Below are positions 1 to 64,000 of a stretch of 64,000 bases of DNA, one piece after another. The stretch spans positions 1,514 through 65,513 of the forward strand of contig DASWRD010000093.1 in NCBI GenBank assembly GCA_036403315.1, written 5' to 3'. The DNA is from Candidatus Elarobacter sp. (GTDB lineage: Bacteria; Vulcanimicrobiota; Vulcanimicrobiia; Vulcanimicrobiales; Vulcanimicrobiaceae). Position 1 is the stretch's first letter, and each line of letters starts with the position of its first letter. The position numbers were made by a program, and so were the translations under genes. The notes below the pieces were generated by a model. That model saw only the letters and a program-made list of their open reading frames with translations. It was not told the origin of the DNA and searched no databases.

Positions 1-2
1 GC

Positions 3-626
3 GCGGGGTCGAAGGGGATCACCGCGTTTCTCGTCGATTCGTCGTTGGCCGGCATCGTCGTCGAGAAGACGACCGAGAAGCTCGGGATCCATACGTCGAA
101 TACCGTCGACCTCGCGTTCGACGACGTGCGGGTGCCCGCGGAAGCGGTGCTGGGTGCCGAAGGCGCGGGGTTGACGCAGGCGCTCACGGCGCTCACGTCC
201 GGGCGCATCGGCATCGCCGCGCAGGCGACGGGGATTCTCGCGGCGTGTCTCGATGCTTCGATCGCGTTTGCGAAGGACCGCACCGCATTTGGGAAGCCCA
301 TCGCGGCGTTCGAGGGCGTCTCGTTCAAGATCGCGCAGATGGCGACGGATCTCGATGCGTCGCGGCTGCTCGTGTACCGTGCGGCGGCGTTCGCCGATGC
401 GGGGCGGCCGTTCGTCGTCGAGGCGTCCAAGGCGAAGCTGTTCGCGTCGACCAAGGCGCGCGAGCACGCGTCGGCGGCGCTCCAGATTCACGGCGGTTAC
501 GGGTACACGACTGAGTTTGCGGTCGAGCGGTATTACCGCGACGCGAAGATCACCGAGATCTACGAGGGGACCTCGGAGATCCAGCAGCTCGTCATCGCGC
601 GCGGGCTGCTGGGTAGGCTCGACTAG
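3..626 (+). CDS. acyl-CoA dehydrogenase (5'-truncated by window)
   Basis: Frame open from position 3 (AGSKGITAFLVD...). ACAD motifs GRIGIAAQ, R..FGKPI, QIHGGYGY, YRDAKITEIYEGTSEIQ. Confidence 0.93.
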   Translation, partial: AGSKGITAFLVDSSLAGIVVEKTTEKLGIHTSNTVDLAFDDVRVPAEAVLGAEGAGLTQALTALTSGRIGIAAQATGILAACLDASIAFAKDRTAFGKPIAAFEGVSFKIAQMATDLDASRLLVYRAAAFADAGRPFVVEASKAKLFASTKAREHASAALQIHGGYGYTTEFAVERYYRDAKITEIYEGTSEIQQLVIARGLLGRLD

Positions 627-629
627 GCG

Positions 630-1382
630 TTACTTCTTTGCGAACGTGTCGCGCACCAGCGTTGCGGTCACGTGCGCGTCGCTGGACTCCAGCTTCTCGG
701 GCGTGAGCTGCTGGCGGATGCGGATGCGGATGTCGTAGGCCGTCGGGCACAGCACGTCGGTGGCGTACGTCGCCGTTGCGTCGGCGTGCTCGTCGTAGCC
801 GTTGGGCCCCGATACGACGGCGTCCGTCGTGATGACGATCGTCGCGCGCTTGTCCGCGAGGTGCGTCACGCGGTACTTCGTCTCGCCTTTCGCCGGTGGC
901 GCGAACGGCGTCGACCACTCCGAGCCCGGGCTCACGTCGCGGTTCGCGATCATCCCGCGCGACAGCAGCGGCAGGAGCCGGCGCGCTTGCGCGCTCAGCA
1001 GGCGCTTGGGGTCGAACAGCAGCCGCCCGTCGGACATGATCGCCACGCGCAGCGCGGGCTGCCTCGCTTCGCGGCCTTCGTAGCTTGCGTCCACGACGAG
1101 GCCGCCGTCGCCCGTCGCCGCGATGACGTCCACGTGCAGCGTGCCGTGGTCGTTGCTGCCGAAACCGCGCGCCACGGAGCCTTTGCCCACGTCGGGCGTG
1201 TGCGCGCGGTTGTCCGCGTTGCCGCCCATCAGATTCGAGACGAGCGTCTCCTGCATCGTCTGCACGCTGTACGCGACCTCGTAGGTCAGCGTGCGCACCG
1301 GCTTCGGCGCGTCTTGCGCGGGCGCCGCCGTTGCGGCGGTCAAGACGAGCGCGACGCTCAGCGCGAGCGAACGAGCCTGCAT
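630..1382 (-). CDS. secreted hypothetical protein (paralog of 2556-3320)
   Basis: ATG at 1382 after AGGAGG; signal-peptide-like MQARSLALSVALVLTAATAAPA; shares blocks with 2556-3320 (DVIAAT.DGGLVVD, GPNG.DE, ATLV.D.FAKK). Confidence 0.8.
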   Translation of the reverse strand: MQARSLALSVALVLTAATAAPAQDAPKPVRTLTYEVAYSVQTMQETLVSNLMGGNADNRAHTPDVGKGSVARGFGSNDHGTLHVDVIAATGDGGLVVDASYEGREARQPALRVAIMSDGRLLFDPKRLLSAQARRLLPLLSRGMIANRDVSPGSEWSTPFAPPAKGETKYRVTHLADKRATIVITTDAVVSGPNGYDEHADATATYATDVLCPTAYDIRIRIRQQLTPEKLESSDAHVTATLVRDTFAKK

Positions 1383-1426
1383 GCGGCACCTCCTGCGAGC
1401 GGATTGTCGGCCGCGCCGCGCGGTTC

Positions 1427-2131
1427 CTACGGCCCGACCGGCCGCAGTGCGCGCGTCGCGACGCCGGCCGACGCGTGCACGAGGGGCGGCACCTGCGCGT
1501 CCGGTACGACGCCCGCCGCGGCGAGCAGCGTGTTCTCCGCGATCGTCACGGTGGCGTCGTGCAGCGGCCACGGCGGATGGCGCACGTCGCAGCGCAGTAT
1601 GCGCCCGCGGCCGTTCGCGGTGTAGAAGCTGTACCGCTCGATGAGCCGGTGCTCGAGCGATCCGCCTGCCGCGATGCGCGCGCCGGTTGCGAAGCGTGCG
1701 CCGGCATCGAAGCGCGCGGCCGGCGCGCGCGCATCGGTGCGCTCCACGCGATACGCGCACGAACCGTCGTCGTCCCACGCGCTCGCGATCCGCGCGTGAA
1801 GGTACGGCACGTGCAATCCCCGGCGACCGGCTTCGACGACGGCGCGGTTGGCCGCGTCGAGGCTCAAAAACCAAATGCCCGGCGTGGCGCCGCCGGTGAC
1901 GTACGTGCGGACGTTCACCTCGCCGAACGTGCGCAGCGCGAAGCGCGGCGGGACGCCGCGCGCCCGCGTCCCCGCCATCTCGAACGCGACGATGCCGATC
2001 CACGCGCTGCCTTCGAGGACGTCGAGCTCGAGGTCGCGCGGGATCAGCGCGCGCAGCGGCTCGGCGGCGACCGGCCAGTGCAGGAACAGCGCGCGGCGCC
2101 AGTCCATCGCGATCAGCCACGGGGCGGTCAC
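1427..2131 (-). CDS. YqjF/DUF2071 family protein
   Basis: W..ALFLHWPV, F.EVNVRTYV, GIWFLSLDA, V.H.PWPL motifs; GTG start overlaps upstream stop (GTGA). Confidence 0.85.
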   Translation of the reverse strand: MTAPWLIAMDWRRALFLHWPVAAEPLRALIPRDLELDVLEGSAWIGIVAFEMAGTRARGVPPRFALRTFGEVNVRTYVTGGATPGIWFLSLDAANRAVVEAGRRGLHVPYLHARIASAWDDDGSCAYRVERTDARAPAARFDAGARFATGARIAAGGSLEHRLIERYSFYTANGRGRILRCDVRHPPWPLHDATVTIAENTLLAAAGVVPDAQVPPLVHASAGVATRALRPVGP

Positions 2132-2535
2132 GGCGTCGCGTCGTCCAGATTCTCGGCGAGGAAGCGTTCGCGCAGGCCCGGCGGCGGCAGCGCGCACGCG
2201 TCTTTGCGGCCGAACCAGCGATAGCGGTTGCGCGCGATCCAGCGGTAGATCCCGTCGCGCGCGGCGCGCGGGATCAGGATCGCGGCGAACGCGAGCGGCC
2301 AGGGCGCGCGCAGGCGCAGCGCGATGTGGAGCACGGCGTCGCTGCGCTCGTAGACGCGGCCGTCCGCGAGCAGCACGACGCTGTCCGGCTCGCGCACGTC
2401 GCCGGCGCGGCTGCCGAGGAGCTGCCGCCCGCGCGGCGACTGCAGCGGCAGGAACGTGAAGCGGCGCTCCGGATCGTTCGCCGCGATGAAGCGGACGGCG
2501 CCGTTGCAGAGATTGCAGACGCCGTCGAACAGCAC
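2128..2535 (-). CDS. DCC1-like thiol-disulfide oxidoreductase (DUF393)
   Basis: FDGVCNLCNG (DxxCxxC) and YRWIARNRYRWFG motifs; start uncertain. Confidence 0.88.
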   Translation of the reverse strand: MLFDGVCNLCNGAVRFIAANDPERRFTFLPLQSPRGRQLLGSRAGDVREPDSVVLLADGRVYERSDAVLHIALRLRAPWPLAFAAILIPRAARDGIYRWIARNRYRWFGRKDACALPPPGLRERFLAENLDDATP

Positions 2536-2555
2536 GATGGCCGCGGCGGGCGGAC

Positions 2556-3320
2556 CTACTTCTTCGCGAACGAGTCGCTGACCAAAGTCGCGGTGATGTG
2601 CGCGTTGGTCGTCATCGATTGGTCGATGCCGAGCACGCGATGGATGCGGGCGGTCAGCTCGTACGACAACGGCGATACGAGATTGGTCGCGTACGTCGTG
2701 GTTCCACGATCCAATTCGTCGAAGCCGTTTGGACCAGGCACCGTCAAGACCGCTTCGATCGCGATCAGCGCGCGCTGGCCGTCCGTGCTCTGCACGCGAT
2801 AGGTCGTCGAGCCCTTCGCCGGCGGAGGCGCGGGAACCGTCCAGCTCGACCCCGGTGAGACGTCGCGGTTGGCGATGAATCCGCGGGCGATCAGCGGCAG
2901 CATCCGCGCCGCTTCGGGTGCGAGAGGGTGCGCCGGATCGACCGAAAAGCTGCCGTCGGCGAAAATCGCGACGCGGGTGCTCGGCTGCACGTTCCGCGTG
3001 CCCGTGAAGGACGTGTCGACGACCAAACCGCCGTCGGGCGTTGCCGCGATGACGTCGATCGAGAGCTTACCGCGGTCGTCGCCGTTGGTCAGGAGGTTTG
3101 CAGCGCCGGAGCCGGTGCTGCCGGGGTTCGCGTCGGTGCCGGCGCCGCCATAACCGCTGTTGAGCCCGGAGGTCTTTATCTGGTGCGTCGAGCTCGCGCT
3201 GTAGGCGACGTCGTATACGAGCTGGCGCAGCGGCTTCGTGGGGGCGGGAGCGTCGGCGGCCGCTGCGGCAAGCGGTGCGCCGAGCGCGGCGACGGCGGCA
3301 AAAGCAAGCAGGCTTCGCAT
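2556..3320 (-). CDS. secreted hypothetical protein (paralog of 630-1382)
   Basis: GGAGG RBS, signal peptide MRSLLAFAAVAALGAPLAAAA, homology to 630-1382. Confidence 0.8.
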   Translation of the reverse strand: MRSLLAFAAVAALGAPLAAAAADAPAPTKPLRQLVYDVAYSASSTHQIKTSGLNSGYGGAGTDANPGSTGSGAANLLTNGDDRGKLSIDVIAATPDGGLVVDTSFTGTRNVQPSTRVAIFADGSFSVDPAHPLAPEAARMLPLIARGFIANRDVSPGSSWTVPAPPPAKGSTTYRVQSTDGQRALIAIEAVLTVPGPNGFDELDRGTTTYATNLVSPLSYELTARIHRVLGIDQSMTTNAHITATLVSDSFAKK

Positions 3321-3436
3321 GAAACGGTTCCTCCGAAGGAATCCATTTCGCCGTGCTTGGCCGGAGCCGCCTTCGAACCCGTCCGACGTTTCTCGTCCAG
3401 GGGCGCTCTTTCGCTGCGAGGAACGCTCGGCGCGCC

Positions 3437-4627
3437 ATGAAGTTGATGGAATACCAGGGCAAAGACCTGTTCCGGCGCGTCGGCATCCCGACGCCGAACG
3501 GCGTGTACTCGACCACCGCGGACGACGTGAAGTCGTTCATCGCCGCGAACCCCGGCTCGTGGGTGCTCAAGAGCCAGGTGATGATGGGCGGCCGCGGCAA
3601 GGCCGGCGGGATCAAGTTCGCCGACGACGCGCAGCAGGGCGAGACGCTCGCGCGCGAGCTGATCGGCAAAGTGCTCAAGTCGGTCCAGAACCCCGACGGT
3701 GAGGAAGTGAAGTCGCTGCTGGTCGAGGAGAAGGTCGACATCGCGAGCGAGGCTTACGTGTCGATCGCGATCGACCGCGCTGCGAAGAAACCCGTCGTGC
3801 TCGTCACCGCGCAAGGCGGCATGGACGTCGAAGAGGTCGCCGAGCACGATCCGGACGCGATCAAGAAATACTGGCTCGATCCCGCGAGCGGCTATTCGGC
3901 GTTCATCGGGCGGCGGCTCGCGTTCGACGCGAAGCTGCCCGCGGGCTATCGCAAAGCGTTCCCCGCGGTTCTGGGCGCGCTGTACACGCTGTTCATGGAG
4001 TACGGCGCGAACCTCGTGGAGATCAACCCGCTGGTGCTCACCAAGGACGGCCGCGTGATCGCGAGCGACGCGAAGGTGGACCTCGACGACAACGGGCTGT
4101 ACAAACATCCCGACGTCGCGGAGTGGAACACGCAGTCGCCGGCCGACGAAGATCAGGCGGCCGCCGTCGCGATCGGCCTAGGGATGTCGAATTACGCGCG
4201 CTTCGAAGACGAGCCGGGGCTGCCGCCCAAGACCGTCGGCACGATCGCGAACGGCGCCGGGCTCGGCATGGGCACGATGGATGCGGTCAAGAGCGCCGGC
4301 GGCGGCGCGGCGAATTTCCTGGACATCGGCGGCGGCGCGCAAGCCGAGCTGGTGAAGAAGTCCTACAAGCTCGTCACGTCGGATCCGCGCGTCAAGGCGA
4401 TGTTCATCAACATCTTCGGCGGCATCACGCGCGGCGATCAGGTCGCGAAGGGCATCGTCGAAGCGCTCGGCGGCGACGACGTGCGCAAAGTGCCGCTGGT
4501 CGTGCGTCTCACCGGCACCAATGCGAAAGAAGGGCTCGCGATCTTGGCCGAGGCCGGCTTCGTCCCCGTCGAGACGATGGACGAAGGTGCCGCGCGCGCC
4601 GTCGCACTCGCCGCCGGAGAGAAATAA
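3437..4627 (+). CDS. sucC: succinyl-CoA synthetase beta subunit
   Basis: [49 protein letters not shown]. Confidence 0.97.
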
Positions 4628-4628
4628 C

Positions 4629-5510
4629 ATGGCGATTTTCCTCGACAAGAACTCCAAGGTCATCGTGCAGGGCATCACCGGGCGCGAAGGCGCGTTTCAC
4701 ACGCAGCGCATGCTCGCGTACGGCACGAACATCGTCGGCGGCGTCACGCCGGGCAAGGGCGGCACGACGATCGAGAGCGGGCAGCCGGTGTTCGACACGG
4801 TGAAGGACGCCGTCGACGCGACCGGCGCGACGCACACGATCGTGTTCGTGCCGCCGTTCGCCGGCGCCGACGCGCTGTGGGAAGCGCACGACGCCGGCAT
4901 CGCGCTCGCCGTCTGCATCACCGAAGGGATCCCCGCCCACGACATGCTGCGCGTCGTCGCGACGACGGCCGGGATGCGCATCATCGGCGGCAACTGCCCC
5001 GGCTTGATCTCGCCCGGCAAGTCGCTGGTCGGCATCATGCCCGGCCACATTTTCAAAGAAGGCAGCGTCGGGATGATCTCGCGCTCGGGGACGCTCACGT
5101 ACGAGATCGTCGACGGCCTCACGCGCGCGGGCTTCGGGCAGTCGACCTGCGTCGGCATCGGGGGTGATCCGATCATCGGGACGACGTTCGTCGACTGCCT
5201 GCGCGCGTTCGCGAACGATCCCGAGACCAAGGCACTCGTCGTCGCCGGCGAGATCGGGGGCTCGGACGAAGAAGACGCGGCGGCGTTCATCAAGGAGCAC
5301 ATCCCCGACAAGCCGGTCGTCGCGTTCATCGGCGGGCGCTCCGCCCCGAAGGGCAAGCGCCTCGGGCACGCCGGGGCGATCATCTCGGGCAACACCGGCA
5401 CCCCGGAGTCCAAGGTGAAGGCATTCGCCGAGGCGGGGGTCCCGGTCGCGGACCGGCCCTCCGACATCCCCGCGCTGCTCGCCGAGCGCCTCAAGCTCGT
5501 CCCCGCGTAG
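4629..5510 (+). CDS. sucD: succinyl-CoA synthetase alpha subunit
   Basis: [40 protein letters not shown]; directly follows sucC. Confidence 0.97.
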
Positions 5511-5524
5511 GCTGCGGGAGCGGG

Positions 5525-5740
5525 ATGCGTTTCGGCTACCAGTGCGAGGAGTGCGAGGAGGCGATCTGGCTCGCGACCACGCGCGCCGAGCTGCAGTGGC
5601 TGCGCAGCCGGCGGCACGTCGTCCGCGAGGTCGCCCGGCACTTGAGCGCGGGCCTCGACGGCTGGATGGACGAGGGGCTGGCCTTTCTCGACGCTCACGA
5701 AGGCCATAGCGTGGTGGTGGTCGAGCGAGCCACGGGCTGA
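5525..5740 (+). CDS. small hypothetical protein with CxxC and HxxH
   Basis: GGGAG RBS; YQCEECEE ... AHEGH; typical codon usage. Confidence 0.65.
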
Positions 5741-5872
5741 GCGCGCAACCCTCAAAATAGGGGAAGCGACCGCGCGCTCTCAGAAGGGTCACAGGTCTGC
5801 CCGAATTCTGTCGGCTTCATGCCGCCGGACGGCCGGCAAACCAACCCGCACCCTTCGAAAGGAAGAGTGTCC

Positions 5873-8800
5873 GTGGCTATACCTTATTCGGTAAGACGCG
5901 GTATCGTCGCGGTTCTGCTGCTCATCGCATTCGTGCTCCAGGGAACGACAAGCGTTCTGGCAGGCACGACCGGTGCAATCAGCGGTTCCGTCGTCGATCC
6001 TCAATCGAACCAGCCTGTCAGCGGTGCCCGCGTCACCGCGACGAGCCCCTCGCAGTCGTCCGCGACGACATCAGACGCCGGCGGGCGCTTCACGTTCGTC
6101 TCGCTCACGCCGGACACGTATACGATCTCGGCGGCAGCGGACGCGACGCGTGACTACGCGTCGGTCAGCGGCGTGACGGTTCAGGCCGACCAAACCGTGA
6201 CCGTCAGCCTGCAGCAGCCGACGAAGCTCAAAGTCATCGGTACGGTGACGTCGCGCGCTGCGAACGTGCTGGTGAAACCCGGCACCACGGCCGACGTGTA
6301 CTCGATCAACTCCGTGACGCAGGACAAAGCGTCCGCGCTCGGCGGCGGCGGCACGCTGAATCAGGCGTGGTCGGCGATCTCGTCGGTGCCGGGCGTCTAC
6401 GTCGCTCCGAGCCAAGGCGGCTACATCGGTGCCGGCGCGACCGTCAGCATCCGTGGCGGCGACTACGACCAGATCGGCTACGAGCTGGACGGCGTCCCCG
6501 TGAACCGCGCGTTCGACAACTATCCGTCGGGACCGGTCTCGTCCCTCGGACAGGGTGAGCTCCAAGTTTACACCGGCGCCCCGGCGGCGAACGCCGAGGC
6601 GAACGGCATCTCGGGCTACATCAACCAGGTGATCCGCACCGGCACCGCGCCGGCGTCGCGCAACCTGACGCTGGCGATCGGTTCGCCGATCTTCTACAAC
6701 AAGGTCGCGTTCGAAGCTGGCGGCGCCAACCCGTCGCGTACGTTCTCGTACTACATCGGGGCCGGCGCGTACAACCAGTCGTATCGTTATTACGACCAGT
6801 ACAACGGTGCAAGCCTCCAGCACGACTGGGGCGCACCGCTTGCCGATTGCGCGGCCGCTCCGTCGGGCTTCGCTTCCCGCGGGGCTGCGCCCTCATGCTA
6901 CCAGCCGAACGGCACGCCGTATACGAACACCTCGTATCTCCCCTCGTTCGTCCTGGGACCGTACAACCTGATCTCGGTCGCCGGCGTGCAGACCCGAGAC
7001 ACCGTAGCGAACTTCCACTTCGGCATCCCGCGCAAGGACGGCAACCGGGACGACGTTCAGGTTCTGTTCGACAACAACTTCATCAACAACCCGGCGTACA
7101 TCTCGACCAACGATCAAGGTGGCGGGCAGTTCCTGAACGACATCGGCGTCGGTGTGCCGCCGTACTTCGACGGCTACCAGTCGTCGATTCCGCAGGGCAC
7201 CGTGCTGCCGACGACGTTTACCGGCGGCCAGGCCAACTATTACCTGTTCCCGCAGTCGCCCAACGGCCGTCCGCTGGGGCTCGCGAACTGCAGCATCACG
7301 AATCCGACCACGCAGGGCGGCGGCTGTATCCAGCCGGACCGGCGCGACGCGTTCGTGAACAACCAGGGCATCGGGAAGCTGCAATACCAGCGCAACTTCG
7401 GAACGAGCGCGTTCCTGCGCGTCTACGGCTACACGTATTACTCGGACTGGCTGCAGACGGGCCCGCAGAGCAACTGGATGAACTATCTCGGCTACGTCCC
7501 GGGTGACTACGAGCTCACGAGCCACACCCGCGGCGTCAGCGCCCAGTTCACCAGCCAGCTGAACTCCAAGAACCTGTTCTCGATCCAGGGCTCCTATACG
7601 ACGTCGACGGTCCTGCGCGACAACAACACGCAGTTCCTCGACAACGGAGGCTCCTTGACGAGCTTCCGCAGCGTCGGCGGCCTCCTCGTGAACGGCTCGA
7701 GCCCCGGCAACGGCGTGTGCTACACCGCGGCCGGCGGCGCCGGTGCACACACCGCGGTACCGTGCTTCAACGCCGACGGTTCCGCGTTCGCCGGCGGGGT
7801 CGGCGCTTTCACCTACCGCCAGCAGTTCAACGGTACGGTCACCCCGGCCGCGGGTACCTGCGGCACCGGCCCGTGCCAATACCTGGTGGTCGGCAACGGT
7901 CAGTACGCGACGTACAATCAGGTGCGGCCGCGGTTCACGGCGTTCTCGATCACCGATCAGTGGAAGCCGACGGATCGTCTCAACATCGATATCGGCCTCC
8001 GTTACGACGGGTTCCAGTTCCAAGGCGCGGATACGACCCAATCGCTCGCGCGCACGTTCAACTATGCCGCCTGGAACGCTCAGTTCCCGACGCAGCAGCA
8101 GTTCAACGTGTCCGGAGCGACCAACACGTACAGCGCATGGCAGCCGCGGCTCGGCATGACGTATACGGTGAGCCCGACGACGGTTCTCCGCGCGGCATAC
8201 GGCCGGTACGCGCAAGCTCCGAACAGCGCGTTCGAGCAGTACAACTACCTCGCGTCGGAAGCGGCGAACCTCAATCGCAACTTCGTGCGGATCGCGGGCT
8301 TCACGACGCCGTCGCACGCGGTGCGCCCGTCGATCGCGAACAGCTTCGACATGTCGTACGAGCATCAGTTCAATCGCGACACGTCGATCAAGTTCAGCCC
8401 GTTCACGCGCAAGACGCAGGACCAGATCCAGCAGTTCTATCTCGACCAGAAGACCAACTTCGTGTCCGGCGTGAACGTCGGAAGCCAGACGTCGCAGGGT
8501 CTGGAACTCGAGATCGACAAGGGCGACTTCTCGCGCAACGGTCTCGCCGCGCGCTTGACGTATACGTACACGAACAGCTACGTCCAGTACTCGCGGTTCA
8601 ACGGGATCTCCGTCGTCGACACGTTCAATGCCGGCATCGCGAACTACGACAAGTTCACGCGTGCAGGCGGCGGCGCACCGTGCTACACGACGGGCGGTGC
8701 AGCCGATGCCCTGTGCGCGGCAGGTTCGATCGCGAACCCGTATTACAACGCTCCGATCCAGCCGCTCATGGACCCGAACGGCAAGTACGCGCCGTACAGC

Positions 8801-9442
8801 CTGTTCCCGGCCGGTATCGTTTCGGCGCCCGCCGCGGCGTACGGTGCCCCGCACGTCGCGTCCCTGATCCTTCAGTACAAGCACGGACCGCTTGCCGTGA
8901 CCCCGTCCGTTCAGTTTGCGGGCGGGATCCGCTACGGCTTGCCGCTCGGAAACCAGGGCGTCGTTCCGAACACCTGCACGGGTGCAGTCGGCGGGAGCCC
9001 CGGCAGCGATCCACGCTATCCGTACGGCGCGCCGGGCGGCGCCCCGTTCGACGCGGCGACGTGCGGAACGACGCTTCCGGACGGCTCGCAGTTCGCGATC
9101 CCGAACGTCTACAGCAAGCGCTTTGACAACGTCGGCGGCTACGCGGCCCCGAACAACATCGCGCTCCACACCCAGATCTCGTACGACGTCAGCAAGCGCA
9201 TCTCGCTGGTCGGCACGTTCGCGAACATCGTGAACCGCTGCTTCGGCGGATCGAAGGTCCCGTGGGCGGTCAATCACGCCTGCAACTACACGCTGACGTA
9301 CGGCGGCGGCGCGGGCCCGCAGCCCGTCGGAAACGTCTTCAATCCCGGCGACGCGATCCAGCCGTTCCTTCGGTCGCCGTATGATCCGACGTTCCCCGGC
9401 TTCCCGTTCAACATGTCGTTCGAGGCCCGCATCAAACTCTAG
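5873..9442 (+). CDS. TonB-dependent receptor with N-terminal carboxypeptidase-regulatory-like domain
   Basis: Signal peptide, GTTGAISGSVVD, plug motif SIRGG...YELDGVPVN, GLRYD, QPRLG, C-terminal beta strand MSFEARIKL. Start GTG at 5867 or 5873. Confidence 0.9.
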   Translation: MAIPYSVRRGIVAVLLLIAFVLQGTTSVLAGTTGAISGSVVDPQSNQPVSGARVTATSPSQSSATTSDAGGRFTFVSLTPDTYTISAAADATRDYASVSGVTVQADQTVTVSLQQPTKLKVIGTVTSRAANVLVKPGTTADVYSINSVTQDKASALGGGGTLNQAWSAISSVPGVYVAPSQGGYIGAGATVSIRGGDYDQIGYELDGVPVNRAFDNYPSGPVSSLGQGELQVYTGAPAANAEANGISGYINQVIRTGTAPASRNLTLAIGSPIFYNKVAFEAGGANPSRTFSYYIGAGAYNQSYRYYDQYNGASLQHDWGAPLADCAAAPSGFASRGAAPSCYQPNGTPYTNTSYLPSFVLGPYNLISVAGVQTRDTVANFHFGIPRKDGNRDDVQVLFDNNFINNPAYISTNDQGGGQFLNDIGVGVPPYFDGYQSSIPQGTVLPTTFTGGQANYYLFPQSPNGRPLGLANCSITNPTTQGGGCIQPDRRDAFVNNQGIGKLQYQRNFGTSAFLRVYGYTYYSDWLQTGPQSNWMNYLGYVPGDYELTSHTRGVSAQFTSQLNSKNLFSIQGSYTTSTVLRDNNTQFLDNGGSLTSFRSVGGLLVNGSSPGNGVCYTAAGGAGAHTAVPCFNADGSAFAGGVGAFTYRQQFNGTVTPAAGTCGTGPCQYLVVGNGQYATYNQVRPRFTAFSITDQWKPTDRLNIDIGLRYDGFQFQGADTTQSLARTFNYAAWNAQFPTQQQFNVSGATNTYSAWQPRLGMTYTVSPTTVLRAAYGRYAQAPNSAFEQYNYLASEAANLNRNFVRIAGFTTPSHAVRPSIANSFDMSYEHQFNRDTSIKFSPFTRKTQDQIQQFYLDQKTNFVSGVNVGSQTSQGLELEIDKGDFSRNGLAARLTYTYTNSYVQYSRFNGISVVDTFNAGIANYDKFTRAGGGAPCYTTGGAADALCAAGSIANPYYNAPIQPLMDPNGKYAPYSLFPAGIVSAPAAAYGAPHVASLILQYKHGPLAVTPSVQFAGGIRYGLPLGNQGVVPNTCTGAVGGSPGSDPRYPYGAPGGAPFDAATCGTTLPDGSQFAIPNVYSKRFDNVGGYAAPNNIALHTQISYDVSKRISLVGTFANIVNRCFGGSKVPWAVNHACNYTLTYGGGAGPQPVGNVFNPGDAIQPFLRSPYDPTFPGFPFNMSFEARIKL

Positions 9443-9464
9443 GCCTCGGCGTCAGCTGAACATG

Positions 9465-9500
9465 AAAACGGCCTCCGCTTCGGCGGGGGCCGTCTTCTTG
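9465..9500 (+). terminator. intrinsic terminator, probably bidirectional
   Basis: ACGGCCTCCGC-TTCG-GCGGGGGCCGT hairpin flanked by AAAA and CTTCTT, between convergent genes. Confidence 0.8.
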
Positions 9501-9544
9501 TTCCTCGTGGAGCGCGCGACGGGCGCGATTGCGGCTCGCGAGCG

Positions 9545-9829
9545 CTAGCGGGGGACTTGTAGCTTTTGGCCTACGCTCAGGTTGGCGGTGGCGAGGTGGT
9601 TGGCGCCGACGATTTGGTCGACTGTCGCCTGGACGTCGCCGTTGGCCGGCGTGGTACGTTCCGCTAGGGTCCACAGCGTTTGTCCCGGCTGCACCGTGAC
9701 CGTCTTGTAGGCGACGGGGGGCGCGGCGTGGACCGTGCTCGAGAGCGCGGGGAGGGTCACTGCCAAGCAGAGGCCGCCGAGGGCGACCAGCGGCATGAGG
9801 GTCGGTTTTCGTTTTGGCGTGACGCGCAT
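9545..9829 (-). CDS. LysM membrane protein, YneA/ChiZ-like SOS cell-division inhibitor
   Basis: N-terminal TM helix plus LysM (VTVQPGQTLWTLA...N.L....LSVGQKLQVP); divergent from lexA. Confidence 0.85.
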   Translation of the reverse strand: MRVTPKRKPTLMPLVALGGLCLAVTLPALSSTVHAAPPVAYKTVTVQPGQTLWTLAERTTPANGDVQATVDQIVGANHLATANLSVGQKLQVPR

Positions 9830-9858
9830 GTTGTTGTTCTTTCCCCTAGATGTTGTGC

Positions 9859-9872
9859 CAAACGCCTGTTCG
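9859..9872 (-). promoter_or_regulatory. LexA (SOS) box
   Basis: CGAACAGGCGTTTG on minus strand matches CGAAC-N4-GTTYG; just downstream of the predicted -10 of the LysM gene. Confidence 0.75.
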
Positions 9873-9880
9873 TCCACCAC

Positions 9881-9910
9881 ATGATACCAAGGCCGGGAGC
9901 GGGGAGTCAA
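9881..9910 (-). promoter_or_regulatory. sigma70-type promoter of LysM gene
   Basis: TTGACT-18 nt-TATCAT with extended TG on minus strand. Confidence 0.6.
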
Positions 9911-9918
9911 GGGCGGTT

Positions 9919-9932
9919 CGAACATATGTTTG
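9919..9932 (+). promoter_or_regulatory. LexA (SOS) box
   Basis: CGAACATATGTTTG upstream of lexA, overlapping a possible -35 (TTGCTC...TAGTAT). Confidence 0.8.
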
Positions 9933-10052
9933 CTCTGCGTGCGGCATCTGTGATAGTATTGCCGCAATCAATGCGGTATCCACACGGGTGCCGTCGGCGA
10001 GCGTCTCAGGGCGCGATGCCTACTGGGTGGCATTCTCTCAAGGAGGGTTCGG

Positions 10053-10667
10053 ATGGCCGAGCGGGCCACGACCGACAAGCAGCAGCGGATCCTCGACGTG
10101 ATCCGGCAATTTACGTCCGACCGCGGGTTCCCGCCGTCGGTGCGGGAGATCGGCGAGCGCGTCGGGCTCTCGTCGTCGTCCACGGTGCAGTCGCACCTCA
10201 AGACGCTCGAACGGCGCGGTCTGCTCAAGCGCGATCCGACCAAACCGCGTGCGTTGGTGGCGACGCGCGGCGACGACGAGTCGCAAACGATCGCATCGAT
10301 CACGCTGCCCGTGGTTGGGCGCGTGGCGGCCGGCGTGCCGATCACCGCGACGGAGAATCTCGAGGACCAGTTCGTTCTGCCGGCGTCGTGGGCGCCGCGA
10401 ACCGGCGGCTTCGTGCTGCGCGTGAAGGGCGACTCGATGATCGACGCGGCGATCCTCGACGGCGACCTCATCGTCGTCGAGCAGCGCCCCACCGCGAACA
10501 ACGGTGAGATCGTGGTGGCGATGATCGACGGTGAGGCGACCGTCAAGCGCTTCTACCGCGAGCACGGCCGCGTCCGGCTTCAGCCGGAGAACGCCAGTAT
10601 GGCGCCAATCTACGCCGACGATGTCACGATCGTCGGGCGCGTCGAGGCCGTCATCCGCAAGCTCTAG
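10053..10667 (+). CDS. lexA: SOS repressor LexA
   Basis: PPSVREIG wHTH, VAAG.P cleavage site, GDSM Ser, TVKR Lys; AGGAGG RBS. Confidence 0.97.
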   Translation: MAERATTDKQQRILDVIRQFTSDRGFPPSVREIGERVGLSSSSTVQSHLKTLERRGLLKRDPTKPRALVATRGDDESQTIASITLPVVGRVAAGVPITATENLEDQFVLPASWAPRTGGFVLRVKGDSMIDAAILDGDLIVVEQRPTANNGEIVVAMIDGEATVKRFYREHGRVRLQPENASMAPIYADDVTIVGRVEAVIRKL

Positions 10668-10707
10668 CGACCGCGTTCACGGGATCGAGCCTCCGGCCGG
10701 CGACGGG

Positions 10708-11913
10708 TTGATCGCGCGCTTCGAGCGCGCGATCGCACCCTACGCGCAGCGGTTCGCGGAGGCGCCGCCCACGCAGGCGTTGCGGGTGACGCTGCCGCTC
10801 GCGTTCGGCGTCGTCGTGCTGTACCTCGCGGCGCTGCTGATCCACGAGCCGTTTCGCGGCTGGGCGCACGTCGCCGAGCTGATCCGGCAGTTCATGCCCG
10901 ACGCGTTCGCGCTGGCGTCGGTCGTGATGGTGCTCGCGCTGTCGTACACGCTCGCGAACCGGCTGCGCTATCCGCCGGTGCCGGTGATGGCGACGGCGTT
11001 CGTCGCGTTCGCGCTCGCGCTGCCGCGCGGCGCGGTCGACGCGGTGCTGACGTTCGCGCGCACGCGCGGGGCGAGCGGGCTGGGCGCGTTCGCGACGACG
11101 CTCGGCGCGAGCGGCTTGTTCACCGCGATCGTCGTGTGCCTTGCGACGGCGGGCGCGATCGCGCTCGCGCGCCGGGGTTACGGCGCCGCGGCGGGGACCG
11201 CGGCGGGTGCGCTCGGCGTCTTGCTGGTGTCGGGCGGGCTCTTCATGCTGGGGCTCTCGCTCGCCGGGATGCTGTCGGCCGTGCTCGCGCCGCTGGGGAC
11301 GCTGGGCGACAGCTTTGTCGCGCTCGTGCTGATCACGGCGATCGAAGCCGGGCTGTGGGTGGTCGGCATCCACGGCCCCGCGCTGCTCGCCGCGATCGTG
11401 CTGCCGGCGTATTATCAGCTGCAATTTCAGAACACCGAAGCGCACCTGCACCACGCGCCGATCCCGCACATCGTCGTGGTGTCGACGTTCATGTTCGTTT
11501 TCCCGGGCGGCTCCGGGGCGACGCTCCCGCTCGTCGTGCTGCTGCTGCGCAGCCGGCTGTCGCGATTGCGCAAGCTCGCGTACGCGTCGGTGGTACCGGC
11601 GATCTTCAGCATCAACGAGCCCGTGATCTTCGGGCTTCCGATCGCGTACAACCCCGTGCTCGCCGTGCCGTTCGTCGCCGCGCCCGTCGCGCTCGCGTGC
11701 ACGACGTACGCCGCGATGGCGCTGGGCTGGGTCGGGCGGCCGCTGCTGTTCATCCCGGCGACGTTCCCGGCGTTCATGAATGCGTTCCTCACGACGCTGG
11801 ACTGGCGCGCGTGCGTGCTCGTCGCGGTCAACCTCGTCGTGGCCGGCGCGATCTGGCTGCCGTTCCTGCGCGTCTACGAGCGTGCCGAGCTCGCGCGCAT
11901 CGCGCGCGCGTAA
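10708..11913 (+). CDS. PTS sugar transporter EIIC (lactose/cellobiose family)
   Basis: LW..GIHG, GGSGATL, P.IF.INEP.IFGLPI..NP motifs; start (TTG) uncertain. Confidence 0.85.
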   Translation: MIARFERAIAPYAQRFAEAPPTQALRVTLPLAFGVVVLYLAALLIHEPFRGWAHVAELIRQFMPDAFALASVVMVLALSYTLANRLRYPPVPVMATAFVAFALALPRGAVDAVLTFARTRGASGLGAFATTLGASGLFTAIVVCLATAGAIALARRGYGAAAGTAAGALGVLLVSGGLFMLGLSLAGMLSAVLAPLGTLGDSFVALVLITAIEAGLWVVGIHGPALLAAIVLPAYYQLQFQNTEAHLHHAPIPHIVVVSTFMFVFPGGSGATLPLVVLLLRSRLSRLRKLAYASVVPAIFSINEPVIFGLPIAYNPVLAVPFVAAPVALACTTYAAMALGWVGRPLLFIPATFPAFMNAFLTTLDWRACVLVAVNLVVAGAIWLPFLRVYERAELARIARA

Positions 11914-11925
11914 CGCGGTGCCGCC

Positions 11926-13173
11926 ATGATCGCGACGCTGCTCGGCGATATCGACGTCGATCCGCGCGCGCGTGGCGCCGCGGAGCGGGCCGCGCCGTGG
12001 CTGGAGCGGCGCGATCCGCGCACCACCGCGGTGCGCGCGCGCGTGCTGCGCGCGTTTCTCGACGAAGGGATCGCGGAGAGCGATCTCGCCGGGACGACGG
12101 GCTACGGCTACGACGATCCCGCGCGGGAGCGCTACGAGTCGCTGCTCGGGCGCGTGCTGCGCGCGGAGCGCGTGCTGGCGCGGCTCTCGATCGTCAGCGG
12201 GACGCACGCGATCGTCGCCGGACTCGACGCGCTGCTCGCGCCCGGTGCCACGCTGCTCGCCGCCAACGGCGCACCGTACGACACGCTGCGGCACGCGATC
12301 GTCACCGCGCCGTACGCGCTGGCGTCGCGCGGCGTGCGCTATGCCGAAGTGCCGCGCACGGCCGGCGGCGACACCGATCTCGACGCGTTGCGCGCCGCCG
12401 TGCGCAGCGAGCGCCCCGCGGTCGTGTTCGTGCAGCGCTCGCGCGGCTACGCCGTGCGGCGCTCGCTGTCCATCGATGCGATCGCGGCGCTCGCCGCGGT
12501 GGTGCGCGAGGCGCATCGCGACGCGCTCGTGTTCGTCGACAACTGCTACGGCGAGCTGGTCGAAGCGCGCGAGCCGCTCGAGGCCGGCGCCGACGTGATC
12601 GCGGGCTCGCTGATCAAGAACCTCGGCGGCGGCCTCGCGCCCACGGGCGGTTATGTCGCGGGCCGCGCGGATCTGGTGGAACGGATCGCCGCGCGCGTGT
12701 TCGCGCCGGGGATCGGCGCCGGGCTCGGCCCGACGCTGGGCTTCGGGCGCGCGCTCGTGCAGGGATTGTTCTACGCGCCGCTCGTCGTCGCCGAAGCGCT
12801 GCGCGGGCTCGACTTCGCGGCGGCGCTGTTCGCCGAGCTCGGGTTCGCCGTCGATCCCGCGCCGGGCGACGTGCGGACCGACATCGTGCAGTCGATTCGG
12901 CTCGGGTCGCGCGAGCGCTTGATCGCGTTCGCGCGCGGGCTGCAGCGCGCGATGCCCGTCAACGCGCGGTTCGCGCCGGAGCCTGGGCCGGTGCCGGGCT
13001 ACGTGGATCCCGTCATCATGTCGAGCGGCTCGTTCGTGAGCGGCGCAACGATCGAGCTGTCGTGCGACGCGCCGCTGCGCGCGCCGTACGAGGTGTACCT
13101 GCAAGGCGGCGTCACCGCCGAGCACGCCGCGCTGGGCGCCGTGCTGGCGGCGAACGCCGTCCTGCGGCTCTAG
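11926..13173 (+). CDS. YnbB-like PLP enzyme (aluminium-resistance / Met gamma-lyase family)
   Basis: TTGYGYDD, SGTHAI, QRSRGY, VDNCYGE, GSLIKNLGGG, IELSCDAP.R.PY..YLQGG. Confidence 0.9.
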   Translation: MIATLLGDIDVDPRARGAAERAAPWLERRDPRTTAVRARVLRAFLDEGIAESDLAGTTGYGYDDPARERYESLLGRVLRAERVLARLSIVSGTHAIVAGLDALLAPGATLLAANGAPYDTLRHAIVTAPYALASRGVRYAEVPRTAGGDTDLDALRAAVRSERPAVVFVQRSRGYAVRRSLSIDAIAALAAVVREAHRDALVFVDNCYGELVEAREPLEAGADVIAGSLIKNLGGGLAPTGGYVAGRADLVERIAARVFAPGIGAGLGPTLGFGRALVQGLFYAPLVVAEALRGLDFAAALFAELGFAVDPAPGDVRTDIVQSIRLGSRERLIAFARGLQRAMPVNARFAPEPGPVPGYVDPVIMSSGSFVSGATIELSCDAPLRAPYEVYLQGGVTAEHAALGAVLAANAVLRL

Positions 13174-13197
13174 CCGCGGCCGGCTAGGCGCTCCGTT

Positions 13198-13359
13198 CTA
13201 TGCGAACGGCGGCGGACACGTGCAACACGGCCGCGAGCAGCGGACCGTGCCGGTGCAGAGCTCGGTGTAGCCGCTGCTGCCGAACTGCGGCGTGCGGTCG
13301 GAATCACGCGCGGGTTCTTCGCGCAGGTCGAGGTCGTCGAAACGAGATTCGGTAGGCAT
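13198..13359 (-). CDS. class I lanthipeptide precursor LanA2 (53 aa)
   Basis: Read by hand: MPTESRFDDLDLREEPARDSDRTPQFGSSGYTELCTGTVRCSRPCCTCPPPFA*; GGAG RBS; FxLD-like leader, Cys/Ser/Thr-rich core. Confidence 0.9.
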   Translation of the reverse strand: MPTESRFDDLDLREEPARDSDRTPQFGSSGYTELCTGTVRCSRPCCTCPPPFA

Positions 13360-13365
13360 GGTGGT

Positions 13366-13527
13366 TTACTCCATTCCGGGGTTGCAGGTGCAGCAGAGCC
13401 GCGTACACCGCGCGGTCGCGGTGCAGAGCTCGGTGTAGCCGCTGCTGCCGAACAGCGGCGTGCGGCCGGTATCGCGCGCGGGTTCTTCGCGCAGGTCGAG
13501 GTCGTCGAAACGGGATTCGGTCGGCAT
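13366..13527 (-). CDS. class I lanthipeptide precursor LanA1 (53 aa)
   Basis: Read by hand: MPTESRFDDLDLREEPARDTGRTPLFGSSGYTELCTATARCTRLCCTCNPGME*; AAAGGGG RBS; directly downstream of lanC. Confidence 0.9.
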   Translation of the reverse strand: MPTESRFDDLDLREEPARDTGRTPLFGSSGYTELCTATARCTRLCCTCNPGME

Positions 13528-13555
13528 GAAACGCCCCTTTCACGAGCGGGTGGAT

Positions 13556-14755
13556 TCAGTCGGGCAGCAGCCCGAACAGCGGTAGCCAGCGCCGCTCTTG
13601 CGCGGTCGCGGCGTCGACGAGAAACTGCGCGACGCCGAGCGCCGCGTCGAGAAAGCTGAACCGGTCTTCGTCGCGCGCAGCGGGCAGGTCGTAGCTGCGG
13701 TAGCCGAGCGGCGCGCTTTCGTCGAACCGGTCCAGGACGTCGCGCGCGAGCGATTCGGCGTGCCGCGCGCAGCGCGCGTCGTCCGCGAAGCGCCACGCGA
13801 GCGTCGCGACGCCGGCGCGGCCGTGGCACAGCGCGTCGTCCCAGCGGCCGAGCTCGGGCTCGGGATCGTCGAGCACGCCGGCGAGCGCGTCCGCCGCGAG
13901 CGCGCGCAGCGCACCGTCGCCGTCGAGCCGCGCGCGGTCGTCGAGCACGGCGGCGACGCCGGCGGTCTGATAGCACCACGCACGCCGCGCCGACGGCCGT
14001 TCCGCGGCGCGCCATACCGAGCCCCAACGATGCGCGCGTGCGACGACGTGCGACCGCTCCAGCAGCAGCGTGACGTAGCGCCGCCCGAGTTCGCGCTCGC
14101 CGGGGAGCGCGGCGTTGAGCGCGGCAAGCATCCCCGGCACGCCATGCGCGACGCCGAGGTTCACCGCGGATACGTTCTCGTCGTCCGACGCGAGCCGCGC
14201 GTCGACCGTGTCCGCGAACTCCTGGGCGAACGCGCGCAGCGCGGCGCGCGCTTCGCCGGACGCGTCGCCGCCGAGCGCGATCGCGCGGCCGGCGACGCCG
14301 CCGACGAGATCGAACGAAGCCATCGCCGCGGGCTCGCCGCGCGGCGCACCGATCAGCGACGCGTCGAGCGCGTCGCGCAGGCGCGCGCGCACGTCCGGCA
14401 GCGACGCGCGCTGCGGATCGAGCGCGTCGAGCACGACGAGCAGCCCGGCGGCGCCGTCGTAGAGGCCCAGCCGGTCCGGTGCGAACACGAGCGCTTCGCG
14501 CAGCATCGCGCGCACCGCCGCGTCGTCGCCGCGGCCGGCGCGCGCGAGCGCCTCCGCGACGAGCGCCGCGCCGCCGTAGCGGCCGATCGACTCCGGTGCG
14601 CAGCGGTCCGCGGCGAGCAGCGGCAGGGTCGCGGCGAAGATGCGTTGCGCGACGTCGAGCGCGCGCGTCGCGCCGGCGTCGTCGAGCAGCGGCCGCCGCA
14701 GCGGCGGCGCGGCTATCCCGCTCGCCGGCTGCGGCGCGCGAACAGCGCTTTCCAT
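13556..14755 (-). CDS. lanC: lanthionine cyclase LanC
   Basis: GLYDGAAG, D...G.AG, GVAHGVPG, WCYQ, LCHG, FLD...G; start overlaps lanB end. Confidence 0.9.
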   Translation of the reverse strand: MESAVRAPQPASGIAAPPLRRPLLDDAGATRALDVAQRIFAATLPLLAADRCAPESIGRYGGAALVAEALARAGRGDDAAVRAMLREALVFAPDRLGLYDGAAGLLVVLDALDPQRASLPDVRARLRDALDASLIGAPRGEPAAMASFDLVGGVAGRAIALGGDASGEARAALRAFAQEFADTVDARLASDDENVSAVNLGVAHGVPGMLAALNAALPGERELGRRYVTLLLERSHVVARAHRWGSVWRAAERPSARRAWCYQTAGVAAVLDDRARLDGDGALRALAADALAGVLDDPEPELGRWDDALCHGRAGVATLAWRFADDARCARHAESLARDVLDRFDESAPLGYRSYDLPAARDEDRFSFLDAALGVAQFLVDAATAQERRWLPLFGLLPD

Positions 14756-17706
14756 AGCAATCTCCGGAGGGCGACCTCTTCGTCGCGGTCGATGCCGCGG
14801 CGGTTGAGGTGCATGTGCAGCAGGCTGTCGACGACGTCGAGGAACGGCGCGCCGCCGCCGCAGCACGCCGCGAGCTCGCGCGCGAGCGCGACGTGCTCGC
14901 CGTCGGGAACGGCGGGAGCGTTCGCGAGCAGCCGGAGCACGGCGGACTCGTCGCGTGACGCAGCGTGCGCGGCGGGGCGGCGCGTGTCGACCCAGCGCTC
15001 GCGCTCGTCCGGCGTCGTCAGCGCGTCGAACGCATGCACGAGCGGGATCGCGAGCGCTTCGAGGCGTTCGCGCCCGACGAGAATCTCCGCGGCGGGGCCG
15101 CGCAGCGCGTCGACGCTGTCGTGGTGGAACAGCCGCTCGCAGAGCTCCATGCCGGCCTCGCCGCCGTATCGTTCGAGCTCGCGTTCGTACGTTGCAAGGC
15201 TGTAGCGCGTGACGACGCCGGCGTGCACGAGCTCCTCGGCGAACGCGAGCGCGCGCTCGCGCAGCGCGGCGCCGCCGGCGCCGCCGGAGCGCAGTCGCAA
15301 GCGCACGTGCCGATCGGGGTCGGCGTAGAGCACGTAGAACCAGCCGCTCGCGAGCCCGGCCGACGTGGCGTCTTCCGCGAAACGCAGCAGCGGCGGCGCG
15401 ATCTCGGAGCGGAACTCGCGGTCGTTCGCGTAGAGCTTGAGGTAGCACCATTCCGAGCCGGGCGTCCGCGTGCGTGCGCCCTCGCCGGCGAAGACGGCGT
15501 CGCGCGCGGACGCTTTCGTCTCGCCCGTGCTGCGCAGCGACGCGATGAACTCACCCGCGTAGCGCGCGCCGCGCCCGTCGCGCAGCCACAGGTCGTCGTC
15601 GTCGAGAAAAGCCTCCGCGAGCGCGACGGTGTCGTCGGGCGTGCGCGCGCGCGTCTGATCGCGCAGCAGCGCGGCGCCCGCGTCGCCGCGCGTATCGAGC
15701 GCGAGCACGTTATCGCCGTCGCCGAACAGCACGTACTGCGGGATGCAGCGCTCCCGCGCGAGCGCCGCCAAGCCGCGTTCGCGCAGCTCCGCCACCGACA
15801 ACGTCCACGTCGCTCGGCGCAGCACCACGCGGCCCCAGCGGATGCGCGGAACGCTCGGGAGCGCGGCGAGGTCGCCGATGTCGAGCGGCACCGGGACGCG
15901 CACGTCGTCCCGGGCGACGAAGGCGAAAAACCGTGCGAGCGGCGGTGCGAGCAGCGCGTTGAACGCGTGCGGCCACACGACGTGCACGCGGCGCCGGCGG
16001 GAGCGCGACCAGAGCACGACGCGGTCGTCGGCGATCCCGACCAGCAAATCATCCAGCGCGAGCGCGCCGGCGCCGCCGGCGTGCACGTTGATCGGGATCG
16101 TCGCGTCGGCCACGACGGGATGCGCGATGACGTTGCCGCTGCGCGCGCGCTCCGGCACGAACACCGGCTCCGCCGCGAGCGCGTCCGGCGGCGCCTCCGC
16201 GGCGACGACGTGCCGCAGACGCTCGTAAAACGCGGCGCTCTGGTACTTCGCGAAGCGTCCCGTCGTCTTGCCCGCGCCGTACGACGCCGTCATCGGCGAC
16301 GACACGATGCGGTACTCACCCGCGGCGACGGCCTCGAACGACGGCGCCAGCACGCAGAACCCGACTTCGAGCGACGGCGGCGGGGCAACGGGACGCTCGG
16401 GACGGATCGCCGCCCAATCCGCGCCGGACAGGGCGATCTCGCGTGATCCCGCGGCGACGGCGGCGCCGATCAGTGCGGCGAGCCGGAACTTGCGGGCGGG
16501 AGCCGGTGCGTTCGGCGGCGTCGTGGGGTCGAACTCGGTCTTGAGCGGGATCCCGATCCCGTGCGGCCCGACCAGCTCTAGCAGCGGCACGAGCCGCTCA
16601 CCTGATTCGTAGCGCTCGTAGAAGCGCTTGCGGAAGGCGTCTAGGTGCTCGCGGGTCCCGCAGCGCACGAGCACGTCGGCCAGCCGCACGATGTCGTCGC
16701 GCACGTTCGGCGGCAGCGCGAGCGGCGCGTGCGTGAGATCGAAGAACACGGGCTGCGCGACGTCCCCGGGGCCGGCCGAGCGCAGCCGCTGCACGGCGGC
16801 GTCGAGCGCCGCGACGTCCGGGAGGCCGGGCTGCGCGCCGGACGGCGTGCCGGTCGCCGCATCGAGCGCGTCCACGAGCGGCGCGAGCGACGGCTGCGTG
16901 CGCGCGAACGATGCGAGCCGGTCGCGCGCGTCGTCGAGCGGCGCGGGCCGGGCGGCGGGGATCAGGAAGCGTGCGCCGACGAGCTTGCGCACCAGCGAGC
17001 GCGCGCGCTCGCCATCGACGGCGAACGTCTCCGCAAGCGAACGCGCGAGCGCGGCTGCGGAACACCCGGTGCGCGCGAGCTCGAGCGCCTGCGCCACAGG
17101 CGGCGTCGCGGCGATCGTGATGCTGCGGTATTGCGTGCCCTCGCCGGTTGCGATGACCTTGCGCTCGTCGAGCAGCGCGAAGCGCGGTCCCTCCCGCCGC
17201 AATGCCGTTGCGGTCGCGACGACGAGGTCCTCGCCGCCGCCGAGCGCGCGTTCGGCGAGCGCGTCGACCGCGCCGACCAGCCATTCGTGATCGACGTTCG
17301 GCCGTGCGATCCGCGCGCGCACGTCGTCGACGCAGCGTTCGCGCGCGCCGAACGCGACCGCGCCGACCGAGGCGAACAGCCCGAACGGTGTCGTGCGCGC
17401 CGCCATGCGCACGGCATAGGCGAGCAACCGCACTTCGGCGCGCTCGCCGAGGGGCTCGCCGCGCAGCGCGCGCTCGACGACCGGACGGAGGCCGGCGCTC
17501 GCGACGACGATCGCCGTGCGAAAAACCTCGTCGTCGCGCAGCAGCGCCGCGATCCGCTCGCGCCAGTCCGGTGCACCGAGCAGCTCGTATGCGCGCAGCG
17601 CCGGCCACGCCGTCACGCGGCAAAGCGTGAGCTCGTCGACGACGGCGAGCGGGATGGCCTCCGCTGCCGCGCCGTTACGCGCCGCGCGCTTCTCAGGCGC
17701 GATCAC
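14713..17706 (-). CDS. lanB: full-length lanthipeptide dehydratase LanB (glutamylation + elimination domains)
   Basis: YAVRMAARTTPFGLFA, GRF, PRI.WGRVVL..ATW, DN.L.LD, WCYLKLY, YADPD.HVRLR, YERELERYGG, LLHMHLNR. Confidence 0.93.
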   Translation of the reverse strand: MIAPEKRAARNGAAAEAIPLAVVDELTLCRVTAWPALRAYELLGAPDWRERIAALLRDDEVFRTAIVVASAGLRPVVERALRGEPLGERAEVRLLAYAVRMAARTTPFGLFASVGAVAFGARERCVDDVRARIARPNVDHEWLVGAVDALAERALGGGEDLVVATATALRREGPRFALLDERKVIATGEGTQYRSITIAATPPVAQALELARTGCSAAALARSLAETFAVDGERARSLVRKLVGARFLIPAARPAPLDDARDRLASFARTQPSLAPLVDALDAATGTPSGAQPGLPDVAALDAAVQRLRSAGPGDVAQPVFFDLTHAPLALPPNVRDDIVRLADVLVRCGTREHLDAFRKRFYERYESGERLVPLLELVGPHGIGIPLKTEFDPTTPPNAPAPARKFRLAALIGAAVAAGSREIALSGADWAAIRPERPVAPPPSLEVGFCVLAPSFEAVAAGEYRIVSSPMTASYGAGKTTGRFAKYQSAAFYERLRHVVAAEAPPDALAAEPVFVPERARSGNVIAHPVVADATIPINVHAGGAGALALDDLLVGIADDRVVLWSRSRRRRVHVVWPHAFNALLAPPLARFFAFVARDDVRVPVPLDIGDLAALPSVPRIRWGRVVLRRATWTLSVAELRERGLAALARERCIPQYVLFGDGDNVLALDTRGDAGAALLRDQTRARTPDDTVALAEAFLDDDDLWLRDGRGARYAGEFIASLRSTGETKASARDAVFAGEGARTRTPGSEWCYLKLYANDREFRSEIAPPLLRFAEDATSAGLASGWFYVLYADPDRHVRLRLRSGGAGGAALRERALAFAEELVHAGVVTRYSLATYERELERYGGEAGMELCERLFHHDSVDALRGPAAEILVGRERLEALAIPLVHAFDALTTPDERERWVDTRRPAAHAASRDESAVLRLLANAPAVPDGEHVALARELAACCGGGAPFLDVVDSLLHMHLNRRGIDRDEEVALRRLLWKALFARRSRRAG

Positions 17707-17807
17707 CCCATCGCCATGAGACCGTTCACCCCCGCAAGATCACGGCGAATCGCCGCGAGGCTGAGGCGCTTCGGGCCGGCCCGCACTCTCCCTTGCGCGC
17801 CGCGCCG

Positions 17808-18041
17808 TCAGGGCGAAATGTGATCCGTTTCGGCGTCGCCGGCTGCGTCTTCGCCCATGAAACCGTAGAAATAATAGACCGAACCGTCGTCGGTCTCGAT
17901 CGCGATGCGCGTCTCTTCGACCTGAGCGGAGACGACAGTTCGGCCGACCATGCCGCCCAGCAGCTCCTGCGCCTGCATGAACTCGGCGGCGCGAAGCGCT
18001 TCGGGCTCGACCTCCAGAAGGGGCTGCTCGTCTCGATTCAC
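17808..18041 (-). CDS. small acidic hypothetical protein
   Basis: 77-aa ORF with normal codon usage, divergent from the FHA gene. Confidence 0.55.
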   Translation of the reverse strand: MNRDEQPLLEVEPEALRAAEFMQAQELLGGMVGRTVVSAQVEETRIAIETDDGSVYYFYGFMGEDAAGDAETDHISP

Positions 18042-18101
18042 CAGTTACGCGCTTCCTGTGGAGAGGACCGGCCGTCCGGGCCGCGCGAAGGCGGTCCGGT
18101 G

Positions 18102-18398
18102 ATGTACGTCCTCGAGGTGATGAGCGGTCCGCTCGACGGCAAGACGTGGGCGTTCGAGCGGGAGATCACCGTCGGCCGTGACGACGCGGTCGCTACCGCC
18201 TGTATCACGATCGACCGGTATATCTCCCGAAAACACGCGCGGCTCTACGAAGAACAGGACGGTCGGTTGCGTTTGGCCGACCTGGCGAGCCGTAACGGCA
18301 CCCGGGTCGGAGGACGCGCGCTCGGCGATCCCGAGGCGATCGACCTCGGCGAACCGTTCGTCATCGGCCGCACGACCCTTCGCGTGGTCCGAAGCTAA
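18102..18398 (+). CDS. FHA domain protein
   Basis: VGR, ISRKHA, DLASRNGT FHA motifs. Confidence 0.88.
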   Translation: MYVLEVMSGPLDGKTWAFEREITVGRDDAVATACITIDRYISRKHARLYEEQDGRLRLADLASRNGTRVGGRALGDPEAIDLGEPFVIGRTTLRVVRS

Positions 18399-18399
18399 G

Positions 18400-19236
18400 G
18401 TGCGAATCACACGCACGCCGGCGGAAGCCCGCGAAGCGCTCGCGAGCGCCGCGCGCCCGCTGGGGCTCGTCCCGACCATGGGGGCGCTGCACGCGGGGCA
18501 CCGCGAGCTCGTCCGGCGCGCGCGCGCCGAATCGCGCACGGTCGCGGTGTCGGTCTTCGTCAACCCGCTGCAGTTCGGCCCCGGCGAGGACTTCGACCGC
18601 TACCCGCGCAGCTTCGACGACGACGTCGCGGAGCTGCGCGACGCGGGCGTCGACGTGCTGTATGCCCCGGACGTCGCGACGATGTACCCGCCGGGATTCG
18701 CCACGTCGATCGATCCGGGGCCGGTCGGCGCGCGCTACGAAGGGGACTTGCGGCCGGGGCACTTCAGCGGCGTCGCGACGGTGTGCATGAAGCTGTTCGC
18801 GACGACGTCGCCCGACCGCGCGTACTTCGGCGCGAAGGACGCCCAGCAGGTCGCCGTGCTGAGGCGCGTGCTGACCGATTTGAACTCGCCCCTGGAGCTG
18901 GTGGTCGTGCCGACGGTCCGCGAGCCCGACGGCCTGGCGCTGTCGAGCCGCAACGCCTATCTCGATGACGAGGAGCGCGCCGCCGCGCCGTCGCTGCACC
19001 GCGCGCTCGACGCGATCGTGCGCGCCGTGCGCTCCGGTGAGACGGACCGCGACCGTGTGCTCGCGAGGGGCCGCGAGCAGCTCGTCGCGCCGCTGCGCGA
19101 GGCCTATCTCGACATCGTCGATCCCGCGACGTTCGCCGCGGCCGGCGACGTGCGCGCGCCGGCGCTGGCGATCGCGAGCGGCTGGTGCGGTTCGACGCGG
19201 CTGATCGACAACGAGCCGATCGAGGTGAGCGGGTGA
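18400..19236 (+). CDS. panC: pantoate-beta-alanine ligase
   Basis: VPTMGALHAGH, FVNPLQF, RPGHFSGV, FGAKDAQQ, GLALSSRN, RLIDN. Confidence 0.96.
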   Translation: MRITRTPAEAREALASAARPLGLVPTMGALHAGHRELVRRARAESRTVAVSVFVNPLQFGPGEDFDRYPRSFDDDVAELRDAGVDVLYAPDVATMYPPGFATSIDPGPVGARYEGDLRPGHFSGVATVCMKLFATTSPDRAYFGAKDAQQVAVLRRVLTDLNSPLELVVVPTVREPDGLALSSRNAYLDDEERAAAPSLHRALDAIVRAVRSGETDRDRVLARGREQLVAPLREAYLDIVDPATFAAAGDVRAPALAIASGWCGSTRLIDNEPIEVSG

Positions 19237-20438
19237 ACGGCCGGCGCGTGCTGCTCGGCGTGACGGGCGGGATCGCCGCGTACAAAGCGGCGTCGCTCGC
19301 GAGCCGGCTGGTGCAGGCGGGCGCCGTGCTCGACGTCGTGATGACCGCCGACGCGGAGCATTTCGTGGGCTCGGCGACGTTTGCGGCGCTCGCGCGGCGG
19401 CCGGTGTACACCGCGCTGTGGGAACGCGTGCACGAGATCCCGCACATCGCGCTCGCGCGCGAGAACGACGTCGTCGCGATCGTGCCCGCCACGGCGAACA
19501 CCATCGCGAAACTCGCGCTCGGCCTCGCCGACGATCTCCTCACCAACGTCGTGCTCGCGTCGCGCGCGCCGCTCGTCGTCGCGCCGGCGATGAACACCGC
19601 GATGCTCGAGCACGAAGCGACGCGCGCAAACATCGCGGCGCTGCGCGCGCGCGGCGCGACCATCGTCGAGCCCGAAGTCGGTTTCCTCGCCGAGCGCGAG
19701 CACGGCGCCGGGCGTCTCGCCGCGGAGGACGCGCTCGTCGCGGCGATCGAGGGCGCGCTGCGCCGCACGAACGAGCTCGCCGGCGAGCGCGTGCTGATCA
19801 CGGCGGGGCCGACGCGCGAGCCGATCGACCCGGTCCGCTTCATCTCCAATGCCGCAAGCGGCACGCAGGGGATCGAGCTCGCGCGCGAGGCGCTCGCGCG
19901 CGGCGCGCAGGTGGACCTCGTGCTCGGGCCGACGCCGCTTGCCGCGCCCGTCGGCGCGCGGACGACGCGCGTGACGACGGCCCGCGAGATGGATGCCGCG
20001 GTGCAAGAGCGCGCGCGCGACGCGACGATCGCGATCGCGACGGCCGCCGTCGCGGACTGGCGGCCGGCGACCGCGCACGAGCACAAGGTGAAGAAGACGG
20101 ACGAGCCGCAGTCGGTCGCGCTCGAGCGCAACCCCGACATCCTCGCGGGCCTGGGCGCGCGGAAAAACGGTTTGTTCTTGATCGGCTTCGCGGCCGAGAC
20201 GCAGGCGTTCGAAGCCAACGCCCGCGAGAAGCTGGCGCGCAAGCACCTCGACGCGATCGCCGTCAACGACGTCGGCGGCGAGCGCGGCTTCGGCGAATGC
20301 CCCAACGCGCTGGTGCTGTTGTGGGGGAGCGACGGCCGCAAGGACCTCGGCAGCGGCTCGAAGCGCGAGCTCGCGGCGCGCCTCTGGGACGCGATCGTCG
20401 CATTGAAAAAGGCCGCGCCCGGGGCGGAGCACCGTTAG
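19233..20438 (+). CDS. coaBC: phosphopantothenoylcysteine decarboxylase/ligase
   Basis: GVTGGIAAYK, PAMN, TAGPTREPIDPVRFISN, AAVAD, GFAAET. Confidence 0.96.
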   Translation: MNGRRVLLGVTGGIAAYKAASLASRLVQAGAVLDVVMTADAEHFVGSATFAALARRPVYTALWERVHEIPHIALARENDVVAIVPATANTIAKLALGLADDLLTNVVLASRAPLVVAPAMNTAMLEHEATRANIAALRARGATIVEPEVGFLAEREHGAGRLAAEDALVAAIEGALRRTNELAGERVLITAGPTREPIDPVRFISNAASGTQGIELAREALARGAQVDLVLGPTPLAAPVGARTTRVTTAREMDAAVQERARDATIAIATAAVADWRPATAHEHKVKKTDEPQSVALERNPDILAGLGARKNGLFLIGFAAETQAFEANAREKLARKHLDAIAVNDVGGERGFGECPNALVLLWGSDGRKDLGSGSKRELAARLWDAIVALKKAAPGAEHR

Positions 20439-20440
20439 CT

Positions 20441-21211
20441 TTGCTGCTTTGCATCGACGTCGGCAACACCGAGACCAAGCTGGGCGCGTTCGACGCATCC
20501 GGTGCGATCGTGGGAACGTGGCGCGTCACGACGGCGCGGCGCCGCACCGCCGACGAGTACGGCGTGCTGTTCGCGGCGTTCTTCTCGGCCGCGAAGTTCT
20601 CGATCGCCGACATCGAGTCGATCGTCGTGTCGTCGGTGGTGCCGGTGGTCGACCGCCCGCTGGGCGAAGGCTGCGAGAAATATTTCGGCGTGCGGCCGAC
20701 GCTGTTCACGGCCGCGAACCAGCGCTCCATCGTCATGAAGACGGATCGGCCCACCGAGGTCGGCAGCGATCTCGTGGCGGGCGCGATCGGCGCCGTGTCG
20801 TTCGTCGGCGCGCCCGCGGTCGTGATCAACTACGGCACCGCGACGACGTTCGGCGCGATCGGCGCGGACGGCGCGTATCTGGGCGTCGCCATCGCGACGG
20901 GATTGCAAGTCTCGCTCGACGCGCTCGTCGGGCGCACGGCGAAGCTGCCGCAGGTCGCGCTCGTCGCGCCCGGCACGCCGATCGGCCGCGACACGGTGAG
21001 CGCGATTCAGGCGGGGCTCGTGTACGGCGCGGTCGGCCAGACGGAAGAGCTCGTGCGGCGAATCCGAGGCCTGCTCGGCGCGAACGCGCGCGTGATAGCT
21101 TCGGGCGGGCTGGCATCGGTCGTCGCCGCGGAAACCTCGGTGATCGAGCGCGTCGAACCGCACCTCGTGCTGCAAGGATTGCGCGTGGATCACCTCAACG
21201 CGGCGCGCTGA
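20441..21211 (+). CDS. coaX: type III pantothenate kinase
   Basis: IDVGNT, SSVVP, GSD, GTATT, TAKLP, SGG; in operon with panC/coaBC. Confidence 0.93.
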   Translation: MLLCIDVGNTETKLGAFDASGAIVGTWRVTTARRRTADEYGVLFAAFFSAAKFSIADIESIVVSSVVPVVDRPLGEGCEKYFGVRPTLFTAANQRSIVMKTDRPTEVGSDLVAGAIGAVSFVGAPAVVINYGTATTFGAIGADGAYLGVAIATGLQVSLDALVGRTAKLPQVALVAPGTPIGRDTVSAIQAGLVYGAVGQTEELVRRIRGLLGANARVIASGGLASVVAAETSVIERVEPHLVLQGLRVDHLNAAR

Positions 21212-21294
21212 ACTATCTCCGTAGGAAATAGGAGGAGCGACCGCGCGGCCCGCGAAACGCGGGGCCTCAGCTCATCGTAAGGAGGCGGCTCTTC

Positions 21295-23346
21295 ATGCCC
21301 TTCGCTCGCTGGTTCGTCCGTTTGTCCGCGCTGGTCGCGGGGGTTGCCCTGATCGCCGGCGGCCGCGTGCCGCTCGGCGCCGCGCAGAGCCCGGTCGCGT
21401 CTGCGCTCGACGCGGCGAACCGGGACGCGACGTGTCCGGCGTGTCGCGACTTCTACCAGTTCGCCAACGGCGGCTGGCTCAAGACGCACCCGATTCCCGG
21501 CGACCACGCGGCGTGGAGCCACTGGGACGAGCTGGACGAGAGCAACCTGCAAGTGCTACGGCGCGGGCTCGAGACCGCGGCCGCGTCGCATGCCGCGCCG
21601 GGCTCGCGCGATCAAAAGCTCGGCGATCTCTACGCAGCGTGCACCGACGAGGACGCCATCGAAGCGAAGGGCGCGGCGCCGCTGCAGCCCGAGCTGTCGG
21701 CGATCGACGCCGCGCAGGATCTGCCGGCGCTGCTCACCGTCGTGGCGCGCGAGCACCGTTCCGGTGCCGCCAGCTCGTTCTTCGGGTACGGCTCGCAGCC
21801 CGATCCGAAGAACTCCGCGCGCACCATCGGCGATCTCGGCCAGGGCGGTTTGTCGCTGCCGGAGCGGGACTACTACACGCGCGCCGACGCGAAGTCCAAG
21901 CAGCTGCGCGACGACTTCAGCGCGCACGTCGCGCGCGAGCTGCACCTCGTGGGCGAGGACGCGGCCGCTGCGACCGCGGACGCGCAGACCGTCATGCGCG
22001 TCGAGACCGCGCTCGCGAGCGCATCGCTGCCCAAAGCGCAGCTGCGCGACCCGAAGCTCACGACCAACCCGTACACGGTCGCGAAGCTCGCGACGTTCGG
22101 CCCGACCATCTCCTGGCCGGCGTACTTCACGGCGATCGGCTCGTCGCAAGGTGCGCTCAACGTCGACGAGCCGTCGTTCTTCCGCAAGCTCGACGGCATC
22201 CTCGCGTCGACGCCGCTGCCGGATCTGAAGACCTACGTCAAATGGCATTACGTCGGCGCGAACGCGGGGGCGCTGTCCAAAGCGTTCGTCGATGAGAACT
22301 TCGCCTGGCGGAAGAAGCTGTTCGGTCTCAAGCAGCTCGAGCCGCGATGGAAGCGCTGCATCCGCACCGTCGACAACTCAATGGACGAGCTGCTGGGGCA
22401 GATGTTCGTGGCGCTGCGCTTCTCGCCGTCGGCGAAGTCGCACGCGCAGGCGATGGTGCGCAATCTGCGCGCCGCGTACCGCACCGACATCGCGGGTCTC
22501 GACTGGATGACGCCCGCCACCAAGCGGCGCGCGGAGACGAAGCTCACCGCGATCGTGCAGAAGATCGGCTATCCCGACACGTGGCGCGACTACTCCAAGC
22601 TGACCATCAAGCGCGACGACTACTTCAACGACTTGCAGCACGCGACCGCGTTCGCGGTCGCGCGCGACATCGCGAAGATCGGCAAGCCGACGGACCGCAC
22701 CGAGTGGGGGCTGCCGCCACAGCTGATCAACGCGCTGTACAGCCCGACCACCAACGACATCACCTTCCCCGCGGCGATCCTGCTGCCGCCGTTCTACGCC
22801 GAGACCAGCGACGACGCGGTCAACTACGGCGCGATCGGCGCGGTGATCGGGCACGAGATGACGCACGGCTTCGACGACCAGGGCCGCCAGTACGACCAGG
22901 TCGGAAACTTGCACGAGTGGTGGACGCCTGCGGACGCCAAGCAGTTCACCACACGCGCGGCGTGCGTGACCAAGCAGTACGGCCGCATGGAAGCGGCGCC
23001 CGGCGTGCTGCAGAACGGTCCGCTGGTGACCGGCGAGTCCATCGCCGACCTCGGCGGGCTGCGCATCGCGTACAACGCGTACGAACGGTCGCTGGCGGGC
23101 AAGCCGCGCCGCACGATCAACGGCTACACGCCCGAGCAGCGCTTCTTCCTGGCGTTCGCGACGGTCTGGGCGGAGAACGACACGCCGGAGCTCGCGCGGT
23201 TCTTGGGCCAGAGCAACGAGCACCCCGTCGCGCGCAACCGCGTGATCGGCACGCTGATCAACATGCCGGAGTTCGCCAAGGCGTTCGGCTGCACGGCGCG
23301 CGACAAGATGGTCAAGCCGGTCGCGATGCTGTGCCGGATCTGGTGA
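21295..23346 (+). CDS. M13 family metallopeptidase, secreted
   Basis: DFYQFANGGW, NALY, GHEMTHGFDD (HExxH), GESIADLGG. Confidence 0.95.
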   Translation: MPFARWFVRLSALVAGVALIAGGRVPLGAAQSPVASALDAANRDATCPACRDFYQFANGGWLKTHPIPGDHAAWSHWDELDESNLQVLRRGLETAAASHAAPGSRDQKLGDLYAACTDEDAIEAKGAAPLQPELSAIDAAQDLPALLTVVAREHRSGAASSFFGYGSQPDPKNSARTIGDLGQGGLSLPERDYYTRADAKSKQLRDDFSAHVARELHLVGEDAAAATADAQTVMRVETALASASLPKAQLRDPKLTTNPYTVAKLATFGPTISWPAYFTAIGSSQGALNVDEPSFFRKLDGILASTPLPDLKTYVKWHYVGANAGALSKAFVDENFAWRKKLFGLKQLEPRWKRCIRTVDNSMDELLGQMFVALRFSPSAKSHAQAMVRNLRAAYRTDIAGLDWMTPATKRRAETKLTAIVQKIGYPDTWRDYSKLTIKRDDYFNDLQHATAFAVARDIAKIGKPTDRTEWGLPPQLINALYSPTTNDITFPAAILLPPFYAETSDDAVNYGAIGAVIGHEMTHGFDDQGRQYDQVGNLHEWWTPADAKQFTTRAACVTKQYGRMEAAPGVLQNGPLVTGESIADLGGLRIAYNAYERSLAGKPRRTINGYTPEQRFFLAFATVWAENDTPELARFLGQSNEHPVARNRVIGTLINMPEFAKAFGCTARDKMVKPVAMLCRIW

Positions 23347-23452
23347 CATGACGCAGGCGGCTGCTCGCTAGCGATCGGGGCGGTAGCGAGCGGCGCCCGC
23401 ACGCGGCAGGCTCCCGGGTCCGTTCGGCTTGCGCGTGGTACACTCTCTCGTC

Positions 23453-24460
23453 GTGACCCGTATCGTCCCGCCGCTTCGGATCGGCCCCATCGAGGTCTGG
23501 CCCCCCATCGTGCTCGCGCCGATGTCGGGGGTGACGAACCGCACCCTGCGCGCGCTCTACAAGCCGTTCGGGTTCGGGCTGACCGTGACGGAGTTCGTGT
23601 CGTCGAACGCGCTGCAGTACGGCAACAAGCGCACGATGGAGATGATCGACCAGCACGGCGTCGAGAAGCCGGTCTCCACGCAGCTCTGGGGCAACGACCC
23701 GGCGCTGATGGCGCTCGCCGCCAAGGTCGTGCGCGAGTGCGGCGCCGACATCGTGGACATCAACTTCGGCTGCCCCGCGCCCAAGGTCACCAAGACCGAG
23801 GGCGGCAGCGCGTGCTTGCGCGACGTCGACCGCTGCGAAGCGATCATGCGCGCGGTCGTGGGCGCCGTCGACTGCCCGGTGACGATGAAGATGCGCCTCG
23901 GCTGGACCGAGGACGACCTCGTGTTCGTGGAGGTCGCGAAGCGCGCGCAAGCCGCGGGCGTGCAGGCGCTGACGCTGCACGCGCGCACCGCGAAGCAGTT
24001 CTACAAAGGCAGCGCCGACTGGTCGAAGATCGCGGAGCTCAAGCGCGCCGTGGACATCCCCGTGATCGGCAACGGCGACTTGACCGATCCGCACGAAGCG
24101 CTGCGCCGCATGCGCGACAGCGGCGTAGACGCGGTGATGCTCGGGCGCGCGACGCTGGGCAACCCGTGGCTCGTGTCGCGCCTGCGCGCGCTCATGGAAG
24201 GGCGCGAGCCGCACGCGACGCCCGACGCGCCGGACCGGCTGCGGTTCGCCGTGCACCACTACGAGACGATGGTCGCCGAGTGGGGCGAACCGCGCGCCGT
24301 GCCGCAGATGCGCAAGCACCTCGGCTATTATCTCAAAGGCTTCCCGGGCGCGAGCGCGCTGCGCGAGCGGCTGATGCGCACGGAGACCGCTGCGGAGACG
24401 CTCGCCGTGATCCACGACACGATCGCGCAGCTCGAATCGCGCGAGCTCGCCGTCGCGTGA
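23453..24460 (+). CDS. dusB: tRNA-dihydrouridine synthase
   Basis: LAPMSG, DINFGCP, TMKMRLG, HART, VIGNGD, MLGR..LGNPW. Confidence 0.92.
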   Translation: MTRIVPPLRIGPIEVWPPIVLAPMSGVTNRTLRALYKPFGFGLTVTEFVSSNALQYGNKRTMEMIDQHGVEKPVSTQLWGNDPALMALAAKVVRECGADIVDINFGCPAPKVTKTEGGSACLRDVDRCEAIMRAVVGAVDCPVTMKMRLGWTEDDLVFVEVAKRAQAAGVQALTLHARTAKQFYKGSADWSKIAELKRAVDIPVIGNGDLTDPHEALRRMRDSGVDAVMLGRATLGNPWLVSRLRALMEGREPHATPDAPDRLRFAVHHYETMVAEWGEPRAVPQMRKHLGYYLKGFPGASALRERLMRTETAAETLAVIHDTIAQLESRELAVA

Positions 24461-25779
24461 TCCCCGCAACGCACGACGAGCTGTATGGCGCGGCTTCGCC
24501 CGCGGCCCTGTACGACGAAGTCTACGAGAACTACCGCGCGCACCTGAACCCGCCGCTCGCGCGGGTGATGAAGCTGTCCGGTTCGCCGATCGAGGTGCGC
24601 GCGCAAGGCTGCACGATCACCGACCACACCGGCAAGACGTATCTCGACTTCGCCGGCGGCTACGGCGTGTTCACACTGGGGCACCGCCACCCGCGCGTCG
24701 TCGCGGCGGTGAAAGACCAGCTCGACCGCATGGCGCTGTCGGGGCGCACGATGTTCAACCCGCTGATGGGGCGGCTCGCGAAGCGGCTCGCCGATCTGGC
24801 GCCCGGCGATCTGTCGATCGCGTTCTTCGCCAACAGCGGCACCGAGGCGGTGGAGGGCGCGCTCAAGCTTGCGCGCGCCGCGACGAAGCGCCCGGCCATC
24901 GTCGCGACGGACGGCGCGTTCCACGGCAAGACGCTCGGTGCGCTGTCCGCGAGCGGGCGCGATGCGTTCCGCGAGCCGTTTGCGCCGCTGCTCGCGGACG
25001 TGCGCCGCGTGCCGTTCGGCGACGCGCGCGCGCTGCGAGCCGTCGTCGACGACGCCGTCGCGGCGGTGATCGTCGAGCCGGTGCAGGGCGAGGGCGGCGT
25101 GAACCTGCCGCCGGACGGCTACCTGCGCGACGTGCGCGCGATCTGCGACGCGAGCGGCGCCGTGATGATCGCCGACGAGGTGCAGACGGGGCTCGGGCGC
25201 TGCGGCGCGCTGTTCGCGTGCGACCGCGAGGATGTCGTCCCCGACGTGATCGCGCTCGCGAAAGGCTTGTCCGGCGGCGTGATCCCGATCGGGGCGTACG
25301 TCGCGCGGCCGTCCGTCTGGAACGCGGCGTACGCGAAGCAGCCGCTGCTGCACACGTCCACGTTCGGCGGCAACGAGCTGGCGTGCGCGGCCGCGCTCGC
25401 GGCGCTCGACGTGCTGCACGACGAAGATCTCGTCGCGAACGCGCGCGCGCGCGGCGCGGAGCTTCTCGCCGGTGCGCGCGCGACGATGGCGCGCCACCCT
25501 GCGGTGATCGCGGACGTGCGCGGCGCGGGCCTGCTGGTCGGCGTCGAGCTGCGCAGCGAGGGCTACGGCGGCACGATCATCCCGGAGCTGCTCAAGCGCG
25601 GCGTCACGGCGGCCTGGACGCTCAACCAGCAGCGCGTGATTCGCCTCGAACCGCCGCTGATCGTCACCGCCGAGGAAATCGACGTCGCGCTGCGCGCGTT
25701 CGATGCGGCGGTCGCGGCGGCGTTCGACAGGCTCGGAACGCTGGTCCCGATGTCCGACACGCCCGAAAAGCAGCCGTAG
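24457..25779 (+). CDS. class III PLP aminotransferase
   Basis: YLDFAGGYG, NSGTEAVEGALK, FHGKT, EPVQGEGG, DEVQTGLGR, AKGLSGG, HTSTFGGN. Confidence 0.92.
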   Translation: MIPATHDELYGAASPAALYDEVYENYRAHLNPPLARVMKLSGSPIEVRAQGCTITDHTGKTYLDFAGGYGVFTLGHRHPRVVAAVKDQLDRMALSGRTMFNPLMGRLAKRLADLAPGDLSIAFFANSGTEAVEGALKLARAATKRPAIVATDGAFHGKTLGALSASGRDAFREPFAPLLADVRRVPFGDARALRAVVDDAVAAVIVEPVQGEGGVNLPPDGYLRDVRAICDASGAVMIADEVQTGLGRCGALFACDREDVVPDVIALAKGLSGGVIPIGAYVARPSVWNAAYAKQPLLHTSTFGGNELACAAALAALDVLHDEDLVANARARGAELLAGARATMARHPAVIADVRGAGLLVGVELRSEGYGGTIIPELLKRGVTAAWTLNQQRVIRLEPPLIVTAEEIDVALRAFDAAVAAAFDRLGTLVPMSDTPEKQP

Positions 25780-26246
25780 TGCCGTACGTCGAGTGCACGA
25801 TCGACGTCGCCGCCCCGGCCGCGACGGTGTACGACCTTGCGAAGGAGCAGGAGCGCTTCCCCGACTTCATGCCGGACGTCGAGACGGTCGTCGTGCTGGA
25901 GCGTCATCCCGATCACGTGATCACGCGCTGGAAGACGCTGGTGGAGGACGCGCCGATCGAGTGGACGGAGAACGATCGCTTCGACGACGCGCGCCTGCGC
26001 ATCGATTACGCGCTGATCGAGGGCGACCTCGACACGTTCGAAGGCGCATGGACGTTCGAGCAGCTCGGCGACGTGACGCGCGTGGTGCTCAGCGTCGAGT
26101 ACGACTTCGGCGTGCCGACGCTGGCCGAGCTGATCGGCCCGACGCTGGAGAAAAAAGTGCGCGAGAACTCCGACATGATGCTCGCGGCGCTCAAAGCCGA
26201 GGCGGAATCACGGACGGCCCCGCAGTCGGCGCACGGTATGCGCTGA
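25779..26246 (+). CDS. SRPBCC/START (polyketide cyclase-like) lipid-binding protein
   Basis: E.FPDFMPDV, W.E.D, EGD...FEG.W pattern; start overlaps aminotransferase stop. Confidence 0.85.
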   Translation: MPYVECTIDVAAPAATVYDLAKEQERFPDFMPDVETVVVLERHPDHVITRWKTLVEDAPIEWTENDRFDDARLRIDYALIEGDLDTFEGAWTFEQLGDVTRVVLSVEYDFGVPTLAELIGPTLEKKVRENSDMMLAALKAEAESRTAPQSAHGMR

Positions 26247-27255
26247 ATCGGGCTGCCGTCGATACCGCGCGCGGCGGGATCGCCGCGTGCAGCAGCTCGA
26301 CGGTTCGGAGCAGCTCTTCGGCGTAGCCCGGCTCCTCGAGGCGCGCCGCGTCGAATGCGAGCCCGCGCACGGGGAACGACGCGCGTTCCAGCGCGTCGAG
26401 CAGCACCGGTGCTTTGACCGCGCGGTCTGCGAGCGCGCGCAGGCGCTGCAGCGCGTCTTCCAGCTTCACGACCTCGGTGCGGTATGCGGCGTACTTTGCC
26501 GATTCGGCGGCGGCGCGGTCGCGGATCGTGGGCCAGCGCTCGTCGCGAAAGCGCACGACCTCGGCGTTGCCGCGCTCGGTGAAGCGCCGTTTGCGCGCCG
26601 CGATCAGGCGGTGCTCCTCTTGGTCGGCGAACCGCGGGCCCTTCGCTTTCGCGCGCAGCAGCTCGGCGTGCTCCTGCGCCGTGAAGTCCGTCTCGACGGC
26701 GATGCGGTCGCTGATCGCGGCGAGCTCCTCGCGCCAAATGTCTTCGACCGCGGGCGGCTCGTTGAGCGCGCCGAGCTGGCTGCGCCGCGCCGCCAGCACA
26801 TCGCGCCGCGCGTCGAGCAATCCGCGCAGCCGCGCCACGCCGCCGCGCAGCGTCGCGATCCACGCCGTGTCGGCGGGCGCGCCGGGGTCGTCGAAGCGCA
26901 CGTCGATGCCGAGGCCGAGCGGCTCGATCTCGACGAACCGCCATTGCCCCGGGTCCGCGCCGGGTAGCACGCGCAGGCGGCAGCCGGTGGGCGGCGGGGG
27001 ACCGGTGTGGCGGAACACCGCGAACGCTTCGTTCGTGTCGACGCCGAGCAGCGTCGTGCGCTCGTCGAACACGCGCGCAAACGCGACGATCCCGCCGTAT
27101 GACGTCTCGCCCCACACCGGCTCGTCGACGTCGTCGTAGCGCCGGCTCCACAGCACCGCCCATAGCGCGTCGTGCGCCTCCGCGGCGGCCGCGTGATCGC
27201 GCGTCAGCTTGTCGATGACGGCTCGGACGCTGGAGCGGCGGTACCGGTTCGTCAC
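26191..27255 (-). CDS. hypothetical protein with coiled-coil C-terminal half
   Basis: 354-aa ORF with typical codon usage; convergent overlap with SRPBCC gene. Confidence 0.65.
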   Translation of the reverse strand: MTNRYRRSSVRAVIDKLTRDHAAAAEAHDALWAVLWSRRYDDVDEPVWGETSYGGIVAFARVFDERTTLLGVDTNEAFAVFRHTGPPPPTGCRLRVLPGADPGQWRFVEIEPLGLGIDVRFDDPGAPADTAWIATLRGGVARLRGLLDARRDVLAARRSQLGALNEPPAVEDIWREELAAISDRIAVETDFTAQEHAELLRAKAKGPRFADQEEHRLIAARKRRFTERGNAEVVRFRDERWPTIRDRAAAESAKYAAYRTEVVKLEDALQRLRALADRAVKAPVLLDALERASFPVRGLAFDAARLEEPGYAEELLRTVELLHAAIPPRAVSTAARFSAYRAPTAGPSVIPPRL

Positions 27256-27312
27256 GGTCGCTGCGCTTTCTTCGGACGCGGGCGGTCCCGTTTCACCCGC
27301 GTCCTTCGCTCC

Positions 27313-27981
27313 CTAGTCGGGCTTCGCGAACGCTACGATCGTGTTCTCGCCGCGGCAGTTCGTCCAGAACTTCGTGCCGTCGAAGCCGAGGCTGCGCGCC
27401 GCGAACGGGATCGACGCCAGCTCGTGGACCTCGGGCTCTTCCTTGCGCGCGTCCAAACAGAGCAGCCGGTAGTCGTCGATCTCGCGGCTCTCCGTCGTCA
27501 CGAGGTAGAAGCGCCCCGCGACGACGACCATGCCGGTGATCTGGCGCGGAACGGGGATCGTTCGCAGCACCTTGCCGACGTCGTCGAGTTCGAGGATCAC
27601 TTGCGCGTCGCGCTGGCTCAAGTACAGCCGGTCGCCGTCGTACGCCAGGAACGAACCGGTGCCGCCGGGGCACGGGATCGCGTCGGACTTGAAATCCTTG
27701 CCCATGATGTAGCGTCGTATGAAACGGTCGTCGGTACCGCCGTCTTCGGCGTCGCCGACCACGACGCGCAGCGCGTCGCCGGTGACCGTCAGCCCGAACG
27801 GCCTGCCCGGTGCGGTCGCCTCTTCGAAAACACGGCCCTGCATTGCGACCAAACCGTAGATCCGGCAGGTCTCGTAGGAGCCGATCCAGAGATCCGGCCC
27901 GTCACACGCGAGCCCCATCGGCGAGGGGCAGGGGGCGGGGATCCGGAGGAGCTCATCGATGGTCGAGAGCGTCTGATTCAT
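27313..27981 (-). CDS. beta-propeller protein (glutaminyl-cyclase/YncE-like)
   Basis: Repeated blades GLACDG.DLW, GLTV.GD.L, LAYDGD.LY, LGFDG.KFW. Confidence 0.65.
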   Translation of the reverse strand: MNQTLSTIDELLRIPAPCPSPMGLACDGPDLWIGSYETCRIYGLVAMQGRVFEEATAPGRPFGLTVTGDALRVVVGDAEDGGTDDRFIRRYIMGKDFKSDAIPCPGGTGSFLAYDGDRLYLSQRDAQVILELDDVGKVLRTIPVPRQITGMVVVAGRFYLVTTESREIDDYRLLCLDARKEEPEVHELASIPFAARSLGFDGTKFWTNCRGENTIVAFAKPD

Positions 27982-28048
27982 GCGCCGCTCCCCTTCCCCC
28001 AACGGCCCGCGGGCTCCCGGCGGCGAAGGAGCGAATCGGGGTCCCGGG

Positions 28049-29158
28049 ATGCCCAAGTTCTGCTTCGTGATCCACCCGCTCTCGTTCGAGGATGTCGTGC
28101 GCTACGAGCCCGGCGCCAAGGGCAAGGGCAAGCCCATCATCGCCAAGATCCTCGAGTGGATGCCGGCGTGGAACGCGGCACATGTGACGGGGGTCCGGAC
28201 GCCGGACGGGCGCGAGACCGAGGGCTGGTTCGTCGCCGCCGGTTTGCTGCCGGAGCAGATGCTGGAGCTGCCGCGCGAGCAGGTGTACGACCGCATCCTC
28301 AAAGCGATCCAGCTCGGCGTCGACCTGGGCGCAGAGGTCGCGGGGCTGGGCGCGTTCACCGGCGTCGTCGGCGACGGCGGCGTGACGATCAACGAGCGTT
28401 CGCCGATCCCCGTGACGACCGGCAACTCCCTCACGATCGCCGCCGGCGTGCGCAGCTTGTTCCGCGGCGCGGACGAGATGGGGATCGATGCGTCGCGCGC
28501 GACCGCGGTGGTGGTCGGCGCGACCGGCTCGATCGGGGGCGCCTGCGTGGAGCTGATCGCGCCGCACGTCGCGCACGTGATCCTGGTCGCGCGCAACGAG
28601 ACGCGCTTGCGCAAGTTTCACGAGGGCATTCGCGAGAAGCTGCCGTGCGCGTCGTCGTACACGACCGAGATCGGCGCGGCGGTGCAGCGCGCCGACCTCG
28701 TGCTGACGGCGACGTCGTCGGTGCAGGACGTGATCGAGCCCGAAGACTTGCGCACCGGCGCGGTCGTGTGCGAGCTGTCGCTGCCGCACGACGTCAGCCG
28801 GCGCGTTGCGAGCGAACGGCCCGACGTGCTCGTCGTGGAAGGCGGCAACATGCGCGTGCCCGGCGACATGCGCTGGTGGCGCGTGCGCGAGCCCGGCGAG
28901 ACGTTCGACATGGGACTGCCGCAGGGGACGGCGCTCGCGTGCATGTCGGAGACGATGCTGCTCGCGCTGGAGAACCGCTGCGAACCGTACACGCTGGGCC
29001 GCGGGATCGACGTCGCGAAGGTGCGCGAGATCGACGACCTCGCGGCGCGCGCCGGTTTCCAGCTCGCCGACATGCGCGCGTTCGACCTGCCGATCACGCG
29101 CGAACACATCGCGCGCACCCGCGCCGCGGCGGAAGAACGCCGCGCGGCCTCCGCATGA
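28049..29158 (+). CDS. acyl-ACP/CoA reductase-like NAD(P)-binding protein (COG5322-like)
   Basis: GLGAFT, PVTTGNSLT, VVGATGSIG, ALACMSETMLLALE (putative catalytic Cys), resembling cyanobacterial acyl-ACP reductase. Confidence 0.8.
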   Translation: MPKFCFVIHPLSFEDVVRYEPGAKGKGKPIIAKILEWMPAWNAAHVTGVRTPDGRETEGWFVAAGLLPEQMLELPREQVYDRILKAIQLGVDLGAEVAGLGAFTGVVGDGGVTINERSPIPVTTGNSLTIAAGVRSLFRGADEMGIDASRATAVVVGATGSIGGACVELIAPHVAHVILVARNETRLRKFHEGIREKLPCASSYTTEIGAAVQRADLVLTATSSVQDVIEPEDLRTGAVVCELSLPHDVSRRVASERPDVLVVEGGNMRVPGDMRWWRVREPGETFDMGLPQGTALACMSETMLLALENRCEPYTLGRGIDVAKVREIDDLAARAGFQLADMRAFDLPITREHIARTRAAAEERRAASA

Positions 29159-29634
29159 ACGTTCGCCCGCACCGCTACGCCGCGCACGTGCGCTGGACCG
29201 GTTGCGCATCGGGGCCGGCGCTCGACTACGCGACGTACTCGCGCGAGTACGTCGTGGAGATCGACGGGAAGCCGCCGCTGCGCGGCTCGGCGGACGTGCA
29301 CTTTCGCGGTGACCGGGCACTGCACAATCCGGAGGACTTGCTGGTGGCTGCGCTTTCCGCGTGCCATCTGCTTTCGTACCTCGCGGAATGCTCGCGCGCC
29401 GGGATCGCGGTTGTCGCCTACGAGGATGACGCCGGCGGCGAGATGACGCTGATCGACGGGAAAATCCGCTTTCGCGAGGTGATGCTGCGGCCGCGCGTCG
29501 CGATTGCCGATCCGGCGCGCATCGACGAGGCCGTTGCATTGCACGAGCGCGCGCACGCAGAGTGCTTCATCGCGAACAGCGTGAACTTTCCCGTCCGCCA
29601 CGAAGCGACCGTGACGAGCGCGCAACCGGCGTGA
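29155..29634 (+). CDS. OsmC/Ohr family protein
   Basis: NPEDLLVAALSACH.L, AH..CFIANSV. Confidence 0.92.
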   Translation: MNVRPHRYAAHVRWTGCASGPALDYATYSREYVVEIDGKPPLRGSADVHFRGDRALHNPEDLLVAALSACHLLSYLAECSRAGIAVVAYEDDAGGEMTLIDGKIRFREVMLRPRVAIADPARIDEAVALHERAHAECFIANSVNFPVRHEATVTSAQPA

Positions 29635-29806
29635 GCAGCATGGAAAAGACGCTGCGAGCGCAGAGTCTTGCAACGCGACGCCCACAGCGTGAGAGCTCCC
29701 CATCACTCGACGGACTGACAGCTCCGCCGAACGTCGACAACCTCTCGTTAGGACAGGTATCACCCGGCCAGTTCGCAGCGCAATACCTAACTCTCGAGCT
29801 TGGCCG

Positions 29807-29850
29807 AAAAGAAAAGGCGACGGGCACCGCGTTCGATGAACGCGATGCCC
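29807..29850 (-). terminator. terminator-like stem, repeat unit 1
   Basis: 13-bp stem GGGCATCGCGTTC/GAACGCGGTGCCC (one U.G on minus strand), then GTCGCC and TTTTCTTTT. Confidence 0.6.
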
Positions 29851-29920
29851 GCGACGGTGTAACGAGTGGGCTTGACAACACCATCTTATCACACCGCAAC
29901 CGGCGCCGCAAACGCCGGGC

Positions 29921-29990
29921 TGGAGCGAGCGGGAGTCGAACCCGCACGAGATGGAGGTCAAGCCCATTCGTCGGACCGCCGAATCGCCCC
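29921..29990 (-). ncRNA. 70-nt tRNA/tmRNA-like domain, copy 1
   Basis: GGGGCGA/TCGCTCC acceptor with G3.U70 and discriminator A; mini D-arm TCGG-CGGT-CCGA; arm with CTTGACC loop; T-arm GCGGG-TTCGACT-CCCGC; no encoded CCA. Confidence 0.7.
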
Positions 29991-30038
29991 AGCGCTGTGT
30001 ACATCACGCTGCGTAGTGCAATCGGCAAGGGACCATTT

Positions 30039-30078
30039 GAAAAAGCGACGGGCACCGCGTTCGATGAACGCGATGCCC
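30039..30078 (-). terminator. terminator-like stem, repeat unit 2
   Basis: Same 13-bp stem, followed by GTCGC and TTTTT. Confidence 0.6.
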
Positions 30079-30147
30079 TAGGCGGTATGACAGGAGACCT
30101 TGACGCGATGATCCTACCACACCGCCGCCGGCGTCGCAACGCCGGGC

Positions 30148-30217
30148 TGGAGCGAGCGGGAATCGAACCCGCGCAGGAAGAGTGTCAAAGTCCCCTGTCG
30201 GACCACCGAATTGCCCC
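30148..30217 (-). ncRNA. 70-nt tRNA/tmRNA-like domain, copy 2
   Basis: GGGGCAA/TCGCTCC acceptor (G3.U70, one A.C mismatch); TCGG-TGGT-CCGA; arm with TTTGACA loop; T-arm GCGGG-TTCGATT-CCCGC. Confidence 0.7.
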
Positions 30218-30263
30218 AGCGCTGTGTACATCACCCGTCGATCGCGATTGGAAAGGCCCTGAC

Positions 30264-31175
30264 GTGAAGAAAGTCGTCTCCGTCTCGCTCGGGTCTTCGT
30301 CGCGCGATCATCGTGCCGATGTCGATCTGCTCGGCGAGCGGTTCGAGATATCGCGCGTCGGGACCGACGGCTCCATCGATAAAGCGATCGCGAAGCTCAA
30401 GGAGCTCGACGGTACCGTCGACGCGATCGGGCTCGGCGGGATCGACGTGTATCTGTACGCGGGCAAGGACCGGTATGCGCTGCGTGATGGCTTGCGGCTG
30501 CTCGATGCGGTAAAGATCACGCCCGTCGTCGACGGCAGCGGGCTCAAGAACACGCTGGAGCGCAACGCGATCTCATTCATCCAGACGCAACTCGGCATCG
30601 AGCTGCGCGGGAAGCGCGTGCTGATGGTCAGCGCGCTCGACCGGTTCGGGATGGCGCAGGCGCTGGTGCAGGCCGGCGCGGACGTCGTGTTCGGCGACTT
30701 CATCTTCGCGCTCGACCTCGACCGGCCGGTGCGCGGGCTCGACGAGTTCGAAGAGATGGCGCGCAAGTATCTCCCCGACGCGTGCAAGCTGCCGTTCCAG
30801 TTCTTCTATCCCACCGGCAAGAAACAAGACCGTGCGCCGCAGCCGAAGTATCCCGAGTACTACGACGACGCGGAGATCATCGCGGGCGACTACCACTTCA
30901 TGCGCCAGTTCATGCCCGACCGGCTCGACGGCAAGACGATCCTCACCAACACGGTCACCGCGAACGACGTCGACTTCCTGCGCGCGCGCGGGATCGCGCG
31001 GCTCGTCACGACGACGCCCGATTTCGGCGGGCGTTCGTTCGGCACGAACGTCGTCGAAGCGGCGATGATCGCGCTGCTCGGCAAAAAGTGGGCCGACGTG
31101 ACGGACGAGGATTACGCGCGGCTGCTGCGCGAGCTCGACCTCAAGCCGCGCGTGATCGAGTTCCAGGCCGCATAA
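30264..31175 (+). CDS. conserved protein of the family usually labelled 'quinate 5-dehydrogenase'
   Basis: GTG after GAAAGG; KKVVSVSLGSS.RD, GTDG, GLGGID, VDGSGLKNTLER, DRFGM, GRSFGTNVVEA. Function label is unverified. Confidence 0.75.
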   Translation: MKKVVSVSLGSSSRDHRADVDLLGERFEISRVGTDGSIDKAIAKLKELDGTVDAIGLGGIDVYLYAGKDRYALRDGLRLLDAVKITPVVDGSGLKNTLERNAISFIQTQLGIELRGKRVLMVSALDRFGMAQALVQAGADVVFGDFIFALDLDRPVRGLDEFEEMARKYLPDACKLPFQFFYPTGKKQDRAPQPKYPEYYDDAEIIAGDYHFMRQFMPDRLDGKTILTNTVTANDVDFLRARGIARLVTTTPDFGGRSFGTNVVEAAMIALLGKKWADVTDEDYARLLRELDLKPRVIEFQAA

Positions 31176-31180
31176 GCCGC

Positions 31181-32602
31181 TTGTCGCTGCTGCGCAACCT
31201 CTTCGCGCGCCAGGCGCACGACCGCGAACGGCTGCCGTCCGACGGCGTGCCGTTGCGCCGCGTGCTCGGCGTGCGCGCGCTGATCGCCGTAGGCCTCGGC
31301 ACGATGCTCGGCGGGATCTTCTCAACCGTCGGCTCCGGGTCGAACGCCGCGGGTCCCGCGGTGATCGCCGCGTTCGGGCTGTCCGGCGTGACGTGCGTGT
31401 TCGTGGCGCTATGCTACGCCGAGCTCGCGTCGATGGTGCCTGTCGCCGGGAGTGCGTACACCTACGCGTACGCCGCGCTCGGCGAGTTCGTCGCATGGGT
31501 GATCGGGTGGGACCTCATCCTCGAATACGGTTTCTCCGTCGCGCCGCTCGCAGCGACGCTGTCCGCGTCGGTGCAGGCGCTGCTCGCGAAGGTCGGATTG
31601 CCGCTGCCGGGGTGGGCGCAAACCGCGCACGTCGCGTTCGCGAACGGCGGGATCGATTTCGCGCACACGCAGGTCGACGTGATCGCGGCGACGGCCATCG
31701 TGCTGCTCGCGGTCCTGCTCTCCATCGGGATTCGCGAGTCCGCCGGCACGAACGGCGCGCTGGTCGTGATCCAGCTCGTGGCGCTCGTGGCGTTCGTGCT
31801 CGGCCTCGCCGGCGCGATCCGGCCGGGCGCGTACCATCCGTTCGCGCCGCTCGGCATGGGCGGGATCGTCACCAGCGCCGCGCTCGTGTTCTTCGCGTAC
31901 ATCGGCTTCGACACCGTCACCGTCGCGAGCGAGGAGGCGCGCGATCCGGTGCGCGACGTCCCGCGCGCCATCATCGGCTCGCTCGTCGTCGGCGCGGTGC
32001 TGTTCACCGCGGTCGCCGCCGTCGCGGTCGGCGTCGTTGCGTGGGACAAGATGAATCCCGACGCGGGGATGCTCGACGCGGTCAAGCACGCCGGCTCCAA
32101 TCCGATTCTCTTTGCGCTAGTGCTCGCCGGCACGGTGACCGGAACGTTTGCGTCGATGCTGACGTCGCTGCTCGGGCAGGTTCGCATCTTCTACGTGATG
32201 TCGCGGGACCGGCTGCTGCCGCGCGCGTTCGGCTCCGTCAACGCGCGCACGCAGACGCCCGTCGTCACGACGCTGATCACGGGCGCTATCGTGGCGGCCG
32301 TCGCGGCGTTCGTGCCGCTGACGACCCTGCTCAAGCTCGTGAACATCGGCACGTTCTCCGCGTTCGTCATCGTCTGCGCGGGCGTGATGGTGCTGCGCTT
32401 CACGCATCCCGCCGCGGCGCGGCCGTTCCGCGTGCCGTTCGGGCCGATCGTCGTCCCTGCCGTCGGGATCGCGCTGTGCGCGTGGCTGACGCTGGCGGGC
32501 CTGGACGGTTTGACGTGGCTGCGGTTCATCATCTGGTTCGCCCTCGGGCTCGCCGTGTATGCGCTGTACGGCTACCGCAACTCGCTGCTCCGTTCGCGCT
32601 GA
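31181..32602 (+). CDS. APC family amino acid permease
   Basis: CYAELAS.VP.AGSAY.Y, FFAYIGFD, RIFYVMSRD, RPFRVP. Confidence 0.93.
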   Translation: MSLLRNLFARQAHDRERLPSDGVPLRRVLGVRALIAVGLGTMLGGIFSTVGSGSNAAGPAVIAAFGLSGVTCVFVALCYAELASMVPVAGSAYTYAYAALGEFVAWVIGWDLILEYGFSVAPLAATLSASVQALLAKVGLPLPGWAQTAHVAFANGGIDFAHTQVDVIAATAIVLLAVLLSIGIRESAGTNGALVVIQLVALVAFVLGLAGAIRPGAYHPFAPLGMGGIVTSAALVFFAYIGFDTVTVASEEARDPVRDVPRAIIGSLVVGAVLFTAVAAVAVGVVAWDKMNPDAGMLDAVKHAGSNPILFALVLAGTVTGTFASMLTSLLGQVRIFYVMSRDRLLPRAFGSVNARTQTPVVTTLITGAIVAAVAAFVPLTTLLKLVNIGTFSAFVIVCAGVMVLRFTHPAAARPFRVPFGPIVVPAVGIALCAWLTLAGLDGLTWLRFIIWFALGLAVYALYGYRNSLLRSR

Positions 32603-33991
32603 ATGAGCGACGCGTCGCTGAAGGCGAATGCGCGCGAGGTGCCGCGGCTGCGGCGCGTGCTCGCGCTGCGCGATTTGATCGTCGTCGCGGCGGCGGCGAT
32701 GGGCCCCGCGTTCTCGCTCGCGACGACGATGGCGGCGATGATCGCCGCGGCCGGGCGGTGGACGTGGCTCGCGCTGACGATCGTCGCGGTGCTGATGGCG
32801 ATGATCGCCGCGGGCTACCGGCGCTTGGGCGAGCGCATGCGCGACGCGGGCTCGTCGTACGCGTGGATCCGCGCCGCGTTCGGCCCTGAGACCGGCGCCT
32901 ATGGTGCGTGGGTGCTGCTCGTGGCAAACTTGTTCGCGGTGCTGGCGACGGCGCTGCCGGCGGGGACGTACACGCTGGACCTGCTCGCACCGAACCTTTC
33001 GGGGAACGCGCTCGCGGTCGCGCTGACCGGGTGCGGCTGGATCGTGGGGAGCGCGCTGCTCCTGTGGTACGGCTTGCGGCCGACGGCGAGCCTGACGCTG
33101 CTGCTGCTCGCCGCCGAGGTGGTCGTGCTCGCCGCCGCCGCGGGGCTCGCGGGGACGCACCCGCGCCCGGGCGCCGTGGCGTTCGTCGCGGCGCCGCTCG
33201 AGTGGGGCGGGCTCCTCGCCGCGATCGTGGTCGGGATCTGGATGATCGACGGCTGGGAAGTGTCCGCCTCGACCGCCGAGGAGGCGCAGGGCGACGCCTC
33301 CGTGCCGGGCAGCGGCGGCCTGGCCGGCCTCGTGCTCACGACCGTGGTGCTGCTCGCGGCGGTCGCGGCGTTCACGCGGGTCGGCACGCCCGCGGGCTTC
33401 GCCGAGCACCAGAGTGACGCGCTGGCGTACGTCGGCGGCCTGCTCGGCGGCGGCTGGCCGATCGTGCTGAGCATCACGGTTCTGGTGTCCCTGACGGCCG
33501 CGCTCCAGACGACGCTGGTCTACCTCACGCGCAGCATCTACGCCATGGGCCGCGACGGCTTGCTCCCGCACGCCCTGGGCGGCCTCGACCGGCGTGCCGA
33601 GCCGGCGGCCGCGATCGCGCTCATCGCCGGCCTGTCGCTCGCCTTCACCTTGGCGGCCGGCCTGTCGCCGACCGCGAACGCGGCCTTCGCCTTCGTGCTG
33701 CAAGGCACGTCGTGGTTCTTGGGCGTGCTGTTCGTGATGACGGCCGCGGCCGCTGTCCGCGTGTTCCACCGCGAGCGAACGGCCCGCTGGCCGGGCGTTC
33801 TGCTGCCGGGCGTGGCAGCCGTGCTGCTCGGCGCGATCCTCGTGGCGGCGCTGGTTCGTGCCGATTCGCTCACCAGGGGTTTCATCGCCGCCTCTGCAAT
33901 CATCGGGCTTCCCCTGGCGCTTTGGCGCGGCGGCACGGTCCGCCGGGCGTTCGTGCCGGGGGCAGAACCACGTACCGGGAGTCGCTTTTGA
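32603..33991 (+). CDS. APC family permease
   Basis: AGSSYAW, GWE......EE, R.IYAMGRDG; ~12 hydrophobic segments. Confidence 0.85.
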   Translation: MSDASLKANAREVPRLRRVLALRDLIVVAAAAMGPAFSLATTMAAMIAAAGRWTWLALTIVAVLMAMIAAGYRRLGERMRDAGSSYAWIRAAFGPETGAYGAWVLLVANLFAVLATALPAGTYTLDLLAPNLSGNALAVALTGCGWIVGSALLLWYGLRPTASLTLLLLAAEVVVLAAAAGLAGTHPRPGAVAFVAAPLEWGGLLAAIVVGIWMIDGWEVSASTAEEAQGDASVPGSGGLAGLVLTTVVLLAAVAAFTRVGTPAGFAEHQSDALAYVGGLLGGGWPIVLSITVLVSLTAALQTTLVYLTRSIYAMGRDGLLPHALGGLDRRAEPAAAIALIAGLSLAFTLAAGLSPTANAAFAFVLQGTSWFLGVLFVMTAAAAVRVFHRERTARWPGVLLPGVAAVLLGAILVAALVRADSLTRGFIAASAIIGLPLALWRGGTVRRAFVPGAEPRTGSRF

Positions 33992-34491
33992 ACGACAAAG
34001 AAATCGTTTTGACCCGCGACGGGCTCAAGAAGCTCGAGGACGAGCTCGACGAGCTCAAAACCGTCCATCGCCGTGAGGTCAACGAACGCATCCGTCAGGC
34101 CAAAGAGTTCGGCGACATCTCTGAAAACGCGGAGTACGAGGACGCCAAGCAAGAGCAGGCGTTCGTCGAAGGGCGCGTGCTCAAGCTCGAAGCGATGATC
34201 CGCAACGCGCGGGTCATCGACGCGTCCGACTACGTCGCCGACGAAGTGCACCTCGGCGCGACCATCAAGGTCAAAGAGACCAGCTCCGGGCGGTCGCACG
34301 AGTTCACCATCGTCGGTTCGGCGGAAGCCGATCCGAAGAACGCGCGCCTCTCCAACGAGTCGCCGGTCGGGCGCGCGCTGATGGGCCGCAAGAAGGGCGA
34401 GACGGTCGACGTCACCACGCCCGGCGGCCAGATGAAGTACAAGATCGAGTCGATCAACAAGGACCCGAAGAAGACGAAAAAGGCGTCCTGA
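33988..34491 (+). CDS. greA: transcription elongation factor GreA
   Basis: GDISENAEY..AK..Q, IVGSAEADP, SNESPVGRAL. Confidence 0.96.
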   Translation: MNDKEIVLTRDGLKKLEDELDELKTVHRREVNERIRQAKEFGDISENAEYEDAKQEQAFVEGRVLKLEAMIRNARVIDASDYVADEVHLGATIKVKETSSGRSHEFTIVGSAEADPKNARLSNESPVGRALMGRKKGETVDVTTPGGQMKYKIESINKDPKKTKKAS

Positions 34492-34524
34492 CGCCGGCAC
34501 CATCGTCCCCGGAGCCCGTTGCCG

Positions 34525-36039
34525 ATGGCTAACGACTTGGTCGCGGCCCGGCGCGCGCGACTCGCCGCGCTGCGCGAGCGCGGCGTCGACCCGTTCACCG
34601 CGACGCGCTACGACGTCACCGCGCACGCCGCGGATCTCGCGACGAAGTACGCGGAGCTGGGCGAACAGGGCCGCGCCGAGGGCGAGGCGTGGTCGCTCGC
34701 CGGCCGCATCATGGCGGTCCGCGGCCAAGGCAAGGTGATCTTCTTCGACGTGCACGACCGCACGGGGCGCTTTCAGCTGTTCGTGCGCCGCGACGACGTC
34801 GGTGACGACGCGTTCGCGGTCGCGAAGGAGGTCGAGCGCGGCGACATCGTCGGCGCGACCGGCTTCGTGTTCCGCACGAAGACGGGCGATCTCGCGCTGC
34901 ACGTGCGCGCGCTCGACGTGATCGGCAAAGCGCTGCAGCCGTTCCCCGACAAGTGGCACGGCCTCCAGGATCCCGAGAAGCGCTACCGCCGCCGCTACGT
35001 CGACCTCATCGTCAACCCGCACGTGCGCGACGTGATGATCCAGCGCTCGCGCATCGTCGCCGAGATGCGGCGGTTCATCGACGCGCGCGGGTTCTTCGAG
35101 GTCGAGACGCCGACGCTGCTCTCGATCGCCGGCGGCGCGTCCGCGCGCCCGTTCCTCACCCACTCCAACGCGCTCGACATCCCGCTCAAGCTGCGCATCG
35201 CGACCGAGCTCTATCTCAAGCGCTTGATCGTCGGCGGGATGGAGCGCGTGTACGAGATCGGGCGCACGTTCCGCAACGAGGGCATCGACGCGACGCACAA
35301 CCCCGAGTTCACCATGCTCGAGCTGTACGCCGCGTTCTGGGACGTCGAAGACATGATGCGCTTCAACGAAGAGCTGATGAACCACCTCGCGCGCACCGTG
35401 CACGGCGGCGAGAACGTGCTGCGCGGCGAAGACGCGATCTCGTTCGCGACGCCGTTCCGGCGCATCGGCTACCTCGAAGCGTTCGAGGAGCACGGCGGGC
35501 TCACGCGCGAGCAGCTGCTCGATCCGGTCGCGTGCGCGGCGCTGCTGCGCGACTACGGCATCCCGGAGTCGCCGACGCACGCGCACGCGCTGGACAAGCT
35601 GTTCGAGCGGATCGTCGAGCCGCATCTGCTGCAGCCGACGTTCGTGTACGGCTACCCGGTCGTGCTCTCGCCCCTCGCCAAGCGCATGAAGGACGATCCC
35701 GAGCTGACGCAGCGCTACGAGCTGTTCGCGGCGTCGATGGAGCTGGCGAACGCGTTCACCGAGCTCAACGATCCGGACGACCAGCGCCGCCGCTTCGAGC
35801 TGCAGATCGCGGAGCGCGCCGCCGGCGACGACGAGATCCCGCCGCCCGACTGGGATTTCGTCACGGCGCTGGAGTACGGCATGCCGCCCACCGCCGGGAT
35901 CGGTATCGGCGTCGACCGGCTGGTGATGATGCTGACGAACAACGCGTCGATCCGCGACGTGCTGCTGTTCCCGCTGCAGCGCCCGCTTCCGGTGGACGCG
36001 CGCGACGACGACGACGAGGCACCGGTTCCCACGGCGTGA
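34525..36039 (+). CDS. lysS: lysyl-tRNA synthetase (class II)
   Basis: RYRRRYVDL, GGASARPF.TH, LRIATELYLKRL, FRNEGID.THNPEF, YGMPPTAG.GIG.DR. Confidence 0.97.
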   Translation: MANDLVAARRARLAALRERGVDPFTATRYDVTAHAADLATKYAELGEQGRAEGEAWSLAGRIMAVRGQGKVIFFDVHDRTGRFQLFVRRDDVGDDAFAVAKEVERGDIVGATGFVFRTKTGDLALHVRALDVIGKALQPFPDKWHGLQDPEKRYRRRYVDLIVNPHVRDVMIQRSRIVAEMRRFIDARGFFEVETPTLLSIAGGASARPFLTHSNALDIPLKLRIATELYLKRLIVGGMERVYEIGRTFRNEGIDATHNPEFTMLELYAAFWDVEDMMRFNEELMNHLARTVHGGENVLRGEDAISFATPFRRIGYLEAFEEHGGLTREQLLDPVACAALLRDYGIPESPTHAHALDKLFERIVEPHLLQPTFVYGYPVVLSPLAKRMKDDPELTQRYELFAASMELANAFTELNDPDDQRRRFELQIAERAAGDDEIPPPDWDFVTALEYGMPPTAGIGIGVDRLVMMLTNNASIRDVLLFPLQRPLPVDARDDDDEAPVPTA

Positions 36040-36806
36040 CCGGGCTCGGCATCGCGACCGACGCGCTCGTGAACGACGGCATCGTTCGCCGCGCGCGCGA
36101 CCGCGACCGGGTCGTGATCGAGACGCCGTCGCGGCGCGACTTCTGGTTCGGGCACGGCTTCGTGCTCGACGCGCCGCCGGACGCCGCGCGCGTCGCGGCG
36201 CTGGTCGAGGAGGGGCGCGCGCGCTTCGGCGCGCTCGGTGCGGCGCGTTTCGTCGTGCAGTGGGAACGCGCGCACGGCGCTCCCCATGTCGCCGTCGACG
36301 TGCCCGACGGCAGCGTGCGCGAACGCAGCCTGGTGATGGTCTACGACGGGCCCGTGCCGCAACCCGACCGTCGCGTCGTCGATCACGGCACCGAATACTG
36401 GGACGACGCGGCCGCGCTCGCATCCGAGGAGTATCCGGAGTTCGGCGACTTCACGCGCTGGCGCTTCGACTGCGTTCGGCGCGACGTTCGCCGCGGTCGC
36501 GCGCGCGTCGTCGGCATCCGCGAAGACGGGCGGCTCCTCAACACGGTGGGGCTGTACCGCGGCGACGGGATCGCGCGCTTCATGACGCCCGTGACGCGGC
36601 CGGGCGAGCGCGGCCGTGGGCTTTTCGGCGCGTGCGCGCGCACGCTGATCGCGTGGGCGAACGCGGACGCGCCGCGCCGCGTCGCGATCGCGGCCGATCC
36701 GGACGACGGTCCGGTGGAGCTGTACCGCCGGGTGGGATTCGTACCGGCGTCGTACGTCGATGCCGTCATCGTCGCGGTGGCACCGCCCGCGGGCGGCGCG
36801 GTATGA
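36036..36806 (+). CDS. GNAT family acetyltransferase
   Basis: C-terminal VTRPGERGRGL and LYRRVGF motifs. Confidence 0.75.
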   Translation: MTGLGIATDALVNDGIVRRARDRDRVVIETPSRRDFWFGHGFVLDAPPDAARVAALVEEGRARFGALGAARFVVQWERAHGAPHVAVDVPDGSVRERSLVMVYDGPVPQPDRRVVDHGTEYWDDAAALASEEYPEFGDFTRWRFDCVRRDVRRGRARVVGIREDGRLLNTVGLYRGDGIARFMTPVTRPGERGRGLFGACARTLIAWANADAPRRVAIAADPDDGPVELYRRVGFVPASYVDAVIVAVAPPAGGAV

Positions 36807-36826
36807 TTCGTTAGGAGGTTGCCGAG

Positions 36827-37369
36827 ATGACGCCGTTCGTGCGCGAGCCGCTGCCGATACCGTCGGACGAGACGGTGCGCTGGACCGGTGCGCCGCCCAC
36901 CGGCCTGCTGTGGCGGACGACCGATTTGGCGCTGGTGCCGTTCTCGCTGATGTGGGGCGGTTTCGCGCTGTTCTGGGAAAGCATGGTGATCAGCGCCGAC
37001 GCGCCGTTGGTGATGAAGCTGTTCGGCGTGCCGTTCGTCGGCGTGGGACTCTACCTGATCGCCGGCCGCTTCTGGTGGGACGCGAACGTGCGCGCACGCA
37101 CGCGCTACGCCGTCACCGAACGCGCCGCGTACGTCGTCGTGTCCGGTTTCGCCGGCTCCGTGCGCCGCTACGCCGGCTCCGCGCTCGGCGAGGTTCGCCT
37201 CGAACGCAAGGACGACGGCTCCGGGACGCTGCGCTTCGGTCCCGATTCGAGGTCCGCACGCGGCCAATGGTACAGCTCGCGAACCGCGTTCGCGTCGCAG
37301 AACGCGTTCGAGGCGATCCACGACGTCGACCAGGCCTACGACGCCGTGCGCGCCGCGAGCCGTGGCTGA
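36827..37369 (+). CDS. membrane protein with bacterial PH-like domain
   Basis: AGGAGG RBS; E.VRW.G.P, two TM helices, YAVT.R. Confidence 0.7.
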   Translation: MTPFVREPLPIPSDETVRWTGAPPTGLLWRTTDLALVPFSLMWGGFALFWESMVISADAPLVMKLFGVPFVGVGLYLIAGRFWWDANVRARTRYAVTERAAYVVVSGFAGSVRRYAGSALGEVRLERKDDGSGTLRFGPDSRSARGQWYSSRTAFASQNAFEAIHDVDQAYDAVRAASRG

Positions 37370-37919
37370 CGGCGTCTTTCTAACAACTGCGCGGCTGGTG
37401 CTGCGCGAGAAGCGGCCCGACGACTTCGAGTTCGTCGCGTCGCTGTATGCCGATGAAAACGTCATGCGGTGGATCGGCGACGGCTGCACGCTGCCGCGCG
37501 ACGAGGTCGAAGCGCGCTTCGCCCGCGTCCTCGCGATCGAGAGCGAGCCGAGTCACGAGCGCTGGGACGCGTTCAAGATCGTCGTGCGCAAAGACGACGG
37601 CGTGCGCATCGGTCAAGCGGGCCTGCTGCGGTGCGCGATCGACGGCGCGGCCGGCGTCGAGATCGGCTGGTGGCTCGCGCCGTTCGCCTGGGGTCAGGGT
37701 TATGCCACGGAAGCGGCGTGCGCGCTGCGCGACTTCGCGTTCGGCGAGCTGCGGCTGGAGCACCTGAGCATCGTGCTGCAGGCCGAGAACGCGCGTTCGG
37801 TCGCCGTGGCGCGGCGCATCGGCGGCGATTATGCCGGTGCGGCCGTGTACCGTGACCGCTCGGTGACTCGCTACGTCGTCCGCAACCCCGCGGGCGCAAC
37901 CTCCGTAGCCGTGGGCTAG
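37362..37919 (+). CDS. RimJ/RimL-type GNAT acetyltransferase
   Basis: T.RL.LR, EIGW.L...WGQGYATEA, N.RS..VA.RIG. Confidence 0.88.
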   Translation: MADGVFLTTARLVLREKRPDDFEFVASLYADENVMRWIGDGCTLPRDEVEARFARVLAIESEPSHERWDAFKIVVRKDDGVRIGQAGLLRCAIDGAAGVEIGWWLAPFAWGQGYATEAACALRDFAFGELRLEHLSIVLQAENARSVAVARRIGGDYAGAAVYRDRSVTRYVVRNPAGATSVAVG

Positions 37920-37933
37920 TCCAACCGTTCACC

Positions 37934-38383
37934 ATGCTGAAACGCGATTTGACCACGTCCTATCCCCGCTCGGTGCACGACAAGGTGTTCGGGGTCGTCC
38001 AGCTCGGACGCGCCGTCGACAAGGGCATCGCGCTCGCGAACGGCCTCAACGGCGAGTACAACTACGACTGCCCGATGGACAAAGGGCTGTTCACGTTCCT
38101 GGGACTCGACGGCAACGCGCTGCTCGACGTCATCAAGAGCGCGCAGAGCGACGCCGAGATCGAAGCGTACGTGAAGCCGTTCGTCGACAAGAAGACGCCG
38201 CAAGAGCTCGAGCAGTTCAACACGGAGTTCGTGAGCCACGGCCCGCAGCCGGGCAGCGACGGCGAGAAGTACTTCCTGGAGCTCCGCGGCGAGGTCGCGC
38301 CGGATCGCACCGACGTCACCACCTGGCCCGACCTGCTCGACCTCGACGAGAAGCGCGACGTTCCGCGCCGCGTCCTGGCCTGA
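37934..38383 (+). CDS. DUF5069-like protein
   Basis: DL...PRS, L.R..DK, GEY.Y.CPMD, DLLDLDE. Confidence 0.75.
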   Translation: MLKRDLTTSYPRSVHDKVFGVVQLGRAVDKGIALANGLNGEYNYDCPMDKGLFTFLGLDGNALLDVIKSAQSDAEIEAYVKPFVDKKTPQELEQFNTEFVSHGPQPGSDGEKYFLELRGEVAPDRTDVTTWPDLLDLDEKRDVPRRVLA

Positions 38384-38429
38384 CGAATCGGTTAGAAAAC
38401 CCGCATTTTCGCGTAAGGAAAATCACATC

Positions 38430-38465
38430 TCGAGGCCGCCGCAAGGCGGCCTCGATCGTTTCTTG
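38430..38465 (+). terminator. hairpin / putative terminator
   Basis: TCGAGGCCGCC-GCAA-GGCGGCCTCGA followed by TCGTTTCTT. Confidence 0.6.
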
Positions 38466-38590
38466 TAACCGGCTGAGAACGAGCGAGCGGACGGAACGAG
38501 ACGCATGCCCCGGGACCCGCGTTGTCAACATCGCGGCGCCACAACCGTGTGGGCACGGAATCCTGCGCCGACATCACACCGGAGCATCGC

Positions 38591-39211
38591 ATGCTCGAAG
38601 ACCACGGGGCCGTGCTGAGCCGTCTCTTTGCACAGCCCTTTACCTCCGCGTTTCTCGGCGCCGTGCTAGAGCACGATTACGAGACGCACCGCCACATGCT
38701 CAACGTCGGATTGTTGTGCGCCCGCGTTGCGATCACCGCGGGGCTGTCGCGCGACGAAGCCGTCGTGCTCGGACAAGCGGGACTCTTTCACGACGTCGGC
38801 AAGCTGCACGTTCGGGCGACGCTGCTCAACGCGCGCTACTCGCTCAGCGAAGCCGAGTGGCGCATCCTGCGCGCGCACGCCGCGCGCGGCGAACAGATGC
38901 TGCGCGCGCAAGACGCGCACGGCATCGCGGAGATCGTGCGCGGTCATCACGAGCGGCTCGACGGTTCGGGCTATCCGGACGGCTTGCGCGGTCTGTCGAT
39001 CTCCTGGGAGACGCGCCTGCTCGCCGTGGTCGACGCGTACGACGCGATGCGCTCCGGGCGTCCGTACGCCGTCGCGGTCTCGCACGACGAGGCGCTGGAC
39101 CGTCTGGCGGCGGCGCGCACCTTGTTCGATCCCGACGCCGTCGACGTACTCGTCGCGACGCTCGGAACCGATCGCCGTCCGCGGCTAAAGGCCGTCGCGC
39201 CGATTTCCTGA
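38591..39211 (+). CDS. stand-alone HD-GYP domain phosphodiesterase
   Basis: FHDVGK, HHERLDGSGYPDGL, VDAYDAM...RPY. Confidence 0.88.
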   Translation: MLEDHGAVLSRLFAQPFTSAFLGAVLEHDYETHRHMLNVGLLCARVAITAGLSRDEAVVLGQAGLFHDVGKLHVRATLLNARYSLSEAEWRILRAHAARGEQMLRAQDAHGIAEIVRGHHERLDGSGYPDGLRGLSISWETRLLAVVDAYDAMRSGRPYAVAVSHDEALDRLAAARTLFDPDAVDVLVATLGTDRRPRLKAVAPIS

Positions 39212-39222
39212 ATTCGTGGCGC

Positions 39223-39996
39223 GTGCCGACGTACCGGCTCGTCATCGAATACGACGGGAGCGCGTTCCACGGATTGCAGTTCCAGCCCGGGCTGCGCACC
39301 ATCGCCGGTGCGCTCGAAGACGCGCTCGCGCGCCTTTTTCACGAGCCCGCGAAGATCACGGCCGCGGGGCGCACCGACGCCGGCGTGCACGCGAGCGGAC
39401 AAGTCGTCTCGTTCTCGACCGCGCGTGACTTTCCGATCGAGCGCCTCGCGCTCGCGCTCAACGCGAACACTCCCGCGGATCTCGTCGTGCGCGACGCGGC
39501 GATCGCCGGCGACCGTTTCTCCGCGCGCTTCGATGCGCGCGAGCGCGTGTACGACTATTTGATCCTCAACCGCGGCTTTCCGTCGGCGCTGTGGCGTGCG
39601 CGCGCGTGGCACGTGCCGCGCCCGATCGACGACGCGCGCTTTCTCACCGCGGCGCAGCCGCTGCTGGGGGAGCACGATTTCAGCACGTTCTGCGGCGAGC
39701 TCCCCGACCGTGGCGGGACCGTGCGCGACTTGCGCGCGATCGCGCTGACGCGCCGCGACGATCTCGTGCGCGTCACCGTGCGCGGCAACGCGTTCCTGCA
39801 CCGCATGGTGCGCGTGGTGGTCGGCACGCTGGTCGCGTGCGCGACGGGCGACCGCGACGCCGATTTCGCGGAGCGTGCGCTCGAGGCGCGGGACCGCACC
39901 GCCGCGGGCCCGACCGCGCCGGCGCACGGGCTCTACCTCGCGGGTGTGCGCTACGACGACTACGACTCGTACCGCCCCGCGGACGTCGCGCCCTGA
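39223..39996 (+). CDS. truA: tRNA pseudouridine(38-40) synthase
   Basis: YDGS.F.G.Q.Q, AGRTDAGVHA.GQ, G.HDFS.F, FL..MVR, GPTAPA.GLYL. Confidence 0.96.
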   Translation: MPTYRLVIEYDGSAFHGLQFQPGLRTIAGALEDALARLFHEPAKITAAGRTDAGVHASGQVVSFSTARDFPIERLALALNANTPADLVVRDAAIAGDRFSARFDARERVYDYLILNRGFPSALWRARAWHVPRPIDDARFLTAAQPLLGEHDFSTFCGELPDRGGTVRDLRAIALTRRDDLVRVTVRGNAFLHRMVRVVVGTLVACATGDRDADFAERALEARDRTAAGPTAPAHGLYLAGVRYDDYDSYRPADVAP

Positions 39997-40038
39997 CTCG
40001 ACCGGCCGCTTGCTCGCGCACGGGGGACGGATCTGCGG

Positions 40039-40068
40039 TTGACGGCGGTCCTCACCGCAACGTATACT
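40039..40068 (+). promoter_or_regulatory. sigma70 promoter of rplM-rpsI
   Basis: TTGACG-18 nt-TATACT. Confidence 0.7.
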
Positions 40069-40144
40069 GCGTAGGTTGCCGTGGCGTCGCCGCGGCGTTT
40101 CTTGCTTGCCCTGAACCCTGTCGAAGGGTTCGCCAAACGGACCC

Positions 40145-40570
40145 ATGCGCACATATCAGCAGAAGACGGCCGAGACCCAGCACGACTGGTACATCGTGGA
40201 CGCGACCGGGCACCGGCTCGGTACGCTCGCGGTGAAGATTGCGCGCGCCTTGTCCGGCCGCACCAAGCCGACCTGGACCCCGCACATCGACGACGGCGAC
40301 CACGTGGTCGTGATCAACGCGGAAAAGGTCGAGCTCGCGCCGCGCAAGTGGACCCAAAAGGTCTACCACCGCCACTCCGGCTACCCGGGCGGTCTGCGGA
40401 CCGAGACGGCGGGGCAAGTGCGCGACAAGTACCCGGAGCGCCTCATCGAGCGCGCCGTCCGCGGGATGCTGGCGACCAACCGCATGCGCGACGTCCAGCT
40501 CGGCCGGCTCAACGTCTATGCCGGCCCCGAACATCCGCACGCCGCACAGAAGCCGGAGCCTCTCGCCTAA
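40145..40570 (+). CDS. rplM: 50S ribosomal protein L13
   Basis: WYIVDA, KP.WTPH.D.GD.VVVINA, HSGYPGG, AVRGML, HPHAAQ.P. Confidence 0.98.
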   Translation: MRTYQQKTAETQHDWYIVDATGHRLGTLAVKIARALSGRTKPTWTPHIDDGDHVVVINAEKVELAPRKWTQKVYHRHSGYPGGLRTETAGQVRDKYPERLIERAVRGMLATNRMRDVQLGRLNVYAGPEHPHAAQKPEPLA

Positions 40571-40966
40571 ATGCAGCCTCAGGAAATCTTTCAGGGCACC
40601 GGCCGCCGCAAGCGCGGCATCGCCCGCGTCCGGCTCACGCTCGGCCAGGGCGTCATCACCGTCAACAAGCGGCCCGTGGACGAGTACTTCCCGCGGCCCA
40701 CGCTGCAGATGATCGTGCGCCAGCCGCTCGACGTCACGCAGTCGCTGTCGCGGTTCAACGTCGACGTCAAGTGCGAAGGCGGCGGAGTCTCCGGGCAGGC
40801 CGGCGCCGTGCGGCACGGCATCGCTCGGGCGCTGCTCGAGATGGACGAGTCGCTTCGGGAGCCGTTGCGGCGGAACGGGCTTCTGACTCGCGATCCGCGT
40901 GAGAAAGAATCCAAGAAGTACGGGCGCAAGAAGGCTCGGAAGCGGTTCCAGTTCTCTAAGCGCTAG
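40571..40966 (+). CDS. rpsI: 30S ribosomal protein S9
   Basis: [39 protein letters not shown]. Confidence 0.98.
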
Positions 40967-40982
40967 GACCATCGTGGCGGTG

Positions 40983-41029
40983 TTGCGGCGGCGCGACATC
41001 CCCTCCGCGGGGACGTCGCGCCGCCGCAA
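40983..41029. terminator. long hairpin between convergent genes
   Basis: TTGCGGCGGCGCGACATCCCC / GGGGACGTCGCGCCGCCGCAA, ~21-bp stem with one mismatch; no clear U-tract. Confidence 0.55.
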
Positions 41030-41046
41030 ACACAGGCACGCTGGGC

Positions 41047-41946
41047 TTATGGGTTGCCGGGGGCTGGTTCTTCGGTGTCGTCTTTCTTTTTGGCGTTGTG
41101 GACGACATACCACGGTCCGTCCGGTGAGGCGCCGACGAGGTAGGTGCGTGCGCTCGTCGTGAAGTTGTAGACCGTTTCGGCGGAGCCCGACGGCGTGGGC
41201 TCGGGCGCCGTGCGCCACGTGGGGGCCTGGCCGTCGTATGCGCGCAGCGCGGTGGTTCCCGGGATGAACCGGTCGGTGCGCAGGAAGCCCGCTGCGTCGC
41301 CGCCGTCCTTGACGCCCCAACGGTGGACCGCCGTGGTCAGGACGCCGTCAACGTCGAGCAGTTCGTGACCGCCGTCGTGGCGGAGGAGGCGCTCGATGCG
41401 GGCCGTTCGCGCGACCGGTGCGCTCTGCTCGGCGTGATCGCGTTCCGCGATCGCGAGGATGGCGTCGCCGACGCCGATCTGCTCGATCGTGCGCGCCGTG
41501 CCGTCGGCCATCAGGACGTGCGTTCCGGCCGCGAAGCAGCCGCCCGCGCCCCAGCCGTCACCGCTCGGCGCGTCGGGGCTGTCGCCCGTCGACGGCTTTT
41601 CTCCATCACCACTGTTCGGTGACGGGCCGTGCTCGACGTAATGCGGGGCCTTCGTAAGCTTGACGTGCACGTCGGCGGCGTTGCTGTGCACGGTGAGGTT
41701 CCCGTGCCCGGCCAGGTGGTGGTTGAACGAACCGAGGTCGACTTCGACCGTGTGGTTCGCACCCTTTTTCACAACGAAGTTCGTCGGCGCCTTGACGTGG
41801 AAGTACGTCGGATTCGGGCCCGTGACCGGGATCGACGTCACGTGGGCGTCGACGTTTCCTGCGTTGTGCAGGACGAACGTCAGCTTCACGTCTTCGTCGA
41901 ATACCAATGACGCGACGTTCGCTTTCAAAAGCGGTGTGTTCGGCAC
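41047..41946 (-). CDS. Ig-like domain + Hint (intein-like) domain protein
   Basis: GAGGAG RBS; Hint start G|CFAAGT.VLMADG, TT..H, VYNF, C-terminal VHN followed by a short tail. Confidence 0.85.
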   Translation of the reverse strand: MPNTPLLKANVASLVFDEDVKLTFVLHNAGNVDAHVTSIPVTGPNPTYFHVKAPTNFVVKKGANHTVEVDLGSFNHHLAGHGNLTVHSNAADVHVKLTKAPHYVEHGPSPNSGDGEKPSTGDSPDAPSGDGWGAGGCFAAGTHVLMADGTARTIEQIGVGDAILAIAERDHAEQSAPVARTARIERLLRHDGGHELLDVDGVLTTAVHRWGVKDGGDAAGFLRTDRFIPGTTALRAYDGQAPTWRTAPEPTPSGSAETVYNFTTSARTYLVGASPDGPWYVVHNAKKKDDTEEPAPGNP

Positions 41947-42070
41947 GATGAAATCTCCTCGTTTCGAGTGCGGCGCTGCGCCGCTTCTCGGAAGTTCACC
42001 ACGACCGGCTTTCCGCTCGCTTACACGGCCTTACTCACCGCTTACGCCGATTGCGTTACGGCCGGCGGGT

Positions 42071-42325
42071 TTACGTGATGTGTTGGAACGTCGGGGCCGT
42101 TGGGCAGCCGCCGTGGGCTGCGCACCAGGCCGGCAGGGCAGCGGGGCTCATCGCCATTGCGCCGATCGCGCTGAGGCTCAGGATCACGCCGGCGGCGAGC
42201 GCGATGACGCCCGCCATACCGTTGCGCTCTTCGGGGCGGTCTTCTTTGCGGCGGGCGTTTTCGGCGATCGCCAAGGCGGCGGCGACCGGGTCGGGGGCGG
42301 TGGCGGCGTTCGCGTGCGTCATCAT
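42071..42325 (-). CDS. small membrane protein
   Basis: 84 aa with one hydrophobic helix and a C-terminal Cys pair. Confidence 0.5.
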   Translation of the reverse strand: MMTHANAATAPDPVAAALAIAENARRKEDRPEERNGMAGVIALAAGVILSLSAIGAMAMSPAALPAWCAAHGGCPTAPTFQHIT

Positions 42326-42377
42326 GGGCGTATGCTAGCGCCGGGCGGCGTTGCGGGCCGTCCGTAGTTCTACGGAA

Positions 42378-44102
42378 TTATGTGATCGCGAAGATCGTGA
42401 CCGGGTCGGCTTTGCCGCGGATCTTGGCGATCAGTTTTTCGGCCGGGGGCGCTTCGCGGACGCGCATGTAGGTGCGGTCGTCGGCGTAGGTGCGGCCTGG
42501 CGGGGCGGCGCCTTGCAGGCGGCTTGCGAGGTTGGCCGCGTCGCCGATCACCGTGTAGTCCATGCGTTTGGGGCTGCCGATGTGGCCGGCGACGACTTCC
42601 CCCGTGGCAAGGCCGATCGACAGCTGCAGCTGTTTGCCGTCGGCTTGGATCGTTGCGGCGGCGCGGTGCAAGGCTTCCGCGACGGCGAGTGCGCGTTTTG
42701 CATCGTCGTCGCGGACGCGCGGCGGGCCGAACACCACCATCAGGCCGTCGCCGTAGAATTTGTCGAGCAGGCCGTCGTGCTCGAACACGATTTGGACGGC
42801 GGCGCTGAAGAACTGGTTGAGGATCTCGACGACGCGTTCGGCGTCGAGCCGGTCGGCGAGCTCCGTGAAGCCCACGATGTCGGCGAACAGGATCGTGGCG
42901 GTTGCGCGCTCGCCGCCGAGCGCGACGCCGCCGGGGGAGCGCATCAGCTGCTCGACGACGTGCGGCGCGAGGTAGCGCGCGAACGCGTCGCGGATCGCGC
43001 GGCGCTGCTCGACGTCGGCCGCGTGCAGGCGTTCCAGCTTGCGGCGTTCGGTGAGGTCGGTGACGGCGATCGCCCAGCCGTGCGTCTCGCTGTTGTCCGG
43101 AAGATCGACCGGGGCGACGCGCACTTCCAGCGCCAGCGTTCCGCGGGTGGGATGTCGCGCTTCGACCTCCGCGGGTTCGGACACCAGCGTCTTGTCCGCG
43201 AGCAGTATCGTGATGCCGGGGATCAGCGCTTCGAGCGCACGGGCCGGCTTGCCGATCATGGTGTCGCCTTGGACGCCGAACGTTTGGGCGGCCGCGTCGT
43301 TGAAGCTTGCGATGATCGCGCGTCCGTCGACCGTGATCACGCCGTTGGTGATCGATGCGAGCACGCGCGCTTGGAGTTGTTCCAAGCGGCTGATCTCGAC
43401 GACTTGCGCGCGCAGCGCGTCGAACAGGCGCGCGTTCTCGATCGCGAGCGCCGCTTGGTTGGCGAACGCGGTGAGCAGGTCGGGGTCGTGCGGGGAGAAC
43501 AGGCCCGGTGCGACACGCGAGTCGAGGTAGACCACGCCGATCGTGCGGGCTTTGATCGCGAGCGGCACGCAGATGATCGAACGGAGGCGCAGCGCGCGCA
43601 CCGATAGATTGATGTTGAAACGGGGATCTTGCTGCGCGTCGGTGGTGACGATGGGCTCCCCCGTTTCGAACACGCGGCGCACCGTCGTCTGCGATGGGCG
43701 CATGTCGTCGCCCTCGATGGTCGCGCGGTCGATCCCGTACGTCGTCGTGAGCTCCAGCTTGCCGTTCGCGTCGGCGATCATCAGGAAGCCGCGCTCGGCT
43801 TTCATCACCTCGACGGCGGTGTCGAGCACGCGGCGCAGCACGACGTCGAGCTCGAGCGACGAGTTGACGGTCTCCGCGACGCGGCCGAGCGTGCGCAGCT
43901 TGCTGAGCTCGGTCTCGGCCTTGCTCGCGGATGCGGCGAGCCGGCTCTGCAGTGACGCGCGCTCCAGCGCGAGCTTCTCGTAGGCGCGCTCGGCGCCGGC
44001 GACCGCCGCGACGAGCGCGGCGTCGCCCACGGCGTTGGCGCGCGCCCGGAGCACCGCGAGCGCGTCGGCGCCGGGCTGCGAGGCGTTCAGCGCGTCGGAC
44101 AC
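42378..44102 (-). CDS. GAF-PAS class III adenylate/guanylate cyclase
   Basis: GAF (SIICVPL, GVVYLD, NQAALAIENARL), PAS, ILFADIVGFT, DKFYGDGLM, YTVIGDAANLASRL (K/D specificity suggests ATP). Confidence 0.93.
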   Translation of the reverse strand: MSDALNASQPGADALAVLRARANAVGDAALVAAVAGAERAYEKLALERASLQSRLAASASKAETELSKLRTLGRVAETVNSSLELDVVLRRVLDTAVEVMKAERGFLMIADANGKLELTTTYGIDRATIEGDDMRPSQTTVRRVFETGEPIVTTDAQQDPRFNINLSVRALRLRSIICVPLAIKARTIGVVYLDSRVAPGLFSPHDPDLLTAFANQAALAIENARLFDALRAQVVEISRLEQLQARVLASITNGVITVDGRAIIASFNDAAAQTFGVQGDTMIGKPARALEALIPGITILLADKTLVSEPAEVEARHPTRGTLALEVRVAPVDLPDNSETHGWAIAVTDLTERRKLERLHAADVEQRRAIRDAFARYLAPHVVEQLMRSPGGVALGGERATATILFADIVGFTELADRLDAERVVEILNQFFSAAVQIVFEHDGLLDKFYGDGLMVVFGPPRVRDDDAKRALAVAEALHRAAATIQADGKQLQLSIGLATGEVVAGHIGSPKRMDYTVIGDAANLASRLQGAAPPGRTYADDRTYMRVREAPPAEKLIAKIRGKADPVTIFAIT

Positions 44103-44227
44103 AGGGAGGAGGCAGCCAGCACCCCGCGTGGTTCCGCACGCCGCGGCGGCGTTCCGCCCCGCGCCGCGAACTCTCCCGGACACGGGACGGAAACGCCGCG
44201 GTCACATCGATCCGCGATGATCTCGCC

Positions 44228-44419
44228 ATGGCGATCGATTTTACGGGACCGACCGAAGCCGCCGCGCTGGCCGCGCGCGACCGGCTCGACCTCGCGGCGA
44301 AGCTTCCGGCGAACGACGAGCGCAGCGCCGCACGCGTCGCGCGGTCCGCGCTCTTCGAAGAGGCGCTGCTCGGCGCGCTCAAGTCGCGGCTCGCGGAGCT
44401 GCGCACGGTGGCGCGATGA
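44228..44419 (+). CDS. truncated FlgB-like basal-body rod protein
   Basis: 63 aa, coupled to flgC; only the C-terminal helix (L..RL..LR.V) is recognisable. Call is largely positional. Confidence 0.45.
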   Translation: MAIDFTGPTEAAALAARDRLDLAAKLPANDERSAARVARSALFEEALLGALKSRLAELRTVAR

Positions 44420-44805
44420 GCGAGTTCGACGTGCTCTCCGTCGCCGCCGACGGCATGAGCGTGCAGCGCGCGCTGCTGGACGTGGCGGCGCGCAACGTCG
44501 CGGCGGCGCAGGCGTCGACGCCGGAGCATCCGTATCCGCGGCTCGTCGCGCGCTTTGCCGCGCCCGAAGCGGATGACGGTTTCGACGCGGTGGCCGGCGA
44601 CGGCGAGCCGCGCGATGACGGCGAGCCCGCCGGCGACGTGAGCTTCACGCGCTTCGCCGGCACCGCGCGCGCCGGGGACGCGGCCGACTCGCTCACGGAG
44701 ATGATCGCGGTGCTCGACGCGCAGCGCGCGTACGAGGCGAACGCGAGCGTGTTCGACGTCGGCAAGAAGCTCGCGGAGCGGACGCTCGACGTGGGGCGGT
44801 TCTGA
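44416..44805 (+). CDS. flgC: FlgC-like basal-body rod protein
   Basis: A.GM..QR..LDV.A.NVA, PY, EM...DAQRAYEAN. Confidence 0.82.
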   Translation: MSEFDVLSVAADGMSVQRALLDVAARNVAAAQASTPEHPYPRLVARFAAPEADDGFDAVAGDGEPRDDGEPAGDVSFTRFAGTARAGDAADSLTEMIAVLDAQRAYEANASVFDVGKKLAERTLDVGRF

Positions 44806-45095
44806 TGCGCGTCGACGTGCTCGTTCCCGATGGGCCGATTGGGCCGCAGCCGCTTGCGCCGAGCGGGAGGGCGTCGGCGCGTGCGGACGGTGATGCGTTC
44901 GCGCGGCTCGTCGATGCGGCGGGCTCGATCCTTGACGGGGCGGACCGTGCCGAGGCGGCGTTTACCGCGCATCGCGGCGGGCTGCAGGAGATGGTCGTCG
45001 AGCGCGCGCGGGCCGATATCGCGCTGCAGGTCGCGGCGACGGCGGCGCAGCGCGCGGCGCAGTCGGTTTCGACGCTGCTCGGGATGCAGATCTAG
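44805..45095 (+). CDS. fliE: FliE-like protein
   Basis: F..LV, EMVV...RADIALQ, terminal MQI; position between flgC and fliF. Confidence 0.78.
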   Translation: MRVDVLVPDGPIGPQPLAPSGRASARADGDAFARLVDAAGSILDGADRAEAAFTAHRGGLQEMVVERARADIALQVAATAAQRAAQSVSTLLGMQI

Positions 45096-46558
45096 TGGAC
45101 GGAGTTTCCGCGCTGGCGCGCATGCGTTCGCTTTCGCCGCGCGCGCGGCTCGTTGCCGTGTGCGCGTTCCTCGCGCTTGCGGCGGTCGGCGTCTTCGGGT
45201 TCGTGGTGTCGCGCGATACGCGCGTCGTGCTGTTTGCGACGCCGCTGCGTGGGGACCAGCTCGCGGAGGTCGAGCAGCGGCTTGCGGCGTGGAACGCGCC
45301 GCATGCGACCACGACCGACAACGTGCGGGTCGACCGCGCGCGGCGCGGCGAGCTGCTGCTGCGGCTTTCGCTCGCGGGCGTTCCGCACGCGCATCTTGCC
45401 GGCAGCGACGAGGCGCTGGCGCACGTCGGTGCGCTGACGCCGCAAGCCGTGCTCGAGGCGCAGACGCGCGACGCGCTCGCGGCCGATCTCGCGCTGGGCC
45501 TGCGGGGTTTGGACGGCATCGCCGATGCGCGGGTCGTGATCGCGCCGTCGAGCGGCGGCGTGTACGCCGACGAGCCGCGGCGCGATGCGAGCGCGAGCGT
45601 CCGCATTACGCTCGCGCCGGGCGCCCGTCTCGCGGCGCGCACGGTGGCGGGGATCAAGGCGTTCGTGGCGGGCGGCGTGCCCGCGCTCGACGCCGAGCGG
45701 GTAACGGTGCTCGACGACCGGGGGCTCGCGCTCGATGCCGACGGCGGCGACGACGCGGGCGACGTGCAGACGGCGCTGCAGAGCGCGCTCGACGGCGCGT
45801 TCGGCGCGGGCGCGACGATCGTGCGCGTCCACCGCGAGCGCCTCGGCGAGCGGCGCGACGTGCGCGACGTGCACCGCGCGGCCGTCGACGGCAGCATCGC
45901 GCGCACGACGACGGACGAGCACTACACGTCGAAGGCGAAGAAGTACTCGAAGTCGAGCGCGACGGAAGATCGCGGCAGCACGACCCGCGAGGAACACCGC
46001 GTCGTCGCGCCCGATGCGACGGCACGTTTGACGGTCGCGGTGTTCGTCGATGCGGCGCGGCGGCTCGACTTGGCGAAGATCCGCGCGCTTGCAGCGGCCG
46101 CCGCCGGGATCCGTTCCGATCGGGGCGATGCGCTCAGCGTCGAAGCGGTCGCGTTCCGTGACGGTGCGGCGCCGGCGGTGCGCGGTGCGCGCGCGCCGGG
46201 ATGGCTGCTCGCGATCGCGAGCGTCGTGCCGCAAGTGCTGACCGCGCTTGCGCTCGTCGCGGCCGTCGCGTTCGGCGCGCGTCCGCTCGCGGCGGCCGCG
46301 GTGCGCGTGCTCGAGTCGGCATCCGCGCGGCGCGCCGCGCGCGACGTCGCCGGCATCCCGCCCGCGCGCGTGCGCGGCGCGCTCGACGGCGAGCCGCCGC
46401 ACGTCGCCGCCGCGATCATCTCGGCCTTGCCGACGGCGACTGCGGCGGCGGTGCTGGAACTGTATCCGCCCGAGGAGCGTGGTGCGATCGTCCGCCGGCT
46501 CGCGCGCTCAAATGCGTCGCTGGTGCCGCCGCCGGAGGAATTGATCCGTGGCCGCTGA
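45095..46558 (+). CDS. fliF: FliF MS-ring protein fused to a FliG middle-domain-like segment
   Basis: N-terminal TM, DARV.I, ASASV.I.L, VAGGVP.L...VTVLD.RG, RLTVAV.VD, AAG....RGD.LSV, second TM, then EPPHVAAAIISAL...AAAVLELYP.EERG.IVRRLA. Confidence 0.8.
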   Translation: MDGVSALARMRSLSPRARLVAVCAFLALAAVGVFGFVVSRDTRVVLFATPLRGDQLAEVEQRLAAWNAPHATTTDNVRVDRARRGELLLRLSLAGVPHAHLAGSDEALAHVGALTPQAVLEAQTRDALAADLALGLRGLDGIADARVVIAPSSGGVYADEPRRDASASVRITLAPGARLAARTVAGIKAFVAGGVPALDAERVTVLDDRGLALDADGGDDAGDVQTALQSALDGAFGAGATIVRVHRERLGERRDVRDVHRAAVDGSIARTTTDEHYTSKAKKYSKSSATEDRGSTTREEHRVVAPDATARLTVAVFVDAARRLDLAKIRALAAAAAGIRSDRGDALSVEAVAFRDGAAPAVRGARAPGWLLAIASVVPQVLTALALVAAVAFGARPLAAAAVRVLESASARRAARDVAGIPPARVRGALDGEPPHVAAAIISALPTATAAAVLELYPPEERGAIVRRLARSNASLVPPPEELIRGR

Positions 46559-47072
46559 GTTCGTCGCGCTCGCCGATTTGCTGCGCGCGCCCGCGGCAAA
46601 CGTACCACCGCAAGAGATCGCGGCGGAACGGGATATCTGCCAACTTGAACGTAGTACCGAGACGGCGCATGTCGATACGGTGCGCGAGGCCGTGCGCGAC
46701 GCCGTGCGCGATGCGCGGCTCTTTCGCGCGCGGCTCGCCGATGCGTTCGACGACACCGCGGCGCGGCTGCTGCGAGAGCTCGCGACTGACGTGCTTGCGC
46801 GCGAGCTGCGACTTGCGCCATGCGATCTCGCCGTGATCGTGCGCCGCGCCGCCGAACGCGCGCCCGTCGTGCGCGTGCGCGTCGCACCGGGCGACGTTGC
46901 ATGCGCCGCGCACGGTCCACGTGCACTCGCCGGCGGCACGCTGATCGGCGACATTCCTTTCGTCGCCGATTCCGTGCTAGGGCCCGGCGACGCGATCGTC
47001 GAGCTGGAAGGCGGCGCGCTCGACGTGCGCTTGGGGGTACGGCTCGCCGCCGTGCTGGAGGCGTTCGCGTGA
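46548..47072 (+). CDS. FliH-like ATPase stator protein
   Basis: VRVRV.P.D, D..L.PGD.IVE...G.LD.R; position before the ATPase. Confidence 0.72.
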   Translation: MAAEFVALADLLRAPAANVPPQEIAAERDICQLERSTETAHVDTVREAVRDAVRDARLFRARLADAFDDTAARLLRELATDVLARELRLAPCDLAVIVRRAAERAPVVRVRVAPGDVACAAHGPRALAGGTLIGDIPFVADSVLGPGDAIVELEGGALDVRLGVRLAAVLEAFA

Positions 47073-48310
47073 TCGCGCGTGCGGTCGGTTCCGTCGTCGC
47101 GACGCGCGGCCACCTCGTCGAGGCGACGCTCCCGTTCGCGCGCGTCGGCGACGGCGTGCGGGTCTGCGCGCGCGATGTTGCCGTGAACGCGCGCGTCGCC
47201 GCGCTGCACGGCATGCGCGCGCTGCTTGCGCCGCTCGGGGCCGTCGACGGCGTCGCGGCCGGCGACCGCGTCGAATCTGATCCGTCCGTGCTGCGTTTGC
47301 CGCTCGGCACACCACTGCTCGGCCGCGCCGTCGATGCGTCCGGTGCGCCGCTCGACGGGCGTCCCGCGCCGCGCGGGCGGTGCGTCCCGGTCGAAGCGCC
47401 GCCGCACGCCGTGGCCGACCGCCGGCCGTGCGACGCCGTCTGCTGGACCGGCGTGCGCGCGATCGACGGGCCGCTCGCAATCGGCCGCGGCGCGCGCATC
47501 GGAATCTTCGGCGCGCCGGGCGCGGGGAAGTCGGCGCTGCTCGACGCGATCGTGCGCGGAACGGACGCCGATGCGTGCGTCGTCGCGCTGGTCGGCGAGC
47601 GCGGCCGGGAGGCGGAGCGGCGGCTCGCGCAGCTCGGTTCGCGCACCACCGTCGTCTGCGCGACGAGCGATCGGGCGCCGGCGGAGCGCGTGCGGGCCGC
47701 CGAGGTCGCGTTTGCCCAAGCCGGTGCGCTGCGCGCGCGCGGGCTCGACGTGCTGCTCGTGGTGGACTCGCTGGCGCGGATCTGCGCCGCGGCGCGCGAG
47801 GTGATGCTCGGGCTGGGCGAGCCGGTGGGCCGCGGCGGCTACCCGCCGGGCGTCTTCGCGCTGCTGGCGCGCCTGGTCGAACGCGCGGGTGCCGTCAGGT
47901 CCGGTAGCGTCACGCTGGTCGCCACCGTCCTGTCGGACGGCCCCGACGAGCACGACCCCGTGTCCGAAGCGGCCCGGGCCATCCTCGACGGCCACCTCGT
48001 GCTCAGCGACCGGATGGCCCGGGCCGGCCGCTTTCCGGCGATCGATCTCACGCGCAGCGCCAGCCGTACGCTGGCGGACGTCGTGTCGCCCGCGCACCTG
48101 GCGGCCGCGCGGATGCTGCGCGCGGCGGTCGCCGCGCTCGATGAGTCGCGCGACGCGCGGGCGCTCGGGTTGAGCTCGGCCGATCCGTTCCTCGCCCGGT
48201 GCGTCGCGCAGGAAAGCGCGGTGGAGCGCTTTCTTCGCCAGGGGGCGGCGCCGTCTCCACCGCACCAGACGCTCACGGAGCTCCTCCGACTCGCCGATAC
48301 CCTCCAATGA
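47069..48310 (+). CDS. fliI: FliI/SctN export ATPase
   Basis: TGVRAID, G.RIGIF, GAGKS Walker A, LVGERGRE, DSLAR, GEP...GYPP, RAILDGH.VL, FPAID. Confidence 0.9.
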   Translation: MIARAVGSVVATRGHLVEATLPFARVGDGVRVCARDVAVNARVAALHGMRALLAPLGAVDGVAAGDRVESDPSVLRLPLGTPLLGRAVDASGAPLDGRPAPRGRCVPVEAPPHAVADRRPCDAVCWTGVRAIDGPLAIGRGARIGIFGAPGAGKSALLDAIVRGTDADACVVALVGERGREAERRLAQLGSRTTVVCATSDRAPAERVRAAEVAFAQAGALRARGLDVLLVVDSLARICAAAREVMLGLGEPVGRGGYPPGVFALLARLVERAGAVRSGSVTLVATVLSDGPDEHDPVSEAARAILDGHLVLSDRMARAGRFPAIDLTRSASRTLADVVSPAHLAAARMLRAAVAALDESRDARALGLSSADPFLARCVAQESAVERFLRQGAAPSPPHQTLTELLRLADTLQ

Positions 48311-48933
48311 TGGACGTCCTCGCCGACATCTCCGCGGTCCAGAACCGGATCGCCGAGATCACCGGTGCACCCGCACCGGGAAGCACGCCGCCCACACCGG
48401 TCGCCGTTTCGGCGTCCGCCGGTGCGCCGCGCTTCACGAACGCGCTCGCCGCCGCGCTGCGGCCCGCCAATCCCGCGCTCGGCCTGCAAGCCGGCGGCGC
48501 GGACGCACCGGGACGCGGTGCTCCGGCACCCGTAGCGCCGGCGGAGATCGATGCCCTCGTCGCGCAGAACGCCGCGACGTGGCAAGTCGATCCCGCGCTC
48601 ATCAAGGCGGTCATCGCGAACGAGTCGGGTTTCAATGCGAACGCGACCTCGAAGGTCGGGGCGCAGGGGCTCATGCAGCTCATGCCCGAGACCGCGGCGT
48701 CACTCGGCGTTCGCGACGCGTACGATCCTGCGCAGAACGTCGCGGGAGGCGCGCGCTATCTGCGCGGCCTGCTCGACCGTTTCGGCGGCGACAAACGCCT
48801 CGCGATCGCCGCGTACAACGCGGGCCCGGGTGCGGTGGAGAGATACCGTGACGTCCCGCCCTACGCCGAGACGCAAAGCTACGTGCAAAACGTCCTGGCT
48901 TCGTTCGACAAGTACAGCAGCAGCCGCCCTTAG
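48307..48933 (+). CDS. SLT lytic transglycosylase
   Basis: AVI..ES.F, GA.GLMQLMP.TA, AAYNAGPG, PPY.ET..YV. Confidence 0.93.
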   Translation: MMDVLADISAVQNRIAEITGAPAPGSTPPTPVAVSASAGAPRFTNALAAALRPANPALGLQAGGADAPGRGAPAPVAPAEIDALVAQNAATWQVDPALIKAVIANESGFNANATSKVGAQGLMQLMPETAASLGVRDAYDPAQNVAGGARYLRGLLDRFGGDKRLAIAAYNAGPGAVERYRDVPPYAETQSYVQNVLASFDKYSSSRP

Positions 48934-50467
48934 CGTCGCGCTGGCGCTGTTCGCATCACCCGCCGCTGCGAAGCGCGCGGCCGATACCGGCGTGCCCGTC
49001 GCGACCATCCTCGCCGCGTACGACAAAGCGACGCACGCCGACGACGTGAAGACGTTCGCGGCCGAAGGGACGCTCAGCGGCGAAGGGCTCACCGGCACGT
49101 ACAGCATCGTGCGCGACGGTGTGAACGAACGGCAGGACGAGGTGCTGGGGCCGCGGCACGAGACGACGCTGCGCCTCGGCGACCGGGTTTACGTGCGCAA
49201 CGCGAACGGCAACGTGCGCGAGCTGCGCGGCTATCTGCGGCGGCGCGCGCTCACCGAGGAGCTGCTGGACTCCGGCGACTTCGTGAAGCACCCCGAGCTC
49301 GTGCGCTTCGCCGGCTGGGGCGACGTGAACGGGACGAAAGCCTGGCGGATCGAGGTGAACGCGAAGGGCGGCGAGCCGGAGACGCTGTGGATCGACCCGG
49401 GCAGCGGGCTGCCGCTGCGGCTGGAATTCTTGGACGGCGACGGCCCGTCGTACGTCGACTACGCCGACTGGCACGACGTCAAAGGCCGCAAGATCGCGTT
49501 CCGCAACACGCTCACCGACGGCGACCACCGCTTCGACACCGTGCAGCTCACGACGTCCGTGCGCTTGGACGAGCCCGTCGATCCCGCCGCGTTCGCGCCG
49601 CTCGTGCCGAAGCTGCTCGCGACGGATCGCGTGCACACCGTGCCGCTCGTCGAGCGCGGGGGCCACGTCGGCGCGACGGTGCGCATCGCGAACAAGGACT
49701 GGTTCTTCATCCTGGACACCGGCGCGCAGTCGATCCTCGTCGACAGCGCGATCCTCAAGGCCGCCGGTGTCGACGGGCGCGGCGCGCTCGAGGTGCGCGG
49801 CGCGTCGCGCAGCGGCGGGCTGACCGTCGCCACGCTGCCGCGGCTGGAGGTCGACGGTGCGAACATGGACGACGTCGTCGTGTCGTCGCTCGACATCGCG
49901 CGCAACCTCGGCGGCGGCTTGCGGATCGACGGCATCCTCGGCTATCCGTTCTTCGGATCGGCGGTCGTCGAGATGGACTTCGCCAACAAGACGATGCGGT
50001 TCGGGCCGCCGGGCTCTTTCGTGCCCAAGGGCACGCGCATCGAGCTGGACATCGACCGCGAGCTCGCCGAGACGACGCTGCGCGTGAACAGCCGGCTCGA
50101 CGCGCAGTTCATCGTCGACACCGGCAACAGCGGCGAGATGCTGCTGTACCGCCCGTTCCTGGAAGCGCACCCTGGGATCGTGCCGTTCTCCGCGATGGGC
50201 TCGATGAACTACGGGATCGGCGGCGCCAACGCATCGTACCGCACCGTGCTCGACGGCATCCGCTTGGGCGGCTACGACCTGTTCCATCGCAACGTCGACG
50301 TCGTGCTCGCGACCAACGGCGCATTCGCCGACCGCGTCGACGCGGGCAACGTCGGCCTGGGGGTGCTGCGCAACTTCGTCGCGACGTTCGACCTCAGCAA
50401 TTCGGCGATGTACCTGACCCCGGGAAGCGGGTTCGACGACGGGCGGCGCCGCACCGCGCATCTCTAG
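48848..50467 (+). CDS. secreted protein with tandem retropepsin-like aspartyl protease domains
   Basis: Signal-like ALSVALALFASPAAA; FILDTGA...DGILG and FIVDTGN...GNVG; start (GTG after GGAG) uncertain. Confidence 0.85.
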   Translation: MTSRPTPRRKATCKTSWLRSTSTAAAALSVALALFASPAAAKRAADTGVPVATILAAYDKATHADDVKTFAAEGTLSGEGLTGTYSIVRDGVNERQDEVLGPRHETTLRLGDRVYVRNANGNVRELRGYLRRRALTEELLDSGDFVKHPELVRFAGWGDVNGTKAWRIEVNAKGGEPETLWIDPGSGLPLRLEFLDGDGPSYVDYADWHDVKGRKIAFRNTLTDGDHRFDTVQLTTSVRLDEPVDPAAFAPLVPKLLATDRVHTVPLVERGGHVGATVRIANKDWFFILDTGAQSILVDSAILKAAGVDGRGALEVRGASRSGGLTVATLPRLEVDGANMDDVVVSSLDIARNLGGGLRIDGILGYPFFGSAVVEMDFANKTMRFGPPGSFVPKGTRIELDIDRELAETTLRVNSRLDAQFIVDTGNSGEMLLYRPFLEAHPGIVPFSAMGSMNYGIGGANASYRTVLDGIRLGGYDLFHRNVDVVLATNGAFADRVDAGNVGLGVLRNFVATFDLSNSAMYLTPGSGFDDGRRRTAHL

Positions 50468-50534
50468 GCAACAACTTCGCAATTTGCCTGTCGCGGTGCC
50501 GGGCGTATGGTCGGGGCGGAGGCACCGACCGAAC

Positions 50535-51074
50535 ATGCAACACAGCACCGGCGTCGCGGTCGTCGCGACGCAGCTCCCCGGCACCGACCGCCGCGCGCTC
50601 TCGCAAGCGTGGTATAGCGCGCTCCACCTCGCGGAACGGCCGCGCGCCGCTGCGCACGCGCCGCGCGCGCGCGAATCTCTTTTGGGGGCGCCGAGCGGGC
50701 CGCGCTCCGCGACCGGCGCGAACGCTGCAGCGCGGGATGCCGCGAACGACACTGGACGAGGCGCAGGCCGAACTGCGCGCGGCGCGACCGGGCGCTATGA
50801 CGCGAACGCCGTCGACGCCGAACGGCGCATACCGAAGACGGAGCTCGCGCGCCAGATCGAGCGCGGGCTGGCGCGGCGGCCGGCGCGCGGCGCGCCGGCG
50901 TCGTTCGCGGTGCGCGGCGCCGGCGGGCGCGTTCACCTCATCGTGCGCAACGACGGCGCGCACACGCGCGTTGTCGCCGTGTGCGCGCCGCCGCTGCGCG
51001 AACGCGTCGAGCGCGCGCTGGCGCAGGCGCGCTTCGCGCTCGCCGGCCGCGGCGTCCGCGCGGAGGTCGCGTAG
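50535..51074 (+). CDS. hypothetical protein with FliK C-terminal-like fold
   Basis: Low-complexity middle, then GRVHL.V......V......R..VE.AL...R.AL...G pattern; partly positional. Confidence 0.55.
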   Translation: MQHSTGVAVVATQLPGTDRRALSQAWYSALHLAERPRAAAHAPRARESLLGAPSGPRSATGANAAARDAANDTGRGAGRTARGATGRYDANAVDAERRIPKTELARQIERGLARRPARGAPASFAVRGAGGRVHLIVRNDGAHTRVVAVCAPPLRERVERALAQARFALAGRGVRAEVA

Positions 51075-51800
51075 ATGCTGGGCGCATCGCCGCTCGACGC
51101 GTACGACCGCGTCCTCTCCCGCGCGCAGGATCTGCACGACGCGTTTCGGGCCGGCGCCGTCCCGCTCAACGGCGACGTCCGCACCGCACCGAACGTCGTG
51201 CCCTCGAGCGATCCGCTCGGCGTGGTCCCGCCGCCGGGCGCGTGGCTGGTCACGCGCGGCGCCGACGGCACGCGCGCGTACGAGCGCGACGGTGCGCTGT
51301 CGCTGGACGCCGGCGTGCTGCGCACGCGCGGCGGCGCCGACGTCCTGGGCTTTCCGGCCGGCGACGCGCGCGGTGCCGTGCCCGTCCCGCTGCGGATCCC
51401 CGACACCGACCGCGCGCTGGGCCGCGGCGCCGATGCGCACGTCGAATCCGACGGCACCGTCGCGTACACGCGCGCCGCGATCGACCCGCGCACGGGCGCG
51501 CGCGGCGTCGAGCGCATCGTGCTGGGCCGAATCGCGCTCGCGCGCTTCCCCGCGGGCACGCAGCCTGCGCGGCTCGACGGCGCGCGCGTCGCCGCGCCGC
51601 ACGGCGTCGTGCCGCACGTCGGCACGCCGGCGGACGGCACGTTCCCGCCGCTCGCGACGTTCAGCAGAGACGCCGGCGCCGTCGACATCGCCGCCGGGGT
51701 CGCGCGGCTCGACGAAGCGTACCGCGCGTTCGAAGCGATGGGCGCCGTGATGAAGTCGCGCGCGAGCATACAGAAGACCACCGTGGATCTCGTCAAATGA
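51075..51800 (+). CDS. FlgF/FlgG-like rod protein (divergent)
   Basis: AY.RDG.L.LD.G.L.T..G..VLG, DGTV, G.IALA.F, VD...L.EA.RAFEA. Confidence 0.7.
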   Translation: MLGASPLDAYDRVLSRAQDLHDAFRAGAVPLNGDVRTAPNVVPSSDPLGVVPPPGAWLVTRGADGTRAYERDGALSLDAGVLRTRGGADVLGFPAGDARGAVPVPLRIPDTDRALGRGADAHVESDGTVAYTRAAIDPRTGARGVERIVLGRIALARFPAGTQPARLDGARVAAPHGVVPHVGTPADGTFPPLATFSRDAGAVDIAAGVARLDEAYRAFEAMGAVMKSRASIQKTTVDLVK

Positions 51801-52633
51801 CGGGGCCGTCGCGCTGTCGCGCGATCGCCGACGCGGCGTTCGGCGCGCGGGCCGGGCGCGTGCGGCGCATGCGGTTCGTCCCGCGCGCGTCGATCCCGGT
51901 CGAGGCGGCGTGCGTGGTCGCGAACGGGATCCGCGAGACGCTGCGCGAGCTCTTCGGTGAGGCGTGCGAGCTGGTACTCGGCGAGCCGGCCGCGCTCGAC
52001 GCGGCCGCATGGTCGGTGCTGGCGCGTGACGCGCTGCTGTTCCTCACGCGCGGGCGTCAAACCGACATCGTGCTCGTGCTGCCGCACCGCGACGCGCGGC
52101 GGCTCGTGCTGCGCGCGTTCGGCGAGGGCGACGCGCCCGGCGCCGCGCCGCTGCCCGACGGCGCGTGCTCGGCGCTGGAGCTGCACGCGCTCGAGCGCAT
52201 CGCGGCGCGCTGCGCGGTCGCGTTCGATCCGCTGTGCGCGGAGCGCCGCGGCGGCTCGCGCGCAGTCGGAGCGCACGACGTCCCCGCGTGCGCCGCGTAC
52301 TTCGACGTGCGCGTCCACGCGCCGGTGCCCCTGACGCTGGGCATCGGGATCGTGCGCGACCTGCCCGATCCCGGACCGTCCGGTGCGCTCGCGCCGTCCG
52401 CGCTCGACTCGGTCGCCGTGGAAGCGCGCGCGGTGTTCGCGGAGGGGATCGTCGACGCCGCGGCGTTCGTGCGGCTGCGCCCGGGCGACGTCGTCGCGCT
52501 GAGCACCAAGGTCGGCGCTCCGGCATCCTTGAACCTCGGCGGCAGGCGCCTCGCTACGGGCGTCCCAGGCGTCGTGGCTTCGCGCACGGCCTTCCTCGTC
52601 CACGACGTCGCGATGGGAGCCCATTCTCGGTGA
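51797..52633 (+). CDS. FliM-like C-ring protein with SpoA domain
   Basis: S.LE motif and C-terminal L.PGDVV.L SpoA segment; precedes fliN. Confidence 0.65.
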
Positions 52634-52884
52634 TGAGCGAGCAAGGAAAAAACCTCGACCTCTTGATGAACGTGCCGCTCAAGGTGACGGCCGAGCTCGG
52701 CACGTGCAAGATGCTGGTCCGCGACATCCTCAAGCTCGGCACGGGATCCGTCGTCGAGCTGGACCGGCTGGCCGGTGGCCCCGTCGACCTGCTCGTCAAC
52801 GACCGCCTCGTCGCGCGCGGCGAGGTCGTGGCCATCGACGAGAACTTCGGCGTGCGCATCACGGAGCTGATCGAAAAACCGTAA
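52633..52884 (+). CDS. fliN: FliN C-ring protein
   Basis: [42 protein letters not shown]. Confidence 0.95.
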
Positions 52885-52929
52885 CATCGCGGCCACGGCA
52901 CGGCAACGCGCGGCGCGCAGCATGGTCGC

Positions 52930-53589
52930 ATGGACGATCTTCTGCGCATCGCGAACCACGGCCACGCCTCGCTGCCGCTCGACGTGCTCGCGGCGCTCAC
53001 GCTGCTCTCGCTTGCGCCGTTCGTGCTCGTGCTCTCGACGTCGTTCGTGCGCATCGTGGTCGTCTTGTCGCTCGTGCGCTCGGCGATCGGCGCGGCGACG
53101 CTGCCGCCGAGCACCGTCCTCACCGGGCTCGCGCTGATCCTGACGTTCGTCGTGATGTCGCCGACGTTCGCGGCGCTGCAGCGCGACGCGATCCGGCCGT
53201 ACGCCGCGGGAAAGCTCACGCAGTCCGCGTTCATCGACCGTGCGAGCCGGCCATTGCGCGCGTTCATGGTGCGCCAGACGAAGGCGCGCGACGTGGAGGT
53301 CTTCACGCGCGTCGCGCACCGCTCGCCGGACGAGCCCGCGCAGGACGTCCCGCTCACCGTGCTGATCCCGGCGTTCGTCGTGGGCGAGCTGCGGTCGGCC
53401 TTCGCGATCGGGGTCGCGCTCTATCTGCCCTTCGTCGCGATCGACCTCGCGGTCGCGGCGATCCTGATGGGGCTCGGGATGGTGATGCTGAGCCCGCCGG
53501 TGATCTCGCTGCCGTGCAAGCTATTGCTGTTCGTGATGGTCGACGGCTGGGCGCTGGTCTGCGGCGGCGTCGTCCAAAGCTTTCGATAA
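52930..53589 (+). CDS. fliP: export gate protein FliP
   Basis: TSF.RI.VVLS..R.A.G...PP..VL.GLAL.LT, PAF...EL..AF.IG, GM.ML.P..ISLP.KLLLFV.VDGW. Confidence 0.95.
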   Translation: MDDLLRIANHGHASLPLDVLAALTLLSLAPFVLVLSTSFVRIVVVLSLVRSAIGAATLPPSTVLTGLALILTFVVMSPTFAALQRDAIRPYAAGKLTQSAFIDRASRPLRAFMVRQTKARDVEVFTRVAHRSPDEPAQDVPLTVLIPAFVVGELRSAFAIGVALYLPFVAIDLAVAAILMGLGMVMLSPPVISLPCKLLLFVMVDGWALVCGGVVQSFR

Positions 53590-53647
53590 TTCGCTTCGTG
53601 GACAGCAAGAAAATGGTCTTTCGCGCGCCCTCGGGGAACTAGCCTCC

Positions 53648-54526
53648 GTGCGCATCGCGGAGAAGATCGGGACCCGGCGGCCGTTCTATTCGTTCGAGTT
53701 CTTCCCGCCGCGCGACGACGCCGCGGAACAGAACTTGCTCGACACGATCCGGGCGCTGAAGCCGCTCGATCCGGGGTTCGTCTCGATCACCTACGGCGCG
53801 GGCGGGTCCACGCGCACGCGGACGGTCGAGGTCGCGAAGCGGCTGCGCGCCGACGACGGCTTCGACGTGATGGCGCACGTCACGTGCGGCGGCGCGACGG
53901 CCGACGAGCTGCGCGCGCTGCTCACCGACCTGCGGCGTTGCGACATCGAGAACATCATGGCGCTGCGCGGCGACCCGCCGCGCGGCACCGCGACGTTCGT
54001 CGCGGCGGACGGCGGGCTGCAGCACGCAAGCGACCTCATCGCGCTGCTGAAGGCGGAGTTCCCGTTCTGCGTCGGAGCGGCGTGCTATCCCGAGAAGCAT
54101 CCGGAGGCGCCGAGCCTCGATGCCGATCTCGCGGCGCTCTCGGCGAAAGTGCGCGCGGGCGCGGAGTTCTTGGTGTCGCAATTGTTCTTCGACAACGCGC
54201 GCTACTTCGAGTTCGTCGACCGGGCGCGCCGCTGGGGGATCACCGTGCCGATCCTGCCGGGGATCATGCCCATCACGAACTACGAGCAGATCGACCGCTT
54301 CACGCGCATGTGCGGCGCGACGATCCCGCCGAGCTTGCGCGCGGAGCTCGAGGCGCGGCGCGACGACGCGCACGCGATCGTCGACCTGGGCGTCGCCTAC
54401 ATGACGCTGCAAGTCGCCGACCTCCTCGCGCGCGGCGCGCCGGGCGTGCATTTCTACACGCTGAACCGCTCCCCGGCGACACGTGCCGTCGTGTCCGCCC
54501 TGACGGCTGCCCGCCGCGCCTGGTGA
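53648..54526 (+). CDS. metF: 5,10-methylenetetrahydrofolate reductase
   Basis: SFEFFPP, SITYGAGG, ALRGDPP, YPEKHP, SQLFFD, PGIMPI, HFYTLN. Confidence 0.96.
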   Translation: MRIAEKIGTRRPFYSFEFFPPRDDAAEQNLLDTIRALKPLDPGFVSITYGAGGSTRTRTVEVAKRLRADDGFDVMAHVTCGGATADELRALLTDLRRCDIENIMALRGDPPRGTATFVAADGGLQHASDLIALLKAEFPFCVGAACYPEKHPEAPSLDADLAALSAKVRAGAEFLVSQLFFDNARYFEFVDRARRWGITVPILPGIMPITNYEQIDRFTRMCGATIPPSLRAELEARRDDAHAIVDLGVAYMTLQVADLLARGAPGVHFYTLNRSPATRAVVSALTAARRAW

Positions 54527-54547
54527 ACGCGGCGGGAAGACTGCAGC

Positions 54548-55534
54548 ATGATCCTCGTTCGGGCTAGGGCGTGGTGGTTCAACAAGGTGCCGCTCTCCGT
54601 CACCTTGGTGTTGCTGCTGGTCGACGGCCGGGCCGCCTCGCTCGGCGTCCTGGCGATGCTGGCGATCGTCGTGCTCACCGTGTGCGGTGCGGGCAACTAC
54701 GGCTACGCGCTCAACGAGCTGTTCGACGTCGAGGAAGATGCTCGCATCGGCCGCGCCAACGCGGCCGCAGCCGTCGGGCCGGCGCGCATGTGGGCGATCA
54801 TCGCGCTGTCCGCGCTTTGCGCGGTGGTTGGCGCCACGATCCTTGCCGGCGTGCCGGGCGCGCTGCTGACGCTGCTCGAGCTGTGTCTGCCGTTCGCGTA
54901 TTCCGTGCCCCCGCTGCGTATCAAGGAGCGCAAATGGCTTGGCGTCGCTGCGGACGGCCTTGCCGCGCATGTCTATCCCGCGGCGCTCGCGCTGCTCGCG
55001 GTGGATCACGCGATACCTCGCTCCGTCACGACCGTCCTCGCGGTTGCGGTGGTGGTGTGGTCGGCGGCCGCCGGTTTACGGGGTATTCTCTCGCACCAGC
55101 TTCACACCGCGGAGCAAGACACGAGCGCCGGCTTGAAGACGGTCGTTCACGATGTCGGATACCGGCGCTTGGAGAAGATCGTCGTCGCCGCGATCGTTCC
55201 GCTCGAAGTCGTCGCGTTCGCCGGTGTGCTGATCGCGTGCGACGCAGGCGTCATCCTTTGGGCCGGCGTTGCGCTGTATCTGGCGTACGAGGGTTTCAAG
55301 GCCGTCAGCGGACATTTTCGAGTAACCGCGTTTCGACCGCAGGGCCAACCGTATCTGCCCTTCGTCGAAGAAAGCTTCTACAAGGCGTGGGGCCCGGTCG
55401 TTCTCGCCTTGGACGCGGCCAGAATCGATCCGCGCTACCTGATCGTCATCGTGGTGTACGCGCTGCTTTTCCGACCGCATCTCCAGACGGAGTCGCACCG
55501 TCTTCGTTTGGTGATGGCGGCGCTTTCGCGCTAA
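54548..55534 (+). CDS. UbiA prenyltransferase-family membrane protein
   Basis: NELFDVEED (NxxxDxxxD), AYS.PPLR.KER, D..AGL.T; multiple TMs. Confidence 0.8.
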   Translation: MILVRARAWWFNKVPLSVTLVLLLVDGRAASLGVLAMLAIVVLTVCGAGNYGYALNELFDVEEDARIGRANAAAAVGPARMWAIIALSALCAVVGATILAGVPGALLTLLELCLPFAYSVPPLRIKERKWLGVAADGLAAHVYPAALALLAVDHAIPRSVTTVLAVAVVVWSAAAGLRGILSHQLHTAEQDTSAGLKTVVHDVGYRRLEKIVVAAIVPLEVVAFAGVLIACDAGVILWAGVALYLAYEGFKAVSGHFRVTAFRPQGQPYLPFVEESFYKAWGPVVLALDAARIDPRYLIVIVVYALLFRPHLQTESHRLRLVMAALSR

Positions 55535-56343
55535 CCCAGCCACGGCGCCTTGCGCCCGTTCCAGTGGAGGATCCGTACCTCCGGCAGCGCGACGCGAAGG
55601 CGTTCGACGAGCCGGTCGTCCCACGCGAGCGTCTCGGCCGAAACGCGGGCATGGTCGACGCAAAGATTCCACATCCAGCTGTCGAGTACGCGGTGCTCCA
55701 GACCCAACGACTGGATCGCCCAGATCAGCGCGCCTTGGTCGTGCCACGAGATGGCGTCGCGCACGGCCCGGTCGCGCGCCGCCGCCGCCACCGGAACGAT
55801 GTACGCCTCGAGCACTTCGTCGTCACGGCCCCGCTGCCAGCCGGACACGCCGCCGTTCGCGACGGGAACGTTCGGGTCGAAGCGCCGTCGAATCGGCAGG
55901 TACTGATAGAGCGCCGGAGAGTTCGGTGTCAGCTCGGGCGCCTTGTTTTCGGGCGTGAATACCGGGCCGTTTCGGAGCATCGCGAACAGCTCGTCGAGGC
56001 CGCGCAAGACCACGAGGTCGCAGTCGAGCCAGAAGATGTTCTTCGCGGGCGCGGCGCGTATCAGCAGCGGGCAAATCCAGAGCGGCCAGATTCGCTTCCC
56101 GGGCTTCGCGAGAGGCGCGGAGCCGCTCGTCGCGGCCATGAGCTCCGCGATCAACGGATCGGCGGGGAGATCGAGGACGCGCAAGTTCCGCCGTCGCGCG
56201 GCCTCGTCGCGCTGCGCCGGCGTCAGGCCCGCGTCATAACACAGCACCGGGCACGGATCGCTGCTTTGAATCGAACCGTGGAGCTGGATCAGCCCGGGAT
56301 AGTAGTTGCTGTCGCACAGCGTGACGACGGCGCGGTCAATCAC
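55531..56343 (-). CDS. GT-A fold glycosyltransferase (GT8-like)
   Basis: VT..D.NY..GL, FWLDCD (DxD), NGGV, HDQ..L, ILHWNG.K.PW. Confidence 0.78.
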   Translation of the reverse strand: MIDRAVVTLCDSNYYPGLIQLHGSIQSSDPCPVLCYDAGLTPAQRDEAARRRNLRVLDLPADPLIAELMAATSGSAPLAKPGKRIWPLWICPLLIRAAPAKNIFWLDCDLVVLRGLDELFAMLRNGPVFTPENKAPELTPNSPALYQYLPIRRRFDPNVPVANGGVSGWQRGRDDEVLEAYIVPVAAAARDRAVRDAISWHDQGALIWAIQSLGLEHRVLDSWMWNLCVDHARVSAETLAWDDRLVERLRVALPEVRILHWNGRKAPWLG

Positions 56344-57197
56344 CTCTCCGGTGCCGTGCGTGACAACCGGTGCGCGCGCGCATCGAGCGCTACGGCTAGA
56401 CGTTCGTCGCGCACGAGATCGCCGGTGGCGAGGCCGCGCGCGATCTGTTCCTCGGTCAGCACCTCGTTTGCGTACGCCTCGTCGAACTTTCCCTCGAGAT
56501 ACATCTGGTACAAGGACCGCCACGTCTTGCCGATCGCGGGAGACAGGTCGGTGTTGCGCGCGTAGGCCGCTCCCCCGTTCACGATCTTGTTCAAGAACTG
56601 CGCGCGCGACCGCACGGGAAAATGAAGGATCGTGATCGGCGCCGCGACACAGGGCGCGGCGCGGTCGCCGAAATACACGCTGTGATTTCCCTGCGCGACG
56701 ACGACGCCGGGCAACGCGCGGTGCGCGACCTTAGGCGGTAAGGGCTGACCGAGGAAATTCACCGAGGTTGCGTGGCGGACGTTCATGCGCCGCCAGAACG
56801 GTTCGCCGTTCTCGGCACGCGGCACGAAGTTCGTACGGTCGGCGGACGCGGCGACCGCGCTCGCTCCGACCGACGCGAGTGTGTCCTTGATCGAACCGGT
56901 GTGCGGCCACCAAAACTCGTCGGCGTCGCTATTGATCACCCAGTCGGCGTGGAGCTCCTCGCGCGCGCGGCGCGCCATGTCCGTCACCCACCGGCCTTGA
57001 GAATAATCGTCCTGAGGCTGAAACATATACTGCACGGAGCCCGCGCGCTCGTACTCGCGCGCGATGTCCGCCGTTCCATCGGACGAGAGATTGTCCATCA
57101 CGATGATCTCGTCGACGCCGCGGGCCAGATGAAAGTCGAGATTCTCCCGCAGAATGTCCTGTTCGTCCCGGACGAGGAGCGTCATGACGAGCTTCAT
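56340..57197 (-). CDS. glycosyltransferase family 2-like
   Basis: LLVRDE.DIL, DN.S.DGT, WVI..DADEF, HFPVRS. Confidence 0.85.
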   Translation of the reverse strand: MKLVMTLLVRDEQDILRENLDFHLARGVDEIIVMDNLSSDGTADIAREYERAGSVQYMFQPQDDYSQGRWVTDMARRAREELHADWVINSDADEFWWPHTGSIKDTLASVGASAVAASADRTNFVPRAENGEPFWRRMNVRHATSVNFLGQPLPPKVAHRALPGVVVAQGNHSVYFGDRAAPCVAAPITILHFPVRSRAQFLNKIVNGGAAYARNTDLSPAIGKTWRSLYQMYLEGKFDEAYANEVLTEEQIARGLATGDLVRDERLAVALDARAHRLSRTAPER

Positions 57198-57361
57198 CGC
57201 GGAACAGCCGATGGTTGCCGCACCGCAACCGTCATGAACGAGAGCCGACGAACATTCCTTCAAGCGCCGGTGCCGCGCGTCCCGAATGCCCCAAGCAAGC
57301 GCGCGTCAAACGCTAACACCGGCGTAACGCCGCGGCAATCGCGGTCTGAGACCATCGGCGC

Positions 57362-57628
57362 ATGGACGGATTCGACGGACTCTTGCGCGATGCGCTGCTC
57401 GTCACCGCGCTGCTCACGCTGCCGGTGCTGCTGGTTGCCACCGTCGTCGGAGCGGGCGTCGCGATCGTGCAAGCTGCGACGCAGGTGCAGGAACAGACGC
57501 TCACGATGCTGCCCAAGGTGCTCGCCGTGGGCGCCGGGCTGGCGGTGGGCGGGCGCTTGGGCCTAGCCCTGTGCGTGCAGCTGTTCACCGAGGTCGTCGC
57601 GCGGATCCCGCTGCTCGTGCGCGGATGA
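57362..57628 (+). CDS. fliQ: export gate protein FliQ
   Basis: P.L....VG..VAI.QAATQVQEQTL..LPK. Confidence 0.93.
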   Translation: MDGFDGLLRDALLVTALLTLPVLLVATVVGAGVAIVQAATQVQEQTLTMLPKVLAVGAGLAVGGRLGLALCVQLFTEVVARIPLLVRG

Positions 57629-58332
57629 CGCAGACGATGCTGCTCGCGTTCGCGCGCGCGGCCGGGCTCGTGTCGCGCGCGCCCGCGTTCTCACACCCGG
57701 CCGTGCCCGCCATGGTCCGGGCGGGCTTCGCGTTGGCGCTCGCGCTCGCCGTCGCACCGCACCTCGTGCGGGCGCGCACGATGGATCTGGCCGCGTTCAC
57801 GCTGGCGCTCGCGGGCGAGTTCGCGGTCGGCGCGGCGATCGGGTTCGGCGCGTCGTTGTTGTACGACGGCGCCTACTACGCGGGGCGCACGATCGACGAC
57901 TATCTCGGCGTGCGGGGCAGCGTCCCCGGCGCGAACGTCACGAGCGCGCAGGCGTTCGGGCGGCTTTGGTCGTCGGCGTTCCTCGTCGCGTTCGTGCTGC
58001 TCGACGGCTGGGTTCCGGTCGTGCGCGCGTTCGCGGGATCGTTCGAGCACGTCGCGGCGGGCGCGTTCGCGAGCGACGCCGCATGGACGCGCTTTGCGCT
58101 CGCGCTGCCGGCGACGATCCTGCGCGCGGCGTTCGTCGTCGCGGCGCCGGCGATCGCGGTCGCGGCGTCGCTGCAGCTCGTGCTCGCCGCGGTCGCGCGC
58201 GTCGTGCCGCGGTTCTCGAGCTTCACGCTCGCTTTCCCCGTTACGTTCGCGGCAGCCGTGCTCGTCACGCTCGCCACGCTGCCGCTGATCGCACCGCTCG
58301 GTGCGCGTCCCTGGATCGTGCTGCCATGGTGA
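57625..58332 (+). CDS. fliR: export gate protein FliR (divergent)
   Basis: R..G....P.F, E..VG..IG, AG..ID..G, A....AP, R.VP.......FP; between fliQ and flhB. Confidence 0.85.
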   Translation: MTQTMLLAFARAAGLVSRAPAFSHPAVPAMVRAGFALALALAVAPHLVRARTMDLAAFTLALAGEFAVGAAIGFGASLLYDGAYYAGRTIDDYLGVRGSVPGANVTSAQAFGRLWSSAFLVAFVLLDGWVPVVRAFAGSFEHVAAGAFASDAAWTRFALALPATILRAAFVVAAPAIAVAASLQLVLAAVARVVPRFSSFTLAFPVTFAAAVLVTLATLPLIAPLGARPWIVLPW

Positions 58333-59348
58333 CGGACTCTTCCGACAAACGGTACGATGCGACGCCCAGCCGGCGCGCGCGCGCGAAGCGCGACGGCAAC
58401 GTCGCGCGGTCCGGCGAGCTCACGAGCTTGGCCGCGTTTGCCGCCGCAACGCTGGCCGCAGGCGCCGCCGTACCGGCCGGCGCGGCCGCGGCGTTCGCGG
58501 CCGTGCGCGATGCTGCCGCGCATCCTCGCGGCGGCGGCGTCTCGCCGGCGCTCGCCGTCATCGCGCTCGCGGCGCTCGCCCCGGCAGCCGCCGCCGCCTG
58601 CGCGGCGAGCGGCGCCGCGCTCGCGCAAGGCGGCGGCCTGCACGTTACCGGCGTCCACGCCGATCTCAAGCGCTTGAACCCGTTCGCCGGCTTGAAGCGG
58701 ATGCTCGGCGGTGAGGCCCTCGTCGGCGTCGTGCGTGCGGCGCTCGCGTTCACCGCGGCGCTTCTGGCGATGCTCCCGCTCGCGGCGGACGTCGTCGGCG
58801 CCGGTACCGCGGTTCGCGCGCCGGGTGCTGCGGCCTCGCTCGTCGCGTCCGTCGCGCTGCGCGCGTGCTGCGCGGCGCTCGCGGCCGGCGCGGTGTTCGC
58901 GCTCGCCGACTTCGCGCTCGCGCGGCGGCGCTGGCTGCGCGGCTTGAAGATGTCGTTCGACGAGCTCAAGCGCGACGCCAAAGAGAACGACGGCGATCCG
59001 CGGACGCGCGCGCGGCGCAAGAGCGCGCACCGCGCGGTCGTGCGCGGTGCGATCGGCCGCACGCGCGAGGCGTCGTTCGTCGTGATCAACCCGGCGCACG
59101 TCGCCGTCGCGATCCGCTACGCGCCGCCGGCCGTGCCCGTGCCGGAGATCGTCGTGCGCGCGCTCGACGACGCGGCACTGCGCGTGAAAGCGCTCGCGCG
59201 CGAGCACCGCATCCCGATCGTCGAGGACGTCGCGCTCGCGCGCCTGTTGTTCGCGCAGGGCGAGAGCGGCCGCGCGATCCCGCCGGAGACGTACGTCGCC
59301 GTCGCGCAGGTCATCGCGTCGCTGGCGCGTGAGGGCGTGCTCGCGTGA
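58326..59348 (+). CDS. flhB: FlhB export switch protein
   Basis: K...ATP.R...A...G.V.RS.EL, LKMS..ELK...KE.DGDP, V.NPAH.AVAIRY, PIVE...LAR.L, IP.E.Y.AVA. Confidence 0.92.
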   Translation: MVTDSSDKRYDATPSRRARAKRDGNVARSGELTSLAAFAAATLAAGAAVPAGAAAAFAAVRDAAAHPRGGGVSPALAVIALAALAPAAAAACAASGAALAQGGGLHVTGVHADLKRLNPFAGLKRMLGGEALVGVVRAALAFTAALLAMLPLAADVVGAGTAVRAPGAAASLVASVALRACCAALAAGAVFALADFALARRRWLRGLKMSFDELKRDAKENDGDPRTRARRKSAHRAVVRGAIGRTREASFVVINPAHVAVAIRYAPPAVPVPEIVVRALDDAALRVKALAREHRIPIVEDVALARLLFAQGESGRAIPPETYVAVAQVIASLAREGVLA

Positions 59349-61453
59349 AGGAGCGGCTGACCAGCGCTTTCGCGGTCGCGGTGCTCGGCGTCGTCGCGAT
59401 CCTGATCGTGCCGCTGCCGCCGCCGCTGCTGGACGGGCTGCTGGCGCTCAACGTCTTCGGCTCGGCGCTGGTGCTGCTCATCAGCCTGCGCGTCGAGGAG
59501 CCGCTCGAGTTCTCGGCGTTCGCGCCGTCGCTGCTGCTGGCGACGCTGTTCCGGCTCGCGCTCGACGTCAGCGCGACGCGGCTGATCCTGACCGAAGGCC
59601 ACGATCCCGGCGGCGTCGGCGCGCTGATCCCCGCGTTCGGCCAGTTCGTCGTGCGCGGCAACGTCGTCGTCGGGCTGATCGTCTTCGCGATCCTGATCAC
59701 GATCCAGTTCGTGGTGATCGCGAGCGGTGCGCAGCGCGTCGCGGAGGTGTGCGCGCGCTTCACGCTCGACGCGATGCCCGGCAAGCAGATGGCGATCGAC
59801 GCCGACCTGCACGCCGGGCTGCTCGACGCCGACGCCGCGCGCCGCAAGCGCGCGCGCGTGCAGCGCGAGGGTGACTTCTACGCGGCGATGGACGGTGCGG
59901 GCAAGTTCGTCAAGGGCGATGCGATCGCGGCGCTGGTCATCGTCGCGCTGAACCTGCTCGGCGGCGTCGTGGTCGGCACGGCGTACCACGGCATGGCGCC
60001 GCTCGAAGCGATCGAGACGTTCGCGATCCTGTCGATCGGCAACGCGCTGCTCACCACGCTGCCCGCGTTTCTGATCTCGACGGCGATGGGTCTCATGGTG
60101 ACGCGCGTCGCCGGCGACGGCGCGCTCGGCGTCGATCTCGCCGCGCAACTGCTCGCGCGGCCGGACGTCCTGCGCGTCGCCGCCGTGCTCGTGTTCGCGC
60201 TGGCGTTCGTGCCGGCGTTTCCGGGCCCGTTGTTCGCATCGCTCGGCATCGTCGCTTTCGGCGGCGCGATGCTCGCGGAACGGCAGAAGCGGCGCGCCGA
60301 CGCAAACGCCCGCGCCGTGTACGAACAGCGCCGCCGAGAAGCGGTCCGCCGCCCGGAGACGGCGTTCGGCCTGGTGGGTGTCGACGCGCTCTCGATCGAC
60401 ATCGGCGCCGACCTCTACGCGCTGCTGGCGCCGCCGAACTGCGAGACGCTGCTCGACCGCGTCGCCGACGTGCGCCGCGCGCTCGCCGCCGAGACCGGCA
60501 TCGTCATCCCCGGGGTGCGGCTGCGCGACGACCCGCTGCGCGATCAGCGGACATACGCGCTGCGCGTGCGCGACCGCGTCGTCGCCGAAGGGATCGTTCG
60601 CCTCGACCGGCTGGTCGCCGTCGCGTCGCCCGAAGTGCTCGCGCACATCGGCGGCGAGCCGACGACCGAGCCGGTCTACGGCCTCACGGCTCGCTGGATC
60701 GCCTATGACGACCGCGAGCGCGCGCAAAACGCCGGTGCGCTGACGTTCGACGCGATCTCCATCCTCGGGTCGCACCTCGCCGAGATCGCGCGCGCGCACG
60801 CGGCCGAGCTGTTCGGGCGCCAAGAGTTCCAGACGCTGGTCGAGCACCTGCGCGGGCTCGTGCCGTCGGTGGTGAAAGACGTCGGCGGCGACGCGCTGCC
60901 GCTCGCCGTCGCGCACCGCGCGTTCGTGCACCTGCTGCGCGAGCGCGCCTGGCCGCGCGATCCCGTCGCGGTGTTCGAAGCGCTGGTCGACGCCGCCGCC
61001 ACCACGCGCGATCCGCGCGAGCTCGCCGAAGCGGCGCGGCGCGCGATCGTGCCGCAGCAATTGCGCCGCGACGGCACGCACCGCTTGCGCCCGCTGATCT
61101 TTTCGCCGGCGTTCGAGGCGGAGCTCGCGCGCATGTGGTCGCCCGACGGCGGCCTCGCACCCGATCCGCAGACCGCGATCCACGTGCGCGAAACGGTCGC
61201 GCGCTACGCCGCCGACGAGACGTGCGCGCCGCATGCGGTCGTCGTCACCGCGCCGCTGCGCCCGCTGCTCGCCGAGTTCCTCGAACGCACCGCGCCCGGC
61301 GTCGCGGTCTACGCGTTCGCGGAGCTGCCGCCAGAGCTCGGCCTCGCCCCGGCCGGGGTCGTCGAAGAGGCGGCAGCATCCTCGGCGCCCCGGGTGCCCA
61401 TTGACATCTCATCAGCGGTTGGTTATGCTACCAATACAACCAACCACCTGTGA
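59345..61453 (+). CDS. flhA: FlhA/SctV major export protein
   Basis: TLFRLAL....TRLIL, GA.RVAEV.ARFTLDAMPGKQMAIDADL, FY.AMDGA.KFVKGDAIA, R.LL.E. Confidence 0.95.
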   Translation: MKERLTSAFAVAVLGVVAILIVPLPPPLLDGLLALNVFGSALVLLISLRVEEPLEFSAFAPSLLLATLFRLALDVSATRLILTEGHDPGGVGALIPAFGQFVVRGNVVVGLIVFAILITIQFVVIASGAQRVAEVCARFTLDAMPGKQMAIDADLHAGLLDADAARRKRARVQREGDFYAAMDGAGKFVKGDAIAALVIVALNLLGGVVVGTAYHGMAPLEAIETFAILSIGNALLTTLPAFLISTAMGLMVTRVAGDGALGVDLAAQLLARPDVLRVAAVLVFALAFVPAFPGPLFASLGIVAFGGAMLAERQKRRADANARAVYEQRRREAVRRPETAFGLVGVDALSIDIGADLYALLAPPNCETLLDRVADVRRALAAETGIVIPGVRLRDDPLRDQRTYALRVRDRVVAEGIVRLDRLVAVASPEVLAHIGGEPTTEPVYGLTARWIAYDDRERAQNAGALTFDAISILGSHLAEIARAHAAELFGRQEFQTLVEHLRGLVPSVVKDVGGDALPLAVAHRAFVHLLRERAWPRDPVAVFEALVDAAATTRDPRELAEAARRAIVPQQLRRDGTHRLRPLIFSPAFEAELARMWSPDGGLAPDPQTAIHVRETVARYAADETCAPHAVVVTAPLRPLLAEFLERTAPGVAVYAFAELPPELGLAPAGVVEEAAASSAPRVPIDISSAVGYATNTTNHL
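61401..61429 (+). promoter_or_regulatory. near-consensus sigma70 promoter inside flhA 3' end
   Basis: TTGACA-17 nt-TATGCT, upstream of the GAGGAG RBS of the next gene. Confidence 0.7.
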
Positions 61454-61463
61454 GGAGATGGCG

Positions 61464-62393
61464 ATGCGGCGATTGATCGTGTGCGCGCTCATCGCGGGTC
61501 TAGGCGCCCCCGCAATCGTGGCCGTTCCGATTGCGGCGTCCGCCGAGCCCGCGTTCTGCGCCGGCTTGCGGAAAAAGGCAACCCTCCAGCGATGGGAGCT
61601 CGAGGCGTTCAGCAAGGGCTGCGCCGACGCCGCGCGAGCGCCGGCCGCGAAGCAGCCGAACGAAGTGGTCCCCGCGCAAAACGTCGTGACGGCCGCCTCG
61701 CTCGTCGGCGACCCGTCCTCCACGTCGACGCCGCAAACGGACAGGGAAGCTCTGCGCGGCGCCGTGCCCGACAAGAACGGGTTCTTGCGCGTGCGCGCGT
61801 CGGACGTCAAAGCGGCGATCGCGACGAACCAGCTGCAGAAATCAACGGCGGCGACGACGGATAAGACGGTCGTGCAGGCCGAGACGAAGGCCGCTGCCGC
61901 CACGACCGCCGCCGCGGTCTCCGCGAACGTGGCTCGGTCGGCGGATCAGCGCCTTTCGGTGTGCCGGTACAAAGCGAACTGGCTCACGTTCGTCGCCGGC
62001 CTCGTGTCGCTCGCGCGCGCACCGAAGATCCGCGACGGCACGCAGTTCCTGGCGCTGGCCGCGCCGCTCCCGTTCTCGCCGTGCGAAAAGGCGGTCGACG
62101 CGGCCTCGTCGCCGCTCGTCGTTCCGGCTTCGATCGGACTCATCGAGGGCGGTGACGCGGTTCGGCTGCACGTGCTGGAAAGCAATTACACGGGATCGTT
62201 TGCGGTCACGCCCGCCGACGCCGGGATCGTTTCCGTTACGCCCGTGTTCGACGCGGACAAGAAGACGGTTCTTCGGGATCAGTTCGACGTGAAGGCGCTC
62301 AAGTTTTCCGACAATACGTCGTTGAACGTGCAAGACGAGAGCGGCGCGCTCAAAGTCATCCACGTCACCATCACGAAGAAAGCATCGAGCTAA
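61464..62393 (+). CDS. secreted hypothetical protein
   Basis: GAGGAG RBS; signal MRRLIVCALIAGLGAPAIVAVPIAASA; Ala-rich helix and beta-rich C-terminus. Confidence 0.7.
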   Translation: MRRLIVCALIAGLGAPAIVAVPIAASAEPAFCAGLRKKATLQRWELEAFSKGCADAARAPAAKQPNEVVPAQNVVTAASLVGDPSSTSTPQTDREALRGAVPDKNGFLRVRASDVKAAIATNQLQKSTAATTDKTVVQAETKAAAATTAAAVSANVARSADQRLSVCRYKANWLTFVAGLVSLARAPKIRDGTQFLALAAPLPFSPCEKAVDAASSPLVVPASIGLIEGGDAVRLHVLESNYTGSFAVTPADAGIVSVTPVFDADKKTVLRDQFDVKALKFSDNTSLNVQDESGALKVIHVTITKKASS

Positions 62394-63811
62394 GCGCGCG
62401 CGCCGAGCAGCGCCGTCAGCTTCGAGGCCGCCTCGCGCGCTTCGCTCACCACGCCCGCGTAGGAAGCGCGCGCCGCCTCCACGTCAGCGGCGCAGAACGG
62501 GCACGCGGCCGTTCCTTCGAACACGTGCCGGAAACAGCTGTAGCAGACCGTGAGCGCGGTCGCGCTCACGCCATCGGCGCGCGGCGTGAGATCGGCCGGC
62601 ACGCGAACGTCCGTCGCATCGCCGTCCGCCGTTTCCACGGCGATCTCGAACACGCCGTGGTCGAACGACAGCCCCGGCGCCGCTTGCACCTGGCGCACGC
62701 TCTCGCGCAGGCCTTGCCGCTGCAGCTCGAGCGCACGGTGATGGCAGTACGGGTTGTCGCCGGGCTTGTCGAACAGGCTGTGCGCCATCCACGTGCAGCC
62801 GCCGCGGCACACCGATGCGTAGTAGCACGAGCCGCAGAAGCTGTGCGGGACGTTGCGCTTCTCGCGCGCGAACGACAGCTCCGGCGTGTCGTAGTAGATC
62901 GACGTCAGATCGATGTCGCGCACGTTGCCGCCGGTGTAGCCTTCGGTCGGCAGCGACGGGCAGCCCTTGATCTTGCCGTCGGCTTCGATGCCGATCCCGC
63001 CCATGCCGGCGTCGCAGCCGCGGTAGTGGATCGTCTCCAAACCATAGCCGCGCAGCTCGCCTTCGAACGGGCCGAAGTAGCCGATGTTGTTGCCGATCTG
63101 CAGCAGCACGCCGCGCCGCGTCGCGCGCCGGTACAGGTCCGCGAGCTGCGGCATCACCTCGAGCAGATCGTGCGGCTGCAGCAGCCGCTCGGGGCGGTCG
63201 CTCGCGCGGCCCATCGGGACCGTGAGCTGCAGCTGCCAGTTCGTCGCGCCCGCCTCGACGACGACGTCGAGGATGCCGTCGAGCTGGTCGAGCACGGCGC
63301 GCGCGATCTGCGTGTTCACGCTGGTGCTGATGCCGAACTCGCGCAGCCGGTGCAGCGCCGCAACGGCCGCGTCGAACGAGCCGCGCACGCCGCGCAGCTC
63401 GTCGTGCAGGTCGCGCAGCCCGTCGATCGACACGCCGCAGTTCGACAAACCCGCGTCGACGGCGGCGCGAATGCGTTCGGGCGTGAGGTTGCGCCCGCCG
63501 GTCTGCATCGTGCAAACCATCCCGGCGCTCGTGATCGCCGCGATGATCTGCGCGAAGTCTTTGCGGAGGTACGCTTCACCTCCGATGAGCACAACGTGGC
63601 GCGTGCCCAGCGCCGCGAGCTCGTCGACGATGTCGAGACACTCGGCGGTGCTGAGCTCGTTGCTGCGTGCGGCGCCCGCCCGCGAACCACAGTGCGAGCA
63701 CTTGAGGTCGCAGGCGAGCGTGATCTCCCACACCACCAGCACGGGACGGCTCGTGTCGCGGTCGAGCTGCGAGAGATAGCGTTTCGGCGGTGTCTCTCGC
63801 GCCGCGGTCAC
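62390..63811 (-). CDS. radical SAM/SPASM peptide maturase (GDL-peptide-associated / PlpX-like)
   Basis: VWEITLACDLKCSHCGSRAG (CX3CX2C), GC.AG, IKGCPSL, C..C.Y...C.GGC, NPYCHHRAL. Confidence 0.9.
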   Translation of the reverse strand: MTAARETPPKRYLSQLDRDTSRPVLVVWEITLACDLKCSHCGSRAGAARSNELSTAECLDIVDELAALGTRHVVLIGGEAYLRKDFAQIIAAITSAGMVCTMQTGGRNLTPERIRAAVDAGLSNCGVSIDGLRDLHDELRGVRGSFDAAVAALHRLREFGISTSVNTQIARAVLDQLDGILDVVVEAGATNWQLQLTVPMGRASDRPERLLQPHDLLEVMPQLADLYRRATRRGVLLQIGNNIGYFGPFEGELRGYGLETIHYRGCDAGMGGIGIEADGKIKGCPSLPTEGYTGGNVRDIDLTSIYYDTPELSFAREKRNVPHSFCGSCYYASVCRGGCTWMAHSLFDKPGDNPYCHHRALELQRQGLRESVRQVQAAPGLSFDHGVFEIAVETADGDATDVRVPADLTPRADGVSATALTVCYSCFRHVFEGTAACPFCAADVEAARASYAGVVSEAREAASKLTALLGARA

Positions 63812-63999
63812 TGCTTGGGCTTCCGCATCTCCCCGATCTTGGTTTCGAGCGTGCGCAGGGCGTTCATCACCGCTTCGCGCTCGTGGTCGAGGACTTGGTG
63901 GAAGCGCACCGCGGCGCTCGGCGGGTGCGGCTCGCCCGCGAGCGCGCGCCGGGCGGCGTCCGCGTGGTCTTCCATCTCTTGAAGGTCGCCGCGCTGGGC
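63808..63999 (-). CDS. GDL-motif (DUF1843-like) precursor/partner, 5'-truncated by window
   Basis: Read by hand: ...AQRGDLQEMEDHADAARRALAGEPH...LRTLETKIGEMRKPKQ*; stop overlaps the rSAM start (GTGA). Confidence 0.65.
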   Translation of the reverse strand, partial: AQRGDLQEMEDHADAARRALAGEPHPPSAAVRFHQVLDHEREAVMNALRTLETKIGEMRKPKQ

Positions 64000-64000
64000 C

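Follow-up and report, generated by a model that had tools for sequence, protein, structure and literature searches.

Tandem tRNA-like and antisense RNA units in Candidatus Elarobacter: a candidate RNA-only toxin-antitoxin system linked to a putative competence promoter

Type VIII toxin-antitoxin (TA) systems, such as SdsR/RyeA and CreT/CreA, consist of RNA on both sides, with an RNA antitoxin restraining an RNA toxin (PMC11951105), and the CreT toxins act by way of tRNA supply (PMC8501985). Natural tRNAs can also be harmful themselves. The allo-tRNAs reported by Mukai et al. (PMC5389517) are natural bacterial tRNAs with serine or alanine (G3·U70) identity and mismatched anticodons, which act as toxic missense suppressors that kill E. 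coli and often lie near TA genes; the parts of that paper examined describe no antisense partner for them. The tRNA-ProX genes of Streptomyces and Kitasatospora likewise encode natural mistranslating tRNAs of dual identity (PMC11415595), and the words 'antisense' and 'toxin' are absent (0 occurrences) from that review. Unusual tRNA shapes are known from tRNA-Pyl and mitochondrial tRNA-Ser(UCN), which have a connector of 0-1 nt between acceptor and D-stem, a 4-5 nt D-loop, a lengthened anticodon stem that sometimes carries a 3' bulge, and a short variable loop (PMC7609411).

We describe here a family of ~200-nt RNA units that shares features with each of these systems. It also recalls the type I TA system hok/sok, in which a long transcript masks itself and is opposed by a separately promoted short antisense RNA, and which has diversified into specificity groups and left orphan antitoxins. 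The units would resemble hok/sok in self-masking, in an antisense with its own promoter, in the diversification of specificity and in orphan antitoxins, but the aligned units contain no conserved toxin ORF apparent by eye and the masked element is an anticodon. The predicted toxin differs from those of type VIII systems in being a chargeable tRNA, with a putative antitoxin that pairs with its anticodon arm; there is no Cas protein, and the two RNAs are arranged in tandem on one strand rather than on opposite strands. Allo-tRNAs have an 8/4 or 9/3 branch and a long variable arm (PMC5389517), whereas the units have a 7/5 branch, a variable loop of 1-2 nt and an anticodon stem of ~8 bp, and we therefore do not place them among the allo-tRNAs. 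Four signature strings of the unit family gave 0 matches in the text of the supplement to that paper (figures excluded). The tRNA-ProX group differs in its proline identity, its alanine, asparagine and threonine anticodons, its phylum and its fold (PMC11415595), and tRNA-Pyl and mitochondrial tRNA-Ser(UCN) are cognate adaptors with a 6-bp anticodon stem, as against ~8 bp here (PMC7609411), and are not known to have an antisense partner.

The locus lies in a 64,000-nucleotide stretch of Candidatus Elarobacter DNA, which we call the window. Two direct-repeat units, 79-82% identical and spaced 227-228 nt from start to start, occupy positions 29811-30234 of its minus strand. The original prediction had described a tandem array of a single tRNA-mimic RNA with additional hairpins. 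The two-copy repeat is real and its copies are adjacent, but the family in this genome is not confined to the pair, as a third full unit with an adjoining orphan module of the downstream type is present on contig C110. Both cloverleaf cores are found where they had been predicted (30148-30217 and 29921-29990), complete with T-arm, 4-bp D-stem and GGGGC.A/T.GCTCC-A acceptor with G3·U70; both lack an encoded CCA and can extend the acceptor by GCT/AGC, and the terminator-like stems are hairpins in both units. What had been called a 'GC hairpin' and a 'long variable hairpin' are more plausibly an internal promoter and an antisense segment. Because the downstream half carries a promoter of its own and is complementary to the anticodon arm of the same unit, each unit is not one RNA but two genes, one tRNA-like and one antisense. 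The own-arm complementarity, the internal promoter, the restricted non-alanine anticodons and an upstream motif shared with competence genes had all been overlooked.

The upper copy, unit A, begins with the motif CTTTCC-13 nt-GGGTGAT (30230-30255, minus strand), which belongs to the class found before competence genes, is a predicted sigma-H promoter, and overlaps the 5' region of a divergent gene starting at 30264. Its tRNA-like core (30148-30217, minus) has a 7-bp alanine-type acceptor with G3·U70 and A73, a canonical T-arm, no CCA, a 4-bp D-stem closed by a UGGU loop, and a long anticodon arm with the 9-nt loop CUUUGACAC, in which the family register places the anticodon GAC at 30186-30184. 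The former 'GC hairpin' contains a consensus match to a sigma-70-type promoter, TTGCGA-17-TGgTAGGAT (30111-30139, minus), followed by the antisense segment (30081-30104, minus), which pairs with the unit's own anticodon loop, 5' anticodon strand and D-arm in a duplex of -40.0 kcal/mol. A terminator-like hairpin and T-run (30039-30078, minus) follow, at which precursor and antisense RNA are both predicted to end.

Unit B has the same layout on the same strand, with an upstream promoter motif CTTGCC-14 nt-GCGTGAT (30003-30029) that is the fifth-best match of the motif profile in the genome, a core with the loop GCUUGACCU (29921-29990), an internal consensus promoter TTGCGG-17-TGaTAAGAT (29883-29912), an antisense segment that pairs with its own anticodon loop and D-arm at -36.9 kcal/mol (29852-29876), and a terminator-like hairpin with T-run (29811-29852). 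Its anticodon is GAC in the family register (29959-29957), or UGA if the loop is shortened to 7 nt by a closing G·U pair, which is how ARAGORN calls it. The units do not cross-pair, with own energies of -24.1 and -22.0 kcal/mol against -12.0 and -11.1 kcal/mol for the crossed combinations. Folded whole, they have z-scores of -7.5 and -6.2, with none of 200 shuffles equally stable, and in the lowest-energy structure the cloverleaf gives way to a long duplex of the D/anticodon arm with the downstream segment.

On one side of the units is an osmC-like gene, convergent with them, and on the other a divergent gene that has no Pfam match, amid housekeeping genes. The operon around them (23429-31175), which encodes a class III aminotransferase, a polyketide cyclase, a shikimate dehydrogenase-like protein and OsmC, has no connection with the RNA units. 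The interval from osmC to unit B contains a single-copy intergenic stretch of ~175 nt (29635-29810) with three or four hairpins (z -2.3) and a terminator-like end; it has no Rfam match, a contig from a relative skips it, and it is possibly another small RNA or an insertion.

The RNA family belongs to no Rfam family, in support of the original prediction: it is tRNA-like, conserved and unnamed, has AlaRS identity and is neither tmRNA nor canonical tRNA. Scanning the region and ten related loci yielded only sub-threshold matches to tRNA-Sec, tRNA and tmRNA. The tRNA-Sec matches score 34.5 and 26.9 bits, below the cut-off of 47, and delete the variable arm in the alignment, whereas tRNA-Sec has a UCA anticodon, a long D-stem, a variable arm and a score of at least 47 bits; the tRNA model (RF00005) reaches at most 26.7 bits on relatives (cut-off 29). 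ARAGORN called only unit B, as tRNA-Ser(UGA), leaving unit A uncalled, and at a relaxed score its calls across the genome were mostly noise. Compared with canonical tRNA-Ala, the units have G3·U70, A73 and the 7/5 branch but not an NGC anticodon, a 5-bp anticodon stem or a full D-loop.

Resemblance to the tRNA-like domain of tmRNA is closer, in that the acceptor (GGGGC/GCUCC-A), the GG-n-UCGAC motif and the CCGGG/CCCGG T-stem match the ends of the genome's own tmRNA better than its tRNA-Ala, such that descent of the tRNA-like half from tmRNA is possible. The units differ from tmRNA in having a D-stem and a closed anticodon loop and no tag ORF or pseudoknots; relatives score only 25-28 bits against a tmRNA cut-off of 47, and a full tmRNA is encoded separately on contig C132 (2402-2764), where GGGGCGG replaces the usual TTCRA T-loop. 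YrlA, the bacterial Y RNA, adjoins Ro60. The units have no Rfam match to it, and the TROVE genes of this genome lie on contigs C14 and C74 rather than on C93 or C110, with none among the flanking ORFs. On C14 (35179-37373), ~3 kb downstream of TROVE/Ro60, about 22 tRNA genes are followed by an ORF that by eye resembles an HNH endonuclease; this array looks horizontally acquired, with an RNA-repair neighbourhood.

Within the phylum the units are patchily distributed, with matches in two of the families searched. A covariance model matched 38 of 151 phylum genomes (33 of 71 in the genome's own family, four of nine in a second and none of 70 in the other families searched), and BLAST matched 48 of 101 related genomes and 37 of 43 in the genus, its weakest matches being ordinary T-arms. 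Pattern scans recovered 94 stretches from a genome collection, mostly titled Eremiobacterota or Vulcanimicrobiota, and 107 from metagenomes; two patterns gave 0 matches in viral contigs. The genome-collection pattern demanded a gap of at least 45 nt, which misses the shorter class to which the window's own units belong, so spread outside the phylum is under-sampled. A few matches are titled Gemmatimonadota, Babeliales, Gammaproteobacteria, Acidiferrales or Alphaproteobacteria, and these may be mislabelled bins. Three of the 94 genome-collection matches (L101, L102 and L164) are non-members and L049, with its 5' half replaced, was dropped; the units at L015 and L042 come from genome G033 and the dprA region L362 from G072, both marked unpublished, and no conclusion rests on these two genomes. 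From 355 parsed loci we obtained 229 distinct cores, of which 223 belong to the family. The units occur at many unrelated sites and in tandem, in variable copy number. Among 113 of the 123 called flanking ORFs there was no integrase, transposase, synthetase paralogue, Ro60 or recurring TA protein, only varied housekeeping genes.

Across the family the core measures 68-74 nt, with a 7-bp acceptor, a 5-bp T-stem, a 4-bp D-stem, a D-loop of 4-6 nt that keeps GG, a 7/5 branch, and a variable loop of 1-2 nt without conserved sequence. G3·U70 and A73 are each present in 224 of 229 parsed cores, figures partly imposed by fetch patterns that favoured them, and CCA is encoded in 0 of 223 units. Compensatory changes are found in all four stems. 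In 56 ungapped 72-nt cores 97% of cells are paired, a level reached by none of 500 shuffles, and all seven tested pairs of the anticodon stem show double-sided changes; the D-stem variants covary as TCGA/TCGA, TCGG/CCGA, TTGA/TCAA, TTGG/CCAA and TCCC/GGGA. The anticodon stem has about eight layers, perfect or with a 3' bulge, and under the Steinberg-Cedergren rules four D and eight anticodon layers would preserve the 12-layer arm of the L.

Motif-based tallies of the anticodon are circular and we therefore relied on geometry alone, which for 211 cores gives GAT (88), GAC (51), GAG (32), GAA (3), CAG (2), CAC (2), GTC (2), TGA/CGA (22) and others (9); an alanine anticodon (NGC) in register occurs in none of the 211. 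The commonest class has a 7-nt loop with the anticodon at its centre, as in CU-GAU-AC. Loops of 9 nt are also frequent and include both window units, making their register ambiguous, such that they read GAC (Val) in the family register and UGA (Ser) when one more pair closes the loop. The codons that match the family anticodons are among the most used in the genome, and in nine window ORFs AUC accounts for 132 of 138 Ile codons, UUC for 120 of 128 Phe, GUC for 118 of 260 Val and CUC for 137 of 343 Leu. Counting against decoding as a missense tRNA, C occupies position 33 in 40 of 130 units and position 37 in 18 of 130. YUNR is a loop-recognition motif, and we rejected it as the cause of loop conservation since position 33 is often C and CAG, CAC, UAA, GUC and GCC variants occur. 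Seven loci (L222, L233, L304, L336, L337, L338 and L350) carry GUC (Asp), GCC (Gly) or UAA (Leu) anticodons, each tracked by its antisense.

The downstream half has the features expected of a separate antisense gene. A strict sigma-70-type consensus (TTG...-17-TGnTAnnnT) is present in 118 of 135 units against a shuffle mean of 0.05, with a 17-nt spacer in 113 units, and in 129 of 130 units complementarity to the anticodon arm sets in 5-8 nt past the -10 box, where transcription would start. Own-pair duplexes average -29.8±5.0 kcal/mol and those with other partners -16.4±4.8 kcal/mol, and the anticodon is wholly paired with its own antisense in 207 of 209 units. Ranked among 130 partners, the own antisense comes first for 70 units and within the top three for 101, the lower first-place count arising because related units cross-pair. 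Complementarity is retained as unit sequences diverge, and switches among GAU, GAC, GAG, GAA, CAG, CAC and GUC are tracked by the antisense. The next ORF downstream is convergent in 54 of 60 loci with a called ORF, so the short transcript is not a leader. In the second family (L336-L338) the trailer holds an extra antisense hairpin ahead of a near-perfect promoter and antisense segment, giving two antisense copies.

Dependence between the halves appears to run one way. Up to 55 of 263 promoter-antisense-terminator modules lack a parsed intact tRNA, an upper figure that includes damaged tRNA halves missed by the parser and at least one match that is doubtful. Only two of 217 tRNA halves with sufficient flank lack a good antisense of their own, and both have a matching module adjoining; at one further locus (L279) an intact-looking tRNA half has no antisense within the flank sequence. 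Most loci were fetched through the tRNA half, so sampling is biased against the asymmetry observed. At six loci (L002, L028, L036, L085, L275 and L320) a neighbouring orphan module pairs better than the unit's own segment (-31.7 against -19.1 kcal/mol at L002), and such better-matching, separately terminated neighbours fit action in trans. In five genomes picked for having no strong match, the site orthologous to that in the window is empty in three and holds the antisense module alone in two, a path of decay that would be expected if the tRNA is the harmful partner.

The upstream motif, CTTGYC-13/14 nt-GCGTGAW, ends 11-12 nt ahead of G1 in 121 of 130 units. It is found in 177 of 223 units, ahead of 18 of 28 dprA genes and in 1 of 84 control windows; the 10 dprA regions without it count against a link to sigma-H. 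The 45 best matches of the motif profile over the source genome include sites before dprA, rpsF-ssb and comEA, a lytic transglycosylase and four Uma2 nucleases (20 regions were fetched and 22 ORFs scanned), and the motif is also seen by eye upstream of comEC. A further match (L182) precedes a gene without a Pfam match that is presumably comF-like. The genome encodes a sigma-H above the NCBIfam cut-off among 18 sigma-70 region-2 matches, and the presence of sigH together with a motif common to the units, comEA, comEC, dprA and ssb suggests by co-occurrence that sigma-H reads the motif. Sigma-H activates competence genes in Lactobacillus sakei (PMC3364868). Genome-wide, a promoter class CCCTTGCCG-12-CGCGTGAT (for example at L176, L177, L189 and L193) precedes dprA, comEA, comEC, rpsF-ssb and four Uma2 genes, and has an internal site ahead of rnhB. 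This class probably marks out the sigma-H competence regulon of these bacteria and points to natural transformability.

Taken together, these data favour, at a probability of roughly 0.55, the interpretation that the unit is an RNA-only TA system, with a missense Ala-tRNA induced in competence as its toxin and an antisense RNA to the anticodon arm of that tRNA as its antitoxin. Evidence at the sequence level comes from the covarying cloverleaf, G3·U70 and A73, the restricted anticodon set, the internal promoter, unit-specific pairing, the terminator and the upstream motif. In the proposed scheme, sigma-H would fire the upstream promoter in competence, and the resulting precursor of ~200 nt would keep its anticodon arm masked by its own 3' half. 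Cleavage by RNase P, trimming at the 3' end and the action of the CCA-adding enzyme would set free a stable tRNA for charging by AlaRS, which ignores the anticodon. A ~65-nt antisense RNA from the housekeeping promoter would bind the anticodon loop and unzip the anticodon and D arms, also in trans. Should the antisense supply fail, for instance when transformation swaps in an empty allele, the tRNA would be left unneutralised and would insert alanine at abundant Ile, Val, Leu and Phe codons (AUC, GUC, CUC, UUC), leading to arrest or death, and this would protect the module from loss. Variants of tRNA-Ala with altered anticodons mistranslate and slow growth in yeast (PMC10543346). Selfish DNA and curing by transformation have been set against each other as a chromosome-curing conflict (PMC12378983), and a toxin made only in competence would, in line with this, penalise transformational deletion of the unit. 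The stretch was represented in only two RNA runs, at 6-8% of words, by a few low-depth contigs; one of these spans the upstream promoter, and they show neither ends nor an added CCA.

The sequence-level findings match a type VIII system in that there is a candidate toxin-specific RNA antitoxin, with promoter consensus, terminator and unit-specific complementarity, and in that neither a protein toxin nor a protein antitoxin was found, the ~200-nt unit lying between unrelated housekeeping genes (113 flanking ORFs). If toxicity holds, the unit would be classed with the loosely defined type VIII systems, as a variant not described before. More tentatively, and with somewhat less than even confidence, we propose that it is a selfish, protein-free addiction module of ~200 nt with a reprogrammable tRNA toxin that would turn Ile, Val, Leu and Phe (and some Asp and Gly) codons into alanine through a 4+8 D/anticodon architecture beyond that of described working tRNAs; it would be armed only in natural competence and held by the anticodon-targeting antisense, so that curing by transformation would poison the proteome, with the orphan antisense modules serving as an immunity archive against incoming variants.

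The same poison and antidote could work without decoding, the Ala-charged tRNA jamming translation by stalling or frameshifting at cognate codons through its over-long anticodon arm, or sequestering EF-Tu, AlaRS or SmpB as a free tmRNA tRNA-like domain would; we consider this unlikely. The working tRNAs described in PMC7609411 have anticodon stems of 5-6 bp, and the stem of about eight layers, with its frequent 9-nt loops, may fail to decode. The conserved 3-bp GCT/AGC extension could likewise yield a 10-bp acceptor that EF-Tu rejects, the tmRNA-like ends and sub-threshold tmRNA matches on relatives point the same way, and several natural allo-tRNAs were inactive in suppression while two killed cells (PMC5389517). 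Against it stand the restricted, tRNA-like anticodons, which are centred in the 7-nt loop of the commonest class and whose switches are tracked by the antisense, and the variable loop of 1-2 nt without conserved sequence. The covarying D-stem also argues against it, as tmRNA has none. It is unlikely, too, that the units serve the host as a dosed mistranslation device or growth brake in competence, with the antisense setting a threshold and the tRNA slowing growth or diversifying the proteome without addiction. Such a role would account for a promoter motif common to core competence genes and for units placed between housekeeping genes with no integrase or transposase nearby, and competence-regulated TA systems of unclear role exist (PMC11951105). 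Patchy presence, variable copy number, fast-diversifying pairing specificity, empty or antisense-only orthologous sites and the orphan asymmetry all fit a selfish module better.

Phage P1 C4 and P4 CI are immunity RNAs with a prophage context and a downstream regulated gene. The units are reminiscent of them in that a cloverleaf of RNase P type can pair with a downstream segment lying between a promoter and a terminator, and the tRNA-shaped RNA might then be a regulator that binds the short transcript, in termination control or as an sRNA sponge. This reading is largely refuted by context and we hold it improbable: there is no co-directional target gene, the next ORF being mostly convergent, there is no Rfam match to C4 or c4-a1b1, the unit patterns have 0 matches in viral contigs, the short module survives alone when the tRNA half does not, and alanine identity and anticodon restriction would go unexplained. 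Least credible, to the point that we give it hardly any weight, is that the units are decayed tRNA or tmRNA genes, attachment-site remnants or a miniature mobile repeat with mere inverted-repeat complementarity. In favour of this are their tmRNA-like ends and their scatter over many unrelated sites and tandem copies; against it are compensatory changes in all four stems, two conserved promoters at fixed spacing, and a complementarity that starts at the predicted transcription start and is maintained despite divergence.

In the literature searched, with subscription papers thinly covered, no tRNA toxin and no anticodon-masking antitoxin RNA is described. If the RNA-only TA interpretation is correct, these units would constitute a TA system with a tRNA as toxin and an anticodon-masking RNA as antitoxin, would provide natural missense tRNAs with a control and a purpose, both left open for the allo-tRNAs (PMC5389517), and would widen the range of tRNA shapes known to work on the ribosome. 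They would also offer a direct test of selfish DNA defending itself against transformational curing (PMC12378983). The family supplies over 200 natural pairs of tRNA and anti-tRNA specificity, and with it a likely sigma-H competence promoter is defined for a barely cultured soil phylum.

What the first reader, a model, noticed from the sequence alone, without database searches (positions are those of the whole stretch)
29861..30199. Each unit carries its own co-varying antisense to the 'anticodon' arm (possible lock-and-key switch)
Seen (minus strand): unit 1 arm GACGAATGGGCTTGAC (29957-29972) pairs with downstream GTCAAGCCCACTCGTT (29861-29876) at 15/16 positions. Unit 2 arm GACAGGGGACTTTGAC (30184-30199) pairs with GTCAAGGTCTCCTGTC (30089-30104) at 16/16, two of them G.U. 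The arms differ at 7/16 positions between copies, yet pairing is kept by five double (compensatory) changes. The invariant TTGAC and GTCAA lie in the loops of the two hairpins, as expected for a kissing start followed by strand exchange just upstream of a terminator. Known analogy: phage P4 CI RNA (RNase P-processed immunity RNA pairing with targets in its own transcript) and ColE1 RNAI/RNAII. Inference: a conserved scaffold with a variable specificity region, acting as an attenuator, immunity element or guide RNA.
Basis: partly seen in the sequence, partly recalled or inferred. Interest (0 to 1): 0.85.

Follow-up and report, generated by a model that had tools for sequence, protein, structure and literature searches.

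The report
Competence-linked rogue tRNA with antisense antidote
Each repeat unit holds a non-standard transfer-RNA gene with alanine-loading marks but a non-alanine anticodon, behind the same promoter-like motif as the host's DNA-uptake genes, plus a matching antisense RNA with a predicted promoter of its own; together they likely form a protein-free poison-and-antidote cassette that would punish cells that lose it during DNA uptake.

Summary
The pairing is real and general. In 164 distinct copies from one class of Vulcanimicrobiota (Eremiobacterota), arm and antisense co-vary: 87% of cells pair at positions not used for anchoring, against 51% and 68% in two shuffles. The attenuator reading fails. 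The next gene is convergent in 88 of 98 cases, and the antisense starts just behind its own sigma70-type promoter. Where a unit's own antisense mismatches, a separate orphan copy matches instead (3 clean cases).

The partner is a tRNA with alanine identity (G3·U70 in 162 of 164, A73) and varied non-alanine anticodon triplets. Its upstream motif also sits 8-10 nt before dprA, comEA, comEC, comF and comM. At the window's own site, relatives keep the antisense after losing the tRNA, never the reverse.

Best reading: a competence-induced, alanine-mischarging tRNA toxin with a constitutive antisense antitoxin, which resists curing by transformation. Expression, charging and toxicity are untested. 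I found no description in Rfam, in ten paper searches (nine answered), or in this scan's earlier notes on other DNA.

The parts
30230..30255 (-). Unit 2: two-block promoter-like motif shared with competence genes (-35-like 30250-30255, -10-like 30230-30236)
   Evidence: motif found in 98 of 107 copies
30148..30217 (-). Unit 2: 70-nt tRNA-like gene; G1-C72, G2-C71, G3.U70, A73; 3-bp D stem; long anticodon arm with triplet GAC (30184-30186); canonical T arm; A6.C67 mismatch; CCA not encoded
30111..30139 (-). Unit 2: sigma70-type promoter for the antisense RNA (-35 30134-30139, 17-nt spacer, extended -10 30111-30119)
   Evidence: below the threshold of the simple scan
30039..30104 (-). Unit 2: predicted ~65-nt antisense sRNA; 5' end pairs with the loop and arm (30089-30104) and then the D arm; 13-bp terminator 30050-30078 with U run
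30003..30029 (-). Unit 1: promoter-like motif shared with competence genes (-35-like 30024-30029, -10-like 30003-30009), a perfect match to the consensus
29921..29990 (-). Unit 1: 70-nt tRNA-like gene with G3.U70 and A73; triplet GAC at 29957-29959 by homology (centred in the predicted 7-nt loop it reads UGA, as ARAGORN calls it); 3-nt leader 29991-29993 pairs with A73 and the trailer
29883..29911 (-). Unit 1: sigma70-type promoter for the antisense RNA (-35 29906-29911, extended -10 29883-29891)
29807..29876 (-). Unit 1: predicted ~70-nt antisense sRNA; antisense 29861-29876 plus D-arm complement; 15-bp terminator 29820-29852 with U run
29640..29783 (-). Third element: longer sRNA-like sequence with a promoter-like start, two loop-complementary seeds and a related terminator; possibly a degenerate broad antidote
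   Evidence: same site in L001-L004 and L006; weak seed enrichment
29155..29634 (+). Convergent neighbour, osmC-like gene (not part of the module)
   Evidence: Pfam OsmC found on its homolog
30264..31175 (+). Divergent neighbour, conserved 303-aa gene without a Pfam hit; used as anchor for the site census

Best explanation
Each unit is likely an RNA-only toxin-antitoxin cassette: a non-canonical tRNA predicted to be charged with alanine but to read abundant non-alanine codons, likely made only while the cell is competent for DNA uptake, and a short antisense RNA with its own predicted housekeeping promoter that pairs with the anticodon and D arms and would disable it. Shown by sequence: the two-gene anatomy, the co-varying pairing, alanine identity elements, non-alanine triplets, the shared motif with dprA/comEA/comEC/comF/comM, orphan antisense copies and one-sided decay. 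Inferred steps: (1) the competence factor (SigH is a candidate) transcribes the tRNA; (2) RNase P, 3' trimming and CCA addition mature it and AlaRS charges it; (3) the antisense RNA opens it from the loop, blocking maturation or decoding, perhaps with RNase III cleavage; (4) if incoming DNA replaces the site with an empty or differently keyed allele, the antidote decays, the stable tRNA inserts Ala at Val/Ile/Leu/Asp codons, and that transformant dies or stalls. The cassette could then enter by homologous recombination but not easily leave, and new keys would be favoured.
For: Alanine identity: G3.U70 in 162/164 and A73 in 163/164, while positions 4-7 show compensatory changes. D-loop GG and the T loop are kept. 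Triplets are GAU 72, GAC 47, GAG 28, GUC 7, CAG, GAA, CAC 2 each, GUA, GCG, GCC, AAC 1 each, none alanine; A follows in 146/164 and a pyrimidine precedes in 163/164. The nine triplets of the first set read codons ranked 3-17 in host usage. Second promoter: TTG, TG and TAnnnT together in 82/106 units against 19/2000 random windows; the helix starts 4-7 nt after the -10 box in 88/106; near-consensus boxes in a divergent lineage. Trans action: in L017, L025 and L046 (the window's own genome, contig C110) the own antisense is non-cognate and an orphan within 200 nt matches. All 4 uncovered copies of the first set carry core lesions, against 16 of 102 covered ones (post hoc Fisher p=0.001). Site census of 40 loci (read by eye): 26 with tRNA plus antisense, 5 antisense only, 2 other remnants, 1 both broken, 4 empty, 2 no data, none with an intact tRNA alone. 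Competence link: a matrix trained only on tRNA upstream regions scores dprA 22.8, comEA 18.2, comM 15.7, comF 15.3, comEC 15.3, each 8-10 nt before the start codon. These are 5 of the 9 genome hits >=15.3 with a start at 8-12 nt. It scores >=15 before dprA in 18 of 30 family genomes, against 0.5% of random windows. The family is patchy, multi-copy and sits at dozens of unrelated housekeeping sites. Precedent: allo-tRNAs that mistranslate kill E. coli, and G3:U70 ones insert Ala (PMC5389517); 36 of 60 tRNA-Ala anticodon variants slow yeast (10.1101/2022.11.23.517754, abstract).
Against: Nothing shows expression, charging, decoding or toxicity; two RNA libraries gave only low-depth contigs that cannot be told from DNA. 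The fold is non-canonical: 3-bp D stem, 8-9-bp anticodon stem, loops of 7 or 9 nt. Position 33 is C in 47/164. In the window's genus the predicted loop often centres on UGA/CGA (Ser) instead of GAN, so the decoded codon is uncertain. The triplet regex was chosen after seeing the data. The leader pairs with A73 and the trailer in 105/107, which may hinder normal processing. Some inactive allo-tRNAs are toxic without decoding (PMC5389517). One intact-looking copy has no cognate antisense within its 1-kb locus (L210 at 750). With a looser lesion definition the decay test was not significant (p=0.10). Search patterns favoured or forced U70. The factor that reads the motif is not identified, and the motif differs from the B. 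subtilis SigH consensus as I recall it. Both window copies have small defects (C37 in unit 1, A6.C67 in unit 2).
Confidence: 0.58

Rival explanations
1. Same poison-antidote logic, but the RNA harms without mistranslating: as an uncharged or unprocessed mimic that ties up AlaRS, EF-Tu or the ribosome, or as a frameshifting tRNA with an enlarged loop.
For: Non-canonical arms and 9-nt loops in 50/107; shifted loop register in the window's genus; 10-bp precursor helix in 105/107; toxic non-decoding allo-tRNAs exist (PMC5389517). All antidote and decay evidence fits equally.
Against: Triplets vary among real anticodons for common codons, keep U/C before and A after, and never read Ala; a pure decoy would not need this.
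Confidence: 0.16
2. A host-serving brake: the tRNA slows growth or ends competence once its level exceeds the antisense RNA, which sets a threshold.
For: Promoter motif shared with core competence genes; long persistence at one site in the genus.
Against: Not found in many near-complete relatives (38 of 151 genomes positive); empty alleles at the same site; repeated tRNA deletion with the antisense kept; 158 different arms in 164 copies, which a host timer does not need.
Confidence: 0.12
3. Control is mainly in cis: one transcript folds back so that the arm pairs with its own tail, and the tRNA is released only by processing.
For: No U-tract terminator lies between the tRNA and the antisense; the cis duplex is the predicted minimum-energy fold in both units.
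Against: Conserved second promoter at the right distance; orphan antisense genes with their own promoters that match a neighbour whose tail does not. Cis pairing may be an added safety layer.
Confidence: 0.08
4. A P1 C4- or P4 CI-like regulator: the tRNA-like RNA is the antisense actor and controls termination or translation of a downstream gene.
For: Cloverleaf RNA with a variable specificity region and a nearby target, as described for C4 (PMC5320573, passages).
Against: No downstream co-oriented gene in 88/98; no Rfam match; no phage copies or phage neighbours found; strict alanine identity is unexplained; the tRNA, not the target, is what decays.
Confidence: 0.04

Closest known systems
Allo-tRNAs (Mukai et al., PMC5389517; read parts 2-3 of 5, term searches of the main text and of the one supplementary table held)
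   Same: Natural bacterial tRNAs with mismatched identity and anticodon; some have G3:U70 and insert Ala; toxic in E. coli; noted near toxin-antitoxin genes
   Different: Allo-tRNAs have 8/4 or 9/3 branches and a long variable arm; this family is 7/5 with almost no variable arm and a 3-bp D stem. 'Antisense' and 'competence' occur 0 times in the main text, and this family's 3' acceptor string is absent from the table
RNA-RNA (type VIII) toxin-antitoxin modules: CreTA (PMC8501985, listing only) and SdsR-RyeA (recalled)
   Same: Both parts are RNAs; CreT also acts on translation; SdsR-RyeA works by base pairing
   Different: CreT is a mini-mRNA that sequesters a host tRNA and CreA represses it through Cas proteins; SdsR-RyeA overlap on opposite strands. 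Here the putative toxin is itself a tRNA and the antidote is a separate, co-oriented gene with a private key
Type I toxin-antitoxin modules such as hok/Sok (recalled)
   Same: Short antisense RNA with a free 5' end and terminator; possible fold-back of the toxin transcript; tandem paralogs with private specificity
   Different: No toxic peptide: the frame across the element is open in only 3 of 12 loci
tRNA-ProX of Streptomyces (PMC11415595, passages)
   Same: Natural mistranslating tRNAs with dual identity and unusual position 33
   Different: Proline identity and a dedicated synthetase ProRSx; 'antisense' occurs 0 times in that review
P1/P7 C4 RNA (PMC5320573, passages) and P4 CI RNA (recalled)
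   Same: tRNA-like, RNase P-processed RNA with variable specificity pairing with a nearby target
   Different: They regulate phage genes downstream; no alanine identity described; no Rfam match here
tmRNA tRNA-like domain
   Same: Alanine-type acceptor stem and T arm
   Different: Has a D stem and a closed anticodon arm, no reading frame; the host has its own full tmRNA elsewhere

Membership tests
Allo-tRNA | 8/4 or 9/3 acceptor/T-stem branch | tested here: not met
   7-bp acceptor and 5-bp T stem in nearly all of 107
Allo-tRNA | Long variable arm, long D stem with tetraloop | tested here: not met
   0-2 nt variable region, 3-bp D stem
Allo-tRNA | Identity elements and anticodon disagree | tested here: met
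   G3.U70/A73 with non-Ala triplets
Type VIII (RNA-RNA) toxin-antitoxin | Both parts are non-coding RNAs | tested here: met
   No conserved reading frame; promoter-terminator anatomy; expression itself not shown
Type VIII (RNA-RNA) toxin-antitoxin | The antitoxin RNA pairs with or represses the toxin RNA | tested here: met
   Predicted pairing with covariation
Type VIII (RNA-RNA) toxin-antitoxin | The toxin RNA inhibits growth and the antitoxin rescues | not testable with these tools
   Only indirect: one-sided decay
Type I toxin-antitoxin | Toxin is a small protein | tested here: not met
   No conserved ORF; opposite-strand frame closed in 9 of 12 loci
C4 / CI phage immunity RNA | Match to the Rfam C4 models | tested here: not met
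   No hit at gathering score or at E<=5
C4 / CI phage immunity RNA | Lies in a phage operon upstream of the genes it controls | tested here: not met
Transcription attenuator | Co-oriented downstream gene and an antiterminator overlapping the terminator | tested here: not met
   Convergent gene in 88/98; terminator forms in both predicted states
Functional alanine-accepting tRNA | G3.U70, A73, G1-C72, G2-C71 | tested here: met
   105, 106, 105 and 104 of 107
Functional alanine-accepting tRNA | Canonical anticodon loop (7 nt, U33, purine 37) | tested here: inconclusive
   U33 in 116/164, purine 37 in 148/164; loops of 7 or 9 nt, register shifted in part of the family
Functional alanine-accepting tRNA | Processed, CCA-added, charged and used by the ribosome | not testable with these tools
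   CCA encoded in 0/107; two host tRNAs inspected also lack it
Competence regulon member | Shares a promoter motif with dprA, comEA, comEC, comF, comM | tested here: met
Competence regulon member | Co-induced during competence | not testable with these tools
   No usable raw reads

The most novel reading that the evidence does not exclude
A protein-free selfish element that plugs a genetic-code-corrupting tRNA into the host's competence programme. It enters chromosomes by natural transformation, kills transformants that lose it or swap it for a differently keyed allele, and so drives an arms race of RNA locks, keys and leftover immunity RNAs: a poison-antidote gene drive of about 200 bases in bacteria.
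Probability: 0.4. Interest if true: 0.96.

Novelty: new variant of a known kind. Interest (0 to 1): 0.89.

Why it matters
If right, this is a toxin-antitoxin system whose toxin is a tRNA, and a natural case of a tRNA switched off by a dedicated antisense RNA. It offers a role for natural mistranslating tRNAs, a question the allo-tRNA paper left open. It ties addiction modules to the idea that transformation purges selfish DNA (PMC11472951, abstract): the toxin would be made exactly when the cassette can be cured. About 160 natural lock-and-key pairs make specificity directly testable. As a by-product it defines a competence promoter motif and regulon for a mostly uncultured soil phylum.

Tried and rejected
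Rfam: no hit at gathering score in the window; only sub-threshold tRNA-Sec and YrlA likeness. The simple promoter scan found no site; the second promoter rests on family conservation.

Outside targets in the host genome: best 13-15 of 16 matches, the same as shuffles; host tRNA-Val(GAC) binds the antisense RNAs at -2.4 kcal/mol or weaker.

Phages and plasmids: no match. Viral contigs: 0 hits with one pattern; the 2 hits of a second pattern are not family members.

The 537-codon open frame across the element on the + strand is not conserved (open in 3 of 12 loci). tmRNA fragment: rejected, the host has a full tmRNA.

Expression: runs X1 and X2 are contigs of low depth and small share, so uninformative.

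The first cognate ranking (35 of 52 first) cut some antisense regions short and was redone. One degenerate hit (L040) was dropped there and one false orphan on L006 was dropped. The loose lesion test was not significant. An extended-anticodon comparison with host loops gave a mean of 2.2 of 4 flanking matches, with no control run, so it is not used. A helix between the second promoter region and the antisense tail shows no clear covariation.

Two records with titles from other phyla (L080, L091) are not taken as evidence of a wider range. SigH is present in 41 of 41 class genomes but is only a candidate. The third element's seed enrichment is weak (6-27 of 300 shuffles reach it).

Full report
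Observation. The four 16-mers, the 15/16 and 16/16 pairing, the 7 differences and the five double changes are as stated. The two units are 227-228 nt apart and about 80% identical. ARAGORN calls unit 1 tRNA-Ser(tga). Rfam has no match at gathering score and only weak tRNA-Sec and YrlA likeness.

Family. A third unit lies on contig C110 of the same genome. BLAST found matches in 34 of 61 relatives. A pattern scan of representative genomes gave 33 loci, 31 of them titled Vulcanimicrobiota/Eremiobacterota/WPS-2 or taxa within it. A covariance model hit 38 of 151 genomes drawn from the phylum: 33/71 in the window's family, 4/9 in one other family, none in the 19 other families searched. A metagenome pattern gave 63 loci. 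After removing identical sequences the main set has 164 tRNA-like copies (107 plus 57). Sixteen further divergent sites were read: 14 look intact, 13 of these with a strong downstream antisense and one weaker; one is decayed and one lacks the arm but keeps its antisense. No copy was found among phages, plasmids or viral contigs. Unpublished genomes: G033 supplies two of the 164 copies (L006, L033), one copy of the third element and one census locus (L281). G208 and G211 supply two of the 18 dprA hits (16 of 28 without them). G048 and G059 are in the SigH tally, and G202 and G206 in the dprA tally.

The tRNA-like RNA. It has a 7-bp acceptor stem, a 3-bp D stem with the GG loop, an 8-9-bp anticodon arm (usually with one bulge), almost no variable region and a canonical T arm. 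G1-C72, G2-C71, G3.U70 and A73 hold in 105, 104, 105 and 106 of 107, while pairs 4-7 vary with compensation; G3.U70 holds in 162 of 164 overall. The patterns force U70 and the parser forces C71-C72, but the BLAST-derived copies show the same. G3:U70 is the main AlaRS determinant (PMC5389517; 10.1101/2022.11.23.517754 abstract). The loop triplets are GAU, GAC, GAG, GUC, CAG, GAA, CAC, GUA, GCG, GCC and AAC, plus CUC and ACC in the divergent set; none reads Ala. The nine triplets of the first set match codons ranked 3-17 in the host. Caveat: taking simply the centre of the predicted loop gives UGA/CGA in 30 of 46 copies from the first loci (mostly the window's genus) and GAN-type triplets elsewhere. 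The window's copies could therefore read Val or Ser codons, or shift frame. The 3-nt leader pairs with A73 and the trailer in 105 of 107, with compensatory forms; this is unexplained.

The antisense part is a separate gene. TTG, a 16-18-nt spacer, TG and TAnnnT occur together before it in 82 of 106 units, against 19 of 2000 random windows, and the pairing starts 4-7 nt after the -10 box in 88 of 106. In the divergent set the boxes approach TTGCAA and TATAAT. A long hairpin follows in 96 of 106. The own antisense ranks first in 88 of 106 and covers the triplet in 102. Pairing at stem positions not used for anchoring is 87% against 51% and 68% in two shuffles. Of seven weakly matched units, three have a matching orphan antisense gene within 200 nt (L017, L025, L046) and four have lesions in the tRNA core. 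The strict test (4/4 against 16/102, p=0.001) is post hoc, and the looser one was not significant. In the metagenome set 51 of 53 are matched. Of the other two, one pairs through wobbles by my reading and one (L210 at 750) has no cognate antisense in its locus. Cis pairing in a read-through transcript is also favourable and may be a second safety layer.

No attenuator. The next called gene is convergent in 88 cases, co-oriented in 10 and absent in 9. The 65 flanking proteins scanned, of 79 cluster representatives, are ordinary metabolic, signalling or unknown proteins with no integrase or phage domain. At the window's own site, 40 loci in the genus split as follows (read by eye): 26 with tRNA plus antisense (some decayed, one cut by a contig end), 5 with antisense only, 2 other remnants, 1 with both broken, 4 empty and 2 without data. 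None has an intact tRNA alone. This is the order of loss expected if the tRNA is the harmful part.

Competence link. A two-block motif lies at a fixed distance before the tRNA in 98 of 107 copies. The same motif precedes host genes, among them dprA. I then located comEA, comEC, comF and comM independently (comF is below the family cut-off). All five carry the motif 8-10 nt before the start codon, and they are 5 of the 9 hits scoring 15.3 or more with a start at 8-12 nt. Of the other four, one is a lytic transglycosylase and one DUF3465, one has no Pfam hit and one was not scanned. Before dprA the score is 15 or more in 18 of 30 family genomes and 12 or more in 22, against 0.5% and 1.5% of random windows. 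The host has a SigH above the NCBIfam cut-off (12 of 18 sigma-domain hits were scanned), present in 41 of 41 class genomes. SigH induces dprA and com genes in Lactobacillus sakei (PMC3364868, passages). That it reads this motif is a guess. RNase III is present.

Mechanism. A chromosomal cassette without an integrase can be lost mainly by allelic replacement during transformation, which is known to purge mobile elements (PMC11472951, abstract). A stable toxin made at that moment, with a short antisense RNA made continuously, would kill or stall cells that have just lost the cassette or received one with another key. This inference accounts for the competence motif, the private keys (158 different arms in 164 copies), tandem arrays, orphan antidotes and the scattered housekeeping sites. 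I put the whole reading at 0.58. The poison-antidote logic alone, counting the non-decoding rival, is about 0.75.

Prior knowledge. Ten paper searches were attempted and nine answered (listings and abstract starts). They showed no tRNA controlled by a dedicated antisense RNA and no such family in this phylum. The library lacks most subscription papers. Of the allo-tRNA paper I saw parts 2-3 of 5, term searches and one supplementary table; its supplementary figures of irregular 7/5 tRNAs were not visible to me. Of PMC7609411, PMC11415595, PMC3364868 and PMC5320573 I saw passages. SdsR-RyeA, hok/Sok, P4 CI and the B. subtilis SigH consensus are recalled. This scan's notes hold no earlier report of this element.

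Verdict. A real, widespread and apparently undescribed two-RNA module. It most likely works like a toxin-antitoxin system with a new kind of toxin and a competence trigger; its function awaits experiment.

Noticed in passing
window 29640-29783 (-); same site in L002-L004, L006; similar long RNAs in L022, L288, L291: Longer sRNA-like element ending in the family-type terminator, with two seeds complementary to different loop classes; possibly a broad-spectrum antidote or immunity RNA
   Followed up: partly
G000:C19 5205-5900, C124 38788-39252, C37 1263-1562, C29 5789-6619, C59 42779-43330, C79 527-1147, C31 18998-19606: Other genes behind the competence-type motif: lytic transglycosylase, a 155-aa unknown, DUF3465, a protein resembling a PLD-like neighbour, and Uma2-family nucleases; candidate new competence genes
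   Followed up: partly
G000 dprA, comEA, comEC, comF starts: Start codons lie 8 nt after the motif, which suggests leaderless or nearly leaderless mRNAs for the competence regulon
   Followed up: no
G000:C33 about 36272-36856 (L171): Sporulation-type SigH, highly conserved in 41 of 41 genomes of the class
   Followed up: partly
G000:C14 35179-37373: Array of 21 tRNA genes on one contig, with an odd tRNA-Ala; probably a mobile tRNA array
   Followed up: no
G000:C132 2402-2764: Host tmRNA has an unusual T loop and was missed by ARAGORN but found by Rfam
   Followed up: no
L104, L105, L238, L340: Arrays of 3-4 units with different keys; in L104 the outer copies show decay of the tRNA
   Followed up: partly
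L304, L305, L104, L120: A palindromic repeat family occupies the same intergenic sites, in one case inside a destroyed unit
   Followed up: no
   Followed up: no
window 29562-31175 (+): Open frame of 537 codons across both units; not conserved in relatives
   Followed up: yes
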